NCBI GenBank assembly: GCA_004322365.1
Contig: SCTS01000005.1
Span: 67,697-131,696, forward strand
Length of the DNA: 64,000 nt
Direction of reading: 5' to 3'
Source: Patescibacteria group bacterium
GTDB lineage: Bacteria > Patescibacteriota > Minisyncoccia > Phycocordibacterales > Phycocordibacteraceae
Below, one piece after another: positions 1 to 64,000 of the stretch. The notes beneath the pieces are model-generated. The model was not told where the DNA came from. It ran no database searches and saw only the letters and a list, made by a program, of their open reading frames with translations. The position numbers were made by a program, and so were the translations under genes. How positions within the stretch are numbered: position 1 is the first letter of the stretch; every line of letters begins with the position of its first letter.

Positions 1-2
1 CC

Positions 3-236
3 ATTATTGCACTCGGATGTATCATTAAAGGAGAAACTTCTCACGATCAATACATTGCCCACGCTACTGCAACTGGACTTACTGAAGTATCTCTCAAGGT
101 AGGTATACCGATAATATTTGGCGTACTCACTACAAACAACCTAAAACAGGCTAAAGTTCGGTCCACTGGGATAATGAACAAAGGGAAAGAGGCTGCAGAA
201 ACGGCCATCGAAATGGCGTCTCTGAATAAAACCTGA
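3..236 (+). CDS. ribH: 6,7-dimethyl-8-ribityllumazine synthase, C-terminal fragment (5' end outside the window)
   Basis: Frame-3 translation IIALGCIIKGETSHDQYIAHATATGLTEVSLKVGIPIIFGVLTTNNLKQAKVRSTGIMNKGKEAAETAIEMASLNKT* matches the conserved C-terminal half of lumazine synthase (G(A/E)TxHFDYV...GVLT motif). Stop TGA at 234-236. Confidence 0.8.
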   Translation: MIALGCIIKGETSHDQYIAHATATGLTEVSLKVGIPIIFGVLTTNNLKQAKVRSTGIMNKGKEAAETAIEMASLNKT

Positions 237-278
237 TAAAATTTTGAAATACTTTTGAAGTAATGTACGCATGGTATC

Positions 279-692
279 TTGTTCTTGAGGACTCATATGA
301 CTACATGGCATCAAAAACATACGCAAGCTTTAACTTTTGGCGATAGACTATCAAGCATATTGGCAACAGGGATGGGCTCGTGGAAATTCATCACCATCCA
401 AACAGTCTTTGTTGCTACATGGATAACCTTAAATATCATAGGAGTTGTTCAGCGTTGGGATGTCTACCCCTTCATACTTCTCAATCTTATCTTCTCAACT
501 CAAGCAGCATATGCCGCACCTATCATCATGATGGCGCAAAATCGCCAGTCAGAGCGCGACCGTCATCACGCCGAAGCAGACTACGAAACTAATACAAGAG
601 CTAAAGAAGAAATTGAGGCGTTACAAAAAAACCTCAGTCGAATAGAAATCGAAAAGCTGGATAAAATATTAGCTTTATTAGAAAAAAAATAA
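279..692 (+). CDS. DUF1003 family membrane protein
   Basis: YPFILLNLIFSTQAAYAAPIIMMAQNRQSERDRHHAEADYETN is the signature of DUF1003; two TM helices then a coiled-coil tail. Start could instead be M at 300. Confidence 0.6.
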   Translation: MFLRTHMTTWHQKHTQALTFGDRLSSILATGMGSWKFITIQTVFVATWITLNIIGVVQRWDVYPFILLNLIFSTQAAYAAPIIMMAQNRQSERDRHHAEADYETNTRAKEEIEALQKNLSRIEIEKLDKILALLEKK

Positions 693-1040
693 TCTATATT
701 CTATGGATTTCGTACAGTTATTTCAACAGTTTTTTTCTCTCATTGTACAAATAGTTCAATTTTTTATAAACCTCATTCTGTTCATTCTTTCACTTCTCAC
801 ACCTATCGTGAATGCCATACTTGCCGTATTCCAATAATACAAAACTATGTTTGATCTCTTCGGCATAAGAAAGCGGATGGCACGCGAAAAAGAGCTCTAC
901 CTTGAAGAGTTAGCAACTGTAGAAAATAGCACTACACAAGTAAATGAAAAGACAGACACTCAGTGGTCTACCGTAAATCAACTCGACGGACTAAAATAGA
1001 TTTTAGAAAAAACACTTTTTAAAAAATCTCCTGACGGAGC

Positions 1041-1415
1041 TTATGTTTTATGTATTTGTGATTCAAGAACGTGCGCATCAATACTATAAGGCTTTCTAAA
1101 TGTAACTAAATGATATAAAAAATAAGGCACCATGTCTAAAAAAAAGTGAGGAACAGCCATAACAAAAAATTTATTAAGGTTTCCAAAATCATAGTGAACC
1201 TCAACTAAGGAACCAGATTTTATTGCGTGAATATGTCTAAATGTCCCTGGCGTTCTATAGTTTGTTTTTCTGTTGAGTGCATGAAAAACCTTCACAAAAT
1301 GCACTTCGTATTCATCAAAAACTGTAGAATCAACAATCAGTAGCTCTCGATGAAAAATGCGAGATGCACCTATAGACTTTGCCTTTAACTCTCGGTATAC
1401 ATCGGTGGCATTCAT
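1041..1415 (-). CDS. hypothetical protein
   Basis: 124-aa ORF downstream of and co-directional with the 1484-2632 gene; no recognisable motif. Confidence 0.3.
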   Translation of the reverse strand: MNATDVYRELKAKSIGASRIFHRELLIVDSTVFDEYEVHFVKVFHALNRKTNYRTPGTFRHIHAIKSGSLVEVHYDFGNLNKFFVMAVPHFFLDMVPYFLYHLVTFRKPYSIDAHVLESQIHKT

Positions 1416-1483
1416 AGCGGTAGTGTCGATTCTATCACGAATACCATACCCACATCTCCTTTCCTGCTCTAGTGTAAATACAA

Positions 1484-2632
1484 CTACTGAGATTTATAAG
1501 CAGTAATGACCGAATTGATTACACTGCTCGGTATAGTTTCTGTCCCTTCAAACCAACCCCGAGCACGTTGAACCTCTTCCTTTGAAAGCGTTTTTTGAAG
1601 CTCATCAAAGAAATTACTAGCTTTCCCTGCATGAATATCAGTAAGAATTTTTTCTACGCTAGTGTGAGTATTTGACTCCTGCAACATTCCATCAACCGCA
1701 AGCATCGAAAGTGGAGCGAGCACATAATGTCCATACTGATAATCGAGATTCGGAGAGTTGGGCGCAACAATTACACTTTGTCTAATTTTCTCAAAAGCCT
1801 TTTGATCATTGAAAGGCGCTTCTTTGATCAGTGAAAAGTTTCCAGTTCTCACTGCTGTATGAACACCGTAGAGATACACAATACGCCCTGATCGCTCCGC
1901 GGAAGTGGTAAATGCTGTTTCTGCCCAAGTAGCCTCAACCTCCTGCCAATCTTCTTCTGCGAACGGCGACTGCAACTTTTGATACGGGAGTGCGCCACTC
2001 TGATGCCTGTTGTAAAGGTGCATTACTGCGTGAATGAAAAGTTCCTCTCCACGAAGACTATTCTGTGTGCGCACGAAAGCACTAACTCTTGCGCTTGGAT
2101 CTGGATACACATATGTAGCATCTTCGTCTGCATTTCCAGCAAGGCCTGCAGTAATAAGAACGACATGTTGAACTCGTTGTTCTTTAGGATCGTCATTAAA
2201 CAATTTCCCTGTGCGATTGAATGCATTCTCAATAATGGCAACATATCGCCGTATCGAACTTTCTGTTGTGGTTACGGGATATAAAATATCTACCTTATAC
2301 ATGCTCTGTTTTGGCTGAATACTCTGTAGTGTGAATGCATCGGAGCGAATAAGAACGCCTGTCAATTTCGTCTCAAATTTCGCCCACCCCGCCCCCGTCT
2401 CTATGGCACCAACAGCTTCCCAACCTTGAGGTACACACACTGGTCGGTTTTTGTGATCAAAACTTTTGAGTATGTCGCCAGACCAGATGCGATACCCTTG
2501 CGAGCCTGCAATAGGTTTTAAATAATCAGGAACTTTGTAGCACTCTCCCTTAAGAATAGGTACAAAATAAACAACTACTGCCAACAATGCGCATACAGCT
2601 GGCACGCCAATGATTACCAATACTTTCCTCAT
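1484..2632 (-). CDS. hypothetical membrane-anchored protein (N-terminal TM, HxxxH motif)
   Basis: 382-aa ORF with an N-terminal hydrophobic anchor and a FIHAVMHLY (HxxxH) motif. A TATACT -10-like box sits 7 nt upstream of the ATG, and the conserved 17-mer GTATACCCCGTGAGATA lies just upstream. Confidence 0.5.
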   Translation of the reverse strand: MRKVLVIIGVPAVCALLAVVVYFVPILKGECYKVPDYLKPIAGSQGYRIWSGDILKSFDHKNRPVCVPQGWEAVGAIETGAGWAKFETKLTGVLIRSDAFTLQSIQPKQSMYKVDILYPVTTTESSIRRYVAIIENAFNRTGKLFNDDPKEQRVQHVVLITAGLAGNADEDATYVYPDPSARVSAFVRTQNSLRGEELFIHAVMHLYNRHQSGALPYQKLQSPFAEEDWQEVEATWAETAFTTSAERSGRIVYLYGVHTAVRTGNFSLIKEAPFNDQKAFEKIRQSVIVAPNSPNLDYQYGHYVLAPLSMLAVDGMLQESNTHTSVEKILTDIHAGKASNFFDELQKTLSKEEVQRARGWFEGTETIPSSVINSVITAYKSQ

Positions 2633-2703
2633 ATAAAAAGTATACCCCGTGAGATAGGCTCAACAACAAAATTCAAGAATAACGCAAGGCGAGTCGTAAC
2701 CGA

Positions 2704-3249
2704 TTAGAGAGATCTAACCTCTATTTTATGCGGCCAAGGGAACGGCTCACCACCCTCTTCAAGTTCTAGGGTGCCTTCTGCCTGAAGACCTTTCACGCGT
2801 CCATCCAAATATTCTTTCCAAAGAATAAATTTCCCATTCTGAACTTTAGCAATGATTGCATCGCTTACCACCTCACGTTTGCCAGTTATTTTCTTTGTTG
2901 TGGCAAACTGCCACTCAACGGCAACGTCATCCCCGTTAACAACAATAGTATGGATGTACACTTTTGTATCTGTGTATGCATCCCTAAAAAACCGCAAATC
3001 TTCAAGTGTCTGCTCCTTACTCAATCGTCTTCCGGGATACGCAAAAACCATATTTTCATGCAACAACGAGGCCAATAATTCCTCATCTCCTGTCTGCCAT
3101 GCACGTGCATGCTTTGAAACCATTTGTACAATGATCTCACGGTGTATGTTCAATAATTGTTGATGGGCAAAGAAACCGAGCACACCAACAAGAACCAACG
3201 CCAATATGCTGTATACTATTTTTTTATTTTTCAGAGAATGTATATTCAT
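2704..3249 (-). CDS. SnoaL/NTF2-like (ketosteroid-isomerase-like) fold protein with N-terminal TM anchor
   Basis: 181 aa. N-terminal TM, then a ~130-aa region with the spacing typical of DUF4440/SnoaL_2 (WQTGDEELLASLLHENMVFAYPG...VEWQFATTK). Confidence 0.45.
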   Translation of the reverse strand: MNIHSLKNKKIVYSILALVLVGVLGFFAHQQLLNIHREIIVQMVSKHARAWQTGDEELLASLLHENMVFAYPGRRLSKEQTLEDLRFFRDAYTDTKVYIHTIVVNGDDVAVEWQFATTKKITGKREVVSDAIIAKVQNGKFILWKEYLDGRVKGLQAEGTLELEEGGEPFPWPHKIEVRSL

Positions 3250-3324
3250 GCCATATATTATTTCATACTTTTCTGAAGCATTGCAACTAACAATAGCTAG
3301 AGGGAGTCCTAATACTCAGACTAT

Positions 3325-3846
3325 CTACACTTCTCCTTGCGCTAGCATGGTCAGTGCGCGAGTTCGGTCGTGGTCAAGTTCAACTAAAAGAATCTGTTGC
3401 CATACTCCTCTAATCACCTTCCCGTTCTCAATAATAAGCGTCAGGTAGCTGGGAATAATTAACCCTTGTGCATGTGCATGCCCATTAACGCATTCTTGAC
3501 TCACTCCGTTTTCGTCAGGCACACAGAGATGCGTGTGTCGCTTCCCTTCTGGATTATTAACATCACGAATATCATTGTGACCATATGTTTCAGCAGGGCT
3601 AGCAAAACGGTCAAGCACTCGTTGTAAGTCAGGCACATACCCGAGGGTCGTGGCTGGTCCAATCAAATTTGGCTCATCTTCGTTCACCCACAAGCCACAC
3701 GTCGTGTGATGTGTTTGAAGTGTGAGTGTACCTGTCTGCACTCCTGAATCTGCAACAAATAAATCAACCTCGGGAGTAATATTGATAAACTCCAAACGAT
3801 GCTTTGTCTGATAGGTTAGAGTTTTCGTGACAGCTTTGTAGGACAT
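3325..3846 (-). CDS. YjbQ/UPF0047 family protein (secondary thiamine-phosphate synthase-like)
   Basis: INITPEVDLFVADSGVQTGTLTLQTHHTTCGLWVNEDEPNL matches the YjbQ family signature (I..T.EV......SG...G.......HTTA.L.INE.E..L). Confidence 0.7.
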   Translation of the reverse strand: MSYKAVTKTLTYQTKHRLEFINITPEVDLFVADSGVQTGTLTLQTHHTTCGLWVNEDEPNLIGPATTLGYVPDLQRVLDRFASPAETYGHNDIRDVNNPEGKRHTHLCVPDENGVSQECVNGHAHAQGLIIPSYLTLIIENGKVIRGVWQQILLVELDHDRTRALTMLAQGEV

Positions 3847-3912
3847 ATGTATTACACACTAAACCACAGTAAAGGCGTGTTGGTTTCATTACAAAGCTAC
3901 GCTTAAATAAAA

Positions 3913-4176
3913 ATGTATAATTCTACTATGCACTGGCAAGATATTGTTCTCTCAGTTGGTCAATATATTTTTGTTATTGCCCTACTCCCTTCTGTTTTTG
4001 GAAAAGATAAACCAGCTCTTTCTTCAAGCCTACTCACCGGCACTGTGCTTGCAGTTTTTAGTGTTGTCTATGCAACTCTTGGATTGTGGAACTCAACGGT
4101 CGCCTCAAGCATCGTTACTGCGACATGGTTTCTTTTAGCGTGGCAACAGTACAGAAAAAGAACAAGAAATAAATAA
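3913..4176 (+). CDS. small membrane protein
   Basis: 87 aa with two predicted TM helices; no homolog recognised. Confidence 0.3.
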   Translation: MYNSTMHWQDIVLSVGQYIFVIALLPSVFGKDKPALSSSLLTGTVLAVFSVVYATLGLWNSTVASSIVTATWFLLAWQQYRKRTRNK

Positions 4177-4177
4177 T

Positions 4178-4741
4178 CTACTCCATCAATCCCTCCAGCA
4201 CTCCTTCAAGAGTGACCTTAAGAAGGAGAACAGCTCCAACAGACGGCGGAGTAGTCATTGGCTCGCCCACCTTTCGCTCTGCAAAATTTATATGAAGCTC
4301 TTTTGAATCAGAGTATATTTCGGTTGATTGGGGCGCAATTCTATCGCCAACAAGAAACGCGTTGGTAGTTTTGTATCCCGCTCCAGTTTTGAGTGCAACA
4401 ACTGCGTAGTAAAAAAGTCCACTACCTCCAGTGTCTTGCGTAACGAGAAAAGCGACATCCTCTAAGCCGTCTCCATTCAAATCACCTCTCGCTTCGTTTC
4501 CAAAATACCGTGTCGTTGTTTTTGAAGCAGAGTCTGGCACCACTGAAACTTCTGAAACTCCCTGCACTAAAACCACTTCACTTCCCTCAATCGTGAAGCT
4601 GGTGTTTTTCCCGTTGAAAGTAGCGGTCTCTTCTGAGGATATCGTAGACACTACTTTATTAGTGTCTCTTGTAAGAAAGAAAATTCCCACAATGACTACG
4701 GCGATAACGACAACAAAACTGATGAGTGTTTTTTTATTCAT
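4178..4741 (-). CDS. secreted/membrane-anchored hypothetical protein
   Basis: N-terminal signal-anchor (LISFVVVIAVVIVGIFFL) and a GDLNGDGLEDVAF (FG-GAP/VCBS-like) motif. Confidence 0.45.
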   Translation of the reverse strand: MNKKTLISFVVVIAVVIVGIFFLTRDTNKVVSTISSEETATFNGKNTSFTIEGSEVVLVQGVSEVSVVPDSASKTTTRYFGNEARGDLNGDGLEDVAFLVTQDTGGSGLFYYAVVALKTGAGYKTTNAFLVGDRIAPQSTEIYSDSKELHINFAERKVGEPMTTPPSVGAVLLLKVTLEGVLEGLME

Positions 4742-4747
4742 ATTTAG

Positions 4748-5074
4748 TTACACTATCCATTTTTTCGTCACAGCATCATACTCTGAAACAATTTCGGGCC
4801 ACCCCAACTGAGGAACAACCATAATACTGGTCACGGATGATTTGCTACCATTTGGAAAATCCCCTTTTCTCTGATAGATGTACTCAGCGCTATCTCTTTC
4901 TATCTTACGAACTCCTTTAACTTCTAGAAGATATACTCCATCCTTGTCACGTAACTCCTTTATTATTGTAGGATTTTCGCAATAGGTACTAATAGCTGAA
5001 AGTATCTCTTGTCGGGTAAGAATATTTTCAAAACCTCTTTCCGCAGCATTGTCTTGAGGACCTTCAGTAGCCAT
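4748..5074 (-). CDS. hypothetical protein
   Basis: ORF downstream of mscL. Start moved to the internal Met (MATEGPQD) so it does not overlap the mscL stop at 5080. Confidence 0.3.
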   Translation of the reverse strand: MATEGPQDNAAERGFENILTRQEILSAISTYCENPTIIKELRDKDGVYLLEVKGVRKIERDSAEYIYQRKGDFPNGSKSSVTSIMVVPQLGWPEIVSEYDAVTKKWIV

Positions 5075-5079
5075 ACAAA

Positions 5080-5481
5080 TTAGGGTAGTACTTGCGTACA
5101 GAACGCACAGCGACGAGCACTTGCAGGTATTTTTGAAAGACACTCAGTGCATTTTTTTGTTGCAGGATCAGCTGGAGTGTCTTTAAGTGCATGAGCACTC
5201 AGCACATTCATCGGCTTAACCACAAAGAAAAATACCGAACCAGCCACAAGAATGAATGATATAAGAGTATTGATAAAATGCCCGTATCTAAACTGACTAC
5301 CATTGAGGGTAAATACCATTCCACCAAAATCAGGAACTTTCGCAATGGCAGCTATAAAAGGAGTAAGTAGGTCGGCCACCAAAGCAGTCACTATGCTTCC
5401 AAAGGCTGCTCCCACCACGACACCGACTGCCAAATCGACCACATTACCTCGCAAAAGAAATGCCTTGAATTCGTTAAACAT
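5080..5481 (-). CDS. mscL: large-conductance mechanosensitive channel
   Basis: MFNEFKAFLLRGNVVDLAVGVVVGAAFGSIVTALVADLLTPFI is the canonical MscL N-terminus. 133 aa. Confidence 0.85.
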   Translation of the reverse strand: MFNEFKAFLLRGNVVDLAVGVVVGAAFGSIVTALVADLLTPFIAAIAKVPDFGGMVFTLNGSQFRYGHFINTLISFILVAGSVFFFVVKPMNVLSAHALKDTPADPATKKCTECLSKIPASARRCAFCTQVLP

Positions 5482-5544
5482 ACAAGTTTGGATATATAAG
5501 TTAAATACCTCGTAATAATAACAGATTTCAAGTGTTTAGCTGAG

Positions 5545-5555
5545 CCCCCCCCCCC
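5545..5555. repeat. homopolymeric tract, 11 consecutive C (G11 on the minus strand), ~65 bp upstream of the mscL start
   Basis: Counted directly: tgagCCCCCCCCCCCgctac at 5545-5555. Confidence 0.9.
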
Positions 5556-5624
5556 GCTACACCAAAACCAAAAACCCCGCATCGATGATGTGAGGTTTTT
5601 CGTTTCTCTATTGTCCAATTTTTA

Positions 5625-5846
5625 CTAAGGAGCGGGTGTATCAGCTTTTGGAGCTGGGGTAACAGGATTAGGAATGGTCACATTAATAATGGCATCCTTC
5701 GGTACAGCGGATCTAAAAACACCATTCTGATATAAAATCACACCACCAACGAGCACTACAAGAATGAGTACGACTGCGACAACCCAACCGGCGCCACTAT
5801 CGCTACCATTAGTATTACTTGGAGGAGTATTAATTACTGTTGTCAT
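5625..5846 (-). CDS. small membrane protein with Pro/Thr-rich tail
   Basis: 73 aa with a single TM (WVVAVVLILVVLVGGVILY). Confidence 0.3.
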   Translation of the reverse strand: MTTVINTPPSNTNGSDSGAGWVVAVVLILVVLVGGVILYQNGVFRSAVPKDAIINVTIPNPVTPAPKADTPAP

Positions 5847-6018
5847 AATATATTTACTGCAAGGGTGTATTTAAATTATTAATATTTCACCCTACACACA
5901 AGAAGCCGTTCCAAAACAATAGGAATTACATACACACACGACCGCAATAAAGAAGTAATACTAACGACAATGAAACGGCTCCAGCTGGGGATGTAATTTA
6001 TTAACTTATATAACTAAC

Positions 6019-6180
6019 ATGTCATTACTTACTTTGTGCGAAATTGTTTTCTTTCTAGGATTTGGCATTAATCACTTTTATCCCAATAGAATACTTGGAA
6101 TCGTAGTGGCAGTAGCAGCCATAGCGATTGGTATCGTTCTTTTACTTACTACAGTCATAGGGCTGAAACTTAGTTAATAG
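6019..6180 (+). CDS. possible small membrane protein (53 aa, below the ORF-track cutoff)
   Basis: Manual translation MSLLTLCEIVFFLGFGINHFYPNRILGIVVAVAAIAIGIVLLLTTVIGLKLS*; two hydrophobic helices. No homology support. Confidence 0.2.
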
Positions 6181-6187
6181 TGAACAC

Positions 6188-6340
6188 CATGGATGCAACA
6201 GAGATAGACAAAGCGGCGGCAGAAGCTGATGAACAAGCGCGCCGTGCCGAAGAAAAAGCTCACCTTGCACATGAAGCTTCCGCCTTAGAACACGAGCGAC
6301 TAGCTGAAATAGAGAGGCAAAAAAGCGTTTCTCCATGAAT
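6188..6340 (+). CDS. possible small coiled-coil protein (50 aa)
   Basis: Manual translation MDATEIDKAAAEADEQARRAEEKAHLAHEASALEHERLAEIERQKSVSP*. It competes with the antisense ORF 6142-6363; neither is supported by homology. Confidence 0.2.
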
Positions 6341-6554
6341 GCACTTAGAGCTCCGATCCACATAGTGCGCTAAATCTTCCATTTGGTTTTTCGTGCACAA
6401 CTAGAAATGTTTGTAATAGTTATCGGGTATGTACGGCTATGAGAGTACAGTCTTAAAAAAACAAGCTTATTAGCCATAATACCGACAAAAGCAGCGCGCC
6501 GAAAGGAAAATATTTAATCGAAACCGGACCCCGAGTTAATAAAGCGTTGGAAAT

Positions 6555-7142
6555 ATGAGTGATACAAAAACAAACACAAATGGATCAAAAGAGTCCCAGG
6601 AGCTCGCCCTGCACTACATGAAAACACTCGTTGAAGTGGCGAGGGAGTCATTCTTAATTCTCGACTCCAATCTTCGGGTTGTTTCGGCAAATCCTACCTT
6701 TTATCAAAATTTCCAAGTATCTCCTGAACAGACAGAAGGTGTACTCCTCTACGAGCTTGGAAACGGGCAGTGGAACATCCCACTCCTCAAAAGCTTATTG
6801 GAAGAAATTCTGCCAATGAAAAAGGTAGTCAAAGACTATGAGGTAAAGCACTCATTCCAAAAAATCGGAGAAAAAACTATTCTGCTCAACGCCAGGCAAA
6901 TAGACATTGATACAGCACACATGATTGTCTTGGCCATGGAAGACATCACTGTTAGAAAGGAGTTGGAGCAAAAGCTGGCTGAATATACTACTGAGCTTGA
7001 ACTCAAGGTGGCGGAGCGCACTGGAGAGATTGCAGATAGGGTGCGAGACTTAGAATCTCTAAACAAGGTGATGGTTGGGAGAGAATTGAAGATGATAGAG
7101 TTAAAAAAGGAACTCGCTGCACTTAAAGCCTCATCGCACTAA
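6555..7142 (+). CDS. PAS-domain protein with C-terminal coiled coil (sensor module)
   Basis: PAS fold (ESFLILDSNLRVVSANPTFYQNF...LNARQI...MIVLAMEDITVRKELE) followed by a heptad-rich tail. In the same frame as the downstream kinase, separated by a single TAA at 7140-7142. Confidence 0.6.
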   Translation: MSDTKTNTNGSKESQELALHYMKTLVEVARESFLILDSNLRVVSANPTFYQNFQVSPEQTEGVLLYELGNGQWNIPLLKSLLEEILPMKKVVKDYEVKHSFQKIGEKTILLNARQIDIDTAHMIVLAMEDITVRKELEQKLAEYTTELELKVAERTGEIADRVRDLESLNKVMVGRELKMIELKKELAALKASSH

Positions 7143-7157
7143 TGTAGTCAGATTTCT

Positions 7158-8402
7158 ATGACACCCGTCATCGCAAACATTCTCATGGACAAAGAGTTAG
7201 CACATAAAAAAGAAATTGCAGATTCCCAAGCCGCCCTTCTTAATGTTTTAGATGATCAGAAAAGAGATTCAGAAAAAATACTCAAAAAGAAAGCCGTGGA
7301 CGAGGCGATACTCGCGAGCATCGGCGATGGACTCGTCGTCGTCGACAAGGAAGGAAAGATAACCTATGTAAACCAATCATTTGAAAAAATGCTCGGTTGG
7401 TCATCTAAAGAAGTTTTAGGTAAACGCATTGTTGCGGTGGTACCTCGAGAAGACGAAAAAGGCGAAGTAGTTCCTTTTAATGAAAGAATCCTAAACAGAG
7501 TGCTCCGCGGAGAAGTGGTGGTCGCAGACCTTACTAATCCCTTTTACTATATTCGCAAAGATAAAACCCGTTTTCCTTCAAGTAGCATCGTTAACTCAAT
7601 TGTGCTCGATGGTGAAATTATTGGAGTAGTTGAAACATTTCGAGACATTACAAAAGAAAAAGAAATCGACAAAGCAAAAACAGAGTTCGTCTCGCTTGCC
7701 TCTCATCAGCTCCGCACACCTCTCTCTACTATCAACTGGTACACGGAAATGCTTCTAACAGGTGATGTGGGAAAACTAAACGCTGAACAGGAAAAATACC
7801 TCAACGAGGTATACCGAGGTAATCAGCGCATGGTTGGGCTCGTGAATGCACTCTTAAGCGTCTCTCGTATGGATCTTGGGACATTCATCTTTGAGCCTGA
7901 GCCAACAGACATTCCCCTACTCGTTCGAAGTGTTCTGGACGAACAAATGCCTCATATTATTCAAAAAGGTATTACTGTTTTCCCAGCACTTGGAACAAAC
8001 ATTCCCCTCATACAAGTTGACCCTAAACTCCTACGAATGGTTGTACAAAACCTACTCTCAAACGCTATTAAATACACACCTGAAAAAGGAAAAATAGAAA
8101 TCTCCCTCACTCTTACCAATCAAAAGAAGTGCCTCCTGTTCACAATTACTGATACAGGCTATGGCATACCTAAAAATCAGCAACACAAGATATTTCAAAA
8201 ACTCTTCCGAGCAGACAATGTACGCGAAAAAGATACCGAAGGTACCGGCCTCGGACTCTATATCGCAAAAGCAATCATTGATAACTCTGGAGGAAAAATC
8301 TGGTTTGAATCGCCCTCCTCAAATTACGTCGAGGGAGAAGAAAACACAGGTACCACATTTTATGTGGAGTTGCCGTGCAAATTATTAGAAAAAAATAAAT
8401 AA
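7158..8402 (+). CDS. sensor histidine kinase (PAS-HisKA-HATPase_c)
   Basis: H-box ASHQLRTPLSTINWYTEMLL, N-box LLSNAIKYTPEKGKIEISL, G-boxes TDTGYGIP and GTGLGLYIAKAIID. Confidence 0.85.
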   Translation: MTPVIANILMDKELAHKKEIADSQAALLNVLDDQKRDSEKILKKKAVDEAILASIGDGLVVVDKEGKITYVNQSFEKMLGWSSKEVLGKRIVAVVPREDEKGEVVPFNERILNRVLRGEVVVADLTNPFYYIRKDKTRFPSSSIVNSIVLDGEIIGVVETFRDITKEKEIDKAKTEFVSLASHQLRTPLSTINWYTEMLLTGDVGKLNAEQEKYLNEVYRGNQRMVGLVNALLSVSRMDLGTFIFEPEPTDIPLLVRSVLDEQMPHIIQKGITVFPALGTNIPLIQVDPKLLRMVVQNLLSNAIKYTPEKGKIEISLTLTNQKKCLLFTITDTGYGIPKNQQHKIFQKLFRADNVREKDTEGTGLGLYIAKAIIDNSGGKIWFESPSSNYVEGEENTGTTFYVELPCKLLEKNK

Positions 8403-8414
8403 CATCTTTACTAT

Positions 8415-8879
8415 ATGAAGCGTACATCTAAAAAAAATAGAACGATATTAGTGCTCGAGGATGAACAATCTCTCCTTGGAGTCATTAAAGCTAAGCTCGA
8501 AAAAGAAGGCATCCGTGTTCTTACATCCCGAAGTGTCGAGAAAGCTTTTAGTTCTGACCTCAAGAAGAGCAAATCGGGAGGCATAACCTTGAATAGCGTC
8601 AAAACAGCACTCAAGCATGTCGAAGACTTAGAACAGGTTGACGCCATATGGCTCGACCACAATTTGGTTGGGGAAGAAAATGGACTTGATTTTGTGACAA
8701 AATTCAAAAGAAATGCTGGACACTGGAGCAAAATACCTATCTTTGTTGTCTCAAATACCGCAGACCCAGACTTAGTGAAAACCTACATACGGCTGGGGGT
8801 AAATAAATACTATGTGAAGGCAGAAAATCGACTCGACACCATTGTTGCCGATATACACTCCTCTCTCAGTCACGCATAA
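8415..8879 (+). CDS. stand-alone response-regulator receiver domain (atypical, with insertion)
   Basis: ILVLEDEQSL ... DAIWLDHNL (phospho-acceptor Asp) ... IPIFVVSNTADPD. A ~30-aa insert lies between beta2 and beta3; there is no output domain. Confidence 0.55.
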   Translation: MKRTSKKNRTILVLEDEQSLLGVIKAKLEKEGIRVLTSRSVEKAFSSDLKKSKSGGITLNSVKTALKHVEDLEQVDAIWLDHNLVGEENGLDFVTKFKRNAGHWSKIPIFVVSNTADPDLVKTYIRLGVNKYYVKAENRLDTIVADIHSSLSHA

Positions 8880-8881
8880 AA

Positions 8882-9283
8882 ATGACCACGGAAATTACAC
8901 GACAGACAATTTTAATTGTTGAGGATGAGATTTCACTTCGCAATGCACTTCGTGACAAATTCACACGGGAAGGCTTTCTTGTATTTGATGCCAAAGACGG
9001 TGAAATAGGGCTCGCCGTCGCCATTCGTGAACAACCACAATTAATTCTTCTTGATCTCATGATGCCAAAGATGGATGGCATGACCATGCTTCATAAACTA
9101 CGATCAGAAAACGAGTGGGGTAAGAGTGTTCCCGTTATACTCCTCACCAATCTTGGCGCTGATGATAAAATGATAATGAAAGAAATCGAAGAAGACACTT
9201 CGGCCTATTATTTGGTAAAATCAAACTGGTCAATGGATCAAATGGTAGACAAAGTTAAGGAAACCATTGCTTTGTCTTTATAA
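8882..9283 (+). CDS. CheY-like single-domain response regulator
   Basis: ILIVEDEISLRNAL ... LILLDLMMPKMDGMTM ... PVILLTNLGADD is a canonical receiver domain. Confidence 0.8.
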   Translation: MTTEITRQTILIVEDEISLRNALRDKFTREGFLVFDAKDGEIGLAVAIREQPQLILLDLMMPKMDGMTMLHKLRSENEWGKSVPVILLTNLGADDKMIMKEIEEDTSAYYLVKSNWSMDQMVDKVKETIALSL

Positions 9284-9764
9284 AATAACTTTATTCATGC
9301 ATGATATGCATCTAACCCCAGAACCTACAAAACGAGGATCAAAGAACCCCCTGCTTTACTATTTTATTGCAGTACCACTAACCCTGCTTATGATAATTCC
9401 TGTTGTCATCGCAGATATCTTTTTTGAGATATACCACCAAATAGCCTTCCCCATATACGGAATACCCTGTGTAAAGCGCTCTCGCTACATACGCATCACT
9501 GACAGAGAAAAGCTTCCGTATCTTTCATGGTTTGAAAAGTTAAACTGCGCCTACTGCGGATATGTGAATGGATGGTTACATTATGCGTCAACTATCGCAG
9601 GAAGAACCGAGAGTCATTTTTGCGCAATAGCCCATCTAGAAACGCGTGGCTATATTCCATCGGAACACGAAAAATCTTTCATGAAATACGGCGATGACTC
9701 TGCACTTAAGAAACGCTACGACTCACATCATTTGAAGTACAAAGATACGGAGTCTAGTTCATAA
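9267..9764 (+). CDS. hypothetical membrane protein with Cys/His cluster
   Basis: TM helix (LLYYFIAVPLTLLMIIPVVIADIFF) and a CAYCGY...HFCAIAH cluster. The true start is probably at one of the internal Mets (9297-9311). Confidence 0.35.
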   Translation: MLCLYKITLFMHDMHLTPEPTKRGSKNPLLYYFIAVPLTLLMIIPVVIADIFFEIYHQIAFPIYGIPCVKRSRYIRITDREKLPYLSWFEKLNCAYCGYVNGWLHYASTIAGRTESHFCAIAHLETRGYIPSEHEKSFMKYGDDSALKKRYDSHHLKYKDTESSS

Positions 9765-10490
9765 CCTTGGTTCGCAATATTCTCTTGCTTGAATTTCAAC
9801 AAGCGTACCAGAAGGCACTGAATCAAAAAGCTCTACAACATCTTTATTCTTCATTCGAATACATCCATGTGAGGCAGGGCTCCCAATAAGACCTTCCTCC
9901 TGTGTTCCATGTATATAAATATAGCGAGCGTGCGAATCAACGCCTTCTCCTTTATTTATGTTTGGTTCTTCACCTTGAAGCCACATGATGCGCGTGGTTA
10001 CTACATCTTCAGAAGTGTCGATAGGATTTTTTATGATATCAACCACACGATCAGTCTGCTCGCGTGCAACAAACACCGCTCCTTCAGGTGCTCCATCTCC
10101 TATCTTTTCTTTTATCCTGTGAGTTCCCCACGGCGTTCTCTCGCTTCCTTTTTGTGTACCGACACCATTTTTACTTGTTGATACTGGATATATTTCTATA
10201 ATCTTGTTGTTTTGTATAACATAGAGTTCCTGCTTTTCTGGATTCACGACAATGGCATTCTCCTCGGGTCGGAGTCCAAACTGCGATGTTAGTTTGTGAA
10301 GACTCTCAGTAATATCTTTTAATGCCTCTTCCTTCCGAGCGCTCTCATTTGCTGTACGCACTACTTTCTCACCAACGACTCCTACAGCAACAGCTCCAGC
10401 TGTCGCTAGACCCCAACCAAGAAACCTTCTTCTGTTAAATCCTTTCTTATCAAGAGACTCTTCACTTGGTGTAAAAGAATTTTTATCCAT
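9759..10490 (-). CDS. L,D-transpeptidase (YkuD domain) with Tat-type signal peptide
   Basis: RRRFLGWGLATAGAVAVG twin-arginine signal; catalytic HGTQEEGLIGSPASHGCIRM motif. Confidence 0.8.
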   Translation of the reverse strand: MDKNSFTPSEESLDKKGFNRRRFLGWGLATAGAVAVGVVGEKVVRTANESARKEEALKDITESLHKLTSQFGLRPEENAIVVNPEKQELYVIQNNKIIEIYPVSTSKNGVGTQKGSERTPWGTHRIKEKIGDGAPEGAVFVAREQTDRVVDIIKNPIDTSEDVVTTRIMWLQGEEPNINKGEGVDSHARYIYIHGTQEEGLIGSPASHGCIRMKNKDVVELFDSVPSGTLVEIQAREYCEPRL

Positions 10491-10499
10491 ACTATATTT

Positions 10500-11918
10500 T
10501 TACACAACCTGAATACTGCAGGTGTTTGTACTCCCTGTACTACCAAAAGGAAGTCCGGCAACCAGTATGAAGGTGTCCCCTTTCTTCGCACACTTTTGTG
10601 CAAGAAGCATTTGTTTTGCGAGCGCTATTGCATCTTCAAATTGCTTTACCCTACTTGTGTCCACAACAGGAATGACACTAAAGGAGATATTGAGTTGATG
10701 GGCAACAGCGACATGCGGAGTAAGTGCAACAATAGGAAGATGTGGTTTATGTCGAGCAAGCATGCGGGCAGTACTCCCCGTCTCAGTGAGAGCAACGATT
10801 GCCTTAGCACCAAGTAGATGTGCATCGTATGTTGCAGAGAGTGTTGTGACATCAGTCGCTGTAACTTCACTCATAGGGCGACGCTTTTCCATTGCTTCTC
10901 GGTAGAAATCGCTCGTCTCTGCCCGCATTGCAATGCTAGCCATAGTTCGAACAACAAGCGCGGGATCATCACCTACCGCAGATTCTTGCGAAAGCATCAC
11001 CGCATCAGTACCGTCAAAGACAGCATTGGCAACATCAGCAACTTCAGCTCTCGTTGGCACAGGACTCTCCGTCATTGAGTCGAGCATTTGCGTTGCGGTA
11101 ATAACCGGCTTGCCGAGCTTGCGACACATACGAATCATTCTCTTTTGAAGAAGTGGCACATCTTCTTTTGGTACTTCCACTGCTAAATCACCACGAGCAA
11201 TCATAATGCCATCGGTCACTGCGACAATCTCGTCTAAATTATCTATCGCCGCCTGCGTTTCAATTTTTGCAAAAATAAGAGCCTGACTTTTTTCCTTAAC
11301 AAGAATTTTACGGAGGTCAGTAATATCTTTTGCGGTTTGAACAAACGAAAGTGCCACCATGTCGACATTTTTGGTGAGTCCAAACGCAAGGTCACTTTTG
11401 TCTTTTGCGGTCATGGCACCAATAGGAAGCATTGCTCCGGGCACATTCACGCCCCGGCGACTTCGTATGTGACCACCCGCAACTACCTTTGTGTGAACAT
11501 CTGTTCCCTCAACCTTCACTACCTTGAGTATGTACTTACCATCTTCAAGCATAATGTTCATGCCAGCACGAACACAAGAAGGAAGAGACGAGAGACTCAC
11601 TGAAACAACCTCTTTATTCCCCACTACTTTTCGTGTGGTAATCGTAAACGCATCACCTTTCTTAAGTTCAACTGCACCTTCAGAAAAATCACCGATGCGA
11701 ATTTTAGGACCACAAAGGTCTTGAAGAATGGCAATAGGCTGGCCCGTTGAAGTGGCAGCACTCCGTGCATTATCTATCCTCTCTCCATGCTCTTGGTGGT
11801 CGCCGTGTGAAAAGTTAATGCGAGCAACATTCATTCCTGCATTGATCATGGCCTCAATGACTTTCGGGTGAGTACTCGCAGGACCAAGTGTTGCAACGAT
11901 TTTTGTTTGTTTAGTCAT
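10500..11918 (-). CDS. pyk: pyruvate kinase
   Basis: MTKQTKIVATLGPASTHPKVIEAMINAGMNVARINFSHGDH... full-length PK. The ORF-track start at 11945 was trimmed to the conserved MTKQTK. Confidence 0.9.
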   Translation of the reverse strand: MTKQTKIVATLGPASTHPKVIEAMINAGMNVARINFSHGDHQEHGERIDNARSAATSTGQPIAILQDLCGPKIRIGDFSEGAVELKKGDAFTITTRKVVGNKEVVSVSLSSLPSCVRAGMNIMLEDGKYILKVVKVEGTDVHTKVVAGGHIRSRRGVNVPGAMLPIGAMTAKDKSDLAFGLTKNVDMVALSFVQTAKDITDLRKILVKEKSQALIFAKIETQAAIDNLDEIVAVTDGIMIARGDLAVEVPKEDVPLLQKRMIRMCRKLGKPVITATQMLDSMTESPVPTRAEVADVANAVFDGTDAVMLSQESAVGDDPALVVRTMASIAMRAETSDFYREAMEKRRPMSEVTATDVTTLSATYDAHLLGAKAIVALTETGSTARMLARHKPHLPIVALTPHVAVAHQLNISFSVIPVVDTSRVKQFEDAIALAKQMLLAQKCAKKGDTFILVAGLPFGSTGSTNTCSIQVV

Positions 11919-12048
11919 GAAATGATTTTTTTTAATATACAACAAAACAACGTAACTATCTATTACTGCATACCATCTAGAAATGTATCCGAAGGTGACA
12001 TCTTTACTGAACGCGCAACAGACAAAATCACAATTTCCTCTGTATATT

Positions 12049-12097
12049 CCCCTGTATAGTATAATCTAACGGTCGTTAGATTATACTATACAGGGGG
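12049..12097. repeat. perfect ~48-bp hairpin/palindrome cccCTGTATAGTataatcTAACGgtCGTTAgattatACTATACAGggg (copy 1 of 2) in the pyk promoter region
   Basis: The two arms are exact reverse complements (23 bp each). A second copy with compensatory arm changes is at 30067-30106. Confidence 0.85.
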
Positions 12098-12122
12098 AAG
12101 CGTGTAGTTATCACTGAAAAAT

Positions 12123-12157
12123 AAAAAACCGCCCTCTGTTTGAGGGCGGTTTTTTTC
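12123..12157. terminator. bidirectional rho-independent terminator
   Basis: aaaaaaCCGCCCTCtgtttgAGGGCGGttttttt: an 8-bp GC stem with an A-run on one side and a T-run on the other. Confidence 0.75.
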
Positions 12158-12206
12158 TTATCAGGACTAGTGCTAGTTCGACTTGAGAACGCAGAACGCT
12201 TCGTGC

Positions 12207-12779
12207 CTAGTGAGCTGTGTGGCCTGTGTAGGATTTTGCTGCGGACTGGAAATATGTTTCTCCATTGTCCGACAAATGAGCGACGAATGATTGAGCTTTA
12301 TCTTTAAGCAATCCATATGTTCCCTTAAGTCCTCCCCAGACGACACCTTGCGCAACCGCTAGAGCAAAAGCTCCTGCAATAACTGGTGTCATCAATTGTG
12401 CTCCAACTCTTCCCCATGGAGTTTGCCACTCAGAAATCTTTGATACGACACCACCCACATACATTTTCTTTGCTTTTTCCATTTCTGAAATTATAGTCGC
12501 ACCAACGCGAACTAACCAATGAAACGGTGCCAACACAACATCACCAGTTGTACCAAGCGCGCGTGCAGTACCATTTGAGAATTCATTCATTCCAAAAGAT
12601 GTCTGCTGAACATTTACTCCGCCAGTTTCTCCTGGTCTATAAACCAAATTTTGAGCCCTCCTTCCTTCGGAACCAAGATACCGCGGTATTGCAATACTTT
12701 CAGCTCGTGCGATAGGAGTCATTCTTCGTCCTCCGTACACCTCGTCATTGGCACTGTTAAATCTTTCTGGTGTAGACAT
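12207..12779 (-). CDS. hypothetical protein
   Basis: 190-aa ORF with a C-terminal hydrophobic region; no recognisable motif. Confidence 0.4.
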   Translation of the reverse strand: MSTPERFNSANDEVYGGRRMTPIARAESIAIPRYLGSEGRRAQNLVYRPGETGGVNVQQTSFGMNEFSNGTARALGTTGDVVLAPFHWLVRVGATIISEMEKAKKMYVGGVVSKISEWQTPWGRVGAQLMTPVIAGAFALAVAQGVVWGGLKGTYGLLKDKAQSFVAHLSDNGETYFQSAAKSYTGHTAH

Positions 12780-13176
12780 AATGATTTTATAAATTATAAT
12801 TCTGCTTTTTTTGTTAAGGAAGTACTATACTCTCAACGTGTAGCCTGTCAAATGCAACCTGAGCATACGCCGTCACTCATAGAAACCTTTCCCGCATTCA
12901 CATCTAATAAAATAAAAGTACTCCTTAAGTTAAGGTGCTCCGACCTTTTCTTTTCAAGAAAAACTTATCGCAAAGGACACAAGCCAGCTGCGCACATTAT
13001 GCACTTTGGGTTATGTGCACATACGCACTTGCAATTACTCTCTGTCTCTACATTTGTTGATATGTTTTCCATGGATATTATTGTTCCATAATTGAACGGA
13101 AATGTCAATAGGTTTCGCTTCACCTAGAGACCGTGTTAGTGGCACACAAGTGATGAAGTAGATCCTTGCTGATATA

Positions 13177-14817
13177 TTAGGAAAAATGTAAGTTCGGCCA
13201 TTCGTCTTCAAGTTTTGAAACAAGAAAGTCGCCAGATACACGCTCCGGGAAAATAACATAGTCAGCTCCCGCTTCTTTAAGGGTCTGCTCTTGGTCAGCA
13301 TCTACTGTTCGAACTACCACTTGGGCTTTCACTTTTTTGATTTGGCACGCATCAAGAAGTGCCAAACTATCTCTCATTCCACTCGCGGTCGAAATGATAA
13401 GGTGCGCAGTTTCAAGTTGAAGATTTTCAATTATTTCAGGATCACTTATGTCACCATAGAGCGTGTGATATCCCTGATCTCTAAGTCGTCGAACCGTGGT
13501 TGGATTGTAATCTAGCACAAGCATTTCTATGTTCGCCTTTCTCAAATATTCAATAACTGCCTTGCCTACACGGTCTGCACCAATAACAACTACATGCTTT
13601 GAAAGCTGAGGAAGAATTGCATCAGGAAGCATGTCAACCGCTTCCCGACTTTGGAACCTCGCAACAAAAGGCTTCGTGAATCTATAGATGGACTCCGAAT
13701 GATTTATAAGTACAGACGAAATCATAATGGAGAGCACCGCGGAGCCCGCAATAACAGCAAGTGCCGACTCAGAAGCAAAGCCATGCTCAACAGCAAGGAG
13801 GACAATGATGAGGGAAAACTCCGACACCTGCGTCATATTTAAAGATGTATGGAAAAGAGTGCGTTTTCTGAATTTGAAAAAGCTTAATCCAAACAGATAC
13901 GCAAAAGGCTTCACGGAGAGCGCAAGTATTGTAAATCCAATAATCATCGGCAAGGAATCCCTAATACCCACAAGGTTGACTTGGGAGCCGATGTATATGA
14001 AGAACAACGCAACAAAAAAATCTCGGATTGGCTTTACTTTAGCTTGAATCTGGATTTGATATGGGGAAGAAGCAAGCGCAACGCCAGCAAGAAACGCACC
14101 AATAACAACAGAGAAACCAGCTAAAACCGCGACTGAAGTAAAAATGAAACACCAAGTAATCGCCGTTAAAAACAAAAGCTCAATGGATTTTGCAACGCCA
14201 TTAAATAATGTAGGTAGAATATAGCGAGATATAAGAAATGCGATACCAATCAACCCAGCTGCTTTGACTGCAAAGAGTGCAAGAGGTATCAGCACCGCTG
14301 TACTAAATCCATAGGAAATAATATTTTCCGTAATAGCAACCATTGCAATGATGGCAACCAAGTCTTCTATAAGAAGAATGCCTATGGAGAGCTTTCCATA
14401 GAGAGACGCTGTATCACGCTTTTCAGAAAGCATCTTCACGATGACAATCGTAGAAGCAAACGCGAGCGCGATACCTAAGACCCCAGCTTCTATTCCCGAA
14501 AAACCAAAAAATGTTGCGAGGGCAAAACCAGCCGCTGAAGAGAGAACAATCTGAAAAAGAGTTGCAAAAATAATCGGGCGACCCAAAGAGCGAATCTCAC
14601 TCAAATTGAGCTCCATCCCAATCAAAAACAAAACGAATGCAATACCTATCTCAGGCAGTGTATGGAGAATCGTTGAACCTGAAAAGCTCAACGCGGACAA
14701 TGCAACTCCTGCCAAGAGATACGCCATAACCAGAGGTAGTCGAAATCGCATCGCCACATACCCAATGACGCAGGCAAGCGAAAGCATAACGGCAAGCTCC
14801 ACAAAAACACTATCCAT
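13177..14817 (-). CDS. monovalent cation:proton antiporter (CPA2/Kef-type) with C-terminal RCK/TrkA-N domain
   Basis: ~12 TM helices followed by VVVIGADRVGKAVIEYLRKANIEMLVLDYNP (a Rossmann GxGxxG of TrkA-N). Confidence 0.8.
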   Translation of the reverse strand: MDSVFVELAVMLSLACVIGYVAMRFRLPLVMAYLLAGVALSALSFSGSTILHTLPEIGIAFVLFLIGMELNLSEIRSLGRPIIFATLFQIVLSSAAGFALATFFGFSGIEAGVLGIALAFASTIVIVKMLSEKRDTASLYGKLSIGILLIEDLVAIIAMVAITENIISYGFSTAVLIPLALFAVKAAGLIGIAFLISRYILPTLFNGVAKSIELLFLTAITWCFIFTSVAVLAGFSVVIGAFLAGVALASSPYQIQIQAKVKPIRDFFVALFFIYIGSQVNLVGIRDSLPMIIGFTILALSVKPFAYLFGLSFFKFRKRTLFHTSLNMTQVSEFSLIIVLLAVEHGFASESALAVIAGSAVLSIMISSVLINHSESIYRFTKPFVARFQSREAVDMLPDAILPQLSKHVVVIGADRVGKAVIEYLRKANIEMLVLDYNPTTVRRLRDQGYHTLYGDISDPEIIENLQLETAHLIISTASGMRDSLALLDACQIKKVKAQVVVRTVDADQEQTLKEAGADYVIFPERVSGDFLVSKLEDEWPNLHFS

Positions 14818-14911
14818 GTAGAGGATTATACTCTGAACAAGGCTCTATTAATACCTAAAGGTATGCAAAAGGAGTTTGCATTAACTCATTCGTCATTGGA
14901 GCGAACGCAGG

Positions 14912-15037
14912 TTACTTTCTTTTCTTTTTGCTTGTTTTTGCGGCGAGCATCACTTTCTTTGCCGCAAGGCGTTTTGCAGTTTTGTGAGGACTCTTGTGTT
15001 TCTTGAGCGAACTTACGCCATGACTGTTATTTCCCAT
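14912..15037 (-). CDS. possible 41-aa highly basic small protein
   Basis: Manual translation MGNNSHGVSSLKKHKSPHKTAKRLAAKKVMLAAKTSKKKRK*. Not assignable to a family, and it lies within the structured leader region. Confidence 0.2.
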   Translation of the reverse strand: MGNNSHGVSSLKKHKSPHKTAKRLAAKKVMLAAKTSKKKRK

Positions 15038-15072
15038 ATGTATTTTTTATTAGTAAGTATGCCCCATTGTAC

Positions 15073-15173
15073 TACCTGCGGAGCATTCGAGCGAAATGAA
15101 TCCCGATCTTGTATCGGGATTCATTTCCGAGGATGCGAACGCAGGCAACCTTAGTTACCTGCGGAGCATTCGA
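15073..15173 (-). promoter_or_regulatory. structured leader upstream of the antiporter gene: 18-nt direct repeat TACCTGCGGAGCATTCGA (x2) flanking a 15-bp-stem hairpin, with alternative CGCAGG/CCTGCG pairings
   Basis: Direct repeats at 15073-15090 and 15156-15173. Hairpin GAAATGAATCCCGAT-cttgta-TCGGGATTCATTTC at 15093-15127. GCGAACGCAGG occurs at 14899 and 15134 and is complementary to the ACCTGCG segments of the direct repeats. Confidence 0.3.
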
Positions 15174-15252
15174 TAAAAAAGACGAGGTGAGATCAGTCAC
15201 GATTTTATGCCTTGCTCCGCTTGCAAGCCATATTAGTTGCACATACTCAAGA

Positions 15253-18200
15253 CTATCGAGCGGAAGAGGATTGTGACAAAGGCTGAGCTACTAAGTTTTG
15301 TATGAAAGCTATCGTTGCGGTGCCAAGTATGCCAGTTCCACGAGTAAGACCAAGAGGCGCGAGAATATCAGTAGCGTGCGCTTCCTGGAACTTAACTAAC
15401 GCGTTATAGGTCATTGGACCAAAGTGGTTCGTCTCACTCCCTAATGCACCACTGCCTCGCGGTGCCAGTATGAAACCTTGCGCGTTGAGAAATTTTTGTA
15501 ACTGGCGTACATCTTCTCCAATAGAACCAGCACGCAGAGAACGAGTAAATAGTGCCGTCTGAGAATTTACCGCGACTATATGTTTTTCTGGTGTGCTCGT
15601 TGCGACAGTGTTAGAGACGCTGTCGTTGTTTGTGTTCTTTGGAACAGAATACAGAGGCAGTGTAGGAGCTACTGATCCCTGACAACCACCTTCAGGCAGG
15701 CTACTGTTCCATCCTGGTGACATTGGACCAGAACACCAAAGGAGCCCACCACTTGTACTAGTGCTCGAACTGCTCGACGATTCGGTCGTACCAAACAAAG
15801 CAAAATCTGAAAATGCGGTCGTGCTGCATGTAACTGTTTTAGCTCCCGTGTCGACCGAACAGTCAGAAAGCGCACTCCATGTGGAACTATCGTAACGGTA
15901 GATAAGAAGCGATGTCTCAGTAATTCCAACTACATCGCTCGATGTATAGGAAAGCGTTACAGTAAGAGCGGTTGAAAATGTAGCGAGTGTCGTCGTCGCA
16001 TCAGTGAGTGCAACAAGGTTATATACGGTACTTCCTGCACGCGTCTTACCGCTCACCGTACCCGCAGAAGCAAAGAAAGACGTGCCGTCTAAAAGATGCG
16101 CTTGGAACGTTGCTGAGCTTGATGTTGCAGTGAAGGACGTTGGTACAGTGAGCGTAAGCCTGCCTTCTGTGAGTGTGCCTCCTGCTGTAGTTGTAATAGT
16201 ACCCGCGCCAGTCGAAGATACTACCGCCCCTCCAGTGCAACCGATTGTGCGAAATGTCGCGGCACTACTGGTTGCTGTATTTGATGAAGCGTCGGTGCTC
16301 TCAACATTGTAGTAATATCGCGCGCACGCTTTGAGTCCAGTCAACGTTACAGAGTGGCTCGTTGTGCGTGGTGAGGTGTCCGTCTCTGGCGTCGAAGTTC
16401 CATAACTTGAGATAATGCCAAAATTTACTTTTGTTGAAGCAATTTCGTCAGTCGTCCAAGTAATCGTTGCGGTGGTAGAAGCTGTTGTTGTGGCAACAGC
16501 CGAAATAGCTGTGCTCACATTATCTACAGTAAACGAAACGCTAGTCGAAGTTGCGTAGTTACTTGAAGTATCACGAGCAACCGCAAATGCACTGTGACTA
16601 GCACTGGTGGTTGCCGTTGAATCCCACACAATGCCGTACGTTGATGTGGTATCTTCACTCCCCTGCAACACTCCGTCAACGTAAAACGATACTCCTGCCA
16701 CACCAATAGTGTCGGATGCAGTTGCGGTAAGTGAGACGCTCGCACCTGAAACAGTAGCGCTCGCTGTAGGCGCAGTAAGCGATACAGTGGGCGCCGTCGT
16801 ATCAACTGTCGCTCCATACTCGTACGCACCAATATCAACCGACGCAACTCGCGCGCCACCACGCTGGTCGAGCGTTGGTACCGATATTGATCCGTTTGTT
16901 CCTCCATATCCGCTGTTAACGGCAATAGAAGAAGCGCTGGTAATGGCAAGTGTCTGTGTTTTCAAGACACCATTATCTGCAAGAGTAGAATCTAAGCTGA
17001 GAGTGCCACTGCCACCATTTGAATTAGTAAACGTGCCATCTCCAGAACCTGATGATCCTTGCAAATCGACATAGGTACTGGTAGCTACCGTTATGTTTGA
17101 ACTTGAGTATTTCCCAAAAATGTTCGCGCCATTGTCAGTATAGGTTCCTGAACTGCCTTTGTAGATATCGTAGAAAGAACCAGTAAGTGCAACGCCAGAC
17201 TTATAGTTGCTCGAAATTATATTGTTCTTGAGCTGTACGGTATAGGAAGTATCTGGACTAAACCAAAGACCTGCTCCATTTGCCGTCCCGCCGTTTTGAA
17301 TATCGTTATACGCAATAGTGGAGTTGGTAATGCTACCGCTACCGCTCCTGTATGCCACACCACCACCGCCAACAGTGGCAGACGACGCTTGTTGTGTGTT
17401 GAATGCAACAGTTGAATTAGTAATGTTCATCGGGCCCGTAGTGGTGGTACCACTCCACAATCCACCTCCCTGAGAAACACCCGTGTTGTATGAAATCGTA
17501 CTGTCGATAACCGTGAGCGAACCACCGTTTGTAGAATCCTGCTGAGCTACGCCACCACCATACCCGTTAACATAATTGTTCGTGATGAGCGCTCGCTGTA
17601 TTGTTGTCGTGCCTTGACTATAGATACCACCACCCGCAGAACTTGAACTCGTGATACGTCCATGTCGGATAGTAACATCATTAAACGTAACCACTTTCCC
17701 AGTCGATGTCGTGAACACACGTCGATCACCGGTGGTAGAAGCGGTCGCAGACTGAATGATGGTACTGCTGGCGCTTTGTCCCTGAATAATCAACTCTTTG
17801 CCGATAGTATACCCACTAGTCGCTATGTCCCCTGTCTCTCCTGCATCCGTCCATGTGAATGTGCCCGTAAGATTGAGCGTGTCACCAGCGCTTGCGGATG
17901 TATATCCTTTGTGAAAGCTCGCATACGGGGTACCTGAAGAACCATCTCCCGTCGAATCGTTACCGGTCGAGCTGTTTATATAGAGCGTTGTAATAGTATG
18001 CGATGCTTGCGTGTTTGGGTTGTTCGACGCAGTCGCAGTCTGATATACCTCTGTTCCTGAGGTTACGCCGTTATACTCAAATACTTGAACGATATATGTT
18101 GTGGCACCAGTGAGCCCTGTCACCGTGACGCTCGAGCCTAGTCCTTCATATATTGCGTACCAACCAGACGAACCAATCTGTGTTCCTGAGCCAAAAACTG

Positions 18201-19590
18201 ACGATGCTGTGTATGCAGTGCCATCAACTGGTGACGCCGTACCACTTGATGCAGCTTTCATAAAAACAACACGGCGCGAACCATTGCCTGCAGTCCAACC
18301 CACAGTCATTCCGTAGTATTCAACTGAACTGAACGAGACACCGCTTGCCTGTGTAGAGGGAGCGCTGATAGTAAGTCCTGTCCCGTTGTACTCAAACGAA
18401 CCAATATCAGTCGCACCAGAACGCGATGCGCCACGTTGGTCAAGTGTGGGTACGGTTGACGTTGCACCATTGCTACCGGTTGAACCATTGTTGATAGCAA
18501 TCGAGCCTACAAGAAGTGCCCACGTAGGAGTTGATGTTGCGTTATCGTTTCTACTTGCACCAGTATCGAGATTGAGTGAGCCAGTCGTTCCTACACTATA
18601 CAAAGTATAGACACCATTACCGTCACTGTCCGTCCAATCGCCAGTTCCTGTAAATGATGTACCACCCGGTCGACCGATAATGTTGTATCCGTTGTCGGTA
18701 ATGGTGCCCGAGGATACACGGAGGTCATTATAAGTCGCACCATATGTTGTCGAGGTATTGCCGGCAATGAGTGTATTCTTGAGATACACGCCACCAGTCG
18801 TCTCCATACCAAGTCCACCACCGCCCGCAGCGGTGTTACCAACAATACTCACATTGGTAATACTCATCCAGCCACCACGTACATGCACGCCACCACCATT
18901 AAGGTAGCCACTCGTCGACGTTTGGCGATTCCCATAGATGGTTGAATTTTCCACAACAAAGTAACCGCCCGCAGCGATGTTGTAATCATTCAAAAGACCA
19001 CCGCCCATGTACGAAACGGTGTTGTTATAGACAGATATGCGCTGTGCGGTCGTTGTGCCGACGTTGTCGATACCGCCACCACCACCACCCGCAGTATTGT
19101 TGTTAATTTCACTGTCCGTGATCGTGAGCGTTCCACTATTAGCAATACCGCCACCGTAGTAACTGGTCGAAGTAATGCGACCATGCCGAATGTTCAACTT
19201 ACTCATCGTGACAACAACCCCTGTTGAAATTGTGAATACGCGCCGATCGGCGGTAGTAGAAGCGCTTGCCGCTTGAATATATGTTTGATCACTCCCTTGA
19301 CCCTCAAGAGTTAGGTTCTTCCCAAGTGTATACCCAGTTGTCGCCGCGTCCCCTGTTTCAGTTGCGTCTGTCCAAGTGAGAGTTCCAGTGAGATTGAGTG
19401 TATCTCCCGCACTCGCCATTGTGTAACCTTTATGAAAGCTTGCATATGGGGTACCTGATGAACCATTTCCTGTCGAATCGTTGCCCGTCGAACTATTAAT
19501 GTAAATCGTTGCCGCAGAAGCGACCGCGGGTACTACTATGCAAAATAAAAAAATTACAACAAAAACAACCGTTGCACGGAAGCGACGCAT
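15253..19590 (-). CDS. giant secreted cell-surface protein (1446 aa): signal peptide, two tandem ~500-aa right-handed beta-helix modules, FN3/Ig-like region, C-terminal peptidoglycan-binding (PG_binding_1) domain
   Basis: Start reassigned to MRRFRATVVFVVIFLFCIVVPAVASA (signal peptide) at 19590. Repeated blocks IYINSSTGNDSTGNGSSGTPYASFHKGYT...IRHGRITS and LYINSSTGNDSTGDGSSGTPYASFHKGYT...IRHGRITS. NNTAGGGGGGI-type beta-helix turns. C-terminal GEDVRQLQKFLNAQGF...MTYNALVKFQ is a PG-binding domain. Confidence 0.8.
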   Translation of the reverse strand: MRRFRATVVFVVIFLFCIVVPAVASAATIYINSSTGNDSTGNGSSGTPYASFHKGYTMASAGDTLNLTGTLTWTDATETGDAATTGYTLGKNLTLEGQGSDQTYIQAASASTTADRRVFTISTGVVVTMSKLNIRHGRITSTSYYGGGIANSGTLTITDSEINNNTAGGGGGGIDNVGTTTAQRISVYNNTVSYMGGGLLNDYNIAAGGYFVVENSTIYGNRQTSTSGYLNGGGVHVRGGWMSITNVSIVGNTAAGGGGLGMETTGGVYLKNTLIAGNTSTTYGATYNDLRVSSGTITDNGYNIIGRPGGTSFTGTGDWTDSDGNGVYTLYSVGTTGSLNLDTGASRNDNATSTPTWALLVGSIAINNGSTGSNGATSTVPTLDQRGASRSGATDIGSFEYNGTGLTISAPSTQASGVSFSSVEYYGMTVGWTAGNGSRRVVFMKAASSGTASPVDGTAYTASSVFGSGTQIGSSGWYAIYEGLGSSVTVTGLTGATTYIVQVFEYNGVTSGTEVYQTATASNNPNTQASHTITTLYINSSTGNDSTGDGSSGTPYASFHKGYTSASAGDTLNLTGTFTWTDAGETGDIATSGYTIGKELIIQGQSASSTIIQSATASTTGDRRVFTTSTGKVVTFNDVTIRHGRITSSSSAGGGIYSQGTTTIQRALITNNYVNGYGGGVAQQDSTNGGSLTVIDSTISYNTGVSQGGGLWSGTTTTGPMNITNSTVAFNTQQASSATVGGGGVAYRSGSGSITNSTIAYNDIQNGGTANGAGLWFSPDTSYTVQLKNNIISSNYKSGVALTGSFYDIYKGSSGTYTDNGANIFGKYSSSNITVATSTYVDLQGSSGSGDGTFTNSNGGSGTLSLDSTLADNGVLKTQTLAITSASSIAVNSGYGGTNGSISVPTLDQRGGARVASVDIGAYEYGATVDTTAPTVSLTAPTASATVSGASVSLTATASDTIGVAGVSFYVDGVLQGSEDTTSTYGIVWDSTATTSASHSAFAVARDTSSNYATSTSVSFTVDNVSTAISAVATTTASTTATITWTTDEIASTKVNFGIISSYGTSTPETDTSPRTTSHSVTLTGLKACARYYYNVESTDASSNTATSSAATFRTIGCTGGAVVSSTGAGTITTTAGGTLTEGRLTLTVPTSFTATSSSATFQAHLLDGTSFFASAGTVSGKTRAGSTVYNLVALTDATTTLATFSTALTVTLSYTSSDVVGITETSLLIYRYDSSTWSALSDCSVDTGAKTVTCSTTAFSDFALFGTTESSSSSSTSTSGGLLWCSGPMSPGWNSSLPEGGCQGSVAPTLPLYSVPKNTNNDSVSNTVATSTPEKHIVAVNSQTALFTRSLRAGSIGEDVRQLQKFLNAQGFILAPRGSGALGSETNHFGPMTYNALVKFQEAHATDILAPLGLTRGTGILGTATIAFIQNLVAQPLSQSSSAR

Positions 19591-19877
19591 GGGTAAAAGT
19601 ATAGCAAATTTTAAAAACAAAATTGAGGTATTGAAAGACTTAACAAGAGTGATTCCGATGCTCCACTTGCAAGCTTTTGTTTTGCTCCACAAAAGCTTCC
19701 CTGCAGGTCGAGTCCCGTGCTCCGCTCGTAAGCTCTGTTGTTTGCACAGAGCTTCCCCGCTGTCGCATCAAAGAAAAAGCGGGTAGGACTCGCCTCTCGC
19801 ACTCCTGTGCTCGAAACCTTCACTCCTTCACAGTCGTTGCGGCCCGCGGTTCGAGTCCGTACGCGCGCGGGTACGTA

Positions 19878-19919
19878 TGATTATAAAATCCCCTCTATAT
19901 AGAGGGGATTTTATAATCA
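19878..19919. terminator. 42-nt perfect palindrome TGATTATAAAATCCCCTCTAtaTAGAGGGGATTTTATAATCA immediately 3' of the tRNA (likely tRNA terminator)
   Basis: Exact 20-bp inverted repeat, seen directly. Confidence 0.6.
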
Positions 19920-19921
19920 AG

Positions 19922-20214
19922 CTCCGCGGGTAGGACTCGAACCTACAACCAACTCCTTACACGTGATCCCCTATTACGAAGGGCGTGGACTATATCATCA
20001 TCCGATCTGGATGCGAGGCGCTTCGACCTTTCGGTCTACTCCCTTTCGGGATAGTCTCTACACCTTCTCCAACAAATCGTCAGAGCTTGGCTCGGGATTG
20101 CCCATCCTTTTTATAGGATTAGGGTTTCCCCGAATTCACCTCGTTTTTCAATCCCGATTCCTCGGGAAGGCTGCCTTTGGACAGGGAGCTGCTCTACCAT
20201 TGAGCTACCGCGGA
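19922..20214 (-). tRNA. tRNA gene interrupted by a ~220-nt intervening sequence in the anticodon loop (putative group I intron). Anticodon probably GUU (Asn), alternatively UGU (Thr), depending on the splice junction.
   Basis: On the minus strand: 5' TCCGCGG-TA-GCTC-AATGGTA-GAGC-A-GCTCC-CTGT | ~221 nt | TAA-GGAGT-TGGTT-GTAGG-TTCGAGT-CCTAC-CCGCGGA-G 3'. The exon halves form a canonical cloverleaf. The intervening sequence contains P7-like AGACUA ... UAGUC elements and ends in G before the 3' exon. Confidence 0.6.
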
Positions 20215-20296
20215 ATGTACACAATCAACAGAGTTGATTGGTGATTATTATATACCCTGACTTGATGATTCAGCAAACTTAACACTAGGTGTTATA

Positions 20297-20647
20297 ATGT
20301 TGCAAATGATAAAGGAATGTAACAAGCACGGACAAACAAAACATTTTCCACGCCCTGATGGAGCTTTTCGGTGTGGTAAATGCGCTTCTCAGTGGGTAAT
20401 ACAAAATAGACGTCGAAAAAAAGAAAAACTAGTTGAGGAATTCGGTGGAAAATGCGCCATATGCGGATACAAAAAATATGCAGGGGCATTAGATTTTCAT
20501 CACCTAGACCGTAAAACAAAATCATTTGCCTTAAGTGTTAAAGGTCTATCCTATTCATGGGACAGTATTCTTCAAGAAGCTAAGAAATGTGTTTTAGTAT
20601 GCAAAAATTGCCACACCGAAATTGAAGCGGGCATTATAAAGCTCTAA
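20297..20647 (+). CDS. free-standing HNH endonuclease with N-terminal zinc ribbon
   Basis: CNKHG...CGKC zinc ribbon; HNH core CAICGYKKYAGALDFHHLDRKTK...VLVCKNCHTEIE. Divergent from the intron-containing tRNA, ~80 bp away. Confidence 0.7.
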   Translation: MLQMIKECNKHGQTKHFPRPDGAFRCGKCASQWVIQNRRRKKEKLVEEFGGKCAICGYKKYAGALDFHHLDRKTKSFALSVKGLSYSWDSILQEAKKCVLVCKNCHTEIEAGIIKL

Positions 20648-20662
20648 AAAGAGCTCCATTTA

Positions 20663-20929
20663 TTAGACCTTATGAAGCCAGTTCCAGATTTTTGCGAATA
20701 CAAAACCCACAACTCCGCCCACCACAAAAGTCATCAGTATTAGAGAAAGTGAAGCGATAAGATTGAAGGTGTCTACAAGATACACGGCACGAATCATGTG
20801 TAACCAGAAAATGAAATCAAGCACTGCTTGTGCTACTCCAAACGCCACAAGTGCTGACCAGAGAACATGTACACCCGCAAAGAAAACACCAAGAGTAAGT
20901 GCTGTTTTTTTAGGATTGAGTTGCGTCAT
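20663..20929 (-). CDS. small integral membrane protein
   Basis: 88 aa with three hydrophobic helices. Confidence 0.4.
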   Translation of the reverse strand: MTQLNPKKTALTLGVFFAGVHVLWSALVAFGVAQAVLDFIFWLHMIRAVYLVDTFNLIASLSLILMTFVVGGVVGFVFAKIWNWLHKV

Positions 20930-20970
20930 AGAGATATATAAAATTTTATAAAGCTCTTTTAATTATACCC

Positions 20971-21984
20971 CTATTCTCCCGTGTACTGCCCAAGCGCTGC
21001 GAGCGAGTTCATGTGGGCACGCTTGATAAATACTTCCTGTGCTGAGACTACATTCTCACTCTTCCCTGCCCAAAGTTTTAACGCGCTTGCTTGAAGTGCC
21101 CGACCATAGGAGAACGAAAGCTTCCAAGGGAATGCTCCCAGTTTATTCATTGCATTGAGATTTGCTGTTGCCTCTATCTCACTCTGACCTCCGGAGAGGA
21201 ATACCACACCAGGGAGATTCGATGGAAGTATTTGCTTAAATAATTCAGTAGTTGCTTTAGCAACTTCTTCAGGTGTTGCTACGACACCACTCTCCTTTCC
21301 AGGGACGATCATGTTTGGTTTCAGAATCATTCCTTCAATTGCAACACCTGCATTATTCAATTCCTCAAAAACAGCTTCGAGTGTGCGTTCCGTAACTGCT
21401 CGACACACCTCTTGTGTGTTTGACCAATCCATCAACACTTCAGGCTCAACGATAGGTACTATCCCTACTTCCTGACACATCAATGCATACGATGCGAGCT
21501 GTTTTGCATTCTCTCGAATCGCACTGTCTGTTGGTATGCCCTCTCCGATAGTGATGACACCACGCCATTTTGCAAAGCGTGCCCCGAGTGCTACATATTC
21601 AGGAAGTCTTGCCTTCAATCCTTCCAAGCCTTTTGTTACTGTTTCAACGGTATCACCAATCTTCTCTACTCCTTCATCAACCTTAATACCTGCAATCACG
21701 CCATTGTCGTTCAACACTTTCACTAAAGTACGCCCGTCTGAAGCATTTTGCCGAATAGTTTCGTCAAAAAGAATAACCCCAGAAATATACCTGCCTATAT
21801 CTGGTGCAGTAAATAACATCTCGCGGTACGCGCGACGATTATCTTCAGTTACTGGAATACCGAGTTTCTCAAATTTCTTATTAATATTTCCAAAACTTTC
21901 ATCCGCCGCGAGAATCCCTTTACCGGGAGCAATCATAGCAAGCGCTGTTTCTTTTAATTTTGCGAGTGTGTCGTTTGAAATCAT
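20971..21984 (-). CDS. fba: fructose-bisphosphate aldolase, class I
   Basis: GKGILAADES, IVEPEV, LSGGQS and SFSYGRALQ are the diagnostic class I (Schiff-base) FBA motifs. Confidence 0.85.
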   Translation of the reverse strand: MISNDTLAKLKETALAMIAPGKGILAADESFGNINKKFEKLGIPVTEDNRRAYREMLFTAPDIGRYISGVILFDETIRQNASDGRTLVKVLNDNGVIAGIKVDEGVEKIGDTVETVTKGLEGLKARLPEYVALGARFAKWRGVITIGEGIPTDSAIRENAKQLASYALMCQEVGIVPIVEPEVLMDWSNTQEVCRAVTERTLEAVFEELNNAGVAIEGMILKPNMIVPGKESGVVATPEEVAKATTELFKQILPSNLPGVVFLSGGQSEIEATANLNAMNKLGAFPWKLSFSYGRALQASALKLWAGKSENVVSAQEVFIKRAHMNSLAALGQYTGE

Positions 21985-22011
21985 ATATTTTAAAAATTAT
22001 ATCAATACAAT

Positions 22012-22974
22012 CTATGATGAATAAAACTCTCCGCGTGGGTCACGTCTATGATGCGTTGTCATGTAACGCACTGTGCCCGACTTTCCACGAATGACTAACG
22101 AATGTGTCACTGCTTTACTTTTTGTGAAGCGGACGCCATCTAAAAGTGGTCCATCAATGACGCCTGTTGCGGTAAAGGTAAAATCATCGCTCTTTACTAA
22201 ATCCTTAGTGCTATAGATTTTATTTTCATTCAATCCTGCTTTTTTAACTAACTTTCTCTGATGTTCATCTTTTGATTTGAACCTACACAACAACTCTCCA
22301 CCAAGTGCTTTAACGGCAGCAGCCGCAAGCACTGCCTCAGCAGAAGCACCAACACCCATAAGAATGTCGATTCCGGAATCAAACATCGAAGGTGCAATGG
22401 CACCAGCTACATCGCCATCAGTAATAAGACGAACTCGCGCACCAGATGCACGAATATCCTTTATAAGTTGCGTGTGTCTATCGCGATCAAGGACAACGAC
22501 AGTAATATCACCTACTTTCTTTCCAAGTGCTTTTGCTACTTTTTTGATATTTACTGACACACTAGCGTCAAGACGAATTACTTTCCGAGCCTTTGGTCCT
22601 ACTGCAATTTTTTCCATGTAGGTGTCAGGCGCTCCAAGCAATGTGCCCTTAGGTCCTGCCACAATAACGGAGAGTGCGTTGTATCTTCCATACGCAACAC
22701 TGTCGGTACACTCAAGTGGATCAACTGCAATGTCCAACACTGGTTTTCCGCCCTTGCCTAATTTCTCACCTGTATACAGCTCTGGCGCTTCGTCTTTACT
22801 TCCCTCTCCAATAACTACACGGCCAGTGAAATTAATTTCATTGAATGCATCACGCATCGCATCCACGGCGGCACCGTCAGCTTTAAGTTTGTCACCCTTA
22901 CCAATCCAATGCCCTGAGGCGACAGCGGCAGCTTCAGTTACTCGCACGAATTCAAGAGCTAGGTTTCTATCCAT
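22012..22974 (-). CDS. glpX: fructose-1,6-bisphosphatase class II (GlpX-type)
   Basis: MDRNLALEFVRVTEAAA...GKGDKLKADGAAVDAMR...DPLECT is the GlpX family signature. Confidence 0.85.
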   Translation of the reverse strand: MDRNLALEFVRVTEAAAVASGHWIGKGDKLKADGAAVDAMRDAFNEINFTGRVVIGEGSKDEAPELYTGEKLGKGGKPVLDIAVDPLECTDSVAYGRYNALSVIVAGPKGTLLGAPDTYMEKIAVGPKARKVIRLDASVSVNIKKVAKALGKKVGDITVVVLDRDRHTQLIKDIRASGARVRLITDGDVAGAIAPSMFDSGIDILMGVGASAEAVLAAAAVKALGGELLCRFKSKDEHQRKLVKKAGLNENKIYSTKDLVKSDDFTFTATGVIDGPLLDGVRFTKSKAVTHSLVIRGKSGTVRYMTTHHRRDPRGEFYSS

Positions 22975-23045
22975 GGGGAGCAGAGTTTAGGTAAAAATAA
23001 ATATGAAAAAAGAGTGGCACGGCAATCATACCATTGGCCTCTCAT

Positions 23046-24275
23046 TCAGGTAACTGCTCGGCGTTTGAAGAAAACAAAGAGGGTTGCCCATGCGAAAAGT
23101 GCAAGGGCCATGCCTACAACAAACGGCATGTGAAGTCCAAACAAGCCCGCACCAACACCCGCTACCACCGGAGCTACTCCCTGTGCTAGCGCTTGAAGAG
23201 ATCCATTAATTCCCATTGCTGCACCTTGTTTTTCTCCTGACACCCCCTTACTTATGAGAGCTGCGAGATTGGCAACAGAAAGTCCGTTACCTATAGCGAG
23301 CAATGGCAACACTACGTACAAAAGTGCACTGGTGGGCACAAAACCGTATGCAAAAATAGCTACACCAACCAAAATAAGCGATACACGAAGAATTGCTCGC
23401 TCGTTATAGTGCTTTGTAACAATACGGAGCACAACTACTTGGGTGAATATAATCCACGCTCCAGTAATACCAAAAAATATACCAACTGCGCTCGCAGTAA
23501 ATCCAAAACGACTTACTAGCAATATTCCAATAAATGCCGTAAAGAATCCGAAACCAAGCTGAAGCAAAAATGATGAGAGATACACAGGACGCGCATCTAC
23601 ATCTCTAAATGCAGTTTGAATGTTCCGAACACCTTTAAGAAAATGGAAATCATGAGAACTATCCCCTTTTCTTGTTTCAGGAAAGAACAGAGAAATAAAC
23701 ATCAAATTCACAACACCAAGCGCGCCCGCAAGCCAGAATGGCGCAGACGCTGCTCCTGTGATGTGTAAAATCCAACCTCCAAGAATTGGTCCAATAATAA
23801 AACCGAGCCCAAACGCTGCGCCAACGAGCCCGAAGTTTTTTGCTCTATCCCTCGGTTCAGTTACATCAGCAATAGCGGCTTGGGCTATTGAAAAATTGGC
23901 AGCGGCAAGCCCTGCGACTGCGCGCGATAAAAATAATAATGGCAATGAGCCAATAACAATAGCGAAACCAAACATGAGCTGTGCTACCGCAAGAACCCCA
24001 ACACCAAATGTAAGAAGACGTTTTCGCCCATACGCATCAGAAAATTCTCCCAAAATAGGTGCGGCAATAAACTGCATGAGTCCAAAAATGCCAGTGAGCA
24101 AACCTGCAATGAGATACTGCGCGCTAGTACCAAATCCATGAAGAAGAAACGAAGGTGACGAAGGATCGGTCAGAATGATAGGAATGATAGGAATGATCAT
24201 CCCGATGCCAATCATGTCGAGGAGCAATGTAACGAAAAGTATTGGAAGGACTCGTTTTGTTTTTACAACTGACAT
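23046..24275 (-). CDS. MFS transporter (drug:H+ antiporter-like)
   Basis: 12 TM helices and MFS motif A-like GRKRLL. Start trimmed to MSVVKTKR. Confidence 0.8.
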   Translation of the reverse strand: MSVVKTKRVLPILFVTLLLDMIGIGMIIPIIPIILTDPSSPSFLLHGFGTSAQYLIAGLLTGIFGLMQFIAAPILGEFSDAYGRKRLLTFGVGVLAVAQLMFGFAIVIGSLPLLFLSRAVAGLAAANFSIAQAAIADVTEPRDRAKNFGLVGAAFGLGFIIGPILGGWILHITGAASAPFWLAGALGVVNLMFISLFFPETRKGDSSHDFHFLKGVRNIQTAFRDVDARPVYLSSFLLQLGFGFFTAFIGILLVSRFGFTASAVGIFFGITGAWIIFTQVVVLRIVTKHYNERAILRVSLILVGVAIFAYGFVPTSALLYVVLPLLAIGNGLSVANLAALISKGVSGEKQGAAMGINGSLQALAQGVAPVVAGVGAGLFGLHMPFVVGMALALFAWATLFVFFKRRAVT

Positions 24276-24314
24276 TTTGAGAGTATAGCAAATCACCCTT
24301 TATACTGATGAAGT

Positions 24315-24941
24315 ATGTTTGATCTTACAAAACAAGAACTCGCTACTCTAAAAAAACTTTCAACACCAATTAAGATTCAGGATTTTTTGGATACCCTTCC
24401 TATTAACTACGAAAAGAAAGGAGAAACACATATGTCGCCACGGAGGGTACTTCGTGAGAAAAAAGCGCACTGCATCGAAGGAGCGCTCTTAGCGGCTACT
24501 GCACTCTGGATTCATGGTGAAGAACCACTCCTGATGGATCTCACTGCAGCGCCCGAAGATGATGACCATATTGTTGCTCTCTATAAAAAAAACGGTTACT
24601 GGGGTGCAATCTCAAAAACAAATCACGCAGTGCTTCGTTTTCGAGATCCTATATATAAAACACTTCGTGAACTCGCACTTTCCTACTTTCACGAATGGTT
24701 TCTCGATGAGAACGGACTCAAGATGCTTCGAAGTTATTCAAAACCACTTAATTTGGAACGACTCGGCACTACTTGGGTTACCGCAGAGGGAGATTTGTGG
24801 TATCTCGATAAACATTTAGACAACCTGCCACATTTTTCACTTGTACCGAAGGGCAATAAAAAACACCTTCGCCCTGCCGACAAAATGGAGAGAACGGTTG
24901 GCAACCTTCGTGAGTGGAAAAGGAAAAATAAGCGAACATAA
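24315..24941 (+). CDS. putative papain-like/transglutaminase-fold cysteine peptidase family protein
   Basis: Candidate Cys in KAHCIEGALLAATALW with downstream His/Asp candidates (DDDHIVALY); resembles C39-like/transglutaminase-like domains. Fold-level guess only. Confidence 0.4.
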   Translation: MFDLTKQELATLKKLSTPIKIQDFLDTLPINYEKKGETHMSPRRVLREKKAHCIEGALLAATALWIHGEEPLLMDLTAAPEDDDHIVALYKKNGYWGAISKTNHAVLRFRDPIYKTLRELALSYFHEWFLDENGLKMLRSYSKPLNLERLGTTWVTAEGDLWYLDKHLDNLPHFSLVPKGNKKHLRPADKMERTVGNLREWKRKNKRT

Positions 24942-25112
24942 AGTCGCTCATTCACAGCGGTATAAATACGTATCAGAGTGTTTATTTTTTGTAGCATGTA
25001 TACCCCGTGAGATAACGGATCAGAGAATACGTGCCAGCGAAAATCTTGATGGGAGAAAAATTCTAATCTTTTCCACACGAACATAATATCTTATGGGGTA
25101 TACTAGCCACTC

Positions 25113-25418
25113 ATGAGCGAACTACAATTTCCTGACATACAGCCAGACATTCTCATTCTTGATGATTCACAAGACGAAACGGTGCAATTAAAACAATTTA
25201 TCTTCCACGTTGAAAATGGCGATTACTTTGCCATGCTTGCAACACTCTTAGGATTCGTCGAAGAAACAGCAAGCAAACTTGAAGAAAAAGATGAAGCAAT
25301 GAAAATCGCTGAAGCGCAGATTGCTCGTCTACGCAAAAATTTACAGTACCTCCACGAAAACTACACCATCACACCAAAGAAGAAGCCTATTACAGCTGAA
25401 CCAACACTCGATATTTAA
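25113..25418 (+). CDS. hypothetical protein
   Basis: 101-aa acidic ORF, likely co-transcribed with the next gene. Confidence 0.35.
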   Translation: MSELQFPDIQPDILILDDSQDETVQLKQFIFHVENGDYFAMLATLLGFVEETASKLEEKDEAMKIAEAQIARLRKNLQYLHENYTITPKKKPITAEPTLDI

Positions 25419-25422
25419 AAAA

Positions 25423-25803
25423 ATGAAAGAAAGGTTGGAAGGAGGAGAGCGAATAACAAAAGAAGAAGCTCTGGCTGACCTTTTCACTATAGAGAAGAAA
25501 ACTCTTCGGGAGTGCTTAGTGTATCTTGCCTGGCTTGACCAGGAGATGGCAAGAATCCAAGAAATACCAAAAGATCGTGGAGCAGAAATAGAGGAAGAAG
25601 AATTTAAACTCACTCTAGAAGATGCTCAATTACGAACTCGCTCAGGACGAACGCAATCAGCACGAATAGCGTATGAAGATGCTTTATATAATGCAAAATA
25701 CAGTAAGCATCCTAAAATCATGGGGATGGTTGCTCAGATTGAGGATGCGATGAAGGCTCTTCCAGACAACAAAGGTGTGACAGAACGTCCTGACGATATC
25801 TAA
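25423..25803 (+). CDS. hypothetical protein
   Basis: Start placed at MKERLEGG; 126-aa charged helical protein. Confidence 0.4.
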   Translation: MKERLEGGERITKEEALADLFTIEKKTLRECLVYLAWLDQEMARIQEIPKDRGAEIEEEEFKLTLEDAQLRTRSGRTQSARIAYEDALYNAKYSKHPKIMGMVAQIEDAMKALPDNKGVTERPDDI

Positions 25804-25813
25804 AAATATCCTT

Positions 25814-26380
25814 TTAATATTTTCTAATCACGCCACGCACAATTGCGGTGATAGTGAGTTCATCTTCAGGATAAATTGGCTTGTATGCGCTGTTAGCTGG
25901 TTCCAAATAAGGCTTCCCTTTTTTCATACGGAAATATTTCATCGTCCATCCGCCATCAACTTCGGCAATAACTATCTCCCCTTCTTTTGCGACAGTTGCT
26001 CGCTCTGCAATAACCATGTCACCCTCTACAATACCTGCATCTTTCATAGAGTCACCTTTCACCCGAAGTAAATATGTCTGCTCACGGTCACGGATAAGAT
26101 AGTCATCTAATGAAATACTATCAAGTACCTCCTCTTCAGCAGTTGCAGGCATGCCGGCTTCTACAAGACCTAAGATTTTTATTTCTCCCAAAACTGTTGT
26201 AGGAATGAGGCGTCCTCGGCGGTCTTTCTTCAACTGCCCTCGACGCACTAAACGCTCAACCAATTTGAATACGGAATCCTTGGAGCGGAGACCTGTGATA
26301 TCCATTATTTCCGCGTACGACGGCATGCGCCAACGAGACCTATAAAACTGAAGAATCTCTCTCAAATACGATGTATCCAT
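25814..26380 (-). CDS. lexA: LexA-family transcriptional repressor (S24 peptidase)
   Basis: N-terminal winged HTH (SYAEIMDITGLRSKDSVFKLVERLVRRG), then a cleavage site and S24 catalytic VKGDSM ... K dyad. Start trimmed to the internal MDTSYLRE. Confidence 0.8.
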   Translation of the reverse strand: MDTSYLREILQFYRSRWRMPSYAEIMDITGLRSKDSVFKLVERLVRRGQLKKDRRGRLIPTTVLGEIKILGLVEAGMPATAEEEVLDSISLDDYLIRDREQTYLLRVKGDSMKDAGIVEGDMVIAERATVAKEGEIVIAEVDGGWTMKYFRMKKGKPYLEPANSAYKPIYPEDELTITAIVRGVIRKY

Positions 26381-26448
26381 ATACTTGCAGTATAAGCGAA
26401 CGAACGTTCGCCGTGCAAGATTAGTTATCCACTCCTCCCCTAACAACC

Positions 26449-27534
26449 TTAGTTAAAGACCTTAGAAACAAGCTTCTTGAGCTGGGTGCGGAAATTCACC
26501 GTGGGGATAGCTACGCCTACATAACGCTCAACACTACCCGCAAACATATCAGCTGAATGTTCCCACGAAAATGTAAGTGCTTTTTCACGACACTTCTCTC
26601 GCGAGAGTGTTAAACATTTTTTAGCAGCCTCAGTGAGATCATCGCTCAAAAATCCATCAACTCCATCTTCAATAACATCCTTTGGCCCCATAACATTGTG
26701 TGCGGCAACTGGAAGGCCACACGCAAGCGCCTCAAGTACCACTAAACCAAATGTTTCAGTACGCGAAGGGAAAACAAAAACATCAGACGCTGAAAGAATG
26801 TCGATGAGCTCCTGACCTCGCTTGTAACCAAGAAATACATTTTTCTTGCCATACCTTCGTTCTAATTTTTTTCGCTCAGGCCCATCCCCTACCACCAGTT
26901 TTGTGCCAGGAAGTTCCATGCTCAAAAATTCCTCAACACTCTTCTCTTTTGCAATCCTTCCAAAATATACAAAAATAGGGTGCTGAAATTTTACCTCCGC
27001 TCTCTTTTCTTCATTTGGCTTGAAAACAGAGGTATCAATACCTGGTGGCCATAGAACAACATTCTTAAAATTATGCGCCTCAAGTTCAGCCTTTAGTGTT
27101 TCATTACTTGCCATAACCGCCTCGGCCGCACTATGAAACCAAGACATGTACACTCGAGAGAAGACAGCAAGTAGTGTTCCCCCAAATATGTAATGAGGGA
27201 GGTATCGTGGAAAATTGGTGTGATATGAGGTAGTGAATGCAATACCTCTCCGCTTTAGTAATGATCGGGCTGAGAGCCCTAGTGTCCACTCAGTTGCAAT
27301 GTGTACATACTCTGGCTGGACTGAATCAAATATCTTTTTCATTTTCCTATCAGGAAAAAATGTCATAGAGATTTCTGGGTACAGTGGAAACGGGAACGCA
27401 ATAAAAAGTCCTGGATGCACAACAGTGACTTCAAAATCACGCTCTTTAAGATACGGAATAGTTCGCTCAAAGAGCGTTACCACTCCGTTCACCTGTGGCG
27501 CCCAAGCGTCAGTGACTATAATGAGTTTCTTCAT
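26449..27534 (-). CDS. glycosyltransferase family 4 (GT-B fold)
   Basis: MKKLIIVTDAWAPQVNGVVT N-terminus and C-terminal E-x7-E-like region (FVFPSRTETFGLVVLEALACGLPV). Confidence 0.8.
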   Translation of the reverse strand: MKKLIIVTDAWAPQVNGVVTLFERTIPYLKERDFEVTVVHPGLFIAFPFPLYPEISMTFFPDRKMKKIFDSVQPEYVHIATEWTLGLSARSLLKRRGIAFTTSYHTNFPRYLPHYIFGGTLLAVFSRVYMSWFHSAAEAVMASNETLKAELEAHNFKNVVLWPPGIDTSVFKPNEEKRAEVKFQHPIFVYFGRIAKEKSVEEFLSMELPGTKLVVGDGPERKKLERRYGKKNVFLGYKRGQELIDILSASDVFVFPSRTETFGLVVLEALACGLPVAAHNVMGPKDVIEDGVDGFLSDDLTEAAKKCLTLSREKCREKALTFSWEHSADMFAGSVERYVGVAIPTVNFRTQLKKLVSKVFN

Positions 27535-27659
27535 GCAGTAGAAATTATTTCAGAGAAAATACCGCCAACGGGTTTACTTATTCAATGATACCTTGAATTC
27601 TCTTAGAAAAAAACGATTAATCTTTCATTCCCAAACTCACCTATGTTACACTTCGATTA

Positions 27660-29063
27660 ATGTCTGACTTAGGAGAAAAGTGTGGCGTTTTTGGAGTTTA
27701 TGGGAAAGGAATGGAGGCTGCGCGTCTTACCTTCTTCGGACTCTACGCCCTCCAGCACCGAGGTCAAGAAAGTTCTGGGATTGCCACATCAAACGGAGAA
27801 ACTATTTTCTGTCATAAGAAAATGGGCCTCGTCGCTCAAGCATTTGCTGAAAAAGATATTCAACGCCTCGTGGGTCACATTGCTGTTGGACATAACCGCT
27901 ACTCAACTTCAAAATCTTCACAGCTGAAACACTCCCAACCTACACACATAGAAGATGTTGGCCTCACGCTAGTGCATAACGGCAATATTCCTTCTACTAC
28001 CCTCCTTGAAAATTTTCTTGCTTCAAAAAACATTGCCTATAAAACACTTTCCGACTCTGAAATGATTGCAGAGACCATTGCAGTCCACATGCGCGAAGGG
28101 TCTACCTTAGAAGACGCCGTTCCAAAAGCATTCCCCCTTCTCACAGGGGCGTTTTCTATTCTATTAATGGATAAACATAACCTCGTTGCTATCAGAGACA
28201 ATTACGGTATTCGCCCACTCTCTATAGGTACTTTAAATGGTGGGTTTGTTTTTTCATCGGAGACATGCGCATTCCATCCCATTGGAGCCGAGGAACTTCG
28301 TGATGTACGCCCTGGAGAAATGATTATAGTAAACGAGAGTGGCATGCGTTCTGTTCAAATTGCGATGGGCATTCAAAAGCTTGATATATTCGAATTCGTG
28401 TATTTTGCACGACCAGACTCAGTGCTTCTTGGTAAGTCAGTCTATAGTGTTCGAAAAAACTTCGGTATTGAGCTTGCAAAAGAGTTTCCATTAGACGCTG
28501 ATGTGATTATTCCAGTTCCAGAAACAGCAATGCCTGTTGCGATAGGCTACTCTCAAGCATTAGGGATTCCACTTGAAACAGGACTCATAAAAAATCGCTA
28601 CATACACCGCACATTCATTCAACCGGAACAACACATTCGCGAGCAAGGTGTAAAAATAAAACTCACTCCACTACCAGAGGTCATCAAAGGTAAGAAAGTT
28701 GTAATTATGGATGACTCTATAGTTCGCGGAACAACATCAAAACAAATTGTACAAATGGTTTTTGAAGCGGGAGCGAAGGAAGTAAACTTCCTCGTCAGCT
28801 CACCTCCTGTACGATTTCCTGATTTTTACGGCATTGATACTCCAACACAAAAAGAACTCATTGGGGCACAAAAAACACCTGAAGAAATACGAGAATACCT
28901 TGGTGCAACACGATTACACTTTCTTTCATATGACGGATTGATTCGAGCAACAGGTCTACACCCCGACATGTTTTGCACTTCATGCTTCACCGGCGAATAT
29001 CCAATAGATATTAAAGAGCGCGTCACTGAAATTCATTCACTCCCGACCGCAAAACTTTTTTAA
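27660..29063 (+). CDS. purF: amidophosphoribosyltransferase
   Basis: MSDLGEKCGVFGVYG (N-terminal nucleophile Cys), LQHRGQESSGIA, and a PRTase domain DDSIVRGTT. Confidence 0.9.
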   Translation: MSDLGEKCGVFGVYGKGMEAARLTFFGLYALQHRGQESSGIATSNGETIFCHKKMGLVAQAFAEKDIQRLVGHIAVGHNRYSTSKSSQLKHSQPTHIEDVGLTLVHNGNIPSTTLLENFLASKNIAYKTLSDSEMIAETIAVHMREGSTLEDAVPKAFPLLTGAFSILLMDKHNLVAIRDNYGIRPLSIGTLNGGFVFSSETCAFHPIGAEELRDVRPGEMIIVNESGMRSVQIAMGIQKLDIFEFVYFARPDSVLLGKSVYSVRKNFGIELAKEFPLDADVIIPVPETAMPVAIGYSQALGIPLETGLIKNRYIHRTFIQPEQHIREQGVKIKLTPLPEVIKGKKVVIMDDSIVRGTTSKQIVQMVFEAGAKEVNFLVSSPPVRFPDFYGIDTPTQKELIGAQKTPEEIREYLGATRLHFLSYDGLIRATGLHPDMFCTSCFTGEYPIDIKERVTEIHSLPTAKLF

Positions 29064-29073
29064 AAAGGAATCT

Positions 29074-29955
29074 CTAAACGCTCCAGCGAGCAAATATCCC
29101 CGCGGGCAGTAACCGACTGGTGCGTGCCTCCTCAATAGTTAGTTCACCCATCTCAACATCTCCTCCGTGCTTTTCAATAATTGATTCCAAATTGTGTGCA
29201 AACGCGAGCGATGAATAACCGGCGGCATACCCACTCACTAGCATAAATAGTGGCTTGTCTGACAAAAGCGCCCGGCAGAGTTTCATAAGCATTAGAAAGT
29301 TCTCCTCAATTTTCCACAATTCATCTTTTGGTCCATGACCAAAAGCAGGAGGGTCCATAATAATCGCGTCGTAGGTATTCTTTCGTTTTACTTCCCTCTC
29401 AACAAATTTCATGACATCTTCCGTGACCCAGCGGATTGGTTTTTCATTCAAACCAGAAAGTTTTGCATTCGCCTTTGCCCATTCGATTGCTGTTTTTGAT
29501 GCATCGACATGCGTAACTTGCGCACCAGCTTTTGCGGCAGCGAGCGTTGCCCCGCCCGTGTATGCGAAGAGGTTCAGGATCTTTATAGGTTCTAGGTTCG
29601 AGGTTCTAGGTTCCAGCTTCTCGGAGATCCATTGCCAATTGGGAACCTGCTCTGGGAAAAGACCGGTGTGCTTGAAGGAAGTAGGGCGAATCAGAAAATT
29701 CAGCCCACCAAGTTCAATGTGCCACTCTTTGGGAAAATCTTTCCCTGTGTGCCAATCACCTCCTTTTGCTTTGCGCTCATACCACGCATCTGCGGATTTC
29801 CACTCGTCATCGGCAAGATGTTTCTCCCACAATGCCTGTGGGTCAGGGCGTGAAAGAACAATGTCCCCATATCTCTCAAGCTTTTCTTCTCGACCAGAGT
29901 CAAGAAGTTCGTAATCCTTAGAGGGCTTCGTCGTCAATATGCTGTGCAACATTCC
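29074..29955 (-). CDS. class I SAM-dependent rRNA methyltransferase (RlmI/RlmK-like)
   Basis: LNLFAYTGGATLAAAKAGAQVTHVDAS (motif I), IIMDPPAF (motif IV). Contains an in-frame repeat-like insertion LEPRTSNLEPIKILN. Confidence 0.7.
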   Translation of the reverse strand, partial: GMLHSILTTKPSKDYELLDSGREEKLERYGDIVLSRPDPQALWEKHLADDEWKSADAWYERKAKGGDWHTGKDFPKEWHIELGGLNFLIRPTSFKHTGLFPEQVPNWQWISEKLEPRTSNLEPIKILNLFAYTGGATLAAAKAGAQVTHVDASKTAIEWAKANAKLSGLNEKPIRWVTEDVMKFVEREVKRKNTYDAIIMDPPAFGHGPKDELWKIEENFLMLMKLCRALLSDKPLFMLVSGYAAGYSSLAFAHNLESIIEKHGGDVEMGELTIEEARTSRLLPAGIFARWSV

Positions 29956-30066
29956 CTCCATGCTACCGCATGAACGCACCAATGGGTAGACATCTGGAAA
30001 TAATTAAATAAAAAAACATATACATATGAGTAGGATGTTTTGCCTCCTCATACGCACATAACATTC

Positions 30067-30106
30067 TGTATAGTTTAATTTAACGGTCGTTAACTTAAAC
30101 TATACA
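30067..30106. repeat. hairpin/palindrome TGTATAGTttaattTAACGgtCGTTAacttaaACTATACA (copy 2 of 2) in the divergent promoter region between the methyltransferase and ABC transporter genes
   Basis: Shares the outer CTGTATAGT/ACTATACA arms and the central TAACGGTCGTTA with the copy at 12049-12097. Inner arm positions differ but remain complementary, with one mismatch. Confidence 0.8.
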
Positions 30107-30167
30107 TGCATCTATTAGAAAAAATGAGAAAATAAAATGTGCACATGCTAAAGTAAGAAACAACAAT

Positions 30168-30926
30168 ATGAACGAACCAGCACTCAGCATAACTAACCTC
30201 ACAAAAACCTACGCGAGCGGAACGGTAGCACTTCAAGGTGTTTCTCTCACTATTCCCACGGGCGACTTCTTTGCGCTTTTAGGTCCAAACGGTGCAGGTA
30301 AAACAACCATCATTGGCATAACAACTGGCCTTGTAAACAAAACGACCGGAGAGGTAAAAATCTTTGGTGACGACATCACTACAAGTCCTGAAAAAGCAAA
30401 AACCCACATCGGGCTCGTGGGACAAGAAGTAAATTTCAATCCATTTGAAAAACCGTTCGACATTATAGTCAATCAAGCTGGGTACTATGGCATTCCCCGC
30501 TCTATTGCTATTCCACGAGCTGAAAAGCTTTTGAAAGACCTCGGTCTCTATGAAAAAAGAGACCAGCGTGCCATGACGCTTTCAGGGGGAATGAAACGCC
30601 GTTTGATGATCGCGCGTGCTCTCGTGCATGAACCAAAGTTTTTGATTCTCGATGAACCAACAGCGGGTGTTGATGTAGAACTTCGCCGTAGCATGTGGGA
30701 GTACTTAAAAGGCCTCACTGCAAAAGGGGTAACCATCCTTTTAACAACGCACTACCTTGAAGAAGCGGAGCAACTTTGCAAACATGTTGCCATCATAAAC
30801 AAAGGCTCCATTGTCGCCTCAGGAACTATGACTGAAATTCTTGCCATGCATGATGATGGCCCCAGAGACGGTGCCTACCGTGCAGGAAAACTTGAGGAAG
30901 TATTCATTAAGCTCACGCAAAATTAA
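30168..30926 (+). CDS. ABC transporter ATP-binding protein
   Basis: Walker A GPNGAGKTT, signature LSGGMKRRL, Walker B ILDEPTAGVD. Confidence 0.85.
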   Translation: MNEPALSITNLTKTYASGTVALQGVSLTIPTGDFFALLGPNGAGKTTIIGITTGLVNKTTGEVKIFGDDITTSPEKAKTHIGLVGQEVNFNPFEKPFDIIVNQAGYYGIPRSIAIPRAEKLLKDLGLYEKRDQRAMTLSGGMKRRLMIARALVHEPKFLILDEPTAGVDVELRRSMWEYLKGLTAKGVTILLTTHYLEEAEQLCKHVAIINKGSIVASGTMTEILAMHDDGPRDGAYRAGKLEEVFIKLTQN

Positions 30927-30927
30927 C

Positions 30928-31704
30928 ATGCCACTCAAAAGCACTTGGATATCCTTTTACACAATACTCCGCAAAGATGTGATGCGAATCTTTCGTATAT
31001 GGCCACAAACATTTCTTCCCTCTATCGTTACCTCAGTTCTCTACTTTTTAGTGTTTGGCACTATTATTGGGTCACGACTTGGAGACTTTAATGGCGTTTC
31101 ATATATTCACTTTATTATTCCAGGACTTGTTCTGCTTGCGGTAGTAACAAATGCATTCACTAATACTGCATCGACATTCTTTCAGGCAAAGTTCTTCTCA
31201 CGAAATATCGATGAAATTCTCGTCTCCCCAACTCCACCATGGGTCATCATTGGTGGCTTTGTTGCAGGAGGAATGGTGCGTGGGATTTTAGTGGGACTCC
31301 TCGTTCTCACTGTGTCGGTATTCTTTGCGCTCCCTCCTCTCATGCATCCTTTTGTGATTCTCCTCTTTCTCATTCTTTCTAGCATGATCTTTGCTTTGGC
31401 AGGATTAGTAAACGGAATCTATGCAAAAAGTTTTGATGGCATTACCATTATTCCAACATTCGTCCTTACGCCACTCATTTACTTAGGCGGTGTTTTTTAT
31501 TCAGTCGCATCATTGCCTGATGTCTTTAAAGCATTCACACTCGTCAATCCAATTTTCTATCTTGTGAACGGCTTCCGTTACGGTTTCTTAGGGTTTTCTG
31601 ATGTATCTCTCTCACTTTCAATTGCAGTACTTCTTGCGCTCACCGCAGTTCTCGTTGCAATCAACTGGTATCTATTGAGAACAGGTCTTGGACTCAAACA
31701 ATAA
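30928..31704 (+). CDS. ABC-2 type transporter permease
   Basis: Six TM helices and ABC-2 family architecture. Start trimmed to MPLKSTW, directly after the ATPase stop. Confidence 0.75.
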   Translation: MPLKSTWISFYTILRKDVMRIFRIWPQTFLPSIVTSVLYFLVFGTIIGSRLGDFNGVSYIHFIIPGLVLLAVVTNAFTNTASTFFQAKFFSRNIDEILVSPTPPWVIIGGFVAGGMVRGILVGLLVLTVSVFFALPPLMHPFVILLFLILSSMIFALAGLVNGIYAKSFDGITIIPTFVLTPLIYLGGVFYSVASLPDVFKAFTLVNPIFYLVNGFRYGFLGFSDVSLSLSIAVLLALTAVLVAINWYLLRTGLGLKQ

Positions 31705-31730
31705 ATTGCATACTGTTACACTAACAAGGC

Positions 31731-32135
31731 ATGCATCGAAAATCTTTGTATCGCTTCATTCGCTACATTACTGTTGGAGTTTCAACGTTCCTCTTTGATC
31801 TTGTAATCCTCTTTGCGCTCACTCACTTCTTCAATGTTCCCTACACAGTTGCGGTCGCCATAGGATTCATCATCGGCATGACGCTCAACTACGCCATCTC
31901 ACGAGCATGGGTATTTCGTGGGACTGAACGACACATTCATCATGGATATGCCTATTTCTTAGGCGGAGGATTAGTAAGCCTCACTGCAATACTCACACTA
32001 GTTACCGTCTTTGTAGAGCGTCTTGGTATACCACTTCTGTTTGCCCGTGTACTCGTTTCTGGAATTGTGGGGTGTGGTAATTACCTCTTTAATCTCTATC
32101 TCAATTTCAAAGTAGCAGGAAAGCATATACACTAG
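31731..32135 (+). CDS. GtrA-family membrane protein
   Basis: FIRYITVGVSTFLFDLVILFALTHFF...AISRAWVFRG is typical of GtrA. Confidence 0.65.
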   Translation: MHRKSLYRFIRYITVGVSTFLFDLVILFALTHFFNVPYTVAVAIGFIIGMTLNYAISRAWVFRGTERHIHHGYAYFLGGGLVSLTAILTLVTVFVERLGIPLLFARVLVSGIVGCGNYLFNLYLNFKVAGKHIH

Positions 32136-32141
32136 ATACAC

Positions 32142-32738
32142 ATGCTCCCCGACTTACCATCTCTTATACAAACAATTGGCTACGTCGGCATCACCGCCAT
32201 AGTATTTGCAGAATCAGGACTTTTCTTTGGGTTCTTTTTACCTGGCGACAGTCTTCTCTTCACAGCAGGATTCCTAGCCTCACAAGGATTCCTCAACATT
32301 TTTATTCTTATTGCACTCACAACAACTGCAGCTATTCTCGGCGACTCGGTAGGATATTGGTTCGGGAAAAAGGTAGGCCCTTTTATATTTTCACGACCTG
32401 ATTCATTCTTGTTCAGCCATAAGCGGGTCGAAGACGCCAGCGCCTTCTTTGCTAAACATGGCCCAAAAAGTCTCATTCTTGCACGCTTCATTCCAGCGGT
32501 GCGCACCTTCACACCAATTCTAGCAGGAGTGGGTCAAATGAATTACCACACTTTTCTTAAATACAATGTTATTGGCGGTATCCTTTGGGGCACTGGTCTA
32601 CCTATTCTTGGATACTTCTTGGGTCGCCTCGTTCCCCACCCCGACCGCTACATAATCCCTATCGTTCTTCTCATCATTGTAGTTTCAATACTTCCTGTCC
32701 TTCGAGAGGTATTTCGTAAAAAGAAAACAAATACTTGA
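32142..32738 (+). CDS. DedA/SNARE-associated (TVP38) family membrane protein
   Basis: AESGLFFGFFLPGDSLLFTAGFLA is the DedA core motif. Confidence 0.75.
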   Translation: MLPDLPSLIQTIGYVGITAIVFAESGLFFGFFLPGDSLLFTAGFLASQGFLNIFILIALTTTAAILGDSVGYWFGKKVGPFIFSRPDSFLFSHKRVEDASAFFAKHGPKSLILARFIPAVRTFTPILAGVGQMNYHTFLKYNVIGGILWGTGLPILGYFLGRLVPHPDRYIIPIVLLIIVVSILPVLREVFRKKKTNT

Positions 32739-32811
32739 CTTTTGTAACCTTTTTGTTGTGATTTAGGTATTGTATATAGGTCGATGTTACAAACCAATAT
32801 ACAAATTTTAT

Positions 32812-32994
32812 ATGAGTAGAGAAGCAATCAAAGTAAAACTTGTTGGGATGTCATCGGAAGAAAGAGCGATGTTTGATACATTACCAGCGGGAGTTAGAAA
32901 AGATTTAATAAAAGCATATTTTGACGCACGGGATATTGGTGGAGCAGCTTTTGAAAAAGCAAAAGGAATGCTACTTGCTCATGACGGGGACTAA
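32812..32994 (+). CDS. small hypothetical protein
   Basis: 60-aa ORF from MSREAIKV; no support beyond ORF length. Confidence 0.2.
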   Translation: MSREAIKVKLVGMSSEERAMFDTLPAGVRKDLIKAYFDARDIGGAAFEKAKGMLLAHDGD

Positions 32995-33200
32995 GGTGAC
33001 GGCAGAAAACACCCCTTTCTAGGCACATAGTTACCCACAAGGAATCCTCGTGCATTGCATTTATATGACTTTCGTGTCATCATACTAGTAAGGGTACGAT
33101 TGTCTTCAACTCTCCATGGAAGCGCTCACGGAAGGCGCTTAAAAGGTTAGGCTAAGCATCAAGCTCTTGCATTAATTAGGTTAGTATAGAAAAAAATATT

Positions 33201-33524
33201 GTGGCTAAGAAATTATATTTCGGTGGCTTGTCTTACGACACCACTGATGACAGTTTAAAAGCAGCGTGTGACCAATTTGGCGCCGTATCATCTGCAAAGG
33301 TGATCATGGACCGCGAAACAGGTCGCTCACGAGGTTTCGGTTTCGTCGAAATGTCTTCGGACGATGAGGCGATGGCAGTTATCTCAGGGCTTGATGGTAA
33401 AGATGTTGATGGACGCACTGTTCGCGTTTCTGAGGCTCGTCCTCAGGAAGAGGGTGGTGGCAACCGTGGCGGTGGAAACCGTGGCGGAGGTTTTGGTGGC
33501 GGAGACCGCCGAAACAGCTGGTAG
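33201..33524 (+). CDS. RRM-type RNA-binding protein with Gly/Arg-rich tail (GTG start)
   Basis: RNP-2 LYFGGL and RNP-1 RGFGFVEM, with a C-terminal GGGNRGGGNRGGGFGGG tail. The first codon is GTG. Confidence 0.8.
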   Translation: MAKKLYFGGLSYDTTDDSLKAACDQFGAVSSAKVIMDRETGRSRGFGFVEMSSDDEAMAVISGLDGKDVDGRTVRVSEARPQEEGGGNRGGGNRGGGFGGGDRRNSW

Positions 33525-33552
33525 GATTTTTGATCCTTTCCTAAAAATTAAA

Positions 33553-33584
33553 AACCCGAGCATTCCGAGCTCGGGTTTTTTCTT
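33553..33584. terminator. bidirectional rho-independent terminator between convergent genes
   Basis: aaaaaCCCGAGCattccGAGCTCGGGtttttt. Confidence 0.7.
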
Positions 33585-33593
33585 ATACTAGAG

Positions 33594-34178
33594 CTAATCA
33601 CCTTCAAATTTTTCCGCACCAGGGCACCCTGGAAACCCAAGATTCTTTGCGGAATAAAATTCATTCACGAAGTATGGTACGTTCACATCGGCAACAAGGG
33701 TGCAAATATCAGCATTAGAAATACCAAGTTTCTCTATAAGGTTCTTAGTTGCACTTCTCCGTACTTCACCTATAGGCTCTTTAAGAATGACCACAATAAA
33801 AAATGTGCCTTCAGGAGAATACAAAATTTCATAAGCGGATTCAGCGGTGGTAGTGCTGACTTCTGAATTAGGAAACCACGATAGAAAAGAACTCGGTGGT
33901 GTGGTGGAGGCAACACCAATATCTTTTGTAAACTCTCGAACGAGAATAGGACCGTTACTGCTCGCTATTTCAAGAGTATTTGGAGGTGGATTCCCTGTCC
34001 CCGCAGGTGTTGTGTTGCCACCTGCCCGAGGGTTCGTACCAAGAAGAGTGCTGACAGGCGGAGTATCGCTTGGCCGAGCAGATGGTACTTGTGCAAGAAA
34101 ATACAAAGTGCCAGTAAACCCTATGAGTGCGAGAGTTGCTACTGCGAGAACTAAGGTGAGTATGTTTTGTTGATTCAT
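33594..34178 (-). CDS. secreted hypothetical protein
   Basis: Start trimmed to MNQQNILTLVLAVATLALIG (signal anchor); Pro/Thr-rich linker. Confidence 0.45.
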   Translation of the reverse strand: MNQQNILTLVLAVATLALIGFTGTLYFLAQVPSARPSDTPPVSTLLGTNPRAGGNTTPAGTGNPPPNTLEIASSNGPILVREFTKDIGVASTTPPSSFLSWFPNSEVSTTTAESAYEILYSPEGTFFIVVILKEPIGEVRRSATKNLIEKLGISNADICTLVADVNVPYFVNEFYSAKNLGFPGCPGAEKFEGD

Positions 34179-34192
34179 GTTTTTATAAAAAA

Positions 34193-35152
34193 TTAGAATA
34201 CGCAGAGACTGTTTACCTGTATGTCCCAATGGGGCTGTGAACCAAATTCTTTGGCGTACACATTGCCACATCGGTCGTTATAGAGTACCGCCCTTTGCCC
34301 TCCCCACGGAATAGCGACACCTCTAGGTGTCCTAGGGTCATACTGAAAATTTTGCTCAATGTAATTATTGAGAGCAGGGTTGTTGTTGCTACGAACATCC
34401 ACTTTAAAACCTGTTGCGTGAGCACCACCAGCGCGCACAGCTGAAGTCACGGTAAATTGACACCCACATCCCTGATGAAGCTCAATCAATTGATCAACGG
34501 TCCGCACTCGTATACCTGCAAGTGATGCACCTCGACTCTGTGGTGCGAAGCATGGAACGGCACCTCCACACACACCAGCTCGTTCGAGTTGTCGAATCGC
34601 TTGGTCGTGAGTGTATACACCCCCTACTGATGCCGTTGGAGAAGGCTGTCCCGCTCCTCCTCGCGTACCACCTGTGACTTGAGGACGAGGGGCAGGTGCA
34701 CCTGGTGCATCTGGGAATGCACCAGAAACAGGAGCAGAAATACAATCAATGTGAGTCCAGATGGTAATATTTTTCCCCGTTAACACCGAAAAAGTAATAT
34801 TCACCAGAAGCCATGCGGTAAGCACAATACATAAGCCAACGAATACATTAATGAACACCCCGTGTGCTTTCTTTACTTGGTCTGGTTTGCTTGCTGCGGT
34901 TACATACAGGATGCCTGCATAGGCAAACATGAGTGTGGCAACAATGACAGAGAAGGCAACAGCGAAGTTAATGACATTGTTTGCAAGTTCAGAAATATCG
35001 CACGCCTTGCACTCTGCCCCCTCACACTGAGGAACTAATCCCCCACCACTCCCACTTAAGAGTGCTGAAGGGTCTTGTTGAACTGCAGCAAATGCCACGA
35101 GTGGCATGAAAAACAATATCGGAAGAAGGAGTATTAATATCTTTTTCATCAC
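34193..35152 (-). CDS. fusion protein: pilin-like N-terminus (signal peptide plus two TM helices, TrbC/VirB2-like topology) and C-terminal M15-family zinc D,D-peptidase (VanY/endolysin-like) domain
   Basis: Signal peptide MMKKILILLLPILFFMPLVAFA, two TM helices, a Pro/Gly linker, then H-x6-D (GGAHATGFKVDV) and a PHWD (xxHxH-like) zinc-ligand motif as in the Hedgehog/DD-peptidase fold. Confidence 0.5.
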   Translation of the reverse strand: MMKKILILLLPILFFMPLVAFAAVQQDPSALLSGSGGGLVPQCEGAECKACDISELANNVINFAVAFSVIVATLMFAYAGILYVTAASKPDQVKKAHGVFINVFVGLCIVLTAWLLVNITFSVLTGKNITIWTHIDCISAPVSGAFPDAPGAPAPRPQVTGGTRGGAGQPSPTASVGGVYTHDQAIRQLERAGVCGGAVPCFAPQSRGASLAGIRVRTVDQLIELHQGCGCQFTVTSAVRAGGAHATGFKVDVRSNNNPALNNYIEQNFQYDPRTPRGVAIPWGGQRAVLYNDRCGNVYAKEFGSQPHWDIQVNSLCVF

Positions 35153-35325
35153 ACAATGAGTATACCCTTGAAAAGCAACTATGAATCTCTACATATGGCT
35201 CTGTGTGATACTTTTTAACCATTCCACACACCTCGAAGAACCGCATATTGACTTTCCTCATAGGAAGCACATGATTTAGAGAGATAGCGCATGATTATTG
35301 GTTTTCTAAACAGAAACTGAAACAT

Positions 35326-35751
35326 ATGGATCGAGATCCAAAGATATCTTTTACACGAAAAGCGAAAGGATTGGGTCTTGCGTTTTTAGGAGCTCTTTCG
35401 ATTGGCTTTGCAGATAATGCGGGTGCGCAGAGTGCACCACGAAGATCTTGGGAATATGGAGACATGAGTCCTGCAAATGCAGAATACTGCCGAAGAGCCG
35501 CAGAAACGGAAACTAGAGTGGCAAGAGAAGGTAGACATCCCAATATGGGTAACTTGTGTAGTTTTTATGATTTACCTGCGGATTTACGCTCAAGAGATGA
35601 GGCACTCTATGCTAGAGAAGCTGCAGCAGAGAGCCCGGCAGATAGAGCGCGCAGACAAGCTCAAGATGCGAAACTGCAGAAAGAGGAAGACGAACTTTTT
35701 AGGTACTGTGAAAGCGTAAACTTCGTAGGCGAGAGGTGCCGTGGTTTATAA
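35326..35751 (+). CDS. small secreted hypothetical protein
   Basis: Signal peptide LGLAFLGALSIGFADNAGA; Arg/Glu-rich with four Cys. Confidence 0.4.
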   Translation: MDRDPKISFTRKAKGLGLAFLGALSIGFADNAGAQSAPRRSWEYGDMSPANAEYCRRAAETETRVAREGRHPNMGNLCSFYDLPADLRSRDEALYAREAAAESPADRARRQAQDAKLQKEEDELFRYCESVNFVGERCRGL

Positions 35752-35770
35752 AACTTTCATTAGTTGCTGT

Positions 35771-37153
35771 TTATTTAAGAGGAGGCTTCGTGGCAGTCTT
35801 CCGAATTGCGTTAATCAAGCTAGCCGAATCAAAATAGTTAGACAGCTTGTTTTCCCATCCAACTTTCGATGTATCTACATCTGGGTCAACTCCCCTACCT
35901 TCAACGGGCTGATTATCTTCCCGAAGTGTAATGGAGTTCACGAGAAGCAGTGAGTAGCTAGTAGTAGGATCTATAACGGTCTTCAATGGATACGTATTTT
36001 CAACAGTACCCCACCCTCGTGTGGTCCCACCAACCACATGGGCGCGGTTAAATTTCTTGAATGTTGCCGCAGTTAATTCTGCAGTGGACTGTGTCATTGC
36101 ATCGGTAATAATAGCGATTTCAGTGTAGCGCTCTACAAGTGGGAATTTTTCTTGAGTTGTCCGCTCCACCTGATACTCTCCTTGATGAAATAAATCAAAA
36201 GTATATTGATTGGCTCCCACAAAAAGACCAAAGAAAGCAGGCAGAAAATCCAGTGATCCTCCAATATTCCCCCTCAAATCTAAAACCATACTACTGAGAC
36301 CTGGCGTTGTTGATGCCGCATCAACCGCAAGACCAAATTCCCGAAGAGTTGTTGGGGATATTTTATTAATATGAAGATAGAGCGTAGAGCCGAGCGTATG
36401 CGGAAATACTGTAGGTTCTATACCTGCAGAGTCATACAATGCCTTTGAATTATTATTAGTGAGGACTGACTGTGCGTAGGTTGCCACTGCAAGCGCTGCC
36501 TTATCTTCGGTTGAAGTTGCATTTGCAAAAATCGCCGCCTTCTTCTTATATGCCGCCGTCACCTCCGCAGACGTAGCACCTTTTTTGAGTCCAAGATTTT
36601 GATATAAATCTTTTGATGAATCAATGTTGCTCACATTTTCTCTAAGTGCCACCTCTTCTTTTTTTGAAAGAATGCCATCGCGACCTGCAGGAGGGAGGTT
36701 ATACAAAACAACGGCACCAATATTCAGAGCTATTTGTCGTTTATTTTCAGTGGAAGTTGCCGATCTAAAGGCGACCTCAAGCATCTTTGAGGTGCCCGCC
36801 CTATCAGGAGTAACTAATACTGTTGTTGTGGCTGTAACTTTCTCAACGGATAGTCGAAACAACTCTGGCAACTTTAAATCCTCAGGCCTCATCCAATAAT
36901 TAGTAGTTATGGAGTCGTATACCTCCATATCAAAACGAACAAACACATCTACTTCTTCTGGTGTTTGGTACTGTATTGCTGACTCAGACGACTTCGCATG
37001 CGTCCACACATATGCGCCACTAGAGGAAAGTGCAATAACTATTCCCACCAATATGAGAACCAACTGATGTCGGAGAATAAATAATCTCACTGTATGTAGT
37101 TCTGGAATATTAAAGCCCATCTGTGAGATACTACCATGTGAATCATGGACCAT
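35771..37153 (-). CDS. S41-family C-terminal processing peptidase (tail-specific protease-like)
   Basis: MVLDLRGNIGGSLD and TQSTAELTAATFK match the S41 catalytic region. N-terminal TM; a J-domain-like fragment DLYQNLGLKKGATSAEVTAAYKKKA. Confidence 0.7.
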   Translation of the reverse strand: MVHDSHGSISQMGFNIPELHTVRLFILRHQLVLILVGIVIALSSSGAYVWTHAKSSESAIQYQTPEEVDVFVRFDMEVYDSITTNYWMRPEDLKLPELFRLSVEKVTATTTVLVTPDRAGTSKMLEVAFRSATSTENKRQIALNIGAVVLYNLPPAGRDGILSKKEEVALRENVSNIDSSKDLYQNLGLKKGATSAEVTAAYKKKAAIFANATSTEDKAALAVATYAQSVLTNNNSKALYDSAGIEPTVFPHTLGSTLYLHINKISPTTLREFGLAVDAASTTPGLSSMVLDLRGNIGGSLDFLPAFFGLFVGANQYTFDLFHQGEYQVERTTQEKFPLVERYTEIAIITDAMTQSTAELTAATFKKFNRAHVVGGTTRGWGTVENTYPLKTVIDPTTSYSLLLVNSITLREDNQPVEGRGVDPDVDTSKVGWENKLSNYFDSASLINAIRKTATKPPLK

Positions 37154-37978
37154 TCTTCAAATAGAGCAGTGGAAAAAGAATTTCTTCTTCGAGAAAAATA
37201 TAACGGCGTAAAAAATTCAGAGTATGAGGCTGATGTGATGCGAATAGAGAATGGTGAACCACTCGCATATGTGATTGGCTTTGTTCCATTTTTAGATTGC
37301 AAAATATTCTTGGACTCACACCCACTGATTCCCCGACCTGAAACAGAATTTTGGGTAGAGAAAGTTATTGAAAAGCTGAAAACTGAAAGCTGGCACCCCC
37401 CAAGGGGACTGCAATTTGTATCCAATCGCTTTGCTCTTGGACAAATCGGGAGCCTTAAAGCTATCCAAAAACCACTTCGGGTTTTGGATTTGTTTGCAGG
37501 TTCGGGATGTGTTGGTGTGGCATTGCTCAAGCATATCCCTGATGCTCAAGTTGATTTCGGAGAAATCGATACAAATCACTTTTCTACAATTACAAAAAAC
37601 ATACGCGAGAATGGCATCGAAGAAATACGAACCGCTGTGATACGCACCGATGTTTGGGATGGCATCACTAATTTATATGACATTGTGTGCGCAAATCCCC
37701 CCTACCTGTCAGAGAGTCGCCTTAACTTAATTGGACCCTCAGTGCTCGCCTATGAGCCTAAAAAAGCACTGTTTGCTGACGAGGATGGCTTTGCTCTCAT
37801 ACGAAGATTAATTCTCAAAGCGGGGGCGCACCTAAACCCTAAGGGACTTATGTATATCGAGCATGAACCTGAACATGCAGAAATGATTCAAAAATGCGCC
37901 AAAGAACATGGCTTCAGTGCGGAAAATAAACAAGATCAATATGGAGTGTTGCGGTATAGCGTTTTGAGTAGGTTTTAG
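37145..37978 (+). CDS. prmC: release factor glutamine N5-methyltransferase (HemK/PrmC)
   Basis: DLFAGSGCVGVAL (motif I) and NPPY (VCANPPYL). Confidence 0.8.
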   Translation: MDHSSNRAVEKEFLLREKYNGVKNSEYEADVMRIENGEPLAYVIGFVPFLDCKIFLDSHPLIPRPETEFWVEKVIEKLKTESWHPPRGLQFVSNRFALGQIGSLKAIQKPLRVLDLFAGSGCVGVALLKHIPDAQVDFGEIDTNHFSTITKNIRENGIEEIRTAVIRTDVWDGITNLYDIVCANPPYLSESRLNLIGPSVLAYEPKKALFADEDGFALIRRLILKAGAHLNPKGLMYIEHEPEHAEMIQKCAKEHGFSAENKQDQYGVLRYSVLSRF

Positions 37979-38088
37979 GTGCTAGGGACTAGGTGCTAGA
38001 TGACGCTTCATTAGGTCCGTAGAAATCAACGAGGTGCTAGCTTTTTGAACTGAAACCTAACACCCAGAAGCTAGTACCTAGCACCTCA
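37972..38088. repeat. intergenic palindromic repeat element, CTAGGTGCTAG family (copy A)
   Basis: ggtgctagggactaggtgctag ... gaggtgctagcttttt ... agctagtacctagcacctc; the arms are mutually complementary. Confidence 0.8.
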
Positions 38089-38107
38089 TTCATGGCATAA
38101 TAGTTTT

Positions 38108-38326
38108 ATGCCTCCAGTAACCACACTGCCTACAGATGTTGGAATGATATTTTGGTTTTTCTTTGCAATTGCTCTGGTAGTAACCGTGTACTTCGTTTTT
38201 GCGGAACTCTTCCACTGGCTCCGCTTTGGGTTCATGTATCCTTTAGTGTGGATTGCTATACCGGTATACCTGATAGGTATTGTCATACTCATCGGCGGCA
38301 TGCTCACAGGTATTGGAGCTCTATAA
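38108..38326 (+). CDS. small membrane protein
   Basis: 72 aa with two TM helices, immediately upstream of the bPH_2 protein. Confidence 0.3.
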   Translation: MPPVTTLPTDVGMIFWFFFAIALVVTVYFVFAELFHWLRFGFMYPLVWIAIPVYLIGIVILIGGMLTGIGAL

Positions 38327-38329
38327 CAT

Positions 38330-38896
38330 ATGTCATACAACCCCTTTGAACTCAAAGATTTTAGAGATGGCGAGCGTGTCGTCATGTTAGTCCGTCATCA
38401 TTGGTTTGTATTATTCCGTGAAGTTTTCTGGCTCGGTATTCTATTTATTGCTCCATTCTTTTTAATACCAATAGCATTTGGAATTTCTGCGCAAGGAGGA
38501 GGACTTCCATCCGTACCACCTGGCGTAGTAATCTTTTTTGCTTCCCTTTGGACACTTATCATTTGGCATCTCTTATTTGCACGCTGGACAGATTATTACT
38601 ATGACCTCTGGATAATCACCAACTGGCGCATTATTGATATAGACCAAATCGGATTTTTCAATCGCAATGTTGCGACACTTCTAACCCTTGATCATATTCA
38701 AGATATAGAAACGCACGTTGATGGTATTGTGGGCACCATACTCAATTTCGGAAGTATCAAAGTGCAAACAGCCGCGGCAAAAGCGGAATTTCTCATGAGC
38801 GAAATCCCAAACCCTGTCGGTATAGAGAAAATTATTCGAGAGGCGCAAGAAGAAAAAATTCGTGTATTCGGCGCAAAACCTGCGACACACGGATAA
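38330..38896 (+). CDS. membrane protein with bacterial PH-like (bPH_2/YdbT-like) domain
   Basis: Two N-terminal TM helices, then YYYDLWIITNWRIIDIDQIGFFNRNVATLLTLDHIQDIE typical of bPH_2. Confidence 0.5.
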   Translation: MSYNPFELKDFRDGERVVMLVRHHWFVLFREVFWLGILFIAPFFLIPIAFGISAQGGGLPSVPPGVVIFFASLWTLIIWHLLFARWTDYYYDLWIITNWRIIDIDQIGFFNRNVATLLTLDHIQDIETHVDGIVGTILNFGSIKVQTAAAKAEFLMSEIPNPVGIEKIIREAQEEKIRVFGAKPATHG

Positions 38897-38902
38897 ATTA
38901 AG

Positions 38903-40114
38903 ATGACTATCGACCCTTACAAAGGCGTTCGGGATTTTTATCCCGAAGACGAACGGATACAGAAACACATTTTTGGTGCCATGCGTCGTGCGTCAGAGTC
39001 TTTTGGCTATGAAGAGTACAATGCCTCTATTTTGGAGTCGACAGAACTCTATATGGCAAAAACAAGCGAAGAAATAGTAAATGAACAAACATATACATTC
39101 ACTGACCGTGGCGACCGTTCCGTTACTCTGCGCCCTGAAATGACACCAACAGTTGCGCGTATGGTAGCGAGTCGTAAACGAGAACTTGGCTTCCCTCTTC
39201 GTTGGTACTCAATTCAAAACTTCTTCCGCTACGAGCGACCACAGCGAGGACGCTTGCGTGAGTTTTGGCAGTTGAACGCTGATCTTTTTGGTGTCACCGG
39301 AGTAGAGGCCGATGTGGAAATAATCGCCCTTGCCTATCGCGTCATGATGGAACTCGGCGCATCCGACACTGACTTCGTAATAAAAATTGGGAGCAGATCA
39401 GCACTGAACGCCGAACTTGCTCGTCGTGATATCCCCGCAATAAACCACAAAAAAATCGCTGCGCTCATGGACAGGAAAGGAAAAATTCCTAACGAGGAAT
39501 ATGATGATGAAATGAGCGCTCTTGCCGGTGGTGCATTTGAGATTCATGAGAGTCCCGACATTGTAGAAACTCGGAGGCTTCTGGCGACACTCGGTATCAC
39601 TAACACTGAATTCAATCCTGAAATTGTGCGCGGCTTTCAGTACTACACGGGAATCGTTTTTGAAGTGTTCGATACAAATCCAGAAAACAAACGCTCTATG
39701 TTTGGCGGTGGCAGATATGACAACCTTGTAGGTCAATACGGCTCCGAAGAAGTACCTGCTGTTGGTTTTGCTATGGGGGATGTCATTGCAAGAGATTTCT
39801 TAGAAACGCACAACCTCATGCCCAACATCACTTCCGCAACACATCTCTATCTTGCGCCAGCAAGCGACAATGAAGTCGAGGGTGTTGCAAATATTGCAAA
39901 CACTCTCCGAAAGAACGGAGTAAATGTTGCCACTGGCATGAAGCACAACAAAATAGGCGACCACATAAAAACAGCACTGAAGCTTGCTATACCTTACTTT
40001 GCAGTCTACGGAGAAAAAGAAAAGGAATCTGACACGCTCACCATCAAAACCCTCGCTACTAGTTCCGAACAAACCCTCCCTCTTTCCGATGTTGCTTCGT
40101 ATTTAAAAAGCTAG
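38903..40114 (+). CDS. hisS: histidine--tRNA ligase
   Basis: Class II aaRS motifs: GVRDFYPED, FRYERPQRGRLREFWQ, GGGRYDNL. Confidence 0.9.
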   Translation: MTIDPYKGVRDFYPEDERIQKHIFGAMRRASESFGYEEYNASILESTELYMAKTSEEIVNEQTYTFTDRGDRSVTLRPEMTPTVARMVASRKRELGFPLRWYSIQNFFRYERPQRGRLREFWQLNADLFGVTGVEADVEIIALAYRVMMELGASDTDFVIKIGSRSALNAELARRDIPAINHKKIAALMDRKGKIPNEEYDDEMSALAGGAFEIHESPDIVETRRLLATLGITNTEFNPEIVRGFQYYTGIVFEVFDTNPENKRSMFGGGRYDNLVGQYGSEEVPAVGFAMGDVIARDFLETHNLMPNITSATHLYLAPASDNEVEGVANIANTLRKNGVNVATGMKHNKIGDHIKTALKLAIPYFAVYGEKEKESDTLTIKTLATSSEQTLPLSDVASYLKS

Positions 40115-40140
40115 AAGCTAGAACCTAGCACCTAGCACCC
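40108..40140. repeat. CTAGGTGCTAG-family repeat, half element (copy B)
   Basis: aaaagctagaagctagaacctagcacctagcacc overlapping the hisS stop. Confidence 0.7.
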
Positions 40141-40156
40141 GTAACCTTCTTTTCTT

Positions 40157-40729
40157 ATGCGCCGAATCACTCTCGACATTGAAACCACAAATGCCGCCAT
40201 AGGTGGCGCATTTGACCCATCAACCATGAACCTCACGGTGGCCTGTATTCACGATACAGAAACGGATTTGTTTACTTCATACGAGGTGGAAGAATTACCC
40301 AAACTCTGGCCCATTCTAGAGCGTGCAGATTTACTTATCGGCTACAACTCAGACCATTTTGATATTCCAATTCTCAATAGATACTATGCGGGCGACCTTA
40401 CTAAAATCAGAAGCTTAGATTTACTCGCAGAAATAAAAAATGTACTCGGAAGACGCATCAAACTTGATTCAGTCGCTTCGGGAACCTTGGGCAAAAAGAA
40501 AAGCGGTAACGGGCTCGATGCCATAAAATGGTGGAACGAGGGCAAGAAAGAAAAAGTAATTAAATACTGTATTGATGATGTACGCATCACAAAAGATATT
40601 TACGAATATGCACTCAAGAATGGGAAAGTAACCTACTCGGACTTCGGAAAGAAAAAGGATATCACTCTCGATACCAGCGGATGGGAATCAAAAAAGGCCT
40701 CTTCTATTACGCATACATTGCCGTTTTAG
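40157..40729 (+). CDS. DEDD-type 3'-5' exonuclease (RNase H-like fold)
   Basis: ITLDIETT (Exo I), GYNSDHFDIPIL (Exo II), YCIDDVRIT (Exo III-like). Confidence 0.6.
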   Translation: MRRITLDIETTNAAIGGAFDPSTMNLTVACIHDTETDLFTSYEVEELPKLWPILERADLLIGYNSDHFDIPILNRYYAGDLTKIRSLDLLAEIKNVLGRRIKLDSVASGTLGKKKSGNGLDAIKWWNEGKKEKVIKYCIDDVRITKDIYEYALKNGKVTYSDFGKKKDITLDTSGWESKKASSITHTLPF

Positions 40730-40784
40730 GTAGCTGTCAGCTTGTAATTAAAGCTTTAAAGCAACAGCTAAAAATTTTACGACT

Positions 40785-41762
40785 CTAGCGACTGGTGGTT
40801 GATTGAGAACCAGCAGGCAAATCTACATTCGAGACATGGGTTTCGGCAGTGAAGTAAAAGGATCCTATGGCAAGACCGAGGAGCAATAATCCTCCGCCAA
40901 TCACTCCCAAATATTGCACTTTCACATGCATAAATATAGCGAGGAAAAGCAAGAGCGCTATGAGTCCTATCAAACCACCGAGTATGGAGAGGAGCGTTTG
41001 ATTCGGTGATGCCGCGGCAGATACAAGACCTTCTACAATTGGATTATTTGCTATCACAGGTAGAGATGGACCGGTTTCAGAACCTAAAACATTTGAAGAT
41101 ACCTTATCGGAGGTGGCAAGCTCTGTTGCAGGCACAGTCTTTGCGGGAATTGTTTTTGTTGAAACAGGAGTCGAAGCTGATTTTGCCCCCGATGCAGGGG
41201 TGGCAAAAAACTGAACAACGAAGGTAACATCTTTTCCTTCATACACTCCTTGAGCTGTGCCGATGCCAATGCGTGTAAATTCAGACTTTACAATGTTTGC
41301 TCGATGCGTTGGCGACTTCATCCATGCCTCCTCAACATCTTTAGATTCGGTAAAGTTAACGGCCAAGTTCTCGCCTGCATATGAGTAGTTATACCCAACA
41401 AGATCAAGCCAATGCCATGGAGTTGTTCCATCTGGCGCTACATGAGCAAAATACCCCTTTTCAGCCATGTCAGCCGCTTTCTTTTGCGCTGCGACGGTAA
41501 GAAGTGGCTCTTCAATAAGCGTGCCGACGCCGTTTTTCGCACGATCATCATTGGTGAGTGCCGTAAGTACCCCCGGCAACACCGCCGCCAAGAATCCTGT
41601 CTTATTAAAGACAAGAGTCGTATGAACAAAATATCCTATTTGAAGAAACACTAAAAGAGCGCCGACGGCTATCGCTGTTTCTTTCCTGAAAAAATGAGGG
41701 TGATACTTATTTCCAGCTGTCGGGATAAAGTAGTTTCTGATGTGCCAGAAGAATTTTTTCAT
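40785..41762 (-). CDS. CAP/SCP (PR-1-like, YkwD-type) domain protein with N- and C-terminal TM segments
   Basis: GYFAHVAPDGTTPWHWL ... GENLA ... WMKSPTHRANIV ... TRIGIG are CAP-domain motifs. Confidence 0.65.
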   Translation of the reverse strand: MKKFFWHIRNYFIPTAGNKYHPHFFRKETAIAVGALLVFLQIGYFVHTTLVFNKTGFLAAVLPGVLTALTNDDRAKNGVGTLIEEPLLTVAAQKKAADMAEKGYFAHVAPDGTTPWHWLDLVGYNYSYAGENLAVNFTESKDVEEAWMKSPTHRANIVKSEFTRIGIGTAQGVYEGKDVTFVVQFFATPASGAKSASTPVSTKTIPAKTVPATELATSDKVSSNVLGSETGPSLPVIANNPIVEGLVSAAASPNQTLLSILGGLIGLIALLLFLAIFMHVKVQYLGVIGGGLLLLGLAIGSFYFTAETHVSNVDLPAGSQSTTSR

Positions 41763-41772
41763 TTTTTTTTAA

Positions 41773-43707
41773 TTATGGCAATGACTTGCCGAGTGACGCG
41801 CTAACATTTGCAATCACAGTAGCATCTGCGCCAAACGACTGGAGAAGCTCAAGTATTGCCGATACCTGAGTATCACTGAGTGTTTGTGTATGTACTGGTG
41901 TTTTCTGTACCACTCCCTTATTTAGGACCTCACGTGTCATTGGGCCGACAATGCCGACAGCAGGAAGCGCGTTCTTTTCCTGATACGCCTTCACACCTGC
42001 TTTTGTTGCGGTGCCGAAATAGGAAGTTACGAGTCCAGAATATACACCTTCACTCGTGAGCCTCTCTTGAAGAGCTTTCACATCATCACCTTTAGAACCC
42101 ACTCTAAGAGTACGGGTAAAATTATAGGTAGATGCACCTAAGACACTACCAATGTTTTCTGTGACTGGAACAGTTTCTACTGGTGTCGCTATGACCGCGA
42201 CCGGAGTGGCTACAATCGAGGAACTAGTATTTAGTATAGACACACTAACACCACCGATAATTCCGCCACCGCCACCACCGCCACCGCCACTTGGTGCAGG
42301 TGTGGGAGCAGGTACATGCACGCTAGCAAAGTAAGATGCTTTTGTTGCTTGAAATGAACAGAGACCGTTTGCCACTATACAGGTTGAGGAAACGAGCCCG
42401 TCTTGTGTCCAACCACTAGCGAGCGCGAGCGAGCGATACACCGTAAGCGTTGTCCCGTTAAGAGCTGTACCAACATACATGTTGATTGTTATGGCTTGTG
42501 AAAATTCGAGCCCTATCCCAGAGATCCCCCATTGCAGTGCGCCGTCAATCACAACACCTGTTGCTACATTCGAAAGTGTACCGCCATCAATGCGCGCTAA
42601 AGAAATATCTCCTGTAGATAGCGCCGTGACATCACTCCTCGTTATGGAAGTACCTACGGGAATTGCGATTGTCGATGTACCGACACCTGAAGCAACGGAG
42701 AGTGTTGTCGTGGCGGTTTGATCAATAGGTAAAAGAACTAAAGGGGAGGAAGATGCAACAAACGAAAGAAGTGGATTGGCGAACGCAACAGTAAACGCCG
42801 AGGAACTCGCTGAAGTGTTACCAGCTGAGTCAAGAGCGTTCACCGTAAATGTGTGATTCCCTCCCGTAAGCCCCCCAATAAGGGATACACAGTCGGCCAG
42901 AGATACGCCATCAAGTACACATCCAAGAGTAACGGTATTTGCGTCAGTTGCAGACACGCTCGGGGTTAGTGTTTGACCCGTGGTCGTAGCGTTTTCAGGT
43001 GTAGTGATTGAAATAAGTGGTACAGCGGTATCAATATTTGCTACAGCAACAGCATTTGCGCCAGTGTTTCCTAACGAATCAGTGAAGGTAAACGTAAACG
43101 AGCCGTTAGTCGTAAACAGATGTGCGTTGGTATTAATAGGTGAAAAAACTTCTGTTGTGGTTGTTGAAAGAAGAGCACACACAACTTTGTTTGTCGGAGT
43201 AGTGGAACTGTATGAAAGAAATTCCGCTGAACGACTTACACACTCAGTTGAGTTAGTGGCACTTGGAAGAAGAAAGAATACAAACTCGGGTGTCGATGCA
43301 ATGGTCTGCTTTGTTACCGTGACTGAAAGGGCTGCTAATACATTCCCTTGAGTTGCAACAGTTCCTAAAGAAACGGTAATGACGCCGTCAACAAGCGATG
43401 TTGTATCAAAGGACAGTGAATATGTTTTAGAATCGAGCGAAGTAAAGACTTTTTCACCAGTGAGTATGGTTCCCACAGAATCTACCAAAGTCACTGTAGA
43501 AGTTCCTGAGCGAAATGTGCCACTAATGCCATCCAAGCCAGAATTTCCACTTATCACTATTGTGGTTTGATTGAGAGAGGTAATGGTGTTTGATCCCCCA
43601 TCAACCACCAATGATGGTGTGGCAGCAAATGTTGGAGTTGCAACGAAACAGAGAATAAGCGCGGAGCCAAAAGCTCCATATACAACCATTCGACGGAAGC
43701 CGTGCAT
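41773..43707 (-). CDS. large secreted cell-surface protein with Ig-like repeats, poly-Gly linker and C-terminal peptidoglycan-binding domain
   Basis: Signal peptide; SGGGGGGGGIIGG linker; C-terminal RVGSKGDDVKALQERLTSEGVY...AGVKAYQEKNALP is a PG_binding_1 domain. Confidence 0.65.
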   Translation of the reverse strand: MHGFRRMVVYGAFGSALILCFVATPTFAATPSLVVDGGSNTITSLNQTTIVISGNSGLDGISGTFRSGTSTVTLVDSVGTILTGEKVFTSLDSKTYSLSFDTTSLVDGVITVSLGTVATQGNVLAALSVTVTKQTIASTPEFVFFLLPSATNSTECVSRSAEFLSYSSTTPTNKVVCALLSTTTTEVFSPINTNAHLFTTNGSFTFTFTDSLGNTGANAVAVANIDTAVPLISITTPENATTTGQTLTPSVSATDANTVTLGCVLDGVSLADCVSLIGGLTGGNHTFTVNALDSAGNTSASSSAFTVAFANPLLSFVASSSPLVLLPIDQTATTTLSVASGVGTSTIAIPVGTSITRSDVTALSTGDISLARIDGGTLSNVATGVVIDGALQWGISGIGLEFSQAITINMYVGTALNGTTLTVYRSLALASGWTQDGLVSSTCIVANGLCSFQATKASYFASVHVPAPTPAPSGGGGGGGGGIIGGVSVSILNTSSSIVATPVAVIATPVETVPVTENIGSVLGASTYNFTRTLRVGSKGDDVKALQERLTSEGVYSGLVTSYFGTATKAGVKAYQEKNALPAVGIVGPMTREVLNKGVVQKTPVHTQTLSDTQVSAILELLQSFGADATVIANVSASLGKSLP

Positions 43708-43779
43708 ATATGGAATAGTAGCAAACTGGAGACAAAAGTAGTAGATAGAAACCGCTATGGAGGGGTATACAATATAAGA

Positions 43780-44625
43780 ATGAGACGTGTCTTAATTTCA
43801 GCAAGTGCAGTGATACTCATTGCACTATTTTCAAGTCCTCTGTACGCCGTGGCTGAAACCGCTTCTGCGGGGATTCCTGCAGGGAACATCTGGCTTTCAA
43901 AAAATGCCGTAATCGAAAAAGAATCGGTGCGTATATTTTTACCTGTATACAACGCGAGTGCAACAAAAATTTCTGGTGACGCAATCTTTTCTGTCGATAC
44001 GATACAAGTCGGTACTGCACACTTTGAACTTGATGCTGGAAACTCCACAATAGTATCGAGCACGTGGACTACAACAAAAGGAGCTCACTCGATAACAGCA
44101 CGACTTGAAGGTACAGTTGATGCAAAAACAGGTACTGAAATTTCTGTATCAGCAAACACACAAACACTTGCCGTTGATATAGCAGAACGTCCACCAGCAC
44201 CTGCATTAGTTCAGGCACTTGGGATTGTTGCGAGTGTTGCACAAAATACAGTATCTGTAGCACTTCCTGTTGTTGCATCGGTTGCGAATACCGTATTTAA
44301 AGAAACAGAGCAACTAAGAGAAAGTGCGGTGGTCGCGCTTGAAAATTCACTAAACGGAACTACCGCTTCATCTGACGCAACTCCATCACAAGGATTAGTC
44401 TTAGGAGCTGAAACATTCCGTGCACCTGCAAATAATGATGGACTAATGGCCACAGCAATTACTGCACCTACCTCAGAGGGCGTTATGCGGATACTCCAAA
44501 CAATTTTATTATTCCTTGTGAGCTATCAATGGATCTTCTATCCCCTTCTATTACTCATTCTTCTCGGACTATTATTTTTGATTGGAAAAGGAATGTCCCG
44601 CAAGCAGACACCGAAAAGGGGCTAG
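43780..44625 (+). CDS. secreted hypothetical protein with C-terminal TM anchor
   Basis: Start trimmed to MRRVLISASAVILIALF (signal); C-terminal ILLFLVSYQWIFYPLLLLILLGLLFLIG. Confidence 0.4.
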   Translation: MRRVLISASAVILIALFSSPLYAVAETASAGIPAGNIWLSKNAVIEKESVRIFLPVYNASATKISGDAIFSVDTIQVGTAHFELDAGNSTIVSSTWTTTKGAHSITARLEGTVDAKTGTEISVSANTQTLAVDIAERPPAPALVQALGIVASVAQNTVSVALPVVASVANTVFKETEQLRESAVVALENSLNGTTASSDATPSQGLVLGAETFRAPANNDGLMATAITAPTSEGVMRILQTILLFLVSYQWIFYPLLLLILLGLLFLIGKGMSRKQTPKRG

Positions 44626-44629
44626 TTTT

Positions 44630-44696
44630 TAGGTGCTAGGTGCTAGCTTGAATTTCTGAAAGCTAAAACCTGAAAGCTGACAGCTGAAACCTTCCT
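44630..44696. repeat. CTAGGTGCTAG-family repeat (copy C) between convergent genes
   Basis: ggctagtttttaggtgctaggtgctagcttgaatttctgaaagctaaaacctgaaagctgacagctgaaacc. Confidence 0.75.
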
Positions 44697-44697
44697 T

Positions 44698-45522
44698 TTA
44701 AAGAGGTGTCAAAAACATCAATATCGTAACGGCAAGAAGTACCCGGTACACCGCAAATACATACAGCGGGTGGGTTCGAAGGAATTTTAAAAGTATATAG
44801 ATGGCAAGAAGACCGCTCACAAAAGCAACAACACTTCCAAGAATGAGTGGGACGCCAATAGTGCCAAGAGCACCTGTTCCGGCAAGCTCTAAAAACTTCT
44901 TAGATCCTGCACCAAGAATAATGGGAACCGAAAGAAGAAAACCGAAGCGTGCAGATGCTTCACGCGATAGTCCGAGGAACAGGCCACCTGAAATGGTCAT
45001 GCCCGAGCGACTCATGCCAGGGATTAAGGCAAGGGCCTGAAAAAGACCAATGAGTATTGCCTTCCAAAAACCTACCGCCTCCATACCTGTCTGTGTTCTG
45101 TAACGTTTTGAAATATACTCAGCCAAAAGAAAAACTGCTGAACCTGCAATGAGCGCGTACGCAACAAGGTGTGTATTTCGAAACACAGTGTCCATCGTGC
45201 TTTCCAACAGAATGCCTAAAATTACAGCTGGAACAGTACCTACAATAAGTGCAAGCAGCAGTCGCCCATCTTCCACTGCGACAGGTTTTCCCATCACCTT
45301 CTTAAGTGCTGTGTGTGCCAAAGTGAGTAAATCTTTAGAAAAATACACAACAACCGCAAGGATGGTTCCTAACTGTAAAACCGAGTCAACAGCAAGGCTA
45401 TTCGTCCCCGTGGCACCAAGGAGCTCACGAGCGATTATAAGATGCCCTGACGAAGAGATGGGAAGAAACTCAGTGATACCTTCAACGAGGCCTAAAATAC
45501 TAAAAATCACCCAGTCGTACAT
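44698..45522 (-). CDS. uppP: undecaprenyl-diphosphate phosphatase
   Basis: ILGLVEGITEFLPISSSGHL is the BacA/UppP signature. Confidence 0.85.
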   Translation of the reverse strand: MYDWVIFSILGLVEGITEFLPISSSGHLIIARELLGATGTNSLAVDSVLQLGTILAVVVYFSKDLLTLAHTALKKVMGKPVAVEDGRLLLALIVGTVPAVILGILLESTMDTVFRNTHLVAYALIAGSAVFLLAEYISKRYRTQTGMEAVGFWKAILIGLFQALALIPGMSRSGMTISGGLFLGLSREASARFGFLLSVPIILGAGSKKFLELAGTGALGTIGVPLILGSVVAFVSGLLAIYILLKFLRTHPLYVFAVYRVLLAVTILMFLTPL

Positions 45523-45576
45523 GATATTCTGTATGATATCCTATCATTTAATACTAACTAGAGAACCTCTTAATTT

Positions 45577-46266
45577 ATGGAACAAAAACAAAACCTTTCA
45601 ATCCCTGTCGCTATCGTACTTGCTGGAGCTTTAATTGGTGGCGCTCTCTTTTTTATCGGACGCACTGACACGCCAACCACAAATACAAACACACCGACCG
45701 TTGCACAAAAAGATATTCCCGCAGTCACTTCTGCAGACCACATTATTGGAAGCATTGACGCACCAATAGTCATTGTTGAATACACCGACCTCGAGTGTCC
45801 GTTTTGTAAACAGTTTGACGGCACAATGAAGCAAGTGGTCAAAGCATATGGCGGTAAGGTTGCGTGGGTTGTTCGTAACTTTCCCCTTCAACAGCTCCAC
45901 CCTAACGCACCAAAAATTGCTCTCGGGGCAGAGTGTGCGGCGGCGCTTGGTGGCAATGCAACATACTTCAAATTCATTGATTCTGTATTTACGCAAGCAC
46001 CAATAAATACATTTTTCGACATAACAAAACTTACCGTAACAGCAGAAGGAGTTGGAGTTGATGCGAAGAAATTTAATGCCTGCGTTATCGCTGGAACCTA
46101 TCAAGATAAGATAAGTAAAGAATTCAACGATGCAGTTGCTGCAGGAGGTCAAGGAACTCCCTTCTCAGTCGCCATTACAAAGGATGGAAAACAATACCCT
46201 ATTCCTGGCTCTCAGCCGTTGGAACAACTCAAAACAATCATTGATGGAATCTTAGCGGGAAAATAA
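45577..46266 (+). CDS. DsbA-like thiol:disulfide oxidoreductase (thioredoxin fold)
   Basis: N-terminal TM and an ECPFCKQF (CxxC) active site. Confidence 0.75.
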   Translation: MEQKQNLSIPVAIVLAGALIGGALFFIGRTDTPTTNTNTPTVAQKDIPAVTSADHIIGSIDAPIVIVEYTDLECPFCKQFDGTMKQVVKAYGGKVAWVVRNFPLQQLHPNAPKIALGAECAAALGGNATYFKFIDSVFTQAPINTFFDITKLTVTAEGVGVDAKKFNACVIAGTYQDKISKEFNDAVAAGGQGTPFSVAITKDGKQYPIPGSQPLEQLKTIIDGILAGK

Positions 46267-46272
46267 AGAAGA

Positions 46273-46350
46273 AGGTGCTAGGGACTAGGTTCTAGGTGTT
46301 AGCTTTAACTTCCGAAAGCTAGAACCTAGCACCTATAACCTAAAACCTGT
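46273..46350. repeat. CTAGGTGCTAG-family palindromic repeat (copy D) between convergent genes
   Basis: ggtgctagggactaggttctaggtgttagctttaacttccgaaagctagaacctagcacctataacctaaaacc; aggtgctaggttctagcttt is the reverse complement of aaagctagaacctagcacct. Confidence 0.85.
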
Positions 46351-46353
46351 CTT

Positions 46354-47178
46354 TCAGAGCCCAAGGCGGTAAATGTCGAAGGAGTTTTCACCTTCAAACA
46401 TGTCGGAAGGGTTTGGGAGATACATACGCTCCCGTAGTATTTCTGCGCTCGCATCGTTAATGAGGCGATGAAATACTTCAAAGTCTTCTGCACATTCTTT
46501 AAAGTCCAATACATACCGACGCATTTGAGATGAACCATCGACGTTCTTTCTTTTTTTACACTCATAGACAATGAAGCGTCGAACTGGCTTGCCAAAAAGA
46601 GCACCAACGGTGTAGTAATTAAACATTGCCTGCAACACAAACAAAGGTTTCGAAGCACCGCTTTTACTGAACGAATCAACAAATTTATGATCAACAATAT
46701 CAACCGCCCCTTTTTCAACTCGAGATTCCACCACCAAGTCAGAAATCGCTTTCACTGGGAGCGGTAGTCCTGGAACTTCTGCCATACCCATGACTTCAAT
46801 TCCTAAAACCTTATGTTTGGGAGGTCTCTCTAAGTAAAAAGATACTGCCTGCAGGTAGTCCTTCTCCATACTCTGTCGCTTCTCTTTCTGCGCTCGCTTG
46901 CTTTTAGCTTTCCCAAATTGCACTTCAAAGTCTGCAATGTTTCGTAGATACTCGAGCCCTAATGCAACAGACGCTTCTTTTGAAAGCCCACTATAAAAAT
47001 GCTGAAGCGCTACATGCCCAGAGCGTCCAATGATGCCGGCCGGTGTAGACGGTGTGTCTCTTACATTTTCAACATACCGCTTGTACCACGCCAAAGGATT
47101 TCGCAAAAACGAAATGAGAGACGAGTGGCTCCAGTGTTTAATTGGATATTTTGATTTCTTACTCGAAGCCTTTTTCAC
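46354..47178 (-). CDS. PD-(D/E)XK nuclease superfamily protein (RecB/Cas4-like exonuclease fold)
   Basis: N-terminal HWSHSSLISFLRNPLAWYKRYV (RecB-family N-motif) and a core ISDLVVE ... VDIVDHK matching D...(D/E)xK. Confidence 0.55.
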   Translation of the reverse strand: MKKASSKKSKYPIKHWSHSSLISFLRNPLAWYKRYVENVRDTPSTPAGIIGRSGHVALQHFYSGLSKEASVALGLEYLRNIADFEVQFGKAKSKRAQKEKRQSMEKDYLQAVSFYLERPPKHKVLGIEVMGMAEVPGLPLPVKAISDLVVESRVEKGAVDIVDHKFVDSFSKSGASKPLFVLQAMFNYYTVGALFGKPVRRFIVYECKKRKNVDGSSQMRRYVLDFKECAEDFEVFHRLINDASAEILRERMYLPNPSDMFEGENSFDIYRLGL

Positions 47179-47216
47179 TCACTCATTATACCTGGAGTGC
47201 TTTTATCGGCATTTTT

Positions 47217-47432
47217 CTACCTCCCCATCAGACGGTCTCCGACACCCGCCACTAACATGAAAACGGTTGCTCCAGTAGCTAGAATAGTTACGATAAAAAG
47301 TGGGATGGTACACCCAACAGCGAACAACACCTTATTACGATACTTACCACTTACACGTTCCGAAGCGATGGTAGAGATTCCAGAAACAAGAGGCTGGCGA
47401 CCATCCGATCCTCCTTCAATAAGGCGAGACAT
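47217..47432 (-). CDS. possible small membrane protein
   Basis: 71-aa ORF with one strong TM; it competes with the overlapping plus-strand ORF 47197-47439. Confidence 0.2.
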   Translation of the reverse strand: MSRLIEGGSDGRQPLVSGISTIASERVSGKYRNKVLFAVGCTIPLFIVTILATGATVFMLVAGVGDRLMGR

Positions 47433-47481
47433 ACTATAAAATCAGTAGTAGATTCTAGAAAATATACTTGCTAGAGAATTA

Positions 47482-48768
47482 TCAATAGCTCCTTAATTTC
47501 TTTGCTTTACCGTGGGTGCGGATTTTTTCGAGGGCTTTTGCTTCAATCTGACGAATGCGTTCACGAGTAACTCCGAACTCCTGTCCTACTTCTTCAAGGG
47601 TGTGGTAAATGCCGTCTTCAAGACCATGGCGCATGGCGAGAATCTTTCTTTCTTTTGGTGTGAGATCACCTAAGATTTCATGGAGCTGTTCAACAAGAAT
47701 ACGATGTGCTGTTTCTTGGTCAGGTGTTGGCAGAGAATGGTCTGCCACGAAGTCACCGCGAGCTGATGCATCGTCATCATCTGATGAGCTGATAGGTGCT
47801 TCCAGAGAAAGTGTTTCTTGGTTGATTTGCTCAATCTGGTAGACCTTTTCAACATCCACACCCATTTCTGCAGAAATTTCTTCAGGCATTGGATCACGAC
47901 CCAAGTCTTGCTCGAGTCGTCGAACTATCTGCTTGTACTTAGCAATCGTTTCCACCATGTGCACAGGAATACGGATAGTGCGTGATTGATCAGCAAGAGC
48001 ACGAGTAATAGCTTGCCTAATCCACCATGTGGCATAGGTTGAAAACTTGAAGCCTTTTTCGTAATCAAATTTATCGACTGCTTTAAAGAGGCCTAAGTTC
48101 CCTTCTTGAATAAGGTCGAGAAGCGACAAGTCAGATGAGCGAGATGCGTACTTCTTCGCAATGGAAACCACGAGGCGGAGGTTTGCACGAGCAAGCAAGT
48201 TTTTTGCTTCCTCATCACCTTCGGTAATTCTTTTTGCAAGAGCTCGCTCTTCAGGGCCAGTGAGAAGTGGGTACTGACCAATTTCACGGAGGTACATTTG
48301 TATGGAGTCGTGTGCCGAGCCTTCTCCACGGTAGCCTCCACGCATCACGACTTCGTCAGGAACTTCTTCGAGCATTCCGCCTGACTCCAAGACATCAATG
48401 CCTGACGTTGAAAGACGCTCGTAGAGCTCTTCAAGAAAGAAAACATTCTCTTCAATAGTAGGAAATTCTTTTAAGATTTCGTTGTAGGTCACATACCCTC
48501 GCTCCTTACCTTTTGCAACAAGGCGTACTGCTTTTGTTTCCAAAAGTACTAAGCTCTTTTTTGAGACTGCTTTTGCAGGCTTTGGTGCCTTCACTTTCGC
48601 AACCTTCTTTGGAGCAGGCTTTGCCTTACGAGCAGCTACCTTCTTAGAGGACTTTGGCTTTTGTTTTGACTTTGAAGTGGATTTAGAAGCCTTACGTAAA
48701 GGCGCCTTCTTACGGGCGACTGGTTTTACTGACTTCTTTGCCTTCTTTATTGTTTTTTTCTTTGCCAT
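47482..48768 (-). CDS. rpoD: RNA polymerase sigma-70 factor with Lys/Ala/Pro-rich histone-H1-like N-terminal extension
   Basis: Region 2 ([35 protein letters not shown]), region 3 and region 4 ([20 protein letters not shown]). Confidence 0.9.
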
Positions 48769-48792
48769 ATCAAATATTAGTAGACTTTATCC

Positions 48793-50559
48793 TTAGTGGA
48801 GCTTCAACGCAAGCGCGTTTAACTCCTTCATAAGTGCTTCCGTTTGAACTCCGTCATGTGCTGTTTCAGCCACTCGAAGCAGTGCCACCACTTCACGATA
48901 CCGTTCATGTCGTGACTCCTTCAATAGTGCCTCGTACACTTCCTTGACTGCCTCCCTGCGGATAGCTTCATCGGCGTGACTTTCGAGAAAAAAGTCGGCC
49001 TCGAATAATGCCGCGCTGGTATCGAGAGACCGCCCCAGCAATTCTTCTGTACGCTCTTCGCCAAGAGCTCCCTTAAGGGCACCGAGGGCTGTATCAGCTG
49101 AAACTACATCTTTCTTTTCTTTAAAAAGAAGGAAGAGTCCGTAGACAAGACGCTCGAGTACATCACTCCGTGACAAGAATGGTTCTCTTGATGCGTTAGT
49201 GGGGAGCAGTCTGGAGTTAGTGGAAACGCTCTGGTCCTTTGGTGCGACCTGTACACCATCTACCTTCTTCAGCTCTGCAATCACCGCATCCTCTCCAACC
49301 TGCAATACTTCTGCAACCCTCTTTATAAAATGTGCCTGATCTATTTTATGTGGAATCATTGCAACATACGGCAGTACCGTGCGTGATACTTCTAGGCGAA
49401 ATGTGCGTGGGTCATACTTAGCATCTGCGATGTGTGCAAGATAAAAATCCACCACATGGAGTGCACTTTTTACTGCACCCCTAAACACATCCTTGTTTTC
49501 AAGCAGAATGTCAGCTGGGTCTCTCTCGGGAGGAAGTTTTACAATCTTCACGTTCATACCTGCTTGAAGTGCAATGCTTGCAGCACGACCTGCAGCTGAA
49601 ATGCCAGCCCTATCACCGTCATACGCTATAAGGAGGTTCTGAGTGTAACGCTTAATAATCTCCACATGAGGAAGTGTGAAAGCGGTACCCGAAGTCGCAA
49701 CCGTGTTATGGTAACCCGCCTGATGCGCCATAAGGAGATCTAACTGCCCTTCTACAAGAAGCGCTGCCCCTAGCTCCCGAATACCCTCACGAGCCTTATC
49801 AAGTCCATAGAGCACGCGTGATTTATCGAACACTGGAGTCTCCGGAGAGTTCAAATATTTTGCCTGAGGATGCTTTTCATCATCTTCAAAAATACGGCCA
49901 GAAAACCCAATGACTCTCCCTGAAATATCTTTAATCGGGAACATAATCCGACCACGGAAACGATCATAAAGCCTTGAGTCAGCAGTTTTTTCTGCTACCT
50001 GCACACTGCCTTCTGCATTTTCTTGCTTCTTAACAAGTCCCGCTCGTTCTAAAAGAACATCATCAAATTTCTTTCCAAGCAAAAAATCACGAAGCGCGTG
50101 CCATGCATTTGGCGCATACCCCAAAGACCAGTGAGATATAGTTTCTTCAGTCAAACCACGAGTCTTAAGATACGAAAGTGCTTCGGGTTTTTCTTTTAAT
50201 GTTTCAGAGAAAAAACTGCTCGCTGAGGCGAGGGCGGAATACAACTGCTCACGCAAATCTCGCTCTCCTGGTTTTTCATCTTCTAGTGGGATACCCGCTT
50301 TCTCTGCCAACATCTTTAATGAACCACGAAAATCAACGCCTTCCATTTCCTGTAAGAATGTAAACATGTCTCCCCCCTTACCAGATGAGAAACAATGATA
50401 GAGCCCGCGGTCAGGAGAAACAAAAAATGATGGGGTTCTTTCTTTGGTGAACGGCGACAGTCCTTTGTAGTACTTCCCCGCTCGCGTAAGCTTCACATAC
50501 TGCTGTACCACCTCAACAATGGTCAGCCTATCTTTTATTTTGTTTACGGTGTCGCTCAT
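48793..50559 (-). CDS. dnaG: DNA primase
   Basis: Zinc ribbon (GLSPFTKERTPSFFV...YHCFSSGKGGD) and TOPRIM (LLVEGQLD, DGDRAG). Confidence 0.9.
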   Translation of the reverse strand: MSDTVNKIKDRLTIVEVVQQYVKLTRAGKYYKGLSPFTKERTPSFFVSPDRGLYHCFSSGKGGDMFTFLQEMEGVDFRGSLKMLAEKAGIPLEDEKPGERDLREQLYSALASASSFFSETLKEKPEALSYLKTRGLTEETISHWSLGYAPNAWHALRDFLLGKKFDDVLLERAGLVKKQENAEGSVQVAEKTADSRLYDRFRGRIMFPIKDISGRVIGFSGRIFEDDEKHPQAKYLNSPETPVFDKSRVLYGLDKAREGIRELGAALLVEGQLDLLMAHQAGYHNTVATSGTAFTLPHVEIIKRYTQNLLIAYDGDRAGISAAGRAASIALQAGMNVKIVKLPPERDPADILLENKDVFRGAVKSALHVVDFYLAHIADAKYDPRTFRLEVSRTVLPYVAMIPHKIDQAHFIKRVAEVLQVGEDAVIAELKKVDGVQVAPKDQSVSTNSRLLPTNASREPFLSRSDVLERLVYGLFLLFKEKKDVVSADTALGALKGALGEERTEELLGRSLDTSAALFEADFFLESHADEAIRREAVKEVYEALLKESRHERYREVVALLRVAETAHDGVQTEALMKELNALALKLH

Positions 50560-50563
50560 GATG

Positions 50564-50612
50564 AATAGCTTACAGCTTTCAGGTGCCAGGTTTCAGCTTT
50601 TTTAATACCAAC
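50564..50612. repeat. degenerate CTAGGTGCTAG-family repeat (copy E)
   Basis: atagcttacagctttcaggtgccaggtttcagctttttt. Confidence 0.5.
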
Positions 50613-50620
50613 AGTTTTCA

Positions 50621-51241
50621 TTATGTGACAAGTTTTACAATATCTTCGAAATCTTGGAAACAGTAATCGGCTTCGGGTGAAGTATTCCACATGAGCGCCG
50701 TTAAAAGCCCGAGACTTTTTGCAGGCTTCAGCTCTTTTTCAACACTATCCCCAACAAACAGTATATTCTCTGCAGGAAGATTCGAAAGCTCAATCATGAG
50801 CTTGAATCCATCAAGTGCTGGCTTGGGATTTTTTACTTCTTTAGGCCCTAAAATATAAGTGAACCACGCACTCTCTATTCCAAGGGCTGGAAAAAACTTT
50901 TCTGCCATCACATTGGAGAATATAGAAATAGGCACAATCTCTCGGAGACGATTCAACACATCAGGAATGTTCGGATTTGCAAGCTTTAAGAGAGCGCTCG
51001 GGTCTGCCGAAGCATATCTCTCCGACCAGTAGCCGTCTGGAAGCCCAAGTGAAGCGAAGATTGCCGAGTGACTCTTATGTACTTTGAATAGCGATTCATA
51101 CTCCTCAACTAATTCCGGGGTGACCGCTTTTCCAACAATCTCCGCGTATGAACCATAACGCAATTTTTCATGCGCCTGTTTATCGAGACGAATAATAGTC
51201 TCACTAAAATCAAACCAAATATGTTTGATAGATTGCTTCAT
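50621..51241 (-). CDS. HAD-superfamily hydrolase-like protein
   Basis: Motif I-like IWFDFSETI and motif IV-like LFVGDSVEKEL. Confidence 0.5.
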   Translation of the reverse strand: MKQSIKHIWFDFSETIIRLDKQAHEKLRYGSYAEIVGKAVTPELVEEYESLFKVHKSHSAIFASLGLPDGYWSERYASADPSALLKLANPNIPDVLNRLREIVPISIFSNVMAEKFFPALGIESAWFTYILGPKEVKNPKPALDGFKLMIELSNLPAENILFVGDSVEKELKPAKSLGLLTALMWNTSPEADYCFQDFEDIVKLVT

Positions 51242-51242
51242 G

Positions 51243-51322
51243 ACTAGGTGTTAGGTGCTAGCTTCTAGGTGCTAGCTTTCAGATTTGAAAAGCTAGAACC
51301 TAGTCCCTAAAACCTATAAGCT
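51243..51322. repeat. CTAGGTGCTAG-family palindromic repeat (copy F) between the HAD-like gene and rpoC
   Basis: gactaggtgttaggtgctagcttctaggtgctagctttcagatttgaaaagctagaacctagtccctaaaacctataagc. Confidence 0.85.
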
Positions 51323-51326
51323 CTGT

Positions 51327-54300
51327 TTACGCTATATCTGAGATCCTCTCCCGTGCTTCGTCTCGTTCCATTTCAAGTTCCATTTCTTTTGCACGCTTCT
51401 CCTGGAATGCAGCAACACGTGCATGCTTCTTACTACCTACGAATCCTGTACCTGCAGGAATGAGTCGTCCAACAATGACGTTCTCTTTAAGTCCTGCGAG
51501 AAGGTCAACGGTACCCTTAAGTGATGCAGTAATGAGAGTTCGTGTTGTGTGCTGGAAGGATGCTGCTGAAAGGAAGCTTTTACGATTCAACGAGATTTCA
51601 GTAATACCCAATACTAAGCGATCGTATTTAAGAGGTTCCTTTCCTGCTTCTTCAAGTTCACGGTTGGTGCTGTGTGCTGTACGCATTTCGAGAGCCTCAC
51701 CCTTAACAAACGAGCTGTCTCCTGGATCAGTAACTCGAACTCGTGAGAACATTTGGCGGATGATGACTTCCATGTGCTTGTGAGAAACTGGAGCACCCTG
51801 AAGATCGTAAATCTTAGCCACCTCGTCAATCATGTAGTCTTGGAGTCTCTGCGCACCTGCGAGCTTAAAGAGCTCATCAAGGTCCATAGAACCGTCAGTA
51901 AGCGCATCACCCTTTCCAACATGCATACCTTCTCTCACTACAGAAACGCGTCTTGCAGGAACTTCATATTCAATCTTGTCTTTTTTGTCTGATGTTTGAT
52001 CAGGAAGAAGTACGATTGTTTTGACACCCATGTCATCACGAACTTCTATGATGTCTCCTGCAACTTCAGCGAGAATAGCTGCAGCCTTTGGCGGTCGTTT
52101 ATCGAACAACTCTTCAATACGTGGGAGTCCGTTCGTAATGTCGCCACCGATAGTTGCAACACCTCCAGTGTGGAAAGTACGCATAGTAAGCTGTGTACCT
52201 GGTTCACCGATAGCTTGCGCTGCAATTGTTCCAACGGCTTCGCCGATATCAATGATTTCACGAGTTGCGAGGTCGGAACCGTAACACTTCTGACAGATAC
52301 CTTTCTCTGAAGCACATGACATTGGAGAACGCACAGTTGCTTCTTCAACACCGAGAGCTGCAATTTCTATTGCGTCTTCTTTCAAAATAAAGGCACCTCG
52401 TTTCCATACTTTGTCTCCTACTGCAATTTCTTTTGCAAGCACTCGTCCAACAATAAGTTTTCCGAGGTCAGCCTCCATACCAGTAGAGCGCATACGGTTG
52501 ATAACAAGACCGAGCTTGGTACCACAGTCAGCTTCAGAAACCATGATGTCTTGGGCAACATCGAACAGTCTTCGAGTAAGGTATCCGGCGTGCGCGGTTT
52601 TGAGTGCGGTGTCAGTCAAACCTTTTCGAGAACCGTGTGTAGTTGTGAAGTATTCAGTTGGTGTAAGACCTTCTTTCATTGAAGAGACCACAGGGAATTC
52701 AATGACACCTCCTGCAGTGTTGGTCACGAGTCCTTTCATACCAGCCATCTGAGAGAGCTGTCTGACGGAGCCTCGGGCACCTGACACCACCATGGTGTAT
52801 ACAGACGAAAGAGTGTTGAGCGATGGAAGAATTTCTTTTTCAATGTCTCCAATCGCCTTCTGCCATATTTCAATGGTCAAACGCAATTTTTCTTCTGCAG
52901 TAAGCAAACCATTTTCATACTGCACAGTCATTTCTTGAACTTCCTTGCGAGCTGCATCAACAATTACCTTCTTTCCTTTTGGAACAGCGAGGTCATCGAA
53001 GCTAAACGAAACACCTGACTTCGTTGCAAATTGGAAACCAAAGTGTTTAATTTTGTCGAGAATAGCCGGCGTCTTTTCAAGACCGTAGATAAAGATAATG
53101 TCATCAACCAACTTACTGAGCTGAGTCTTCTTTATTTCAGAATTAATGAAGAGATAATCTTTTGGAAGAATTGAATTGAAGAGAAGTCGGCCTACCGTTG
53201 TTTCAAAACGCTCTCCTTTAAATGCGGCGTACTTAGGGTTGTCTTTTGTTGGCTCAACAGAAATTTTTGCATGTATACCAACATCACCGAAGTCGTACGC
53301 AAGAATAGCAGCGTTTGGACTCTGGAAGTACTTGCCATCGCCCTTTTCATTTGGAATATCTCTGGTCATCCAGTAAATACCAAGTGCAATGTCGAGTGGC
53401 TTCTCAAAGATAACCGGCTGTCCTGATCCCGGCTTCAATACGTTCTTAGCTGCAGACATGATGGTCTCAGCTTCCATTTGTGCTTCAGCTGAAAGTGGCA
53501 CGTGGACGGCCATTTGGTCACCGTCGAAGTCAGCATTGAATGCAGGACAAACTAATGGATGAAGTTGGATAGCGTTACCTTCAATGAGTCGTGGGCGGAA
53601 TGCCTGAATACCTTGGCGGTGAAGTGTAGGAGCACGGTTCAAAAGAACATGCTTGCCTTGAATCACCTCTTCAAGAATTGCCCACACTTCAGGAATACCT
53701 TCTTCAATGAGTCTACCTGCACCACGAATGTTGTGCGCAAGTTCACGTTCCAAGAGTTTTGCAATAATGAATGGACGGAACAATTCCAATGCCATCTTCT
53801 TTGGAAGACCACACTCGTCGAGTTTCAATTCTGGTCCGACAACAATAACTGAACGGCCTGAGTAGTCGACACGCTTACCAAGAAGGTTGAAGCGGAAGTA
53901 TCCCTGTTTTGATTTCAAATAGTCAGCGAGAGATTTCAATGGACGACGCTGTGACTGACTTGCAGCTGAAAATGCTGCACCACCACGGCGAATTGAGTTG
54001 TCGAGAAGTGCGTCAACAGCTTCCTGAAGAATTCTTTTTTCGTTACGAAGAATAACTTCTGGTGCGAAGATATCGCGAAGTTTTACAAGGCGGTTATTGC
54101 GGTTGATGACACGGCGATACAAGTCGTTCACATCAGATGTCGCATGACGACCTGATTCAAGAGCAACCATTGGGCGAAGTGCTGGAGGTGTAACTGGAAT
54201 GCGCGTAAGGAACATCCACTCAGGGCGAACGCCTGCTTTAATCATTGAACGAATGAGTGAGAGTCTCTTGCCCAATTTTTCTCGTTCAGCTGCACCTGCT

Positions 54301-55034
54301 TTTAGAAGCTGTGTTTCAAGCTCTTTGACGAGCTTGTCCATATCGAGCGACTTGAAAATCTTGTAGATAGCTTCAGCGCCAATGCCAGCCTCGAAGAATG
54401 TACCGTATTTCACCGAGAAGCGATGGTATTCAATTTCATCCAAGACGACACCTGGCTGAATGCGGTCAATGTCCGCCTTCGCTGCGCTCATAAGCGCTTT
54501 CAATTCTGTTTGTGCTTTATCGTTAGTGACTGCTTTGAATTTTGTTTTGAATTCGCTTTCGAGTTCACGAAGAAGACGATCACGCTCTTCAGTATTTACC
54601 TTCGTAACAATGTAGCCAGCAAAGTAGACAACCTTCTCTGCGTCAGTTGCTGATACGCCAAGAATAAGTGCAATTCTTGAAGGAACTGACCGCAAGAACC
54701 AGATGTGCGCAACAGGACTTGCGAGCTCAATGTGGCCCATGCGCTCACGACGAACAATTGCGCGAGTTACTTCAACGCTACATTTTTCACAGACAATCCC
54801 ACGGAAGCGAGGACCTTTGTACTTACCGCAGTAACACTCGAAGTCACGCTCAGGACCGAAAATGCGTTCATCGAAAAGACCATCCTTTTCAGATCGTTGT
54901 GTACGGTAGTTAATTGTTTCAGGTTTTCTGATCTCTCCCCATGACCAATCCAAAATGCGCTCAGGACTTGCGACCTTAAGACCAACCCAATCGAAATTGG
55001 ATGTATCAATGACTTTTCCTCTTTTTTGATCCAT
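51327..55034 (-). CDS. rpoC: DNA-directed RNA polymerase subunit beta'
   Basis: 1235 aa with the NADFDGDQMAVH catalytic motif, zinc-binding Cys clusters, bridge helix and trigger loop. Confidence 0.95.
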   Translation of the reverse strand: MDQKRGKVIDTSNFDWVGLKVASPERILDWSWGEIRKPETINYRTQRSEKDGLFDERIFGPERDFECYCGKYKGPRFRGIVCEKCSVEVTRAIVRRERMGHIELASPVAHIWFLRSVPSRIALILGVSATDAEKVVYFAGYIVTKVNTEERDRLLRELESEFKTKFKAVTNDKAQTELKALMSAAKADIDRIQPGVVLDEIEYHRFSVKYGTFFEAGIGAEAIYKIFKSLDMDKLVKELETQLLKAGAAEREKLGKRLSLIRSMIKAGVRPEWMFLTRIPVTPPALRPMVALESGRHATSDVNDLYRRVINRNNRLVKLRDIFAPEVILRNEKRILQEAVDALLDNSIRRGGAAFSAASQSQRRPLKSLADYLKSKQGYFRFNLLGKRVDYSGRSVIVVGPELKLDECGLPKKMALELFRPFIIAKLLERELAHNIRGAGRLIEEGIPEVWAILEEVIQGKHVLLNRAPTLHRQGIQAFRPRLIEGNAIQLHPLVCPAFNADFDGDQMAVHVPLSAEAQMEAETIMSAAKNVLKPGSGQPVIFEKPLDIALGIYWMTRDIPNEKGDGKYFQSPNAAILAYDFGDVGIHAKISVEPTKDNPKYAAFKGERFETTVGRLLFNSILPKDYLFINSEIKKTQLSKLVDDIIFIYGLEKTPAILDKIKHFGFQFATKSGVSFSFDDLAVPKGKKVIVDAARKEVQEMTVQYENGLLTAEEKLRLTIEIWQKAIGDIEKEILPSLNTLSSVYTMVVSGARGSVRQLSQMAGMKGLVTNTAGGVIEFPVVSSMKEGLTPTEYFTTTHGSRKGLTDTALKTAHAGYLTRRLFDVAQDIMVSEADCGTKLGLVINRMRSTGMEADLGKLIVGRVLAKEIAVGDKVWKRGAFILKEDAIEIAALGVEEATVRSPMSCASEKGICQKCYGSDLATREIIDIGEAVGTIAAQAIGEPGTQLTMRTFHTGGVATIGGDITNGLPRIEELFDKRPPKAAAILAEVAGDIIEVRDDMGVKTIVLLPDQTSDKKDKIEYEVPARRVSVVREGMHVGKGDALTDGSMDLDELFKLAGAQRLQDYMIDEVAKIYDLQGAPVSHKHMEVIIRQMFSRVRVTDPGDSSFVKGEALEMRTAHSTNRELEEAGKEPLKYDRLVLGITEISLNRKSFLSAASFQHTTRTLITASLKGTVDLLAGLKENVIVGRLIPAGTGFVGSKKHARVAAFQEKRAKEMELEMERDEARERISDIA

Positions 55035-55054
55035 ATATTTTTTGGGGTTAAGGC

Positions 55055-58000
55055 TTAGGAGCGATCAGTCCTATTTCTATTAAATTTTCGTGCCGGTGCG
55101 GAATCAGGATCTGAGCCATCATTGCGTCCTAAAATCACATCGAGACAGAGTCCACGAAGATGGTTGACGAGCACATTGAATGCAGCTGGTGTATGAGTGT
55201 GCTCAATTGGACGACGCTTCACAATGGCATCGAATGCTGCTGAGCGTCCTTGAATATCGTCAGACTTAATAGTGAGCATTTCTCTCAAGGTATACGCAGC
55301 GCCGTATCCGAGGAGTGCCCACACTTCCATTTCTCCGAATCTCTGACCTCCGTTCTGAGCTTTACCGCCGAGTGGCTGTTGCGTAATCAAAGAGTACGGA
55401 CCGATTGAACGCATGTGGATTTTATCTTCCACCATGTGATGAAGTTTCAAGATATACATGTACCCAACTGCAATGTCCTGTGCAAATTGTTCACCTGTGC
55501 GACCGTCAAAGAGTTTCATGGTTCCTGATTCTGCAAAACCTGCAGTCTTCAACTCTCCGCGTATTTCTTTTTCAGTAACACCAGAGAATGAAGGAACGAT
55601 TGCTTGATACTGCAAGGCATTCGCAGCAAGACCTAAGTGCATTTCAAGAACCTGACCCAAGTTCATACGAGAAGGAATACCGAGTGGGGTCAAGATGACA
55701 TCAATTGGCTCTCCGTCAGCGCCGTATGGCATGTCTTCAACTGGCAACACTCTTGAGATAACACCCTTGTTACCGTGGCGACCAGCGAGCTTGTCACCCA
55801 CAGAAACATTTCGAAGCTGTGCGATAGTAATGTAAATTTTCTTGATAGTTCCTGACTCCAAGCTGTTTCCGCGCTCGCGCGAGAACACTTGCACGCCGAT
55901 AACGCGACCACGCTTTCCTCCTTCCATGCGGAGTGATGTGTCTTTAACATCTTTAGCTTTGTCGCCGAAGATCGAGCGGAGCAAACGCTCTTCAGGAGTG
56001 AGTTGTGTTTCACCCTTTGGTGTTACTTTTCCAACAAGAATGTCTCCCGGTCTTACTTCTGCACCAACACGAACAATTCCTTCTTCGTCGAGGTTGCGGA
56101 GTTTTACTTCAGAGACATTAGGAATGTCTGGGGTTGTAATTTCAGGTCCAAGCTTAGTGTCGCGAACTGCTACATCGAATTCCTCGATGTGAATTGTTGA
56201 GAATTTGTTGTTCTGAACCAAACGCTCAGAAATGATGATGGCGTCTTCGTAGTTGTTACCGCTCCAACTCATGAATGCAACTTTGACGTTCTGTCCAAGC
56301 GCAAGCTGTCCGTTGTCTGAAGACGATGTGTCTGCCAAGAGGTCACCACGCTTCACTTTCTGATTCAAAGATACTGATGGGCGGTGATTGAAGCATGAGA
56401 ACTCGTTGGTCATAGAAAATGGCTCCAACTTGTACTCAAGCGACTTCCCTTTTTCATCTTTCACAACAATGCGCTGAGAATCAACAGTAGTAACGGTACC
56501 TGCTTCCTTTGAGTAGATGAGTCGGCCGGTGTCGCGTGCTGCCATTTCTTCAATACCAGTTGCAACGATAGGTGCTTCAGGCTGAACACATGGTGTTGCC
56601 TGCTTTTGCATGTTCGAACCCATGAGCGCTCTGTTTGCGTCATCGTTCTCAACGAATGGAATCATGGATGTAGCGATCGAGAACATCTGGTTCGTTGCGA
56701 TGTCCATGAATTTAATTTCATCTTTTGCAACCAATACTGGTTCACCATGGCGACGAGCTTCTACATAGTCATCAGTGAGTGTGTTGCCGTCGAGCGCAAC
56801 AGCTGCGTGTGCAATTGGATACTGCGCTTCCTCAAATGCGTTCATGTACACAATTTCATCAGTCACCTTGCCCTTCACTACTTTTGCGTACGGAGTTTCG
56901 ATGATACCGAAATCATTAATGCGAGCGTAGGTAGCAAGGCGCAAAATAAGACCGATGTTCTGACCTTCAGGAGTTTGAATTGGACAAAGGCGTCCGTAGT
57001 GTGAGGTGTGAACATCGCGAACTTCAAAGCCTGCGCGTTCACGAGTAAGACCTCCGGGACCGAGTGCTGAAACGGTACGAAGGTTTTCAAGCTCATCCAA
57101 AATGTTTTGCTGAGCTGCGAGCTGTGAAAGCTGGTTTGCAGTAAAGAATTCTTTAATTGCAGCTGCGAGAGGTCGTGGATTTACCAGCTGAGTTGGAAGT
57201 GTTGTTTCAACATCGATTGTCGACATTCTGTCCTGAATGTTTCGCTTCATGCGTGACAAACCAACGCGAACGCGTGCTTCCAAAAGTTCACCAATCTGAC
57301 GAACACGGCGGAAACCGAGGTGGTCGATGTCATCTCCTTCAGCTCCTGGAGTGTTATTGAGTTCAATGATGTGGGAGACAATCAAAACGATGTCGTCCAT
57401 AGAAAGAGTGCGGATATCAAGCTCCTTCTTATCCATCGAAAGGTTGAAGCGTTGATTAAAGCGGTGTCGTCCAGGGTATGAAAGGTCGTATCGTTCTGGA
57501 GAAAAGATGCTTTTCACATATTCACGGGCAGTATCAGGAGTTGCGAGGTCGCCATCGCGGAGTCTTCGGTAGATCTCTATATATGCCTGCTCAATAGCCT
57601 TTGCTGAGTCTTTCTCAAGAGTTGCCTGAATTGCAGCCTTGCCTCCAGGGACACGCTCAAAAAGCGTGACGAGGTCACGGTCAAACGATGCACCAAGAAC
57701 GCGAAGCAATGTGGTGACAGGAAACTTTCGCTTGCGGTCAATCTTCACGAAAATAGCACCGTCAGCTTCTGAATCGATTTCAATCCATGCACCTCGTGCT
57801 GGAATAATTTTTGCACCGAAGCAAACCTTTCCGCGCATTTCACCTGCTGAAAAGAACACGCCGAAAGAACGCGCAAGCTGGGGAATGATGACACGCTCAA
57901 CACCATTGATGATAAAGGTGCCGTGTTCGGTCATTATAGGAAAATCAGCAAGGAAAATTGGTTGCTCTTTTTTAGAGCCGAGCATTTTATTAGTGAGACG

Positions 58001-58273
58001 AACCGTAGCCTTGAGTGGCGCGTCGTAGGTCATCTTCTGCTCCTTTGCTCCGTACTCGTCAATTTTTGGTTCACCCAATTCAAAAGAAACGAGTTCGAGT
58101 TCGAACTTCTTTTTTGAATAGTCGACGATTGGGGAAAATTCTTTGAAAAGTTCTTTCAATCCCTCAGAAATGAATTCACGGAAACTCGCCACCTGTGGTG
58201 CAACGAGGTCTGGCATAGGAACACGAGGCGCGCGGTACTTAGAGAATTTTTTCTGAGGTAGTGATTTTGCCAT
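55055..58273 (-). CDS. rpoB: DNA-directed RNA polymerase subunit beta
   Basis: 1072 aa with the conserved rif-cluster region and C-terminal GGQRFGEMEVWAL. Confidence 0.95.
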   Translation of the reverse strand: MAKSLPQKKFSKYRAPRVPMPDLVAPQVASFREFISEGLKELFKEFSPIVDYSKKKFELELVSFELGEPKIDEYGAKEQKMTYDAPLKATVRLTNKMLGSKKEQPIFLADFPIMTEHGTFIINGVERVIIPQLARSFGVFFSAGEMRGKVCFGAKIIPARGAWIEIDSEADGAIFVKIDRKRKFPVTTLLRVLGASFDRDLVTLFERVPGGKAAIQATLEKDSAKAIEQAYIEIYRRLRDGDLATPDTAREYVKSIFSPERYDLSYPGRHRFNQRFNLSMDKKELDIRTLSMDDIVLIVSHIIELNNTPGAEGDDIDHLGFRRVRQIGELLEARVRVGLSRMKRNIQDRMSTIDVETTLPTQLVNPRPLAAAIKEFFTANQLSQLAAQQNILDELENLRTVSALGPGGLTRERAGFEVRDVHTSHYGRLCPIQTPEGQNIGLILRLATYARINDFGIIETPYAKVVKGKVTDEIVYMNAFEEAQYPIAHAAVALDGNTLTDDYVEARRHGEPVLVAKDEIKFMDIATNQMFSIATSMIPFVENDDANRALMGSNMQKQATPCVQPEAPIVATGIEEMAARDTGRLIYSKEAGTVTTVDSQRIVVKDEKGKSLEYKLEPFSMTNEFSCFNHRPSVSLNQKVKRGDLLADTSSSDNGQLALGQNVKVAFMSWSGNNYEDAIIISERLVQNNKFSTIHIEEFDVAVRDTKLGPEITTPDIPNVSEVKLRNLDEEGIVRVGAEVRPGDILVGKVTPKGETQLTPEERLLRSIFGDKAKDVKDTSLRMEGGKRGRVIGVQVFSRERGNSLESGTIKKIYITIAQLRNVSVGDKLAGRHGNKGVISRVLPVEDMPYGADGEPIDVILTPLGIPSRMNLGQVLEMHLGLAANALQYQAIVPSFSGVTEKEIRGELKTAGFAESGTMKLFDGRTGEQFAQDIAVGYMYILKLHHMVEDKIHMRSIGPYSLITQQPLGGKAQNGGQRFGEMEVWALLGYGAAYTLREMLTIKSDDIQGRSAAFDAIVKRRPIEHTHTPAAFNVLVNHLRGLCLDVILGRNDGSDPDSAPARKFNRNRTDRS

Positions 58274-58430
58274 ATATTATAGTAGCCGAAATAAATAATA
58301 AGAGCGCAGACGACACGCAAAAAGCGCGCCCTGCGTTTTTCTTCTATGGGGTACTAAAAATCAAAACCCACTAACCCAATACACAATCAAAAGTGGTTAC
58401 AAAAGAGTATAGCTGAAGGCTCTGGAGCGG

Positions 58431-59282
58431 TCAAGCCAGAGCCTCTGGAGAAATGGCTTTTGGCTCCACGACCTCAAATGTCAGAGGGTCGTAATAGATA
58501 CGGTCGTAGATTTCAAAGGGTTTGCCAACGAGACCACCCTTCCCTTCTGGCGTTCCATCGAGCTTCCATTTGTCATAGTACGCAAGATAGTTGCCTCCAC
58601 CATCTTTCCCGAGCGTCAGTTTGTATCCACCCATAATGCCGTTTTGCCTATCCTCGTTATACATTCCGCCAACATTCTGAGCACGCATCTCATCATCATA
58701 TGAAGCTCGTTCAACAGCCCGCTGTATGGTTACACCCTCAGGTTTCTTAAACCACCTCCGATCTTCTTCAGTGATTCCACTTTTGAAACCTTTGATTTGG
58801 TAATAGTAAATATCGTCCGTACTTTTTTCTGGTTTAAAATCAGAAATACCAAAAGTATCGTGAAGCTGCGGGAGACCAAGATACATACGCCATGCGTCCA
58901 TATTTTTTAGATTCGCTGTGGCGGTAATTCCTGCATCCTTCCCAAGGAAATGCGTTGCTGCATCCTTCAGACGAGAAGCCAATTCTCCAAGCGACTCTGG
59001 GTAATTCAAATCAGGATTAATTCCTTGAGCCAACGCTTCGCTAATTTCAGGCTTATACGCAGTGCGTTGAAAGTCTGTGATGCCATTCATATGTAGCTGT
59101 TCCGCCGCATTAAAACGCTCAGCAAATGTACCGAGTGGTTGCTTCACTGATTCTCTAGAAGAGCCAGCGAGACCAGAAACCAAAACTGCGGCACCGAGTT
59201 TAAGTGTTCTCCTCTTTTTTGGATCCCTAGGTTCCTCATCCGATGATGACTTCTCTCGTGGAGCACCGCCGAACAATTTCAT
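58431..59282 (-). CDS. secreted hypothetical protein (Tat/Sec-like N-terminus)
   Basis: KKRRTLKLGAAVLVSGLAGS N-terminal signal; no domain recognised. A hairpin GGCTCTGGagcggtcaaGCCAGAGCC overlaps its stop. Confidence 0.4.
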   Translation of the reverse strand: MKLFGGAPREKSSSDEEPRDPKKRRTLKLGAAVLVSGLAGSSRESVKQPLGTFAERFNAAEQLHMNGITDFQRTAYKPEISEALAQGINPDLNYPESLGELASRLKDAATHFLGKDAGITATANLKNMDAWRMYLGLPQLHDTFGISDFKPEKSTDDIYYYQIKGFKSGITEEDRRWFKKPEGVTIQRAVERASYDDEMRAQNVGGMYNEDRQNGIMGGYKLTLGKDGGGNYLAYYDKWKLDGTPEGKGGLVGKPFEIYDRIYYDPLTFEVVEPKAISPEALA

Positions 59283-59309
59283 AGCATCATTTTATCACCT
59301 ACCTCAATC

Positions 59310-59336
59310 AATGTGGGACATCGTATGTCCCACATT
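59310..59336. repeat. 27-bp perfect palindrome AATGTGGGACATcgtATGTCCCACATT (intergenic copy)
   Basis: 12-bp arms are exact reverse complements. Same core as 59742-59766. Confidence 0.9.
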
Positions 59337-59428
59337 TACATGGTGTTCCTAGTCGTCCCTCCTAAAACCTGCCTCGTGGACGAGACATCGGAAATTCCGG
59401 CTTCGCGGGATCGAAAAAAAACAGAAAA

Positions 59429-60112
59429 CTATTTCTGTTTTTTCCATTCTTCAATTTTTTTATGATCTCCAGATAACAAAACTTTTGGGACACGGAGCTT
59501 CTTACCTTTCCACACCAGCACCTCTGGACGCGTGTACACCTCAGAACTTGAGATACGCTCCTCTTCTATTGATTCAAAGGTACCTAAGACTCCTGGGATT
59601 TGCCGTGCCACGGCATCAATAACCACCATTGCTGGCAACTCCCCTCCTGTAAGCGTATAAGAACCAATGGAAATCTTCTTGGCTTTCAATATTTTCTGAA
59701 CCCGAGCATCAATACCTTCATAGTGCCCGCATATCAACACTATGTGGGACATCGTATGTCCCACATGTGAGTGCTTCGCAAGAGTGCGTGCATCAGCGTT
59801 CGTGAATTGTTTTCCTGATGCATCAAAAAAATACACAATGCCTTTTTTCATTCCTAAAGCTTTCGTGACTGCTTTTAAAAATGGCTCCGCCTGAAGCACC
59901 ATACCAGGGCCTCCGCCGTACGGACGACCATCTACTTTTATGTACGGCTTTTCGGTTTTTTTAGTAACTTTTACAAAATCGCGAGGATTATAAAACTTAA
60001 CCGACACATGCTTTTCACGAATTGCTCGTCCAACAATTGACGAAGCGAGGTACGACTCAAACGCCTCCGGGAAAAGCGTAACTACATGAAAAGTTAGTGC
60101 GGTTTTTTTCAT
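59429..60112 (-). CDS. trmD: tRNA (guanine37-N1)-methyltransferase
   Basis: VLICGHYEGIDARV and SIGSYTLTGGELPAMVVIDAVARQIPGVLG are TrmD SPOUT-knot motifs. Confidence 0.9.
   Translation of the reverse strand: MKKTALTFHVVTLFPEAFESYLASSIVGRAIREKHVSVKFYNPRDFVKVTKKTEKPYIKVDGRPYGGGPGMVLQAEPFLKAVTKALGMKKGIVYFFDASGKQFTNADARTLAKHSHVGHTMSHIVLICGHYEGIDARVQKILKAKKISIGSYTLTGGELPAMVVIDAVARQIPGVLGTFESIEEERISSSEVYTRPEVLVWKGKKLRVPKVLLSGDHKKIEEWKKQK
59742..59766. repeat. 25-bp palindrome ATGTGGGACATcgtATGTCCCACAT embedded in-frame inside trmD
   Basis: 11-bp arms perfect. It translates as ...HVGHTMSHI..., an insertion relative to the usual TrmD region just upstream of the LICGHYEG motif. Confidence 0.85.
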
Positions 60113-60120
60113 CTCAAAAA

Positions 60121-60315
60121 CTAAACATCTATATCAAGCCTTCCACCCCAATTTGGACCTGGGTCAGATCGTTTTCTTTTGGGCTTTGAAGTATCCGTAG
60201 GTTTTTCTACTTTTGGAGTAGGGTATTTTGGTGCGTGGCCACGAGGCTTACGACCTGGAAACCAAGTGCCTTCTGCTGGTCCTATTTTCCATACCATTTT
60301 TAAATTATACAACAA
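60121..60315 (-). CDS. possible small basic Pro/Lys-rich protein
   Basis: 64-aa ORF between the KH-protein terminator and trmD; low complexity and no homology support. Confidence 0.15.
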   Translation of the reverse strand: MLYNLKMVWKIGPAEGTWFPGRKPRGHAPKYPTPKVEKPTDTSKPKRKRSDPGPNWGGRLDIDV

Positions 60316-60345
60316 AACAAAAGAAACACAAAACCTTCAAATAAA

Positions 60346-60380
60346 AAACGCCCCGATTAATCGGGGCGTTTTTGTGTTCG
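60346..60380. terminator. bidirectional rho-independent terminator
   Basis: aaaaACGCCCCGATtaaTCGGGGCGTttttt: a 10-bp perfect stem. Confidence 0.8.
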
Positions 60381-60394
60381 ATGCGAGATAGATA

Positions 60395-60811
60395 TTAGAG
60401 GCGGAGATCTTCAAGTGCTTCATCGACAGAGCGAGATGCTGCACCTTGCTCTCCCCTGTCTACTGGAGCGGAGAAAGAAGGAGCACTCATTGGAGAGCTT
60501 GAGCCAGAACTTCCCATGGATGAGCTTCCCATAAAGCCAGTGCCCATAGGGCGACTACCACCTGCTGGTTCATTAATTTTCAAATTGACTCGCGCATTGT
60601 TTTTCATGCCAACGACACGAAGAAGAATACGAATTGCCTTTGCGGTGTTGCCTGAGCGACCGATCACCTTACCCATGTCTGCTGGATTTACATCCATCGT
60701 AAGTAAAACACCCATCTCGTCTACCTGACGGTTAACCTTCACATCGCTTGGATTATCGACAAGCATCTTAACTACATATTCCAGAAATTCCTGATCCTGA
60801 TTGTTATCCAT
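60395..60811 (-). CDS. KH-domain RNA-binding protein (KhpA/YlqC-like) with Gly/Ser-rich C-terminal extension
   Basis: LEYVVKMLVDNPSDVKV...MGKVIGRSGNTAKAIRILL is the UPF0109 KH core. Confidence 0.7.
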   Translation of the reverse strand: MDNNQDQEFLEYVVKMLVDNPSDVKVNRQVDEMGVLLTMDVNPADMGKVIGRSGNTAKAIRILLRVVGMKNNARVNLKINEPAGGSRPMGTGFMGSSSMGSSGSSSPMSAPSFSAPVDRGEQGAASRSVDEALEDLRL

Positions 60812-60988
60812 AGCGGGATATTTATCTTTGTAAATCAGCCTAAATCAGCTGTTAAAAACAGTATCATCCATAAGCACTAAATGGTCAACTCATTCGGTCG
60901 TATAGCTCTATACGCCCTTGAATATGCGCTTAATCGAGGCGAAAACTCAACCCTGGCTCTTGCATCCTAAACTCGATACACTAGCACT

Positions 60989-62389
60989 ATGTCTTCCCCA
61001 ACCACCTTTATTGTTTTTGGTGCTACTGGGGATCTTGCTGCGAAGAAAGTAATTCCTGCTCTTTTTTATCTATTTGAAAAGGGCAAACTCCCTGCGGGCT
61101 TTAACATTGTTGGCGTATCACGAAAAGCAATGGAGCAGAGTGAATTCCGGGAACGCATGGGTAGCATAATCCGGAAATATTCACGCGGAAATGTAGATCA
61201 ACGTGCACTTGATCGTTTTGTTGACCTCTTCACATTTAGTGCGGTGCAATTTGATGAAGAATCAGGATATCAAGAACTTGCAAGTGCACTCGACACAAAA
61301 GATCGCTCACAAGGAAAAACAAATCGCCTTCTGTATCTTGCTCTCCCTCCAAAAACATTACCGTCAATTTTCACACACTCCGGTTTTCAAAATATTGTGA
61401 GACAGGGAGTTGTCGGCGGACTCCTCTCAAGAGTCATCGTTGAAAAACCTTTTGGTGTGGATGCCGAGTCCGCTGAAGTGCTCGAAAAAAGTCTCACCAC
61501 TTGTTTTACCGAGGAGCAAATATACCGGGTTGACCATTATCTTGCGAAAGACATTCTGCAGAGTGTTACCGATTTCCGTTTCGACAACAACTTGCTCGAG
61601 CATGAATGGAATAGTGATTCAATAGAATCAATACGCGTTCGCCTATGGGAAACCTTGGGCGTAGAAAGTCGCGGAGAATTTTATGACCACACAGGAGCAT
61701 TTCGAGATGTCGGACAAAGCCACATGCTTGAGATGCTCGCTCTGATAACTATGGAAAAGCCTGACAGTTACGGCGCCAAAGACTTGCGCCTCAAGCGCCT
61801 AGAAATACTTCGCGCATTAAAGACACCCGCTTCTGATACAGCAACCCGATCGACATTCCGAGCCCAACATACTGGCTACCGTTCAATTGCAGGTATAGAC
61901 CCTGAATCAACTACCGAGACATATTTTAGTCTCCGTACCGAAATCGACACCCCTCGTTGGAAAGGCGTGCCAATGTACTTGGAAGCAGGAAAACGAATGC
62001 ATGAGGCAAGAAAAGAGATTGTTATTTCATTCAAAGCTCCTTATAAAAATAAGGTCGTCTTTAGATTAGAGCCCGAAGAAGAAATCGTGATTGATTTTAT
62101 TACGAAGAAACCTGGTGTTCTTGAAAGTGGAATCGAAAAACGAGCGTTCACATTCAAGCTGTATGAAACCCCTTCGCGAACACAATACATTGCTGAATAC
62201 GCAAAGATGATACTCGATGCAATCGATGGCGACCAAAAACTTTTCGTGAGTGCAGACGAGGTACGAGCAACATGGAAATTTACCGATGCTGTGCGCGCGC
62301 TCTGGAAAAACAACCTTGTTCCCCTTGCCTCGTACGCACCAGATACTGATGAAGCAGTTGTTCAAGCGAATGCTATTATTTTGAAATGA
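60989..62389 (+). CDS. zwf: glucose-6-phosphate 1-dehydrogenase
   Basis: FGATGDLAAKK (NADP site), VEKPFG, RVDHYLAKD (active site). Confidence 0.9.
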   Translation: MSSPTTFIVFGATGDLAAKKVIPALFYLFEKGKLPAGFNIVGVSRKAMEQSEFRERMGSIIRKYSRGNVDQRALDRFVDLFTFSAVQFDEESGYQELASALDTKDRSQGKTNRLLYLALPPKTLPSIFTHSGFQNIVRQGVVGGLLSRVIVEKPFGVDAESAEVLEKSLTTCFTEEQIYRVDHYLAKDILQSVTDFRFDNNLLEHEWNSDSIESIRVRLWETLGVESRGEFYDHTGAFRDVGQSHMLEMLALITMEKPDSYGAKDLRLKRLEILRALKTPASDTATRSTFRAQHTGYRSIAGIDPESTTETYFSLRTEIDTPRWKGVPMYLEAGKRMHEARKEIVISFKAPYKNKVVFRLEPEEEIVIDFITKKPGVLESGIEKRAFTFKLYETPSRTQYIAEYAKMILDAIDGDQKLFVSADEVRATWKFTDAVRALWKNNLVPLASYAPDTDEAVVQANAIILK

Positions 62390-63300
62390 AAAAAGAAATC
62401 GCAATAGTTGGTTTGGGAAAGATGGGTGGTGCGATGGCTCGCCGAATGATGGAAAAAGGATGGAAGGTAGTTGGTCTTGATTACAATCCAGAGACCGCAG
62501 AAAAACTTCGAAACGAAGGGGTTGTGCCCGTAAAAACTTATACGGAAATGGCAACTTCCCTAACTCCTCAAAGAATTGCGTGGCTTTTGGTACCAGCAGG
62601 TAAAGCGGTTGATGAGGCACTCTTTGGCCAAGGTGGAATTGCAGAATCATTTTCGGCAGGCGACATTGTTATTGACGGAGGAAACTCATTTTATAAAGAT
62701 GCTGCAGCTCGTGCAGAACGCCTCAAAGAAAAAGGTATTCACTTTATTGATGTTGGTACATCAGGCGGACCCGCAGGAGCCAGAAACGGAGCCTGTCTTA
62801 TGATTGGAGGATCTAAAGAAGGGTTTGAAAATATTGAAGGGCTCTTTAAAGATTTCGCAAAAGAAGGCGGGTACCAGTTTTTTGAAGGAGCTGGTGCTGG
62901 GCATTTTGTGAAGATGGTTCACAACGGTATTGAATACGGAATGATGCAAGCGTTAGGTGAAGGGTTTGAAGTTATGGAGAAGTCAGAATTTAATCTTGAC
63001 CTTCCTCGTGTTGCAAAGATTTATAACAACGGGTCAGTCATTGAATCTCGCCTCGTAGGATGGCTTGAGAGTGCATTCAAAGACCACGGCCCAACACTTG
63101 AAGGCGTTTCAAGCACCGTCTCACACACAGGCGAAGGCGAATGGACAATAAAGACTGCAAACGAAATGGGTATAGATGTACCCGTCATCCGTGAATCCTT
63201 TGATTACCGAGTTCAATCAGCAAACAATCCTCGCTACACAGGGAAAGTGGTATCAGCTTTGCGTGAGCAATTTGGAGGTCACGATGTAAGGGCGCTCTAA
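62386..63300 (+). CDS. gnd: 6-phosphogluconate dehydrogenase (decarboxylating), short form
   Basis: IAIVGLGKMGGAMARR (Rossmann), GAGHFVKMVHNGIEYGMMQALGEGF. Overlaps the zwf stop by 4 nt (ATGA). Confidence 0.85.
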   Translation: MKKEIAIVGLGKMGGAMARRMMEKGWKVVGLDYNPETAEKLRNEGVVPVKTYTEMATSLTPQRIAWLLVPAGKAVDEALFGQGGIAESFSAGDIVIDGGNSFYKDAAARAERLKEKGIHFIDVGTSGGPAGARNGACLMIGGSKEGFENIEGLFKDFAKEGGYQFFEGAGAGHFVKMVHNGIEYGMMQALGEGFEVMEKSEFNLDLPRVAKIYNNGSVIESRLVGWLESAFKDHGPTLEGVSSTVSHTGEGEWTIKTANEMGIDVPVIRESFDYRVQSANNPRYTGKVVSALREQFGGHDVRAL

Positions 63301-63371
63301 GATTCGCTCCCTTTCTGACATCCTCGACTCGGCACTACTAAAGAAACTTTCATAGTGCCCTCGTTCTACGT

Positions 63372-63402
63372 CGTCAGTTAAAGAAAAATCCGCCTTAGGC
63401 GG
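63372..63402. terminator. bidirectional rho-independent terminator
   Basis: aaaaATCCGCCttagGCGGATttttt. Confidence 0.75.
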
Positions 63403-63407
63403 ATTTT

Positions 63408-63575
63408 TTATTGACCGCTCGTTCGGCGAGCAATCTCCTTTTCAAGATCGTCAATCACATCTTGCCATCCTAGTGTAGGAGGCGGAACTGATTGCGTTCT
63501 GAGTTTCTTACGTGCATCTGCAAGCTGTTGACGAAGATCGGCAAGAGTTGGTTCTGGATGAACTTCAAAGGCCAT
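63408..63575 (-). CDS. possible small protein (55 aa, below the ORF-track cutoff)
   Basis: Manual translation MAFEVHPEPTLADLRQQLADARKKLRTQSVPPPTLGWQDVIDDLEKEIARRTSGQ*. Confidence 0.2.
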   Translation of the reverse strand: MAFEVHPEPTLADLRQQLADARKKLRTQSVPPPTLGWQDVIDDLEKEIARRTSGQ

Positions 63576-63669
63576 AAAAAAGATTTTAATTAAGAATTGA
63601 CGAAACTTTTACTCTTACTCTAATATTTTATTAAAAACGCAGAAAAATAAACCACCTCGGATTAGTTTT

Positions 63670-63876
63670 TTAATACAACTCATGTCTACCCTGACGGGAT
63701 AGTTCCTCTTCGAGAACTGTTTTATGCCTTATACCAATGTCTGACCAAGCGTTCGCTCTATTCGTATTTCCATTTCTGCGCGCTTTTCTCATCATGCTTA
63801 TTGCATAAGCTAGACGAGCCCTAAGAGAGTCTAGGTGGCGTTCGCTTCCATGGTAACTGTTTCTTTCCGCTACCAT
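63670..63876 (-). CDS. possible small basic protein
   Basis: 68-aa Arg-rich ORF immediately downstream of the partial gene at the window edge; unassigned. Confidence 0.25.
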   Translation of the reverse strand: MVAERNSYHGSERHLDSLRARLAYAISMMRKARRNGNTNRANAWSDIGIRHKTVLEEELSRQGRHELY

Positions 63877-63893
63877 AATAACAAATCTTGAAA

Positions 63894-64000
63894 TTAAGCA
63901 GCAGGAGTTTCTTCAACTGCGGTTTCAGCAGGAACTTCAGCAGGTGCCTCAGGAGCAACGACTTCGGCCTTTACTTCAACAACTGATTCTTCTTTTTTGA
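63894..64000 (-). CDS. 3' end of an unidentified gene with Glu/Ala/Pro/Val-rich C-terminal tail (5' part outside the window)
   Basis: Minus-strand reading frame ...KKEESVVEVKAEVVAPEAPAEVPAETAVEETPAA* ending at a TAA at 63894-63896. Confidence 0.4.
   Translation of the reverse strand, partial: KKEESVVEVKAEVVAPEAPAEVPAETAVEETPAA

Follow-up and report, generated by a model that had tools for sequence, protein, structure and literature searches.

The palindromes of the window and their surroundings

The window analyzed here is a stretch of 64,000 nucleotides from a Patescibacteria group bacterium (contig SCTS01000005.1). It holds two long palindromes in intergenic regions. Copy 1 lies between pyk and an upstream gene for a 190-aa protein, and copy 2 lies between the divergently transcribed genes for a SAM-dependent methyltransferase and an ABC transporter ATPase. 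The window also encodes lexA. Pfam supports the gene assignments that the first-pass annotation had made for pyk, for the SAM-methyltransferase divergent from the ABC ATPase and for the S24/LexA gene. The features are as follows.

10500..11918, minus strand: pyk, pyruvate kinase, downstream of copy 1 (Pfam PF00224 (PK), E 4e-116; PF02887)
11934..11962, minus strand: putative sigma-70-like core promoter of pyk, TAGATA-17-TATATT, ~100 nt downstream of copy 1
12049..12096, no strand: palindrome copy 1, arms 12049-12071 and 12074-12096, 23 nt each, 100% complementary, 2-nt centre GT
12123..12155, minus strand: intrinsic terminator of the upstream 190-aa gene (12207-12779), 14-bp stem, 7 GC pairs, T-run
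25814-26378, minus strand: lexA, Peptidase_S24 (Pfam)
26397..26410, no strand: Cheo-type (Gram-positive-type) SOS box CGAACGAACGTTCG, 19 nt upstream of the lexA ATG (26378)
29074..29961, minus strand: SAM-dependent methyltransferase (RlmI-like), PF10672, start 105 nt from copy 2, divergent from the ABC gene
30067..30106, no strand: palindrome copy 2, arms 30067-30085 and 30088-30106, 19 nt each, 95% complementary
30168..30926, plus strand: ABC transporter ATPase, PF00005, start 61 nt from copy 2

Copy 1 is a perfect hairpin, as had been reported, but its end had been set at 12097, one unpaired G too far; copy 2 has one mismatch. A 4-bp CCCC/GGGG clamp extends the 40-nt core of copy 1 (12053-12092) to arms of 23+23 nt. 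In copy 2, a T.C mismatch falls at position 13:28 of the 40-nt core and there is no clamp; neither window copy has a T-run after the stem. The outer arms and centre that the two copies had been said to share (CTGTATAGT..AAT.TAACGGTCGTTA) match exactly at both sites and nowhere else in the window, and none of 100 shuffles of the window sequence matched this pattern. Two pairs differ between the copies in a compensated way (9:32, A-T to T-A; 14:27, C-G to T-A), and the T.C at 13:28 in copy 2 is the sole uncompensated difference. The predicted RNA fold of copy 1 has an energy of -38.1 or -36.3 kcal/mol on the two strands (z = -8.1 and -9.7, respectively), and that of copy 2 has an energy of -15.9 or -17.1 kcal/mol (z = -6.0 and -5.5).

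Both copies had been placed in promoter regions, with an RNA attenuator in the 5' leader as one possible role. Copy 2 does occupy a divergent intergenic region, whereas copy 1 lies upstream of the pyk promoter and after a terminator. The ordinary terminator at 12123-12155 is separated from copy 1 by 26 nt, and the pyk ATG lies 134 nt downstream of copy 1. Since copy 1 falls between this terminator and the putative core promoter at 11962-11934, an attenuator in the 5' leader of pyk is unlikely. Sigma-70 promoters have -35 and -10 hexamers with a spacing of 16-18 bp. The pyk promoter is conserved in JAGOSG01 as TGGACA-17-TATATT (pyk 92% identical), and the pyk site of that genome has no palindrome. 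The leaders from predicted promoter to ATG are very short and have no Shine-Dalgarno-like sequence at pyk (window 11919-11934) and at the PaaX-like gene described below (L095 9984-10000).

At the pyk site, the palindrome is present only in the window and in the closest relative found (L084 9808-9863, pyk 98% identical), where the ortholog of copy 1 has a CCCCC/GGGGG clamp. Copy 2 is the most deeply conserved copy: orthologs occupy the same methyltransferase/ABC divergent site in L027, L033/L041, L034 and L078, and the copy is kept in L093 (9894-9931), where the methyltransferase is 76% identical.

The CGAACGAACGTTCG box upstream of lexA has no second exact match in the window, and in a relative CGAACGATCGTTCG is found within a 26-nt palindrome upstream of an S24 gene (L093 14730-14755). 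This box predicts what the real LexA motif of the organism would be. No copy of the 40-bp palindrome was found at lexA.

Other structured elements are found in the same window. A group I intron (Rfam RF00028, 68 bits, 19967-20245, minus strand) interrupts a tRNA-Thr(UGU) (window 19921-20245); ARAGORN with introns allowed places the tRNA-Thr(UGU) gene at ~19921-20214, and related genomes carry an intron-less tRNA-Thr(UGU) (L028, L035). Directly 3' of the intron-containing tRNA-Thr lies a perfect 42-nt palindrome (19878-19919, TGATTATAAAATCCCCTCTATA followed by TAGAGGGGATTTTATAATCA), which is unrelated in sequence to the 40-bp palindromes and is possibly the terminator of the tRNA-Thr gene. A second repeat consists of 17-nt inverted repeats (GTATACCCCGTGAGATA ... 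TATCTyATGGGGTATAC) that enclose ~80 nt (window 24998-25106 and 2636-2653; L020 5551-5675). Lone copies of it are found 7-10 nt upstream of start codons (e.g. 25090-25103, ATG 25113), and either a MITE-like element or a promoter motif that faces outward could account for it.

A dispersed, lineage-specific palindrome family

The hairpins of the window are members of a lineage-specific, dispersed family of 40-bp palindromes that belongs to a genus-level clade of Paceibacterota (Parcubacteria, CPR). The family consensus is the 40-base palindrome C-TGTATAGTATAATTTAACG-NN-CGTTAAATTATACTATACA-G, and ~90 copies are found in five or six closely related Paceibacterota genomes, at ~20-25 per 0.8 Mb. One genome per species was scanned with the pattern TGTATAGT-N4-8-TAAC-NNNN-GTTA-N4-8-ACTATACA. 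The scan gave 35 loci (including two short contigs binned elsewhere and one unrelated 38-nt match), nearly all of them from the Paceibacterota/Parcubacteria MAGs JAGOSG01, JBBAAE01 and VMHB01, with 10-14 copies each. A looser scan of metagenomes gave 48 further loci, including Ga0207952 with 21 copies on four contigs (789 kb in total). The palindrome therefore recurs both genome-wide and in relatives, and the window DNA is 80-93% identical to the genomes that carry the family. It belongs to none of these genomes and therefore derives from a congeneric CPR bacterium. The viral contigs scanned contained no match, so a phage origin is not supported. In the texts covered by a full-text literature search, neither the sequence nor such a CPR repeat family is described.

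All copies are intergenic, and neither lone half-sites nor decayed copies were found. No copy, in the window or at 34 loci, has an Rfam match at the gathering score, and no tRNA or ncRNA adjoins the copies (ARAGORN, Rfam). By context, ~14 of 26 locus groups have tandem genes on either side, ~7 have convergent and ~5 divergent genes, counts that rest on rough in-house gene calls partly checked with Pfam. The neighbors are miscellaneous housekeeping genes (pyk, pheS, rplI, ychF, glmS, fmt, msrA, parB-like, ABC genes and similar).

Selection on arm sequence and symmetry

Compensatory changes, first noted between the two window copies, are more strongly evident in a set of 75 distinct copies. In this set, 97.5% of core cells are paired, and double changes occur in five core pairs and four clamp pairs. 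The core positions that covary with their partners are 1, 2, 9, 13 and 14; positions 1-2 can be TG, GA, GG, AG, CG or AA, each with matching partners. The covariation score is 0.182 compared to 0.072 in shuffles, of which 0/500 reach 0.182, and slid controls score at most 0.061. Outside the core, three to six more flanking bases prolong the stem as a clamp that is locus-specific and mostly G+C. Family scan and covariation together confirm a repeated palindrome whose symmetry is actively maintained.

The sequence of the arms is conserved as well. Invariant positions make up 26/38 of the arms. Several invariant columns of the consensus are imposed by the search patterns, but the patterns left positions 3-4 (always TA) and the centre-closing pair (always C-G) free to vary. 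Orthologous copies have an arm identity of 97.6% versus 79.5% in their flanks. The central dinucleotide differs in 43/82 orthologous pairs; its values are limited to AT, GT/AC and TT/AA, with a frequent flip between GGTC and GACC. Locus-specific arm variants (e.g. AAAA/TTTT, AAAG/CTTT) are kept across species, and this inheritance points to selection at each locus and not to homogenization between copies. These comparisons show that each copy is under purifying selection for arm sequence and dyad symmetry, whereas the two central bases are free.

Related palindromes in distant relatives

A more distant Patescibacteria MAG (SCVI01, locus L089) carries a second family, (A/G)CGGTCTAGTATAAwwATGCTA/TAGCAT..., with three copies in 15 kb:

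L089 4691-4734: family 2 copy, no T-run, directly after an ordinary terminator
L089 8983-9026: family 2 copy, no T-run
L089 9678-9723: family 2 copy, no T-run

Family 2 and the family of the window (family 1) match in register at 15/21 arm positions, and the block TAGTATAA is common to both in the same register from the dyad. Another relative (L094) has a third family, with which family 1 has TATAGTAT in common, in both of the arrangements present in L094. Family 3 is made up of long palindromes (L094 7694-7740 and 18995-19046) built from the word ATGGTTATAGTAT, which is arranged tail-to-tail in one and head-to-head in the other. The two arrangements suggest an asymmetric recognition unit that would be used as inverted pairs. 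Homologous yet lineage-specific families such as those of L089 and L094 are the expected outcome of co-evolution with a trans-acting factor.

Terminator-like features

In half of its copies the palindrome is terminator-like: a run of at least five T starts 2-6 nt past the core on one side in 12/23 locus groups versus 4% of control intergenic windows. The T-run lies on the sense strand after the end of a gene in ~6 groups (e.g. rplL) and in the opposite orientation in ~5-6 groups. The rplL copy and several others, at 23-80 nt past a stop codon, have a sense-strand T-run, and in a convergent group (L005, L011, L063) A- and T-tracts flank both sides. One subfamily has a longer asymmetric flank, tTGTTTgTACC-[core]-GGTCTTTTTT...TTTGATTTAAG.

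These features would be expected of a REP-like extragenic palindrome that has no dedicated regulator, forms a hairpin in RNA or ssDNA that serves as bidirectional terminator, insulator or mRNA-end stabilizer, and spreads by duplication of a unit of ~80-90 nt. A covarying stem closed by a variable G+C clamp, the strong predicted hairpin (-36 to -38 kcal/mol for copy 1), the flank shared within the subfamily and the presence or absence of copies between species at recR, rplI and pyk all agree with this. However, structure alone leaves the 26/38 invariant arm positions and the 97.6% identity of orthologous arms unexplained, and many copies besides those of the window have no T-run, as do families 2 and 3 of the relatives. 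Copy 1 and the L089 copy at 4691-4734 each directly follow an ordinary terminator, and ~5 groups are flanked by divergent genes. The mismatches on the T-run strand (G.U 8 versus A.C 6) give no indication of which strand forms the hairpin. In about half of the tandem loci the T-run is oriented the 'wrong' way, which speaks against a simple terminator role. Taken together, we regard a REP-like palindrome as rather unlikely, though it is the main rival of the protein site discussed below.

In several genomes with the family, the intergenic regions are crowded with low-complexity, species-specific words, which are AGCT/CAGGT/CTGGCACCTGAAAGCT in some genomes and TAGGGTTTAG/CTAAACGC in others. These words form long imperfect hairpins (low-complexity hairpin regions at L002 150-300, L008 320-420, L021 5225-5400, L026 6960-7060 and L057 3560-3690), and some palindrome copies sit at the apex. 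A sigma-54 reading of the CTGGCACCTGAAAGCT words beside some copies was rejected: GG and GC stand one base too close together, and empty sites contain the words as well. Downstream of glmS, an ORF-less gap of 630-750 nt extends from the palindrome to rplU (L008 1695-2321; L057 1488-2241); at the gathering score Rfam matches nothing there, and the gap might contain an RNA gene that is not recognized.

A PaaX-like protein as candidate partner

In Ga0207952 and Ga0265292 (L059, L052, L066), a gene for a PaaX-like protein of ~190-193 aa is found between two palindrome copies. Its product contains the central Cas2-like domain of PaaX (PF20803, PaaX_M; E = 1e-19), and its best PDB match is E. coli PaaX (8A39, E = 0.0013). 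A 74%-identical homologue from another metagenome (L095/L096) is likewise bracketed by two palindrome copies. In L097/L098 the homologue is 59% identical, and the two corresponding positions on either side of it are taken by another 40-bp dyad, GGTAAA-N28-TTTACC. A pair of 40-bp dyads thus encloses the gene throughout the lineages examined; the dyads belong to family 1 in four loci and are of the other kind in L097:

L059 10069-10810: PaaX-like gene (10147-10725) and flanking family-1 dyads
L052 2316-3097: PaaX-like gene and flanking family-1 dyads
L066 1016-1759: PaaX-like gene and flanking family-1 dyads
L095 9946-10662: PaaX-like gene and flanking family-1 dyads
L097 9953-10608: PaaX-like gene and flanking GGTAAA-N28-TTTACC dyads

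The window itself contains no PaaX-like gene. Homologues number 468 at E <= 1e-10 and are widespread in Parcubacteria. In the recognition-helix region of the PaaX-like proteins, no obviously matching change was found between lineages with different dyads.

For E. coli PaaX, the operator TGATTC-N27-GAATCA has been published (PMC9493321, citing Kim et al. 2004). Within the 40-bp core of the palindrome, the invariant half-sites TATAGT/ACTATA are 24 bp apart, which fits the geometry of a PaaX-type dyad. A PaaX operator would also be expected at the regulator's own promoter, and the upstream dyad indeed ends 17 nt (L095), 45 nt (L059) or 8 nt (L097) from the ATG of the PaaX-like gene. The sites are not confined to promoters of a regulon, however, as ~7/26 groups lie between convergent genes.

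The most probable role of the palindrome

Among the readings considered, the best explanation, with a rough probability of 0.45, is that the lineage-specific palindrome family would be the recognition site of a dimeric protein, for which the PaaX-like protein is the best candidate and which would not be LexA; transcribed copies would add a termination or punctuation role. A dimeric protein site had already been proposed for the window copies and still counts among the leading readings. A trans-acting dimer, probably the PaaX-family protein with its winged-helix and Cas2-like dimerization domains, would recognize the palindrome, and copies that precede genes (copy 2 and the one at the PaaX-like gene itself, for example) would act as operators. 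A transcribed copy is predicted to fold into a hairpin of 20-25 bp, to which about half of the loci add a G+C clamp and a T-run; hairpins of the latter kind may also stop or punctuate transcription between units. The PaaX-like protein is put forward as the candidate because its own gene is bracketed by two copies and because the characterized relative from E. coli recognizes a dyad of equal size (6-N27-6).

Several observations weigh against an operator as the full account. The link to the PaaX-like protein derives from the neighborhood of one gene in three lineages, and part of that neighborhood is inherited synteny. The groups between convergent genes (~7/26) count against an operator since there is nothing to regulate there. 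An operator acting as duplex DNA leaves the variable G+C clamp, the covariation at positions that would not be contacted and the T-run unexplained; template switching that corrects palindromes could conceivably yield both clamp and covariation. Because the convergent sites, the clamp and the orientation of the T-run are poorly explained, the readings as REP-like hairpin or terminator and as selfish repeat stay alive.

A stronger form of the protein-site reading, which we consider rather doubtful, would make the truncated PaaX-like protein and the 40-bp palindromes a previously undescribed protein-repeat partnership of CPR bacteria, with ~25 palindromes that would mark the borders of transcription units. 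Bound to its operators, the small protein might then serve as a repressor or roadblock, or it might take part in processing the hairpin RNA. Co-evolution of repeat and protein would have given rise to family 1, to family 2 of L089, to family 3 of L094 and to the GGTAAA-N28-TTTACC dyads of L097. If true, the partnership would be a REP/RAYT-like or global-punctuation system on a PaaX/Cas2 fold, and the interest of the family would be clearly greater.

CPR/Patescibacteria have tiny genomes whose transcription organization is almost uncharted, and here a strongly selected, sequence-defined element punctuates ~25 intergenic regions per genome. Together with a testable candidate binding protein, this element offers a concrete handle on gene regulation or repeat biology in uncultured organisms.

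Less probable explanations

The palindrome could instead be a selfish miniature mobile element, MITE-like or REP/RAYT-like, which inserts between genes in either orientation and affects the host only incidentally. Palindromes do turn over between species whose DNA is 80-93% identical, with copies gained and lost at the recR, rplI and pyk sites: upstream of recR, L002 has a copy where three genomes have none, and upstream of rplI two genomes have one and two do not. The T-rich tail is randomly oriented relative to genes and shows no link to the replication strand as judged by GC skew (8 positive and 7 negative groups), and the split among tandem, convergent and divergent contexts is near the random intergenic expectation. 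Two copies enclose one gene, in the manner of REPs around RAYT genes, and a further repeat with inverted repeats at its ends, that of GTATACCCCGTGAGATA, is present in the same genomes. Against a mobile element, comparison of filled and empty sites at recR and rplI revealed ragged junctions with neither clean edges nor a target-site duplication. No transposase was found in any fetched locus, nor a Y1 (RAYT) transposase gene in these loci or their Pfam lists, the flanked gene being PaaX-like. A 40-bp unit with a 2-bp interior cannot synapse its own ends, and decayed copies are absent. Furthermore, orthologous copies stay near-unchanged while their flanks diverge by 20%, which argues for a function at the level of the host. 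A selfish origin is thus improbable.

Less probable still is a symmetric promoter with only a -10 element, in which TAGTWT/TATAAT in each arm faces the dyad axis and RNA polymerase would initiate bidirectionally near the centre. TAGTWT at positions 5-10 does not vary, the would-be A-11 and T-7 included, the blocks TAGTATAA and TATAGTAT recur in families 2 (in register) and 3, respectively, and some copies lie 17-25 nt from the next start codon, which leaves no room for another promoter. However, neither a TG extension nor a -35 oriented to the downstream gene is conserved in the flanks, and in roughly one copy in three the better hexamer, TATAAT, has lost A-11 or T-7. The conserved promoter of pyk downstream of copy 1 and the quarter of copies between convergent genes also speak against such a promoter, which would leave clamp, T-run and covariation unexplained.

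That the palindrome is a LexA operator of unusually wide spacing, a link drawn from the lexA gene in the window and from outer letters (CTGTATA...TATACAG) that resemble E. coli SOS half-sites, was rejected as having next to no likelihood, given that the lexA promoter, in the window as in the relative, carries an exact CGAAC-N4-GTTCG box and no palindrome, that the spacing is 34 nt and not the CTGT-N8-ACAG of the E. coli type, that positions 1-2 (the TG of CTGT) vary and covary freely, and that the ~25 sites adjoin genes outside the SOS response and in about a quarter of cases lie between convergent genes. This result removes a tempting wrong annotation, namely a LexA regulon that includes pyk.

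Comparison with known systems

LexA/SOS boxes are likewise palindromic and match the palindrome in the outer CTGT...ACAG letters, but they differ in spacing, and the outer letters are not conserved in the palindrome family. Bidirectional intrinsic terminators resemble the copies between convergent genes in the order of A-tract, G+C clamp, long stem and T-tract, and intrinsic terminators in general resemble the half of loci in which a T-run directly follows the stem. Unlike intrinsic terminators, the family has an A+T-rich stem of invariant sequence common to all copies, and many copies have no T-run, lie between divergent genes or stand beside an ordinary terminator.

The Correia elements (CREE) of Neisseria are dispersed intergenic inverted repeats whose arms begin with TATAGT and which can serve as promoter, terminator or processing hairpin. 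They are 100-150 bp long, have a TA duplication and occur in hundreds of copies. The palindrome family, in contrast, has no target-site duplication and almost no interior.

The REP/BIME repeats of proteobacteria and their RAYT proteins share more with the family. They are lineage-specific extragenic palindromes with compensatory changes in the stem, are often terminator-like and are gained and lost between relatives, and one protein gene is bracketed by the repeats. The palindromes described here differ in number, with 20-25 copies (21 per 789 kb) instead of hundreds, and in form, being perfect 19+19 palindromes with a 2-nt centre, whereas a REP is an imperfect stem with a GTAG head.

The E. 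coli PaaX operator is also a dyad of ~39-40 bp with short inverted half-sites ~24-28 bp apart. It is located at the promoter of the regulator's own or neighboring genes, and the candidate partner shares with E. coli PaaX the winged-helix and Cas2-like central domain (PF20803; 8A39). The sequences of the two dyads are unrelated, and the palindrome of CPR genomes is perfect over 40 bp, with covarying positions, and is present at ~25 sites per 0.8 Mb, some of them at the 3' ends of genes. The CPR protein also differs in having no C-terminal effector domain and no phenylacetate pathway context.

Follow-up and report, generated by a model that had tools for sequence, protein, structure and literature searches.

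Group I introns inserted between positions 35 and 36 of genes for tRNA-Asn and tRNA-Asp in Patescibacteria have been surveyed by Nakagawa et al. (mSystems 2026, PMC13011429). Of the introns at this site, 25 of 28 were assigned to subgroup IA, and one tRNA-Asn and one tRNA-Asp intron of the class, from other Patescibacteria than the one studied here, were found to self-splice in vitro. Most of the tRNA introns in that survey had no homing endonuclease gene, and horizontal transfer was therefore judged to be limited. A few long introns encode an HNH endonuclease (PF01844), intron ORFs having been searched only inside introns longer than 500 nt. The survey left open why such reduced genomes retain the introns, and it makes no mention of a free-standing HNH gene beside the tRNA (PMC13011429).

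Other systems resemble parts of this picture. In collaborative homing (PMC3984707), an ORF-less self-splicing intron sits in a conserved gene, the endonuclease gene lies just outside, and in related lineages the intron itself encodes the endonuclease, in keeping with the “invasion” model. Free-standing endonuclease genes also lie among phage tRNA genes, namely SegB of T4 (GIY-YIG; PMC2330249) and F-TflI/II/IV of T5 (Akulenko et al. 2004, cited in PMC2330249); these systems involve no introns, and SegB belongs to a different nuclease family from the HNH protein discussed below. Finally, a PD-(D/E)XK endonuclease of a bacterial tRNA group I intron has an anticodon-region target and belongs to an anticodon-loop intron, but it is intron-encoded and is found in another tRNA and another intron subgroup (family according to PMC13011429).

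Here, we describe a locus in a 64-kb stretch of DNA (64,000 nt, hereafter the window) from a bacterium of Paceibacteria type (Patescibacteria/CPR), a locus that combines several of these traits. Its intron shares the host gene, the 35/36 site, the phylum and the IA-type features of the introns described by Nakagawa et al., and its class, published in 2026 (PMC13011429), is not new. A preliminary description of the locus had called intron-containing tRNAs rare in bacteria, a statement now outdated for Patescibacteria (PMC13011429). What appears to be new is the HNH gene: unlike in the published description, an ORF-less intron is accompanied, at a distance of about 90 nt, by a homologous HNH gene, an arrangement that extends across Paceibacteria. 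The same split gene beside the same protein recurs in dozens of species, and is therefore not a product of chance.

A split tRNA-Asn gene with a compact group I intron

The window contains one recognizable asparagine tRNA gene, and it is split (20214-19922, minus strand; features in Table 1). The exon halves form the cloverleaf announced in the preliminary description, with all its arms in place: acceptor stem TCCGCGG/CCGCGGA, D arm GCTC-AATGGTA-GAGC and T arm GTAGG-TTCGAGT-CCTAC. The discriminator base is G and the CCA is not encoded. The 5' exon is identical in three of the compared loci (L008-L010) and in several other species, and the joined exons (72 nt) are very similar in sequence to the intronless tRNA-Asn genes that occupy the same position beside the HNH gene at other loci (L011-L013, L035, L047, L056, L062). 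ARAGORN calls the joined exons tRNA-Asn(GUU), or tRNA-Thr(UGU) when the junction is moved by 2 nt. With default settings it reports zero tRNAs in the whole 64 kb, and in intron mode (-i) it labels the split gene Thr(tgt) i(33,221). Standard tRNA finders thus miss or mislabel the gene, and genomes of the group can therefore seem to lack a tRNA-Asn.

The ARAGORN label is the argument for reading the gene as tRNA-Thr(UGU) with an intron at 33/34, one of the two anticodons that the preliminary description had considered. The other anticodon, GUU, stands, and the Thr register is excluded by two tests. The terminal (omega) G of the intron, at 19960 in the window, is present in 61/61 homologous introns in the Asn register and missing in 15/61 in the Thr register, and the U.G wobble of P1 falls on U35. 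The intronless genes in the equivalent position are also tRNA-Asn genes, and Nakagawa et al. (PMC13011429) both documented the same Thr(UGU) 33/34 artefact of ARAGORN and likewise reached the Asn assignment. A dead pseudo-tRNA with a decayed insert is contradicted by an intron core that is conserved with covariation. We consider the chance that either of these readings is right to be negligible, and the identity of the gene as tRNA-Asn(GUU), with the insertion at 35/36, to be settled by the sequences.

In the Asn register the insert in the anticodon stem-loop measures exactly 221 nt, the approximate length given before, and it has both the P7-like AGACUA...UAGUC segments and the terminal G on which the first suggestion of a small group I intron was based. 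The Rfam model Intron_gpI (RF00028) matches positions 19967-20245 of the minus strand with 68 bits (gathering score 50, E = 4e-15). This is the sole Rfam hit in the window, and homologous introns score 70.8, 65.5 and 76.6 bits. A low-threshold search of 19400-20400 returned only sub-threshold matches (rnk leader, ncS011, miRNAs), which we treated as chance and which arise from the terminator palindrome. In Rfam's alignment, P1 falls on the hairpin of the leader (20222-20240), which lies upstream of the tRNA; we rejected this placement, the real P1 lying at 20171-20184.

For the insert we drew a P1-P9 structure by hand, with the P3/P7 pseudoknot (61 pairs in 13 helices), and compared it across 18 homologues. 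Standard pairs occupy 95% of the cells, against 35-45% when the partners are slid. Changes on both sides occur in 32 of the 61 pairs, and the observed score was reached by 0 of 500 shuffles. Compensatory changes lie in P2, P4, P6a, P7.2, P8 and P9, while P3 and P7 are invariant or nearly so. The four exon pairs of P1, including the U.G at the 5' splice site, are invariant in 18/18 sequences, and the pair at intron nucleotide +1 covaries (C:G in 25, G:C in 10, A:U in 4). P7.1 and P7.2 lie between P7 and P3', a trait of subgroup IA, and are missing in some relatives (e.g., the 179-nt introns of L005/L033). Together with the Rfam match, this comparison identifies the insert as a group I intron that is compact, ORF-less and IA-like and has a complete core.

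Table 1. Features of the split tRNA-Asn gene, its intron and the adjacent HNH gene (positions in the window)
Feature	Position	Strand	Basis or remark
Inverted T-loop copy	19848-19858		
14-nt exact second copy of tRNA T-arm/acceptor segment (CGAGTCCTACCCGC)	19779-19792	-	147 nt downstream of gene
Perfect 21+21-nt palindrome just past tRNA 3' end, probable bidirectional terminator	19878-19919	.	
tRNA-Asn 3' exon, tRNA positions 36-73, begins UAAGGAGU	19922-19959	-	sequence
Group I intron, 221 nt, no ORF, IA-like, with P7.1/P7.2	19960-20180	-	Rfam RF00028, covariation
P9 hairpin	19968-19983	-	4/5 pairs with changes on both sides
Catalytic core	19988-20143	-	hand-drawn structure, covariation
P8	19999-20013	-	
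P7.2, GAAA loop	20025-20036	-	covaries
P7.1, GAAA loop	20040-20051	-	
P7 (AGACUA...UAGUC)	20052-20056 with 19988-19992	-	
P6/P6a	20063-20090	-	
P5/P5a	20101-20124	-	
P4	20128-20133 with 20092-20097	-	
P3	20137-20143 with 20014-20020	-	
P1: exon CUGU plus intron C paired with GGCAG, U.G wobble at splice site	20171-20184	-	
tRNA-Asn(GUU) 5' exon, tRNA positions 1-35, ending CUGU	20181-20214	-	sequence
Leader hairpin between tRNA -10 box and tRNA	20222-20240	-	
Probable tRNA promoter -10 box (TATATAAT)	20247-20254	-	read from sequence
Palindrome TAACAC-TAG-GTGTTA, overlaps HNH extended -10	20280-20294	.	conserved
Extended -10 of HNH promoter (TGT TATAAT)	20290-20298	+	
HNH endonuclease gene, 113 aa (likely CDS)	20306-20647	+	homologue starts, profile matches, AF2, dN/dS
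Zinc ribbon, then basic helix, then HNH core	residues 1-23 (zinc ribbon)		HNH protein
Terminator-like hairpin across HNH stop codon	20640-20655	+	

The HNH gene and its putative operator

The mechanical ORF call next to the tRNA (20297-20647, plus strand) encodes 116 aa and lies 82 nt from the tRNA 5' end, in divergent orientation. The preliminary description, which had placed a zinc-ribbon HNH protein about 80 bp away, was right on the reading frame, its position and the zinc ribbon. The length of 116 aa is probably too great: homologues start at the second ATG (20306), which leaves 113 aa, and the first ATG falls within the -10 box. These homologues come from 80 GTDB loci and form two clades. 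Clade 1 comprises Paceibacteria proteins with the zinc ribbon, 60-97% identical to that of the window, and clade 2 comprises proteins of other Patescibacteria, 47-61% identical over the HNH core. The N-terminal CxxH...CxxC zinc ribbon and the CxxC...HH...CxxCH core are invariant in 25 aligned homologues, with C53, C56, H68, H69, C102, C105 and H106 also kept in phage and clade-2 relatives.

Profile searches for HNH families gave a divided answer. Assignment to HNH profiles of phages is clear (phrog_2255 with E = 1.7e-25 over residues 4-113, phrog_3106 with 3e-23, and six further HNH PHROGs). The window protein reached no Pfam gathering score, its best match being AI2M-like_HNH (17.6 bits against 23), and gave no PF01844 match; in clade-2 relatives, PF01844 (threshold 21.4) scored 21.7, 22.7 and 20.2 bits, so that two of three pass. 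An NCBIfam search gave nothing, a PDB sequence search with the HNH profile gave nothing relevant, and an exact-sequence look-up found neither the 116-aa nor the 113-aa protein on record. In the AF2 model (pLDDT 92.5), strands span residues 65-69 and 98-102 and are followed by a helix (103-110), elements that may belong to a beta-beta-alpha-metal fold. Its best Foldseek matches in the PDB are all HNH enzymes (Gme HNH, Cap5, T4 endonuclease VII and the HNH domain of Cas9), with weak scores throughout (E >= 0.1). The dN/dS of the gene is 0.03-0.13, with dS saturated between species, and in many lineages of Paceibacteria the protein keeps an amino-acid identity of 70-85%. By these measures the gene is intact and under strong purifying selection.

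The HNH mRNA is probably leaderless, because the ATG at 20306 lies only 7 nt past the -10 box. The palindrome that overlaps this promoter has no second match in the window. With at most one mismatch it occurs 22-35 nt ahead of the ATG in 45/51 clade-1 loci, has only 2 other hits in 243 kb, and is found in zero clade-2 and zero viral loci, a distribution that makes it a probable operator of the HNH gene. A LexA box was set aside because there is one copy in 64 kb and none near the lexA-like gene at 25814-26446. Edgell et al. are said to have reported in 2004 that I-TevI limits its own synthesis through an operator over its promoter; the palindrome could play a similar role, by analogy and as a lead only. 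We also noticed, post hoc, that one half-site of the putative operator with its flank (CTTAACA) resembles the anticodon loop (TGTTAAG) over 7 nt. On the tRNA side, a TATAAT/TATACA box equivalent to the probable -10 of the tRNA promoter is present in the spacers of other loci.

Association of the HNH family with tRNA-Asn

Among 48 informative clade-1 species loci, 47 have the HNH gene beside tRNA-Asn, within about 120 nt (244 nt in L008), and the flanking genes differ among them. The adjacent tRNA-Asn gene carries an intron in 43 cases and none in 6; at the latter, the HNH gene is full-length in five and cut to 88 aa in L056. All 20 clade-2 loci are tied to tRNA-Asn as well. At about 16 of them (15 plus L059) the HNH gene lies inside a 525-604-nt intron at 35/36, where the ORF occupies the loop of P1 and overlaps P1' and P2 with its 3' end; these correspond to the long HNH-encoding introns of PMC13011429. 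At four further loci it lies just upstream of the tRNA. The gene can thus be divergent, co-directional or intron-internal, at about 120 nt or less from tRNA-Asn in nearly every locus, while in a genome of about 1 Mb such adjacency would be expected by chance at roughly 4e-4 per locus. Clade-1 proteins and the intron-encoded proteins of clade 2 have different N-terminal domains, and their specificities therefore need not match.

Exceptions exist in both directions. One locus (L043) has the HNH gene but lacks a tRNA-Asn in the surrounding 2.5 kb, HNH copies are truncated or decayed at eight loci (L053, L055, L056, L065, L069, L082, L083, L087), and three split tRNA-Asn genes have no HNH gene nearby (L088, L118, L136). 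A metagenome scan with the pattern GAGCNNNTCCCTGTN{5,14}GCAGC gave true split tRNA-Asn genes at 4/80 loci, the rest being mostly random matches, and four loci are too small a sample for the frequency of introns without HNH. The decayed copies and the split genes without HNH may be signs of a cycle of gain and loss.

Phage relatives that share the architecture of the window protein are found in tRNA arrays, and a tRNA gene is at most 150 nt away in 51 of 80 viral cases. This resembles the placement of SegB and the F-Tfl enzymes. Among the full-length viral relatives, the five closest include four with an intronless tRNA-Asn no more than about 70 nt away, and in Cronobacter phage CR3 the HNH gene begins 17 nt past tRNA-Asn; phage relatives also adjoin a wide range of tRNAs, among them Arg(UCU), Ile(UAU) and Met(CAU). 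A terminase-associated HNH protein can be ruled out, the window gene being in a bacterial-chromosome context and its phage relatives lying in tRNA arrays, not beside terminases. Overall, relatives of the HNH protein occur almost only beside tRNA-Asn, in this intron, or in phage tRNA arrays.

Some comparisons point to movement of the module. Between the window and L008 the tRNA with its intron is 99.3% identical, against 89% for the HNH region and 88% for glpX, and the intron differs at 1 of 221 nt (99.5%) whereas the HNH gene has a dS of 0.48. This is only suggestive of a recent intron transfer, as the rough Poisson estimate for such intron identity (about 0.03) hangs on the assumed intron substitution rate. 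In L009 and L010 the tRNA and HNH genes are inverted as a module with respect to the flanking sequence. Fragments of tRNA-Asn comparable to those near the window gene lie around L003/L026, L008 and L088. The identity contrast, the inversion and the fragments may all reflect mobility or recombination of the module.

Proposed homing in trans and its alternatives

We favor the explanation that the HNH protein, encoded by a free-standing gene, serves as a homing endonuclease in trans with the ORF-less intron, the two being copied together, and give it a probability of about 0.6. The preliminary description had suggested collaborative homing or a decayed association of intron and endonuclease. Comparison supports this suggestion, as relatives lie inside the same intron, at the same site, in other Patescibacteria, and phage relatives lie in tRNA arrays, away from terminases. 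From the literature, the intron would excise itself from the pre-tRNA. G would attack at the U.G pair of P1, following U35, and the terminal G of the intron would then direct the ligation of the exons, restoring the anticodon loop CUGUUAA. Given its position and homology, the HNH protein may recognize tRNA-Asn DNA that is uninterrupted, at or close to the anticodon loop. The resident gene would be spared because the intron splits the recognition site; where the intron is missing, as at a few loci, a variant of the stem at 31:39 may protect instead. A cut in an allele lacking both intron and HNH gene would be repaired from this locus, so that the intron and the adjacent gene are copied together. 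The probable operator over the HNH -10 box would hold the nuclease at a low level, possibly by autorepression.

Several observations sit uneasily with homing as the sole explanation. Six clade-1 loci keep the HNH gene beside an intronless tRNA-Asn, and the intron is therefore not required for coexistence. An endonuclease gene outside the tRNA needs homology beyond the tRNA, and the flanks differ, so that homing across species would be inefficient. Low dN/dS with saturated dS points to long vertical inheritance under constraint, which is not what a fixed and purely selfish endonuclease gene would show. Collaborative homing as described (PMC3984707) also involves a phage protein-coding gene, whereas the host here is a tRNA gene on a cellular chromosome; the pairing in the window seems old and under purifying selection, and cleavage at the insertion site is a prediction from homology.

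The constraint, held across many lineages, would fit a domesticated nuclease, i.e., a descendant of a homing endonuclease kept for a host function such as restriction-like defence or competition against DNA with uninterrupted tRNA-Asn, DNA repair or regulation, with the intron merely marking self. A dedicated and conserved putative operator, the five loci where the HNH gene is intact beside an intronless tRNA-Asn, and the occurrence of intronless tRNA-Asn genes in phage tRNA arrays argue in the same direction. Yet decayed HNH copies and split genes without HNH exist, which makes the gene dispensable in some lineages; a defence-island context is absent, and tight linkage to the tRNA is needed by a homing element but not by a defence gene. 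We regard domestication as rather unlikely. One more specific version is that intron and HNH protein together discriminate self from non-self, the nuclease cutting incoming uninterrupted tRNA-Asn(GUU) genes from phage tRNA arrays or from neighbor or host DNA taken up by competent episymbionts. If so, the single tRNA-Asn of the cell would be immune through its intron, in a role like that of methylation in restriction-modification, and precise loss of the intron would be lethal. This would account for the persistence of the intron in streamlined genomes and for housekeeping-level purifying selection on a homing-type enzyme. On the sequence comparisons at hand we see this version as speculative, with a low chance of being right.

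It is also conceivable, if improbable, that the linkage is purely historical, with an ancestral module simply inherited (e.g., from a phage tRNA array) and a nuclease target unrelated to tRNA-Asn. That phage relatives adjoin many different tRNAs, and that the 2.5 kb around the gene in L043 contain no tRNA-Asn, would agree with this. Such inheritance is hard to reconcile with an HNH-tRNA pair that persists while both flanks change and that inverts as a unit, with three arrangements that all keep the gene near tRNA-Asn, or with the low rate expected for chance adjacency. Some LAGLIDADG homing endonucleases double as maturases, and the HNH gene shows tight linkage, and probably co-regulation, with the gene that bears the intron; its product could then be an intron maturase or a processing factor of pre-tRNA-Asn. 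This we think very unlikely, as introns of the class self-splice in vitro free of protein (PMC13011429), the HNH gene is retained beside intronless tRNA-Asn genes and in intron-free phage arrays, and its catalytic residues are invariant.

Returning to homing in trans, patescibacterial introns classed as “endonuclease-less” are probably still served by an adjacent partner in mobility or maintenance, because the adjoining nuclease shares its family with the intron-encoded nucleases of other lineages. Paceibacteria have kept the endonuclease gene; it sits outside the tRNA and is homologous to the enzyme encoded in the intron elsewhere. One family with one target gene offers a natural series (in phage arrays, beside an intronless tRNA, beside an ORF-less intron, inside the intron), which is relevant to the assembly of mobile group I introns. 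With 113 aa, a DNA target that is likely to be conserved and a probable operator, the nuclease could be easily tested in vitro. The locus also offers a testable reason for the persistence of the intron. Related complete genomes usually have a single tRNA-Asn gene, and precise loss of the intron would make that gene cleavable again; this re-exposure to cleavage would help to explain why these introns are kept.

The split tRNA-Asn gene and its intron

The preliminary description of this locus, a tRNA gene divided by a putative group I intron beside a free-standing HNH endonuclease gene, captured a real arrangement, and its interpretation was essentially right: the intron is backed by an Rfam match above the gathering score and by P1-P9 covariation over 18 homologues, and the HNH family shows a close association with tRNA-Asn. 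The cloverleaf arms it named are present, exactly as listed, in two minus-strand halves separated by 221 nt. With default settings, ARAGORN reported zero tRNA genes across the entire 64-kb window. Given the joined exons (72 nt) it returned tRNA-Asn(GUU), and with the junction moved by 2 nt, tRNA-Thr(UGU). We rejected the Thr register, since 15 of 61 distinct homologous introns would then lack the terminal G and the intronless counterparts are tRNA-Asn. In the Asn register, all 61 introns end in G, a feature not required by our own exon finder, which provided the set. Moreover, intron base +1 and its P1 partner covary (C:G 25, G:C 10, A:U 4), and seven related loci have an uninterrupted tRNA-Asn(GUU) at the same position. 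We assign the gene to tRNA-Asn, with the intron inserted at 35/36.

The Rfam group I intron model, the sole family at threshold in the window, matched with 68 bits (gathering score, 50; E = 4e-15). It wrongly takes as P1 a leader hairpin that precedes the tRNA; in our structure, exon CUGU and the first intron base pair with GGCAG, giving the canonical U.G wobble at U35. We drew P1-P9 by hand and scored it over 18 aligned homologous introns: standard pairs occupy 95% of cells, versus 35-45% with partners slid by 1-3 columns, both-sided changes occur in 32 of 61 pairs, and none of 500 shuffles reached the covariation score. Two additional GAAA-capped hairpins (P7.1/P7.2) between P7 and P3' are typical of subgroup IA.

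The intron is a new member of the class for which Nakagawa et al. (mSystems 2026, PMC13011429; preprint 2025) reported precise in vitro self-splicing. That study placed nearly all introns of the class in subgroup IA and likewise documented their mislabelling by ARAGORN/tFind as Thr(UGU) 33/34, which the window intron shares. It found HNH (PF01844) endonuclease ORFs in four long tRNA-Asn introns, its ORF search being restricted to the interior of introns longer than 500 nt, and makes no mention of a free-standing HNH neighbour.

The HNH gene and its relatives

Given the surrounding genes (class I aldolase, GlpX-type bisphosphatase, MFS transporter, and LexA-like protein; GC about 44%) and the nearest genome, a Candidatus Paceibacterota MAG with a 97% identical HNH protein, the window is a Patescibacteria (CPR) chromosome. 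It also encodes a very large secreted protein, whose likely start, MRRFRATVV, precedes a signal peptide and gives a length of about 1,445 aa. This protein is Gly/Thr/Ser-rich, has a beta-helix-like look, and is internally duplicated over about 530 aa, with YINSSTGNDSTG..GSSGTPYASFHKGYT present twice.

The first ATG of the HNH ORF falls within the -10 box; the second, used in homologues, gives a protein of 113 aa in which a CxxH...CxxC zinc ribbon at the N terminus is followed by a basic helix and the HNH core. Among aligned homologues there is no variation in the two CxxC pairs, the His-His strand, or the His that follows the second CxxC. A Pfam search gave only a sub-threshold match, and PHROGs gave strong matches to HNH endonuclease families (best phrog_2255, E = 1.7e-25). 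The AlphaFold model (pLDDT 92.5) had HNH nucleases as top PDB matches, with insignificant scores. A word-index search retrieved roughly 200 proteins of similar length (about 113 aa; 68-85% identical); the few with a source name are from Paceibacteria lineages. Between most species, synonymous sites have reached saturation, and dN/dS is 0.03-0.13; the gene is therefore an old one in these lineages and under strong constraint.

We scanned 80 species-representative loci having an HNH alignment with ARAGORN and our exon finder, and clustered the HNH proteins by identity. Clade 1 (zinc ribbon, Paceibacteria, 60-97% identical to the window protein) is free-standing in every case and adjoins tRNA-Asn in 47 of 48 informative loci, where the flanking genes vary from locus to locus. 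Most often, as in the window, the pair is divergent with a spacer of 72-120 nt; in some loci the HNH gene is co-directional and immediately upstream of the tRNA, and in one it lies downstream. The linked tRNA-Asn genes include 43 with an ORF-less intron of 179-337 nt and 6 without intron. Clade 2 (no zinc ribbon, 47-61% identical over the core), from loci labelled Berkel-, Doudna-, Woese-, and Komeilibacteria, among others, is found in 15 loci, and also in L059, inside introns of 525-604 nt that likewise interrupt the tRNA at 35/36; four further genes stand immediately upstream of the tRNA. In L061, the clade-2 ORF occupies the P1 loop with its own TATAAT box, and its final codons encode P1' and P2. 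Residue 110 is an invariant Glu in clade 1 and His in phage and intron-encoded relatives (CHREIH becoming CHTEIE in clade 1).

Of 80 relatives on viral contigs (34-54% identical), 51 have a tRNA gene no more than 150 nt away. The five closest full-length ones share the zinc ribbon, and for four of them an intronless tRNA-Asn is about 70 nt away at most. The cultured phages DAC15 and CR3 encode proteins that match the window HNH at 44-50% identity and share its zinc-ribbon and HNH architecture; that of CR3 is annotated as an HNH endonuclease.

Promoter and recombination footprints

A palindrome overlapping the HNH promoter is probably an operator: with at most one mismatch, it lies 22-35 nt upstream of the ATG in 45 of 51 clade-1 loci, in every gene arrangement, and only two further matches occur in 243 kb of these loci. 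It is absent from clade-2 and viral loci and therefore co-occurs with proteins that have the zinc ribbon. The HNH mRNA is probably leaderless, since the start codon is only 7 nt past the -10. One half-site with flanking bases (CTTAACA), when reverse-complemented, matches the anticodon loop (TGTTAAG) over 7 nt; this likeness, noticed post hoc, is only a lead toward I-TevI-style autorepression.

Features of the window and of homologous loci (L-numbers) from other genomes, metagenome contigs, or phages
Feature	Location	Strand	Remark
tRNA-Asn 5' half	window 20214-20181	minus	
tRNA-Asn 3' half	window 19959-19922	minus	
Rfam group I intron match	window 19967-20245	minus	
HNH ORF	window 20297-20647	plus	homologues start at 20306
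HNH residue 110 codon	window 20624-20626	plus	
Palindrome TAACAC-TAG-GTGTTA	window 20280-20298, including -10		N3 spacing; overlaps extended -10 (TGT TATAAT) of HNH gene
tRNA-HNH module	window 19921-20665		
Perfect 42-nt palindrome	window 19878-19919		21+21 nt, no loop; immediately 3' of tRNA; terminator score on both strands
GC-rich spacer	window 19700-19880		past tRNA terminator
Exact 14-nt copy of tRNA T-arm/acceptor segment	window 19779-19792		
Inverted T-loop copy	window 19848-19858		
Secreted protein	window 15253-19590	minus	
153-nt insert	L008 2266-2420		
Second GATCCCTACCCACGGAGC	L003 3420-3530		record shared with L026; about 130 nt past tRNA
3' half of different allele	L088 about 1780-1810		just upstream of tRNA; no HNH gene
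Serine recombinase	L005-L007 2085-3767		Resolvase + Recombinase domains
LOOT RNA (RF03000)	L005 734-854	minus	Rfam, 73 bits
Bacteroides phage DAC15 HNH	L288 1504-1863		in tRNA array
Cronobacter phage CR3 HNH	L289 1489-1845		in tRNA array; 17 nt after tRNA-Asn

The locus carries several traces of rearrangement. Between the window and the related locus L008, the tRNA and intron are 99.3% identical (one difference in the 221-nt intron), whereas the HNH region is 89% and glpX 88% identical and the 3' flank is non-homologous; L008 also has an insert at the tRNA 5' end, between tRNA and promoter, with the old 5' end TCCGCGGTA kept. In the close relatives L009 and L010, the whole tRNA-HNH module lies in the opposite orientation with respect to the aldolase/glpX block, with breakpoints at the module ends. 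Fragments of tRNA-Asn surround several loci. In the window, the spacer holding both segment copies (fold z-score only -1.9; no Rfam family match) may be a scar left by a recombination or integration event. These footprints are consistent with tRNA-Asn having been broken and repaired repeatedly; some could alternatively come from an integrase acting at tRNA 3' ends. In L005-L007, a serine recombinase gene in opposite orientation ends about 50 nt past the 3' end of the split tRNA-Asn, which suggests an integrated element there. L005, a Yanofskybacteria-like contig, also has a LOOT RNA about 3 kb from the tRNA-HNH pair.

A probable homing family specialised on tRNA genes

The distribution of HNH and tRNA genes is the pattern expected for a homing-endonuclease family specialised on tRNA genes. 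The nuclease would cleave uninterrupted tRNA-Asn DNA, the intron would confer immunity, and intron and HNH gene would be co-converted. Parallels are the T4 SegB and T5 F-Tfl endonucleases within phage tRNA clusters (PMC2330249) and collaborative homing, in which free-standing endonucleases are paired with ORF-less introns (PMC3984707).

A purely selfish reading is complicated by the low dN/dS, by five intact clade-1 HNH copies that adjoin intronless tRNA-Asn (a sixth, in L056, is truncated), and by the stem pair 31:39. This pair is G:C or A:U in five of the six intronless alleles (the loci compared include L011, L012, L013, L035, and L056), versus C:G in about 43 of 45 intron-bearing ones; G31:C39 or A31:U39 may be a protective variant or plain phylogenetic signal, the lineages not being independent. 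Pointing the other way, about eight HNH copies are truncated or decayed, and three split tRNA-Asn genes recovered by an unbiased pattern scan lack an HNH gene nearby.

In the literature searched, we found no description of a free-standing, conserved, regulated HNH partner homologous to an intron-encoded enzyme. The intron itself is of an already known kind; the free-standing partner is apparently the new part, and it alters the published conclusion that such introns are without endonucleases.

Follow-up and report, generated by a model that had tools for sequence, protein, structure and literature searches.

In a 64-kb stretch of DNA from a Patescibacteria MAG (the window, 64,000 nucleotides), a single gene joins a pilin-like N-terminus to a domain resembling peptidoglycan peptidases, which raises the questions of where this gene came from, what its product does and whether it serves a T4SS or a pilus. 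ORF calling on the window placed all four open reading frames described in an earlier note on this DNA where that note had them (4/4; Table 1). The fusion protein has an identical entry in ENA and NCBI (TAK59017.1, EPO14_01715), and the true start of its gene is probably the ATG at 35149, which yields the 318 aa of the NCBI entry. Fifty-seven homologues were found, and all organism-named ones are Patescibacteria/Paceibacterota.

Table 1. Features of the fusion locus, in window coordinates
Feature	Coordinates	Strand	Basis or description
Terminator-like hairpin	33550..33580	-	12-bp stem with 6 G-C pairs, then a T-run
Partner gene	33594..34178	-	194 aa; NCBI TAK59016.1
Fusion protein gene	34193..35152	-	ORF call; 319 aa from GTG
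C-terminal globular domain, residues 179-319	34196..34618	-	AF2, motif conservation, weak LAS-type matches
Flexible Pro/Gly/Ala linker, residues 126-178	34619..34777	-	Pro+Gly+Ala 47%; low pLDDT
VirB2/TrbC-like pilin module, residues 53-125	34778..34996	-	Pfam PF18895 and AF2 hairpin
Signal peptide, residues 1-22 (MMKKILILLLPILFFMPLVAFA, then A)	35087..35152	-	Hydrophobic segment 1-26
Small divergently transcribed gene	35326..35751	+	141 aa; signal-peptide-like N-terminus
S41 protease gene	35771..37153	-	460 aa; Peptidase_S41, E 5.5e-19

The earlier note had read 34.2-35.8 kb as a GC-richer island of about 50-55%, which to it suggested horizontal acquisition. A local maximum does exist, as 300 bp at 34400-34699 reach 0.557, more than any other 300 bp of the window, and this peak encodes the Pro/Gly/Ala linker. 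The claimed stretch as a whole (34200-35800), however, has a computed GC of only 0.465 against a mean of 0.442 for the whole 64-kb window, corresponding to the 85th percentile of 1.6-kb windows and lying below the 15-20 kb block at 0.486. The fusion gene itself stands at the 93rd percentile (0.483), with its excess confined to codon positions 1 and 2; its GC3 of 0.381 is average for the window (0.385 +/- 0.04 over 47 ORFs), and the linker has a GC of 0.541 yet a GC3 of 0.245. In addition, the locus is collinear with that of Greene0714_7 (L009 among the related loci), sharing the same gene order for over 16 kb to either side at 74% protein identity, and no mobility genes flanking the fusion gene were found among the window ORFs or in the Pfam scan. 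Because of the codon-position GC and the synteny, the reading as a recent acquisition is refuted, and we attach next to no probability to it. The fusion locus is vertically inherited, and the neighbours of the gene are housekeeping genes whose positions are stable and syntenic across relatives.

The fusion protein consists of a signal peptide, a pilin module, a linker and a C-terminal domain (C-domain), and the N-terminal part of this architecture agrees with the TrbC/VirB2-like arrangement of signal peptide, two transmembrane helices and Pro/Gly linker that had been proposed earlier. Hydrophobic segments cover residues 1-26, 56-88 and 93-126. The basic N-terminus and A-F-A motif of the signal peptide can be read straight off the sequence, and the putative cleavage site follows residue 22. 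Residues 53-118 match Pfam PF18895 (T4SS_pilin; E 1.5e-10, 41.4 bits against a gathering cut-off of 26.6) over profile positions 5-69 of 71, and relatives also touch PF04956 (TrbC). As in pilins, two hydrophobic helices with a short charged loop between them, here the basic TAASKPDQVKKAHG, come after a signal peptide; at 319 aa, about 195 of them in an extension at the C-terminus, the protein lies outside the pilin-only size range of about 70-190 aa. The homologue alignment shows 10 invariant residues in the hairpin, flanked by invariant C51 and C137. Structural comparison gave a divided answer to the suggestion of a pilin fold, as the AF2 model does form a helical hairpin (47-85 and 91-125), but no VirB2/TraA pilin is listed among the top 50 Foldseek matches of the full-length model. 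Within the linker, AF2 pLDDT is under 50 over residues 139-143 and again over 158-176.

The C-domain of about 140 aa, modelled alone by AF2 with a pLDDT of 92.4 and a pTM of 0.88, contains six cysteines and the motifs H245-x6-D252, E302 and H308-W-D310. The zinc-ligand motifs proposed earlier are present, and they are conserved in homologues. D252 and G248 are invariant, and H245 is retained by 90% or more of the sequences that make up alignments A1, A3 and A5 and is invariant in A8. In sets of 27 and 146 diverse sequences, E302 is invariant or nearly so and no residue but D or H occurs at position 310; at position 308, only one sister subclade departs from His (I/L). The earlier assignment to M15 was borne out in the direction of the matches, which point to LAS/M15/Hedgehog proteins, but not in their significance. 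No Pfam, NCBIfam or PHROGs model matches the C-domain, including the Pfam models for M15, VanY and Hedgehog (VanY, Peptidase_M15_2, M15_3, M15_4, HH_signal), and Pfam places neither SLT nor CHAP in the fusion protein. Among sets of 23 and 27 C-domain relatives, VanY or M15_4 appears once each (E 0.045-0.19). Comparison by hhalign with the M15_4-type (PF13539) domains of paralogues gave a probability of 72.5% (E 3e-5), and comparison with human SHH-N gave only 7.8% over 33 columns. Profile searches of the PDB returned a single match for A3, a VanY-like D-Ala-D-Ala carboxypeptidase aligned on H-x6-D, and 22 for A5, 20 of them Hedgehog N-domains aligned on the zinc-site motif; all are non-significant, with E of at least 0.17. 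Fold matches by Foldseek are likewise non-significant overall (E of at least 0.0087, TM 0.35-0.45). The best in the PDB is the C-domain of VldE (E 0.067, probability 0.60, TM 0.35-0.44), a LAS endopeptidase whose MT3 domain is PDB 9flk (PMC11667670), and BFVD gave, also among the top matches, a phage tape-measure protein (E 0.017, probability 0.90) together with a 'Peptidase M15A' protein (E 0.16). We consider the C-domain a putative, very divergent zinc peptidoglycan peptidase of the LAS/M15/Hedgehog type.

This domain belongs to an unannotated family of 2,812 clusters at 50% identity with the consensus ITGGTE-x-GH...SH-x2-G-x-K-x-D...E-x2-HWD, of which profiles built from close and distant relatives retrieve more members (E down to 1e-28 with A3 and 5e-48 with A5). 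Most members either are secreted proteins that stand alone, at 150-200 aa, or carry other N-terminal modules, whereas the window protein is a pilin fusion. The top 146 members include fusions to PG_binding_1 (n=6), PG_binding_3 (n=3) and SH3_3 (n=1), which suggest a putative action of the C-domain on peptidoglycan, and the toxin-delivery modules WXG100 and eCIS_core are also found fused to the family. In the first motif the window subclade stands apart from the family, having R240 and no His in place of the near-invariant 'GGTE-x-GH', and the window protein has the spacing E-x5-H-x-D as against the family consensus of E-x2-H-W-D or E-x3-H-x-H. Because of this loss and of the longer distance from E302 to H308, the window C-domain could be weak or inactive as an enzyme.

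The fusion gene and the partner gene, which begins 14 nt past the fusion gene's stop codon, form a two-gene operon with one terminator, the hairpin standing 14 nt past the partner's stop codon. The open reading frame that the earlier note had called a secreted protein is real, but its product is better described as a conserved, membrane-anchored and co-transcribed partner (about 194-195 aa), whose anchor is N-terminal and whose C-terminal domain is conserved and contains Cys. Partner homologues lie directly downstream of pilin-hydrolase fusions in L002, L004, L008, L009, L010 and L013; across 50 genome loci, the partner follows long forms of every cargo type (18 instances, 17 loci) and never short pilins. 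Homologues form 43 clusters, all organism-named ones from Patescibacteria, and searches of Pfam, NCBIfam, PHROGs and the PDB gave no match to the partner.

The remaining neighbours appear less closely tied to the fusion. The 141-aa protein, which has no family match, shares 52% identity with the gene in the same position in L002 and 38% with that in L009, its similarity to genes in L010 and L008 being weak or uncertain; it is loosely associated and possibly a third component. The S41 protease that had been reported to follow the locus matches PF03572 at residues 258-427 (68.8 bits against 24) and scores under the NCBIfam equivalog cut-offs. It adjoins the fusion only in the window and the collinear L009, being absent from that position in L002, L004, L008 and L010, and is, as judged from its sequence, a predicted membrane-anchored serine protease of the C-terminal processing type and a syntenic neighbour outside the module.

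The fusion protein belongs to an undescribed modular family in which wall-hydrolase domains are interchangeable on the pilin module. Paralogues P0016 and P0029, with a different C-domain, pass PF13539 (Peptidase_M15_4), and other paralogous pilin fusions carry SLT or SLT_3. The pilin hairpin is 68% identical between paralogues with differing C-domains, and L013 contains a tandem pair of genes whose pilin modules are near-identical and whose C-domains are swapped. Two or three paralogues occur in each genome, with peptidase and glycosidase chemistries both represented, and short pilin forms of 112-190 aa are present in other genomes. One paralogue lies near FtsW, MraY, S11 and VanY genes. The interchangeability of the domains had escaped the first reading of this DNA.

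The earlier note had proposed looking for VirB4, VirD4 and VirB6 elsewhere in the genome; none turned up in the related loci examined or, by Pfam, among the ORFs scanned in the 64-kb window, where there is also no second pilin-module ORF. Seven annotated related loci yielded no T4SS Pfam domains, and phmmer with the T4SS genes of L012 found nothing in the window or 62 related loci. In L012 itself, the gene next downstream of that for a VirB4-like ATPase encodes a distant relative of the C-domain; PrgI and TraC-like genes stand upstream of the ATPase, and an SLT gene follows two genes further on, beside dnaA. The two-helix anchor of this relative is not detectably homologous to the window pilin module. 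Another relative stands at the head of an array of two short pilins. In Ca. Southlakia, the genes for peptidase and lysozyme that directly follow virB4 are essential, and VirB2-bearing Patescibacteria are mostly without VirB1 (PMC12102498). We infer a link of the fusion protein to a T4SS or pilus.

The reading that we prefer, with about even confidence, takes the protein for a peptidoglycan peptidase that a VirB2-like anchor tethers to the membrane, with a VirB1-like function fused to the pilin. Once the protein has been exported by Sec and its signal peptide removed, the pilin hairpin would sit in the membrane with both ends outside and the short basic loop between its helices in the cytoplasm, and a C51-C137 disulfide would probably staple the two outside ends together. 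The Pro/Gly/Ala linker of about 50 residues would carry the disulfide-rich 140-residue domain into the wall space, where H245, D252 and D310 would hold zinc, D310 taking the place of the second His of an HxH motif, and where E302 and H308 would act in catalysis as the domain cuts peptidoglycan peptide stems or cross-links. The dedicated 194-aa bitopic membrane partner presumably works with the enzyme and would recognise the conserved pilin module, not the catalytic domain. The VirB1-like job would be local wall opening, fused here to a VirB2-like subunit, and the protein would be one cassette of a Paceibacteria family that sets LAS, M15_4 or SLT/SLT_3 hydrolases on the same pilin module.

Some of this evidence would also suit a housekeeping autolysin, with the hairpin as a mere anchor drawn from the abundant CPR pilin family and the protein as a 'space-maker' with no T4SS or pilus role, which together with the SLT-type paralogues would serve the cell's own wall growth and division under regulation by the partner. 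The setting among housekeeping genes at stable syntenic positions fits this, as do the lack of T4SS genes near any close relative, the location of one paralogue near the wall genes named above and the two or three paralogues per genome, peptidase plus glycosidase, that a minimal autolysin set would need. We nevertheless think it somewhat unlikely, as the hairpin is conserved beyond the needs of a simple anchor (the 10 invariant residues and 68% paralogue identity), and relatives head short-pilin arrays, with a distant one in a T4SS cluster. Were the C-domain of this subclade catalytically dead, it might now bind peptidoglycan or a ligand and serve, on its pilin-like anchor, as an adhesin or sensor. 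LAS folds that function chiefly in binding have a precedent in Hedgehog N-domains, and the lost E and H of 'GGTE-x-GH', the altered E-to-H spacing and a sister subclade that lacks H308 instead all lean this way, but H245, D252, E302 and D310 are kept under selection across the subclade, and we hold this reading very improbable.

The strong conservation of the hairpin in what is a genuine Pfam pilin module could also suggest a weapon directed at the host, in which the pilin module would polymerise into or cap a T4SS-type pilus and the hydrolase, thereby exposed on the outside of the cell, would breach the host wall in episymbiosis. The long and flexible linker, the cassette-like swapping of hydrolases on near-identical pilin modules in L013, the fusions of the C-domain family to WXG100 and eCIS_core, and the requirement for T4SS and pilin arrays in the epibiotic growth of Saccharibacteria (PMC12102498) are consistent with such a role. 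Against it, the lineage is without T4SS gene linkage across 62 related loci, and a self-directed role explains the same data. A C-terminal load of 180 residues per subunit is also sterically hard to fit into the known VirB2/TraA filaments. We regard a host-directed function as distinctly unlikely, and it is similarly improbable that the Paceibacteria VirB2-like pilin is a modular delivery scaffold, incorporated with the partner's aid into a T4SS-type pilus that would bear interchangeable hydrolases (LAS peptidase, M15_4, SLT/SLT_3) on its surface or tip. If that were true, it would be the filament itself that digests the host bacterium's wall in the course of episymbiosis.

Read as a tethered wall peptidase, the fusion protein recalls three known systems. 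With PF18895 pilins, whose relatives form short-pilin arrays, it shares the signal peptide, the two hydrophobic helices, the short basic loop and the predicted placement of both ends outside, but it is three times longer, adds a linker and an enzyme-like C-terminal domain, and its gene here has neither virB4 nor any other T4SS gene as a neighbour. With LAS peptidases (VldE, MEROPS M15/VanY/Peptidase_M15_4 and the Hedgehog N-domain), the C-domain has in common H-x6-D followed by Glu and an H-x-[H/D] strand motif, a predicted alpha/beta sandwich with the motif-bearing strands modelled in matching positions, and a family tie to peptidoglycan-binding domains. It differs in that neither sequence nor fold comparison scores significantly against any of them, in the Asp, not His, at the putative third ligand position, and in its six cysteines and a subclade without the 'GGTE-x-GH' of its own family. 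Finally, VirB1-type hydrolases and the Gram-positive T4SS peptidoglycan hydrolases PrgK (pCF10) and TraG (pIP501), as cited in PMC12102498, differ from the fusion in having a single helix as anchor, not a pilin-like hairpin, and SLT or CHAP as catalytic domain, not a putative LAS-type peptidase, and the fusion gene lies dispersed in the chromosome, accompanied by a partner gene of its own. They resemble it in being membrane-anchored extracytoplasmic hydrolases, thought to make a local opening in the wall for a surface machine, and the window protein's paralogues carry the same SLT domain class as VirB1-type hydrolases.

The four open reading frames described in the earlier note are all present at its coordinates (Table), and the arrangement built around the 319-aa fusion (signal peptide, VirB2-like hairpin, flexible linker and extracytoplasmic enzyme-like domain, with a co-transcribed partner) is well supported. 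The identical NCBI protein is the 318-aa TAK59017.1, annotated as "hypothetical protein EPO14_01715" on a 135,152-bp contig from a Patescibacteria MAG, and the open reading frame downstream is TAK59016.1. Other genes in the window are those of an ordinary chromosome, including rpoB/rpoC, rpoD, dnaG, hisS, glycolytic genes, an L,D-transpeptidase, BacA and a DsbA-like protein. No rRNA genes were found in the window, and a standard ARAGORN scan without the intron option returned no tRNA there; with the intron option, a tRNA-Thr was predicted where Rfam places a group I intron, the boundaries from the two programs lying about 30 nt apart. Three envelope proteins with PG_binding_1 or CAP domains may share a wall or host-interaction repertoire with the fusion, and the presence of the DsbA-like protein would fit the formation of disulfides in the exported proteins of the locus, which have many cysteines.

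Features of the fusion locus and its surroundings (window coordinates)
Feature	Coordinates	Strand	Remarks
1,479-aa protein	15253-19692	-	Big_7, purple-acid-phosphatase N-domain, PG_binding_1; in the window's GC-richest block
tRNA-Thr(UGU)	~19921-20214	-	ARAGORN with intron option; 221-nt intron in anticodon loop
Group I intron	19967-20245	-	Rfam RF00028, 68 bits, E 4e-15
Terminator-like hairpin	33580-33550		strong; after the partner
Partner, 194 aa	33594-34178	-	starts 14 nt past the fusion stop codon
Fusion, 319 aa	34193-35152	-	GTG start; ATG directly after, at 35149
Small divergent protein, 141 aa	35326-35751	+	
S41 protease	35771-37153	-	weak J-domain-like segment, residues 180-245, between N-terminal anchor and S41 domain (DnaJ: Pfam E 1e-4, under the cut-off; several NCBIfam models, E 4e-5 to 0.1)
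325-aa protein	40785-41762	-	CAP domain, C-terminal anchor
644-aa protein	41773-43707	-	PG_binding_1
DsbA/thioredoxin-like protein	45577-46266	+	Thioredoxin_4, E 1e-20

The TrbC/VirB2-type pilin arrangement that had been read from the sequence was borne out. Residues 53-118 score 41.4 bits for the Pfam family T4SS_pilin (PF18895), whose cut-off is 26.6, and some relatives also touch TrbC (PF04956). Hydropathy places a signal peptide at residues 1-26 and hydrophobic helices at 56-88 and 93-126 with the basic loop TAASKPDQVKKAHG between them, and the AF2 model shows a helical hairpin with helices at 47-85 and 91-125; a Foldseek search of PDB with the full-length model gave only matches with E > 0.001. 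The hairpin is the most conserved part of the fusion, with ten invariant residues in the alignment and identity of up to 68% between paralogues whose C-terminal domains are unrelated. Two invariant cysteines, C51 and C137, lie just beyond either end of the hairpin and may form a disulfide that would staple together its two extracytoplasmic ends. The hairpin topology places the C-terminal domain outside the membrane.

This module carries different cargo in different relatives. It is joined to Peptidase_M15_4 in P0016, P0029 and the locus L020, and to SLT_3 or SLT in P0019, P0025, P0053, L033, L044, L053-L055 and L057. In another relative (L013:7295-9669), two tandem genes share almost identical first ~145 residues, spanning the pilin module and linker, and continue into an SLT_3 domain in one and a LAS-like domain (lysostaphin / D-Ala-D-Ala peptidase / Hedgehog zinc-peptidase superfamily) in the other, and a homologue of the partner lies between the two, an arrangement that looks like domain swapping in cassette style. 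Of 50 loci from GTDB representative genomes, about 35 have long forms, with cargo that is LAS-like in roughly 16, M15_4 in one, SLT-type in at least 10 and unassigned in the others; 14 have short pilins, which mostly stand in arrays of two or three. All 50 belong to Patescibacteria save L046 (JAESSZ010000115.1), a 9-kb contig whose Nannocystaceae label is probably a binning error.

The partner begins with a membrane anchor, continues through a spacer of low complexity and ends in a conserved domain that has two invariant cysteines and the motif KEPIGE-x-RR...CTL...LGFPGCPGA. Its homologues form 43 clusters, from Patescibacteria wherever the organism is named, and neither Pfam, NCBIfam and PHROGs nor a profile search of PDB returned a match. 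In 18 instances, at 17 of the 50 loci, a homologue directly follows a long-form fusion, whether the cargo upstream is LAS-like, M15_4, SLT-type or unassigned; none follows a short pilin. As the partner accompanies LAS, M15_4 and SLT cargo alike, this distribution argues against an enzyme-specific immunity protein and points to the pilin module or linker as what it pairs with. The other two neighbors are less constant. The 141-aa protein, which has no NCBIfam or PHROGs match, keeps its position in L002 and the collinear relative L009 and doubtfully beyond. Adjacency of the S41 protease is limited to the window and the collinear relative, so a functional tie between this protease and the module was rejected.

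Modeled alone, the C-terminal domain (residues 179-319) gave a pLDDT of 92.4 and a pTM of 0.88. In sets of 27 diverse and 146 representative sequences, four of its residues (H245, G248, D252 and E302) show little or no variation and position 310 is Asp or His without exception, which supports conservation in homologues of the zinc-ligand motifs proposed earlier. The family consensus, ITGGTE-x-GH...SH-x2-G-x-K-x-D-x-R...E-x2-H-W-D with E-x3-H-x-H variants, follows the H-x6-D plus E...H-x-H logic of LAS enzymes. Within the family, the subclade of the fusion has SAVRAGG in place of GGTE-x-GH, which leaves R240 and no His in this motif, and in the fusion itself the E302-to-H308 gap is five residues rather than the two of the family. 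The A1 and A3 alignments show a reciprocal His loss: this subclade lacks the GGTE-x-GH His and keeps H308, whereas a sister paralogue subclade (P0008-P0011, P0013-P0015 and P0017) keeps the upstream His and has Ile or Leu at position 308.

Searches by fold and profile gave weaker signals. The domain alone matched nothing in Pfam, NCBIfam or PHROGs, and Pfam scans of it with 23, 27 and 146 relatives brought no M15 or Hedgehog family past threshold. PDB searches with four profiles (A1, A3, A5 and A8) yielded nothing significant, and the A8 profile, with noisy N-termini, yielded no matches at all. The sole, non-significant match of the close-family profile A3 was a VanY-like carboxypeptidase aligned on S-x-H-x2-G-x-A-x-D, and 20 of the 22 matches of the broad-family profile A5 were N-domains of Hedgehog proteins, with the alignment falling on the zinc-site motif (E 0.17-1.6, non-significant). 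Comparison by hhalign with the C-domains of paralogues passing Peptidase_M15_4 reached a non-significant 72.5% probability, and with human SHH-N no more than 7.8%, for a motif match of 33 columns. Foldseek with the domain-only model gave E > 0.001 throughout against both PDB and BFVD, the best matches (TM 0.35-0.45, non-significant) being a phage tape-measure protein, a "Peptidase M15A" protein and the MT3 domain of VldE, an L,D-endopeptidase of LAS/M15-like type whose ligands are H301, D308 and H375 (PMC11667670). Each non-significant alone, these weak matches share one direction, toward an LAS/M15/Hedgehog-type domain, and the motif conservation is more telling. The M15 assignment thus survives in part: the matches lean toward LAS/M15 and the motif is conserved, but no M15 Pfam model matched and no score was significant. 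We consider it likely that the domain is LAS/M15-like at the superfamily level, rather than a demonstrated member of M15 proper.

With a threshold of E <= 0.001, an exhaustive profile search collected 2,812 clusters at 50% identity, of which 2,105 also passed E <= 1e-10. Among the best 146 of these 2,812, T4SS_pilin occurs on 37, TrbC on 4, PG_binding_1 on 6, PG_binding_3 on 3 and SH3_3 on 1, with WXG100, eCIS_core and Peptidase_C39 on single proteins each. The repeated fusion to wall-binding domains is our best indirect evidence that peptidoglycan is the substrate. In addition, one family member is fused to Peptidase_S8, and the 2,193-aa P0244 carries a C-domain homologue at 1461-1594 plus endolysin-like PHROG matches; together with the WXG100, eCIS_core and Peptidase_C39 fusions, these contexts suggest that the domain also serves as an antibacterial toxin that cells secrete. 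Free-standing secreted forms are found in fungi (Septoria, Cercospora and Actinomortierella) and in actinobacteria-like sequences (P0061 and P0068). The fungal members P0059, P0062, P0066 and P0071 are 150-180 aa long, match a profile of bacterial sequences at E ~1e-27, and could reflect cross-kingdom transfer of a wall-peptidase-like domain. The UniRef name of P0062, "Ecp2 effector domain", was set aside: P0062 gave no Pfam Hce2 match at E <= 1, and the fold matches listed include no protein with the KP4-like fold of Ecp2/Hce2 proteins (PMC12382754). This zinc-peptidase-like family of ~2,800 clusters, spanning Patescibacteria, actinobacteria-like organisms and fungi, is absent from every protein-family library searched.

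The proposal that 34.2-35.8 kb is a GC-rich, horizontally acquired island did not hold. This segment has a GC content of 0.465, the 85th percentile of 1.6-kb windows, against a window mean of 0.442; only 34400-34699 within it reaches 0.557, and the 15-20 kb block, at 0.486, exceeds the segment overall. The fusion gene has a raised GC of 0.483 with an average GC3 (0.381 compared to 0.385 +/- 0.04 for 47 window ORFs), and its linker, 47% Pro, Gly and Ala, has a GC of 0.541 with a GC3 of only 0.245. Split by codon position in this way, the signal reflects amino-acid composition and not foreign DNA. Synteny also speaks against transfer: in Parcubacteria bacterium Greene0714_7, where the fusion is 74% identical, gene order matches on either side, running from CAP, RNase H-like, HisRS, 188-aa, 72-aa, methyltransferase, S41 and small-protein genes through the fusion and partner to RRM, VTT, GtrA, ABC transporter, methyltransferase, amidotransferase, GT4 and S24. 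More distant orthologues occupy another housekeeping neighborhood (ClpB, L33, IPPT, peroxiredoxin, ParB, RelA, TopA and DprA). When genomes are scanned, a GC bump from a Pro/Gly/Ala linker can pass for an island.

The fusion is most likely a putative membrane-tethered peptidoglycan peptidase with a VirB1-like job for a pilin/T4SS-type surface apparatus. The main rival reading, a plain autolysin role, is rather unlikely; display of the hydrolase on a pilus against host walls is less probable still. A link to a T4SS is not visible locally. The window holds no second pilin-module ORF, T4SS domains were absent from its scanned ORFs and from seven annotated related loci, and phmmer with a CPR VirB4/PrgI/TraC set (T4SS genes of the locus L012) found no match in the window and 62 loci. 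Such a link does appear in two more distant relatives. P0079 has a LAS-like C-domain on a two-helix anchor without detectable homology to the pilin module of the fusion and sits one gene downstream of a VirB4-like ATPase, in a cluster beside dnaA where PrgI and TraC-like genes precede the ATPase and an SLT gene follows P0079 two genes further on; P0067 stands at the head of an array of two short pilins.

Patescibacteria account for much of bacterial diversity, and a pilin module carrying a candidate wall hydrolase with a dedicated partner offers a concrete, testable answer to how they open their own or a host wall. In the literature searched, no paper was found on pilin-hydrolase fusions or on the partner. 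The contexts of P0079 and P0067 fit published T4SS and virB4 observations in this group: T4SS clusters often lie near dnaA, and epibiotic growth of Ca. Southlakia requires peptidase and lysozyme genes that directly follow virB4 (PMC12102498). Patescibacteria appear reliant on co-opted T4SS and pilin arrays for life on host cells, and those with VirB2 homologues are mostly without a recognizable VirB1 wall hydrolase (PMC12102498).
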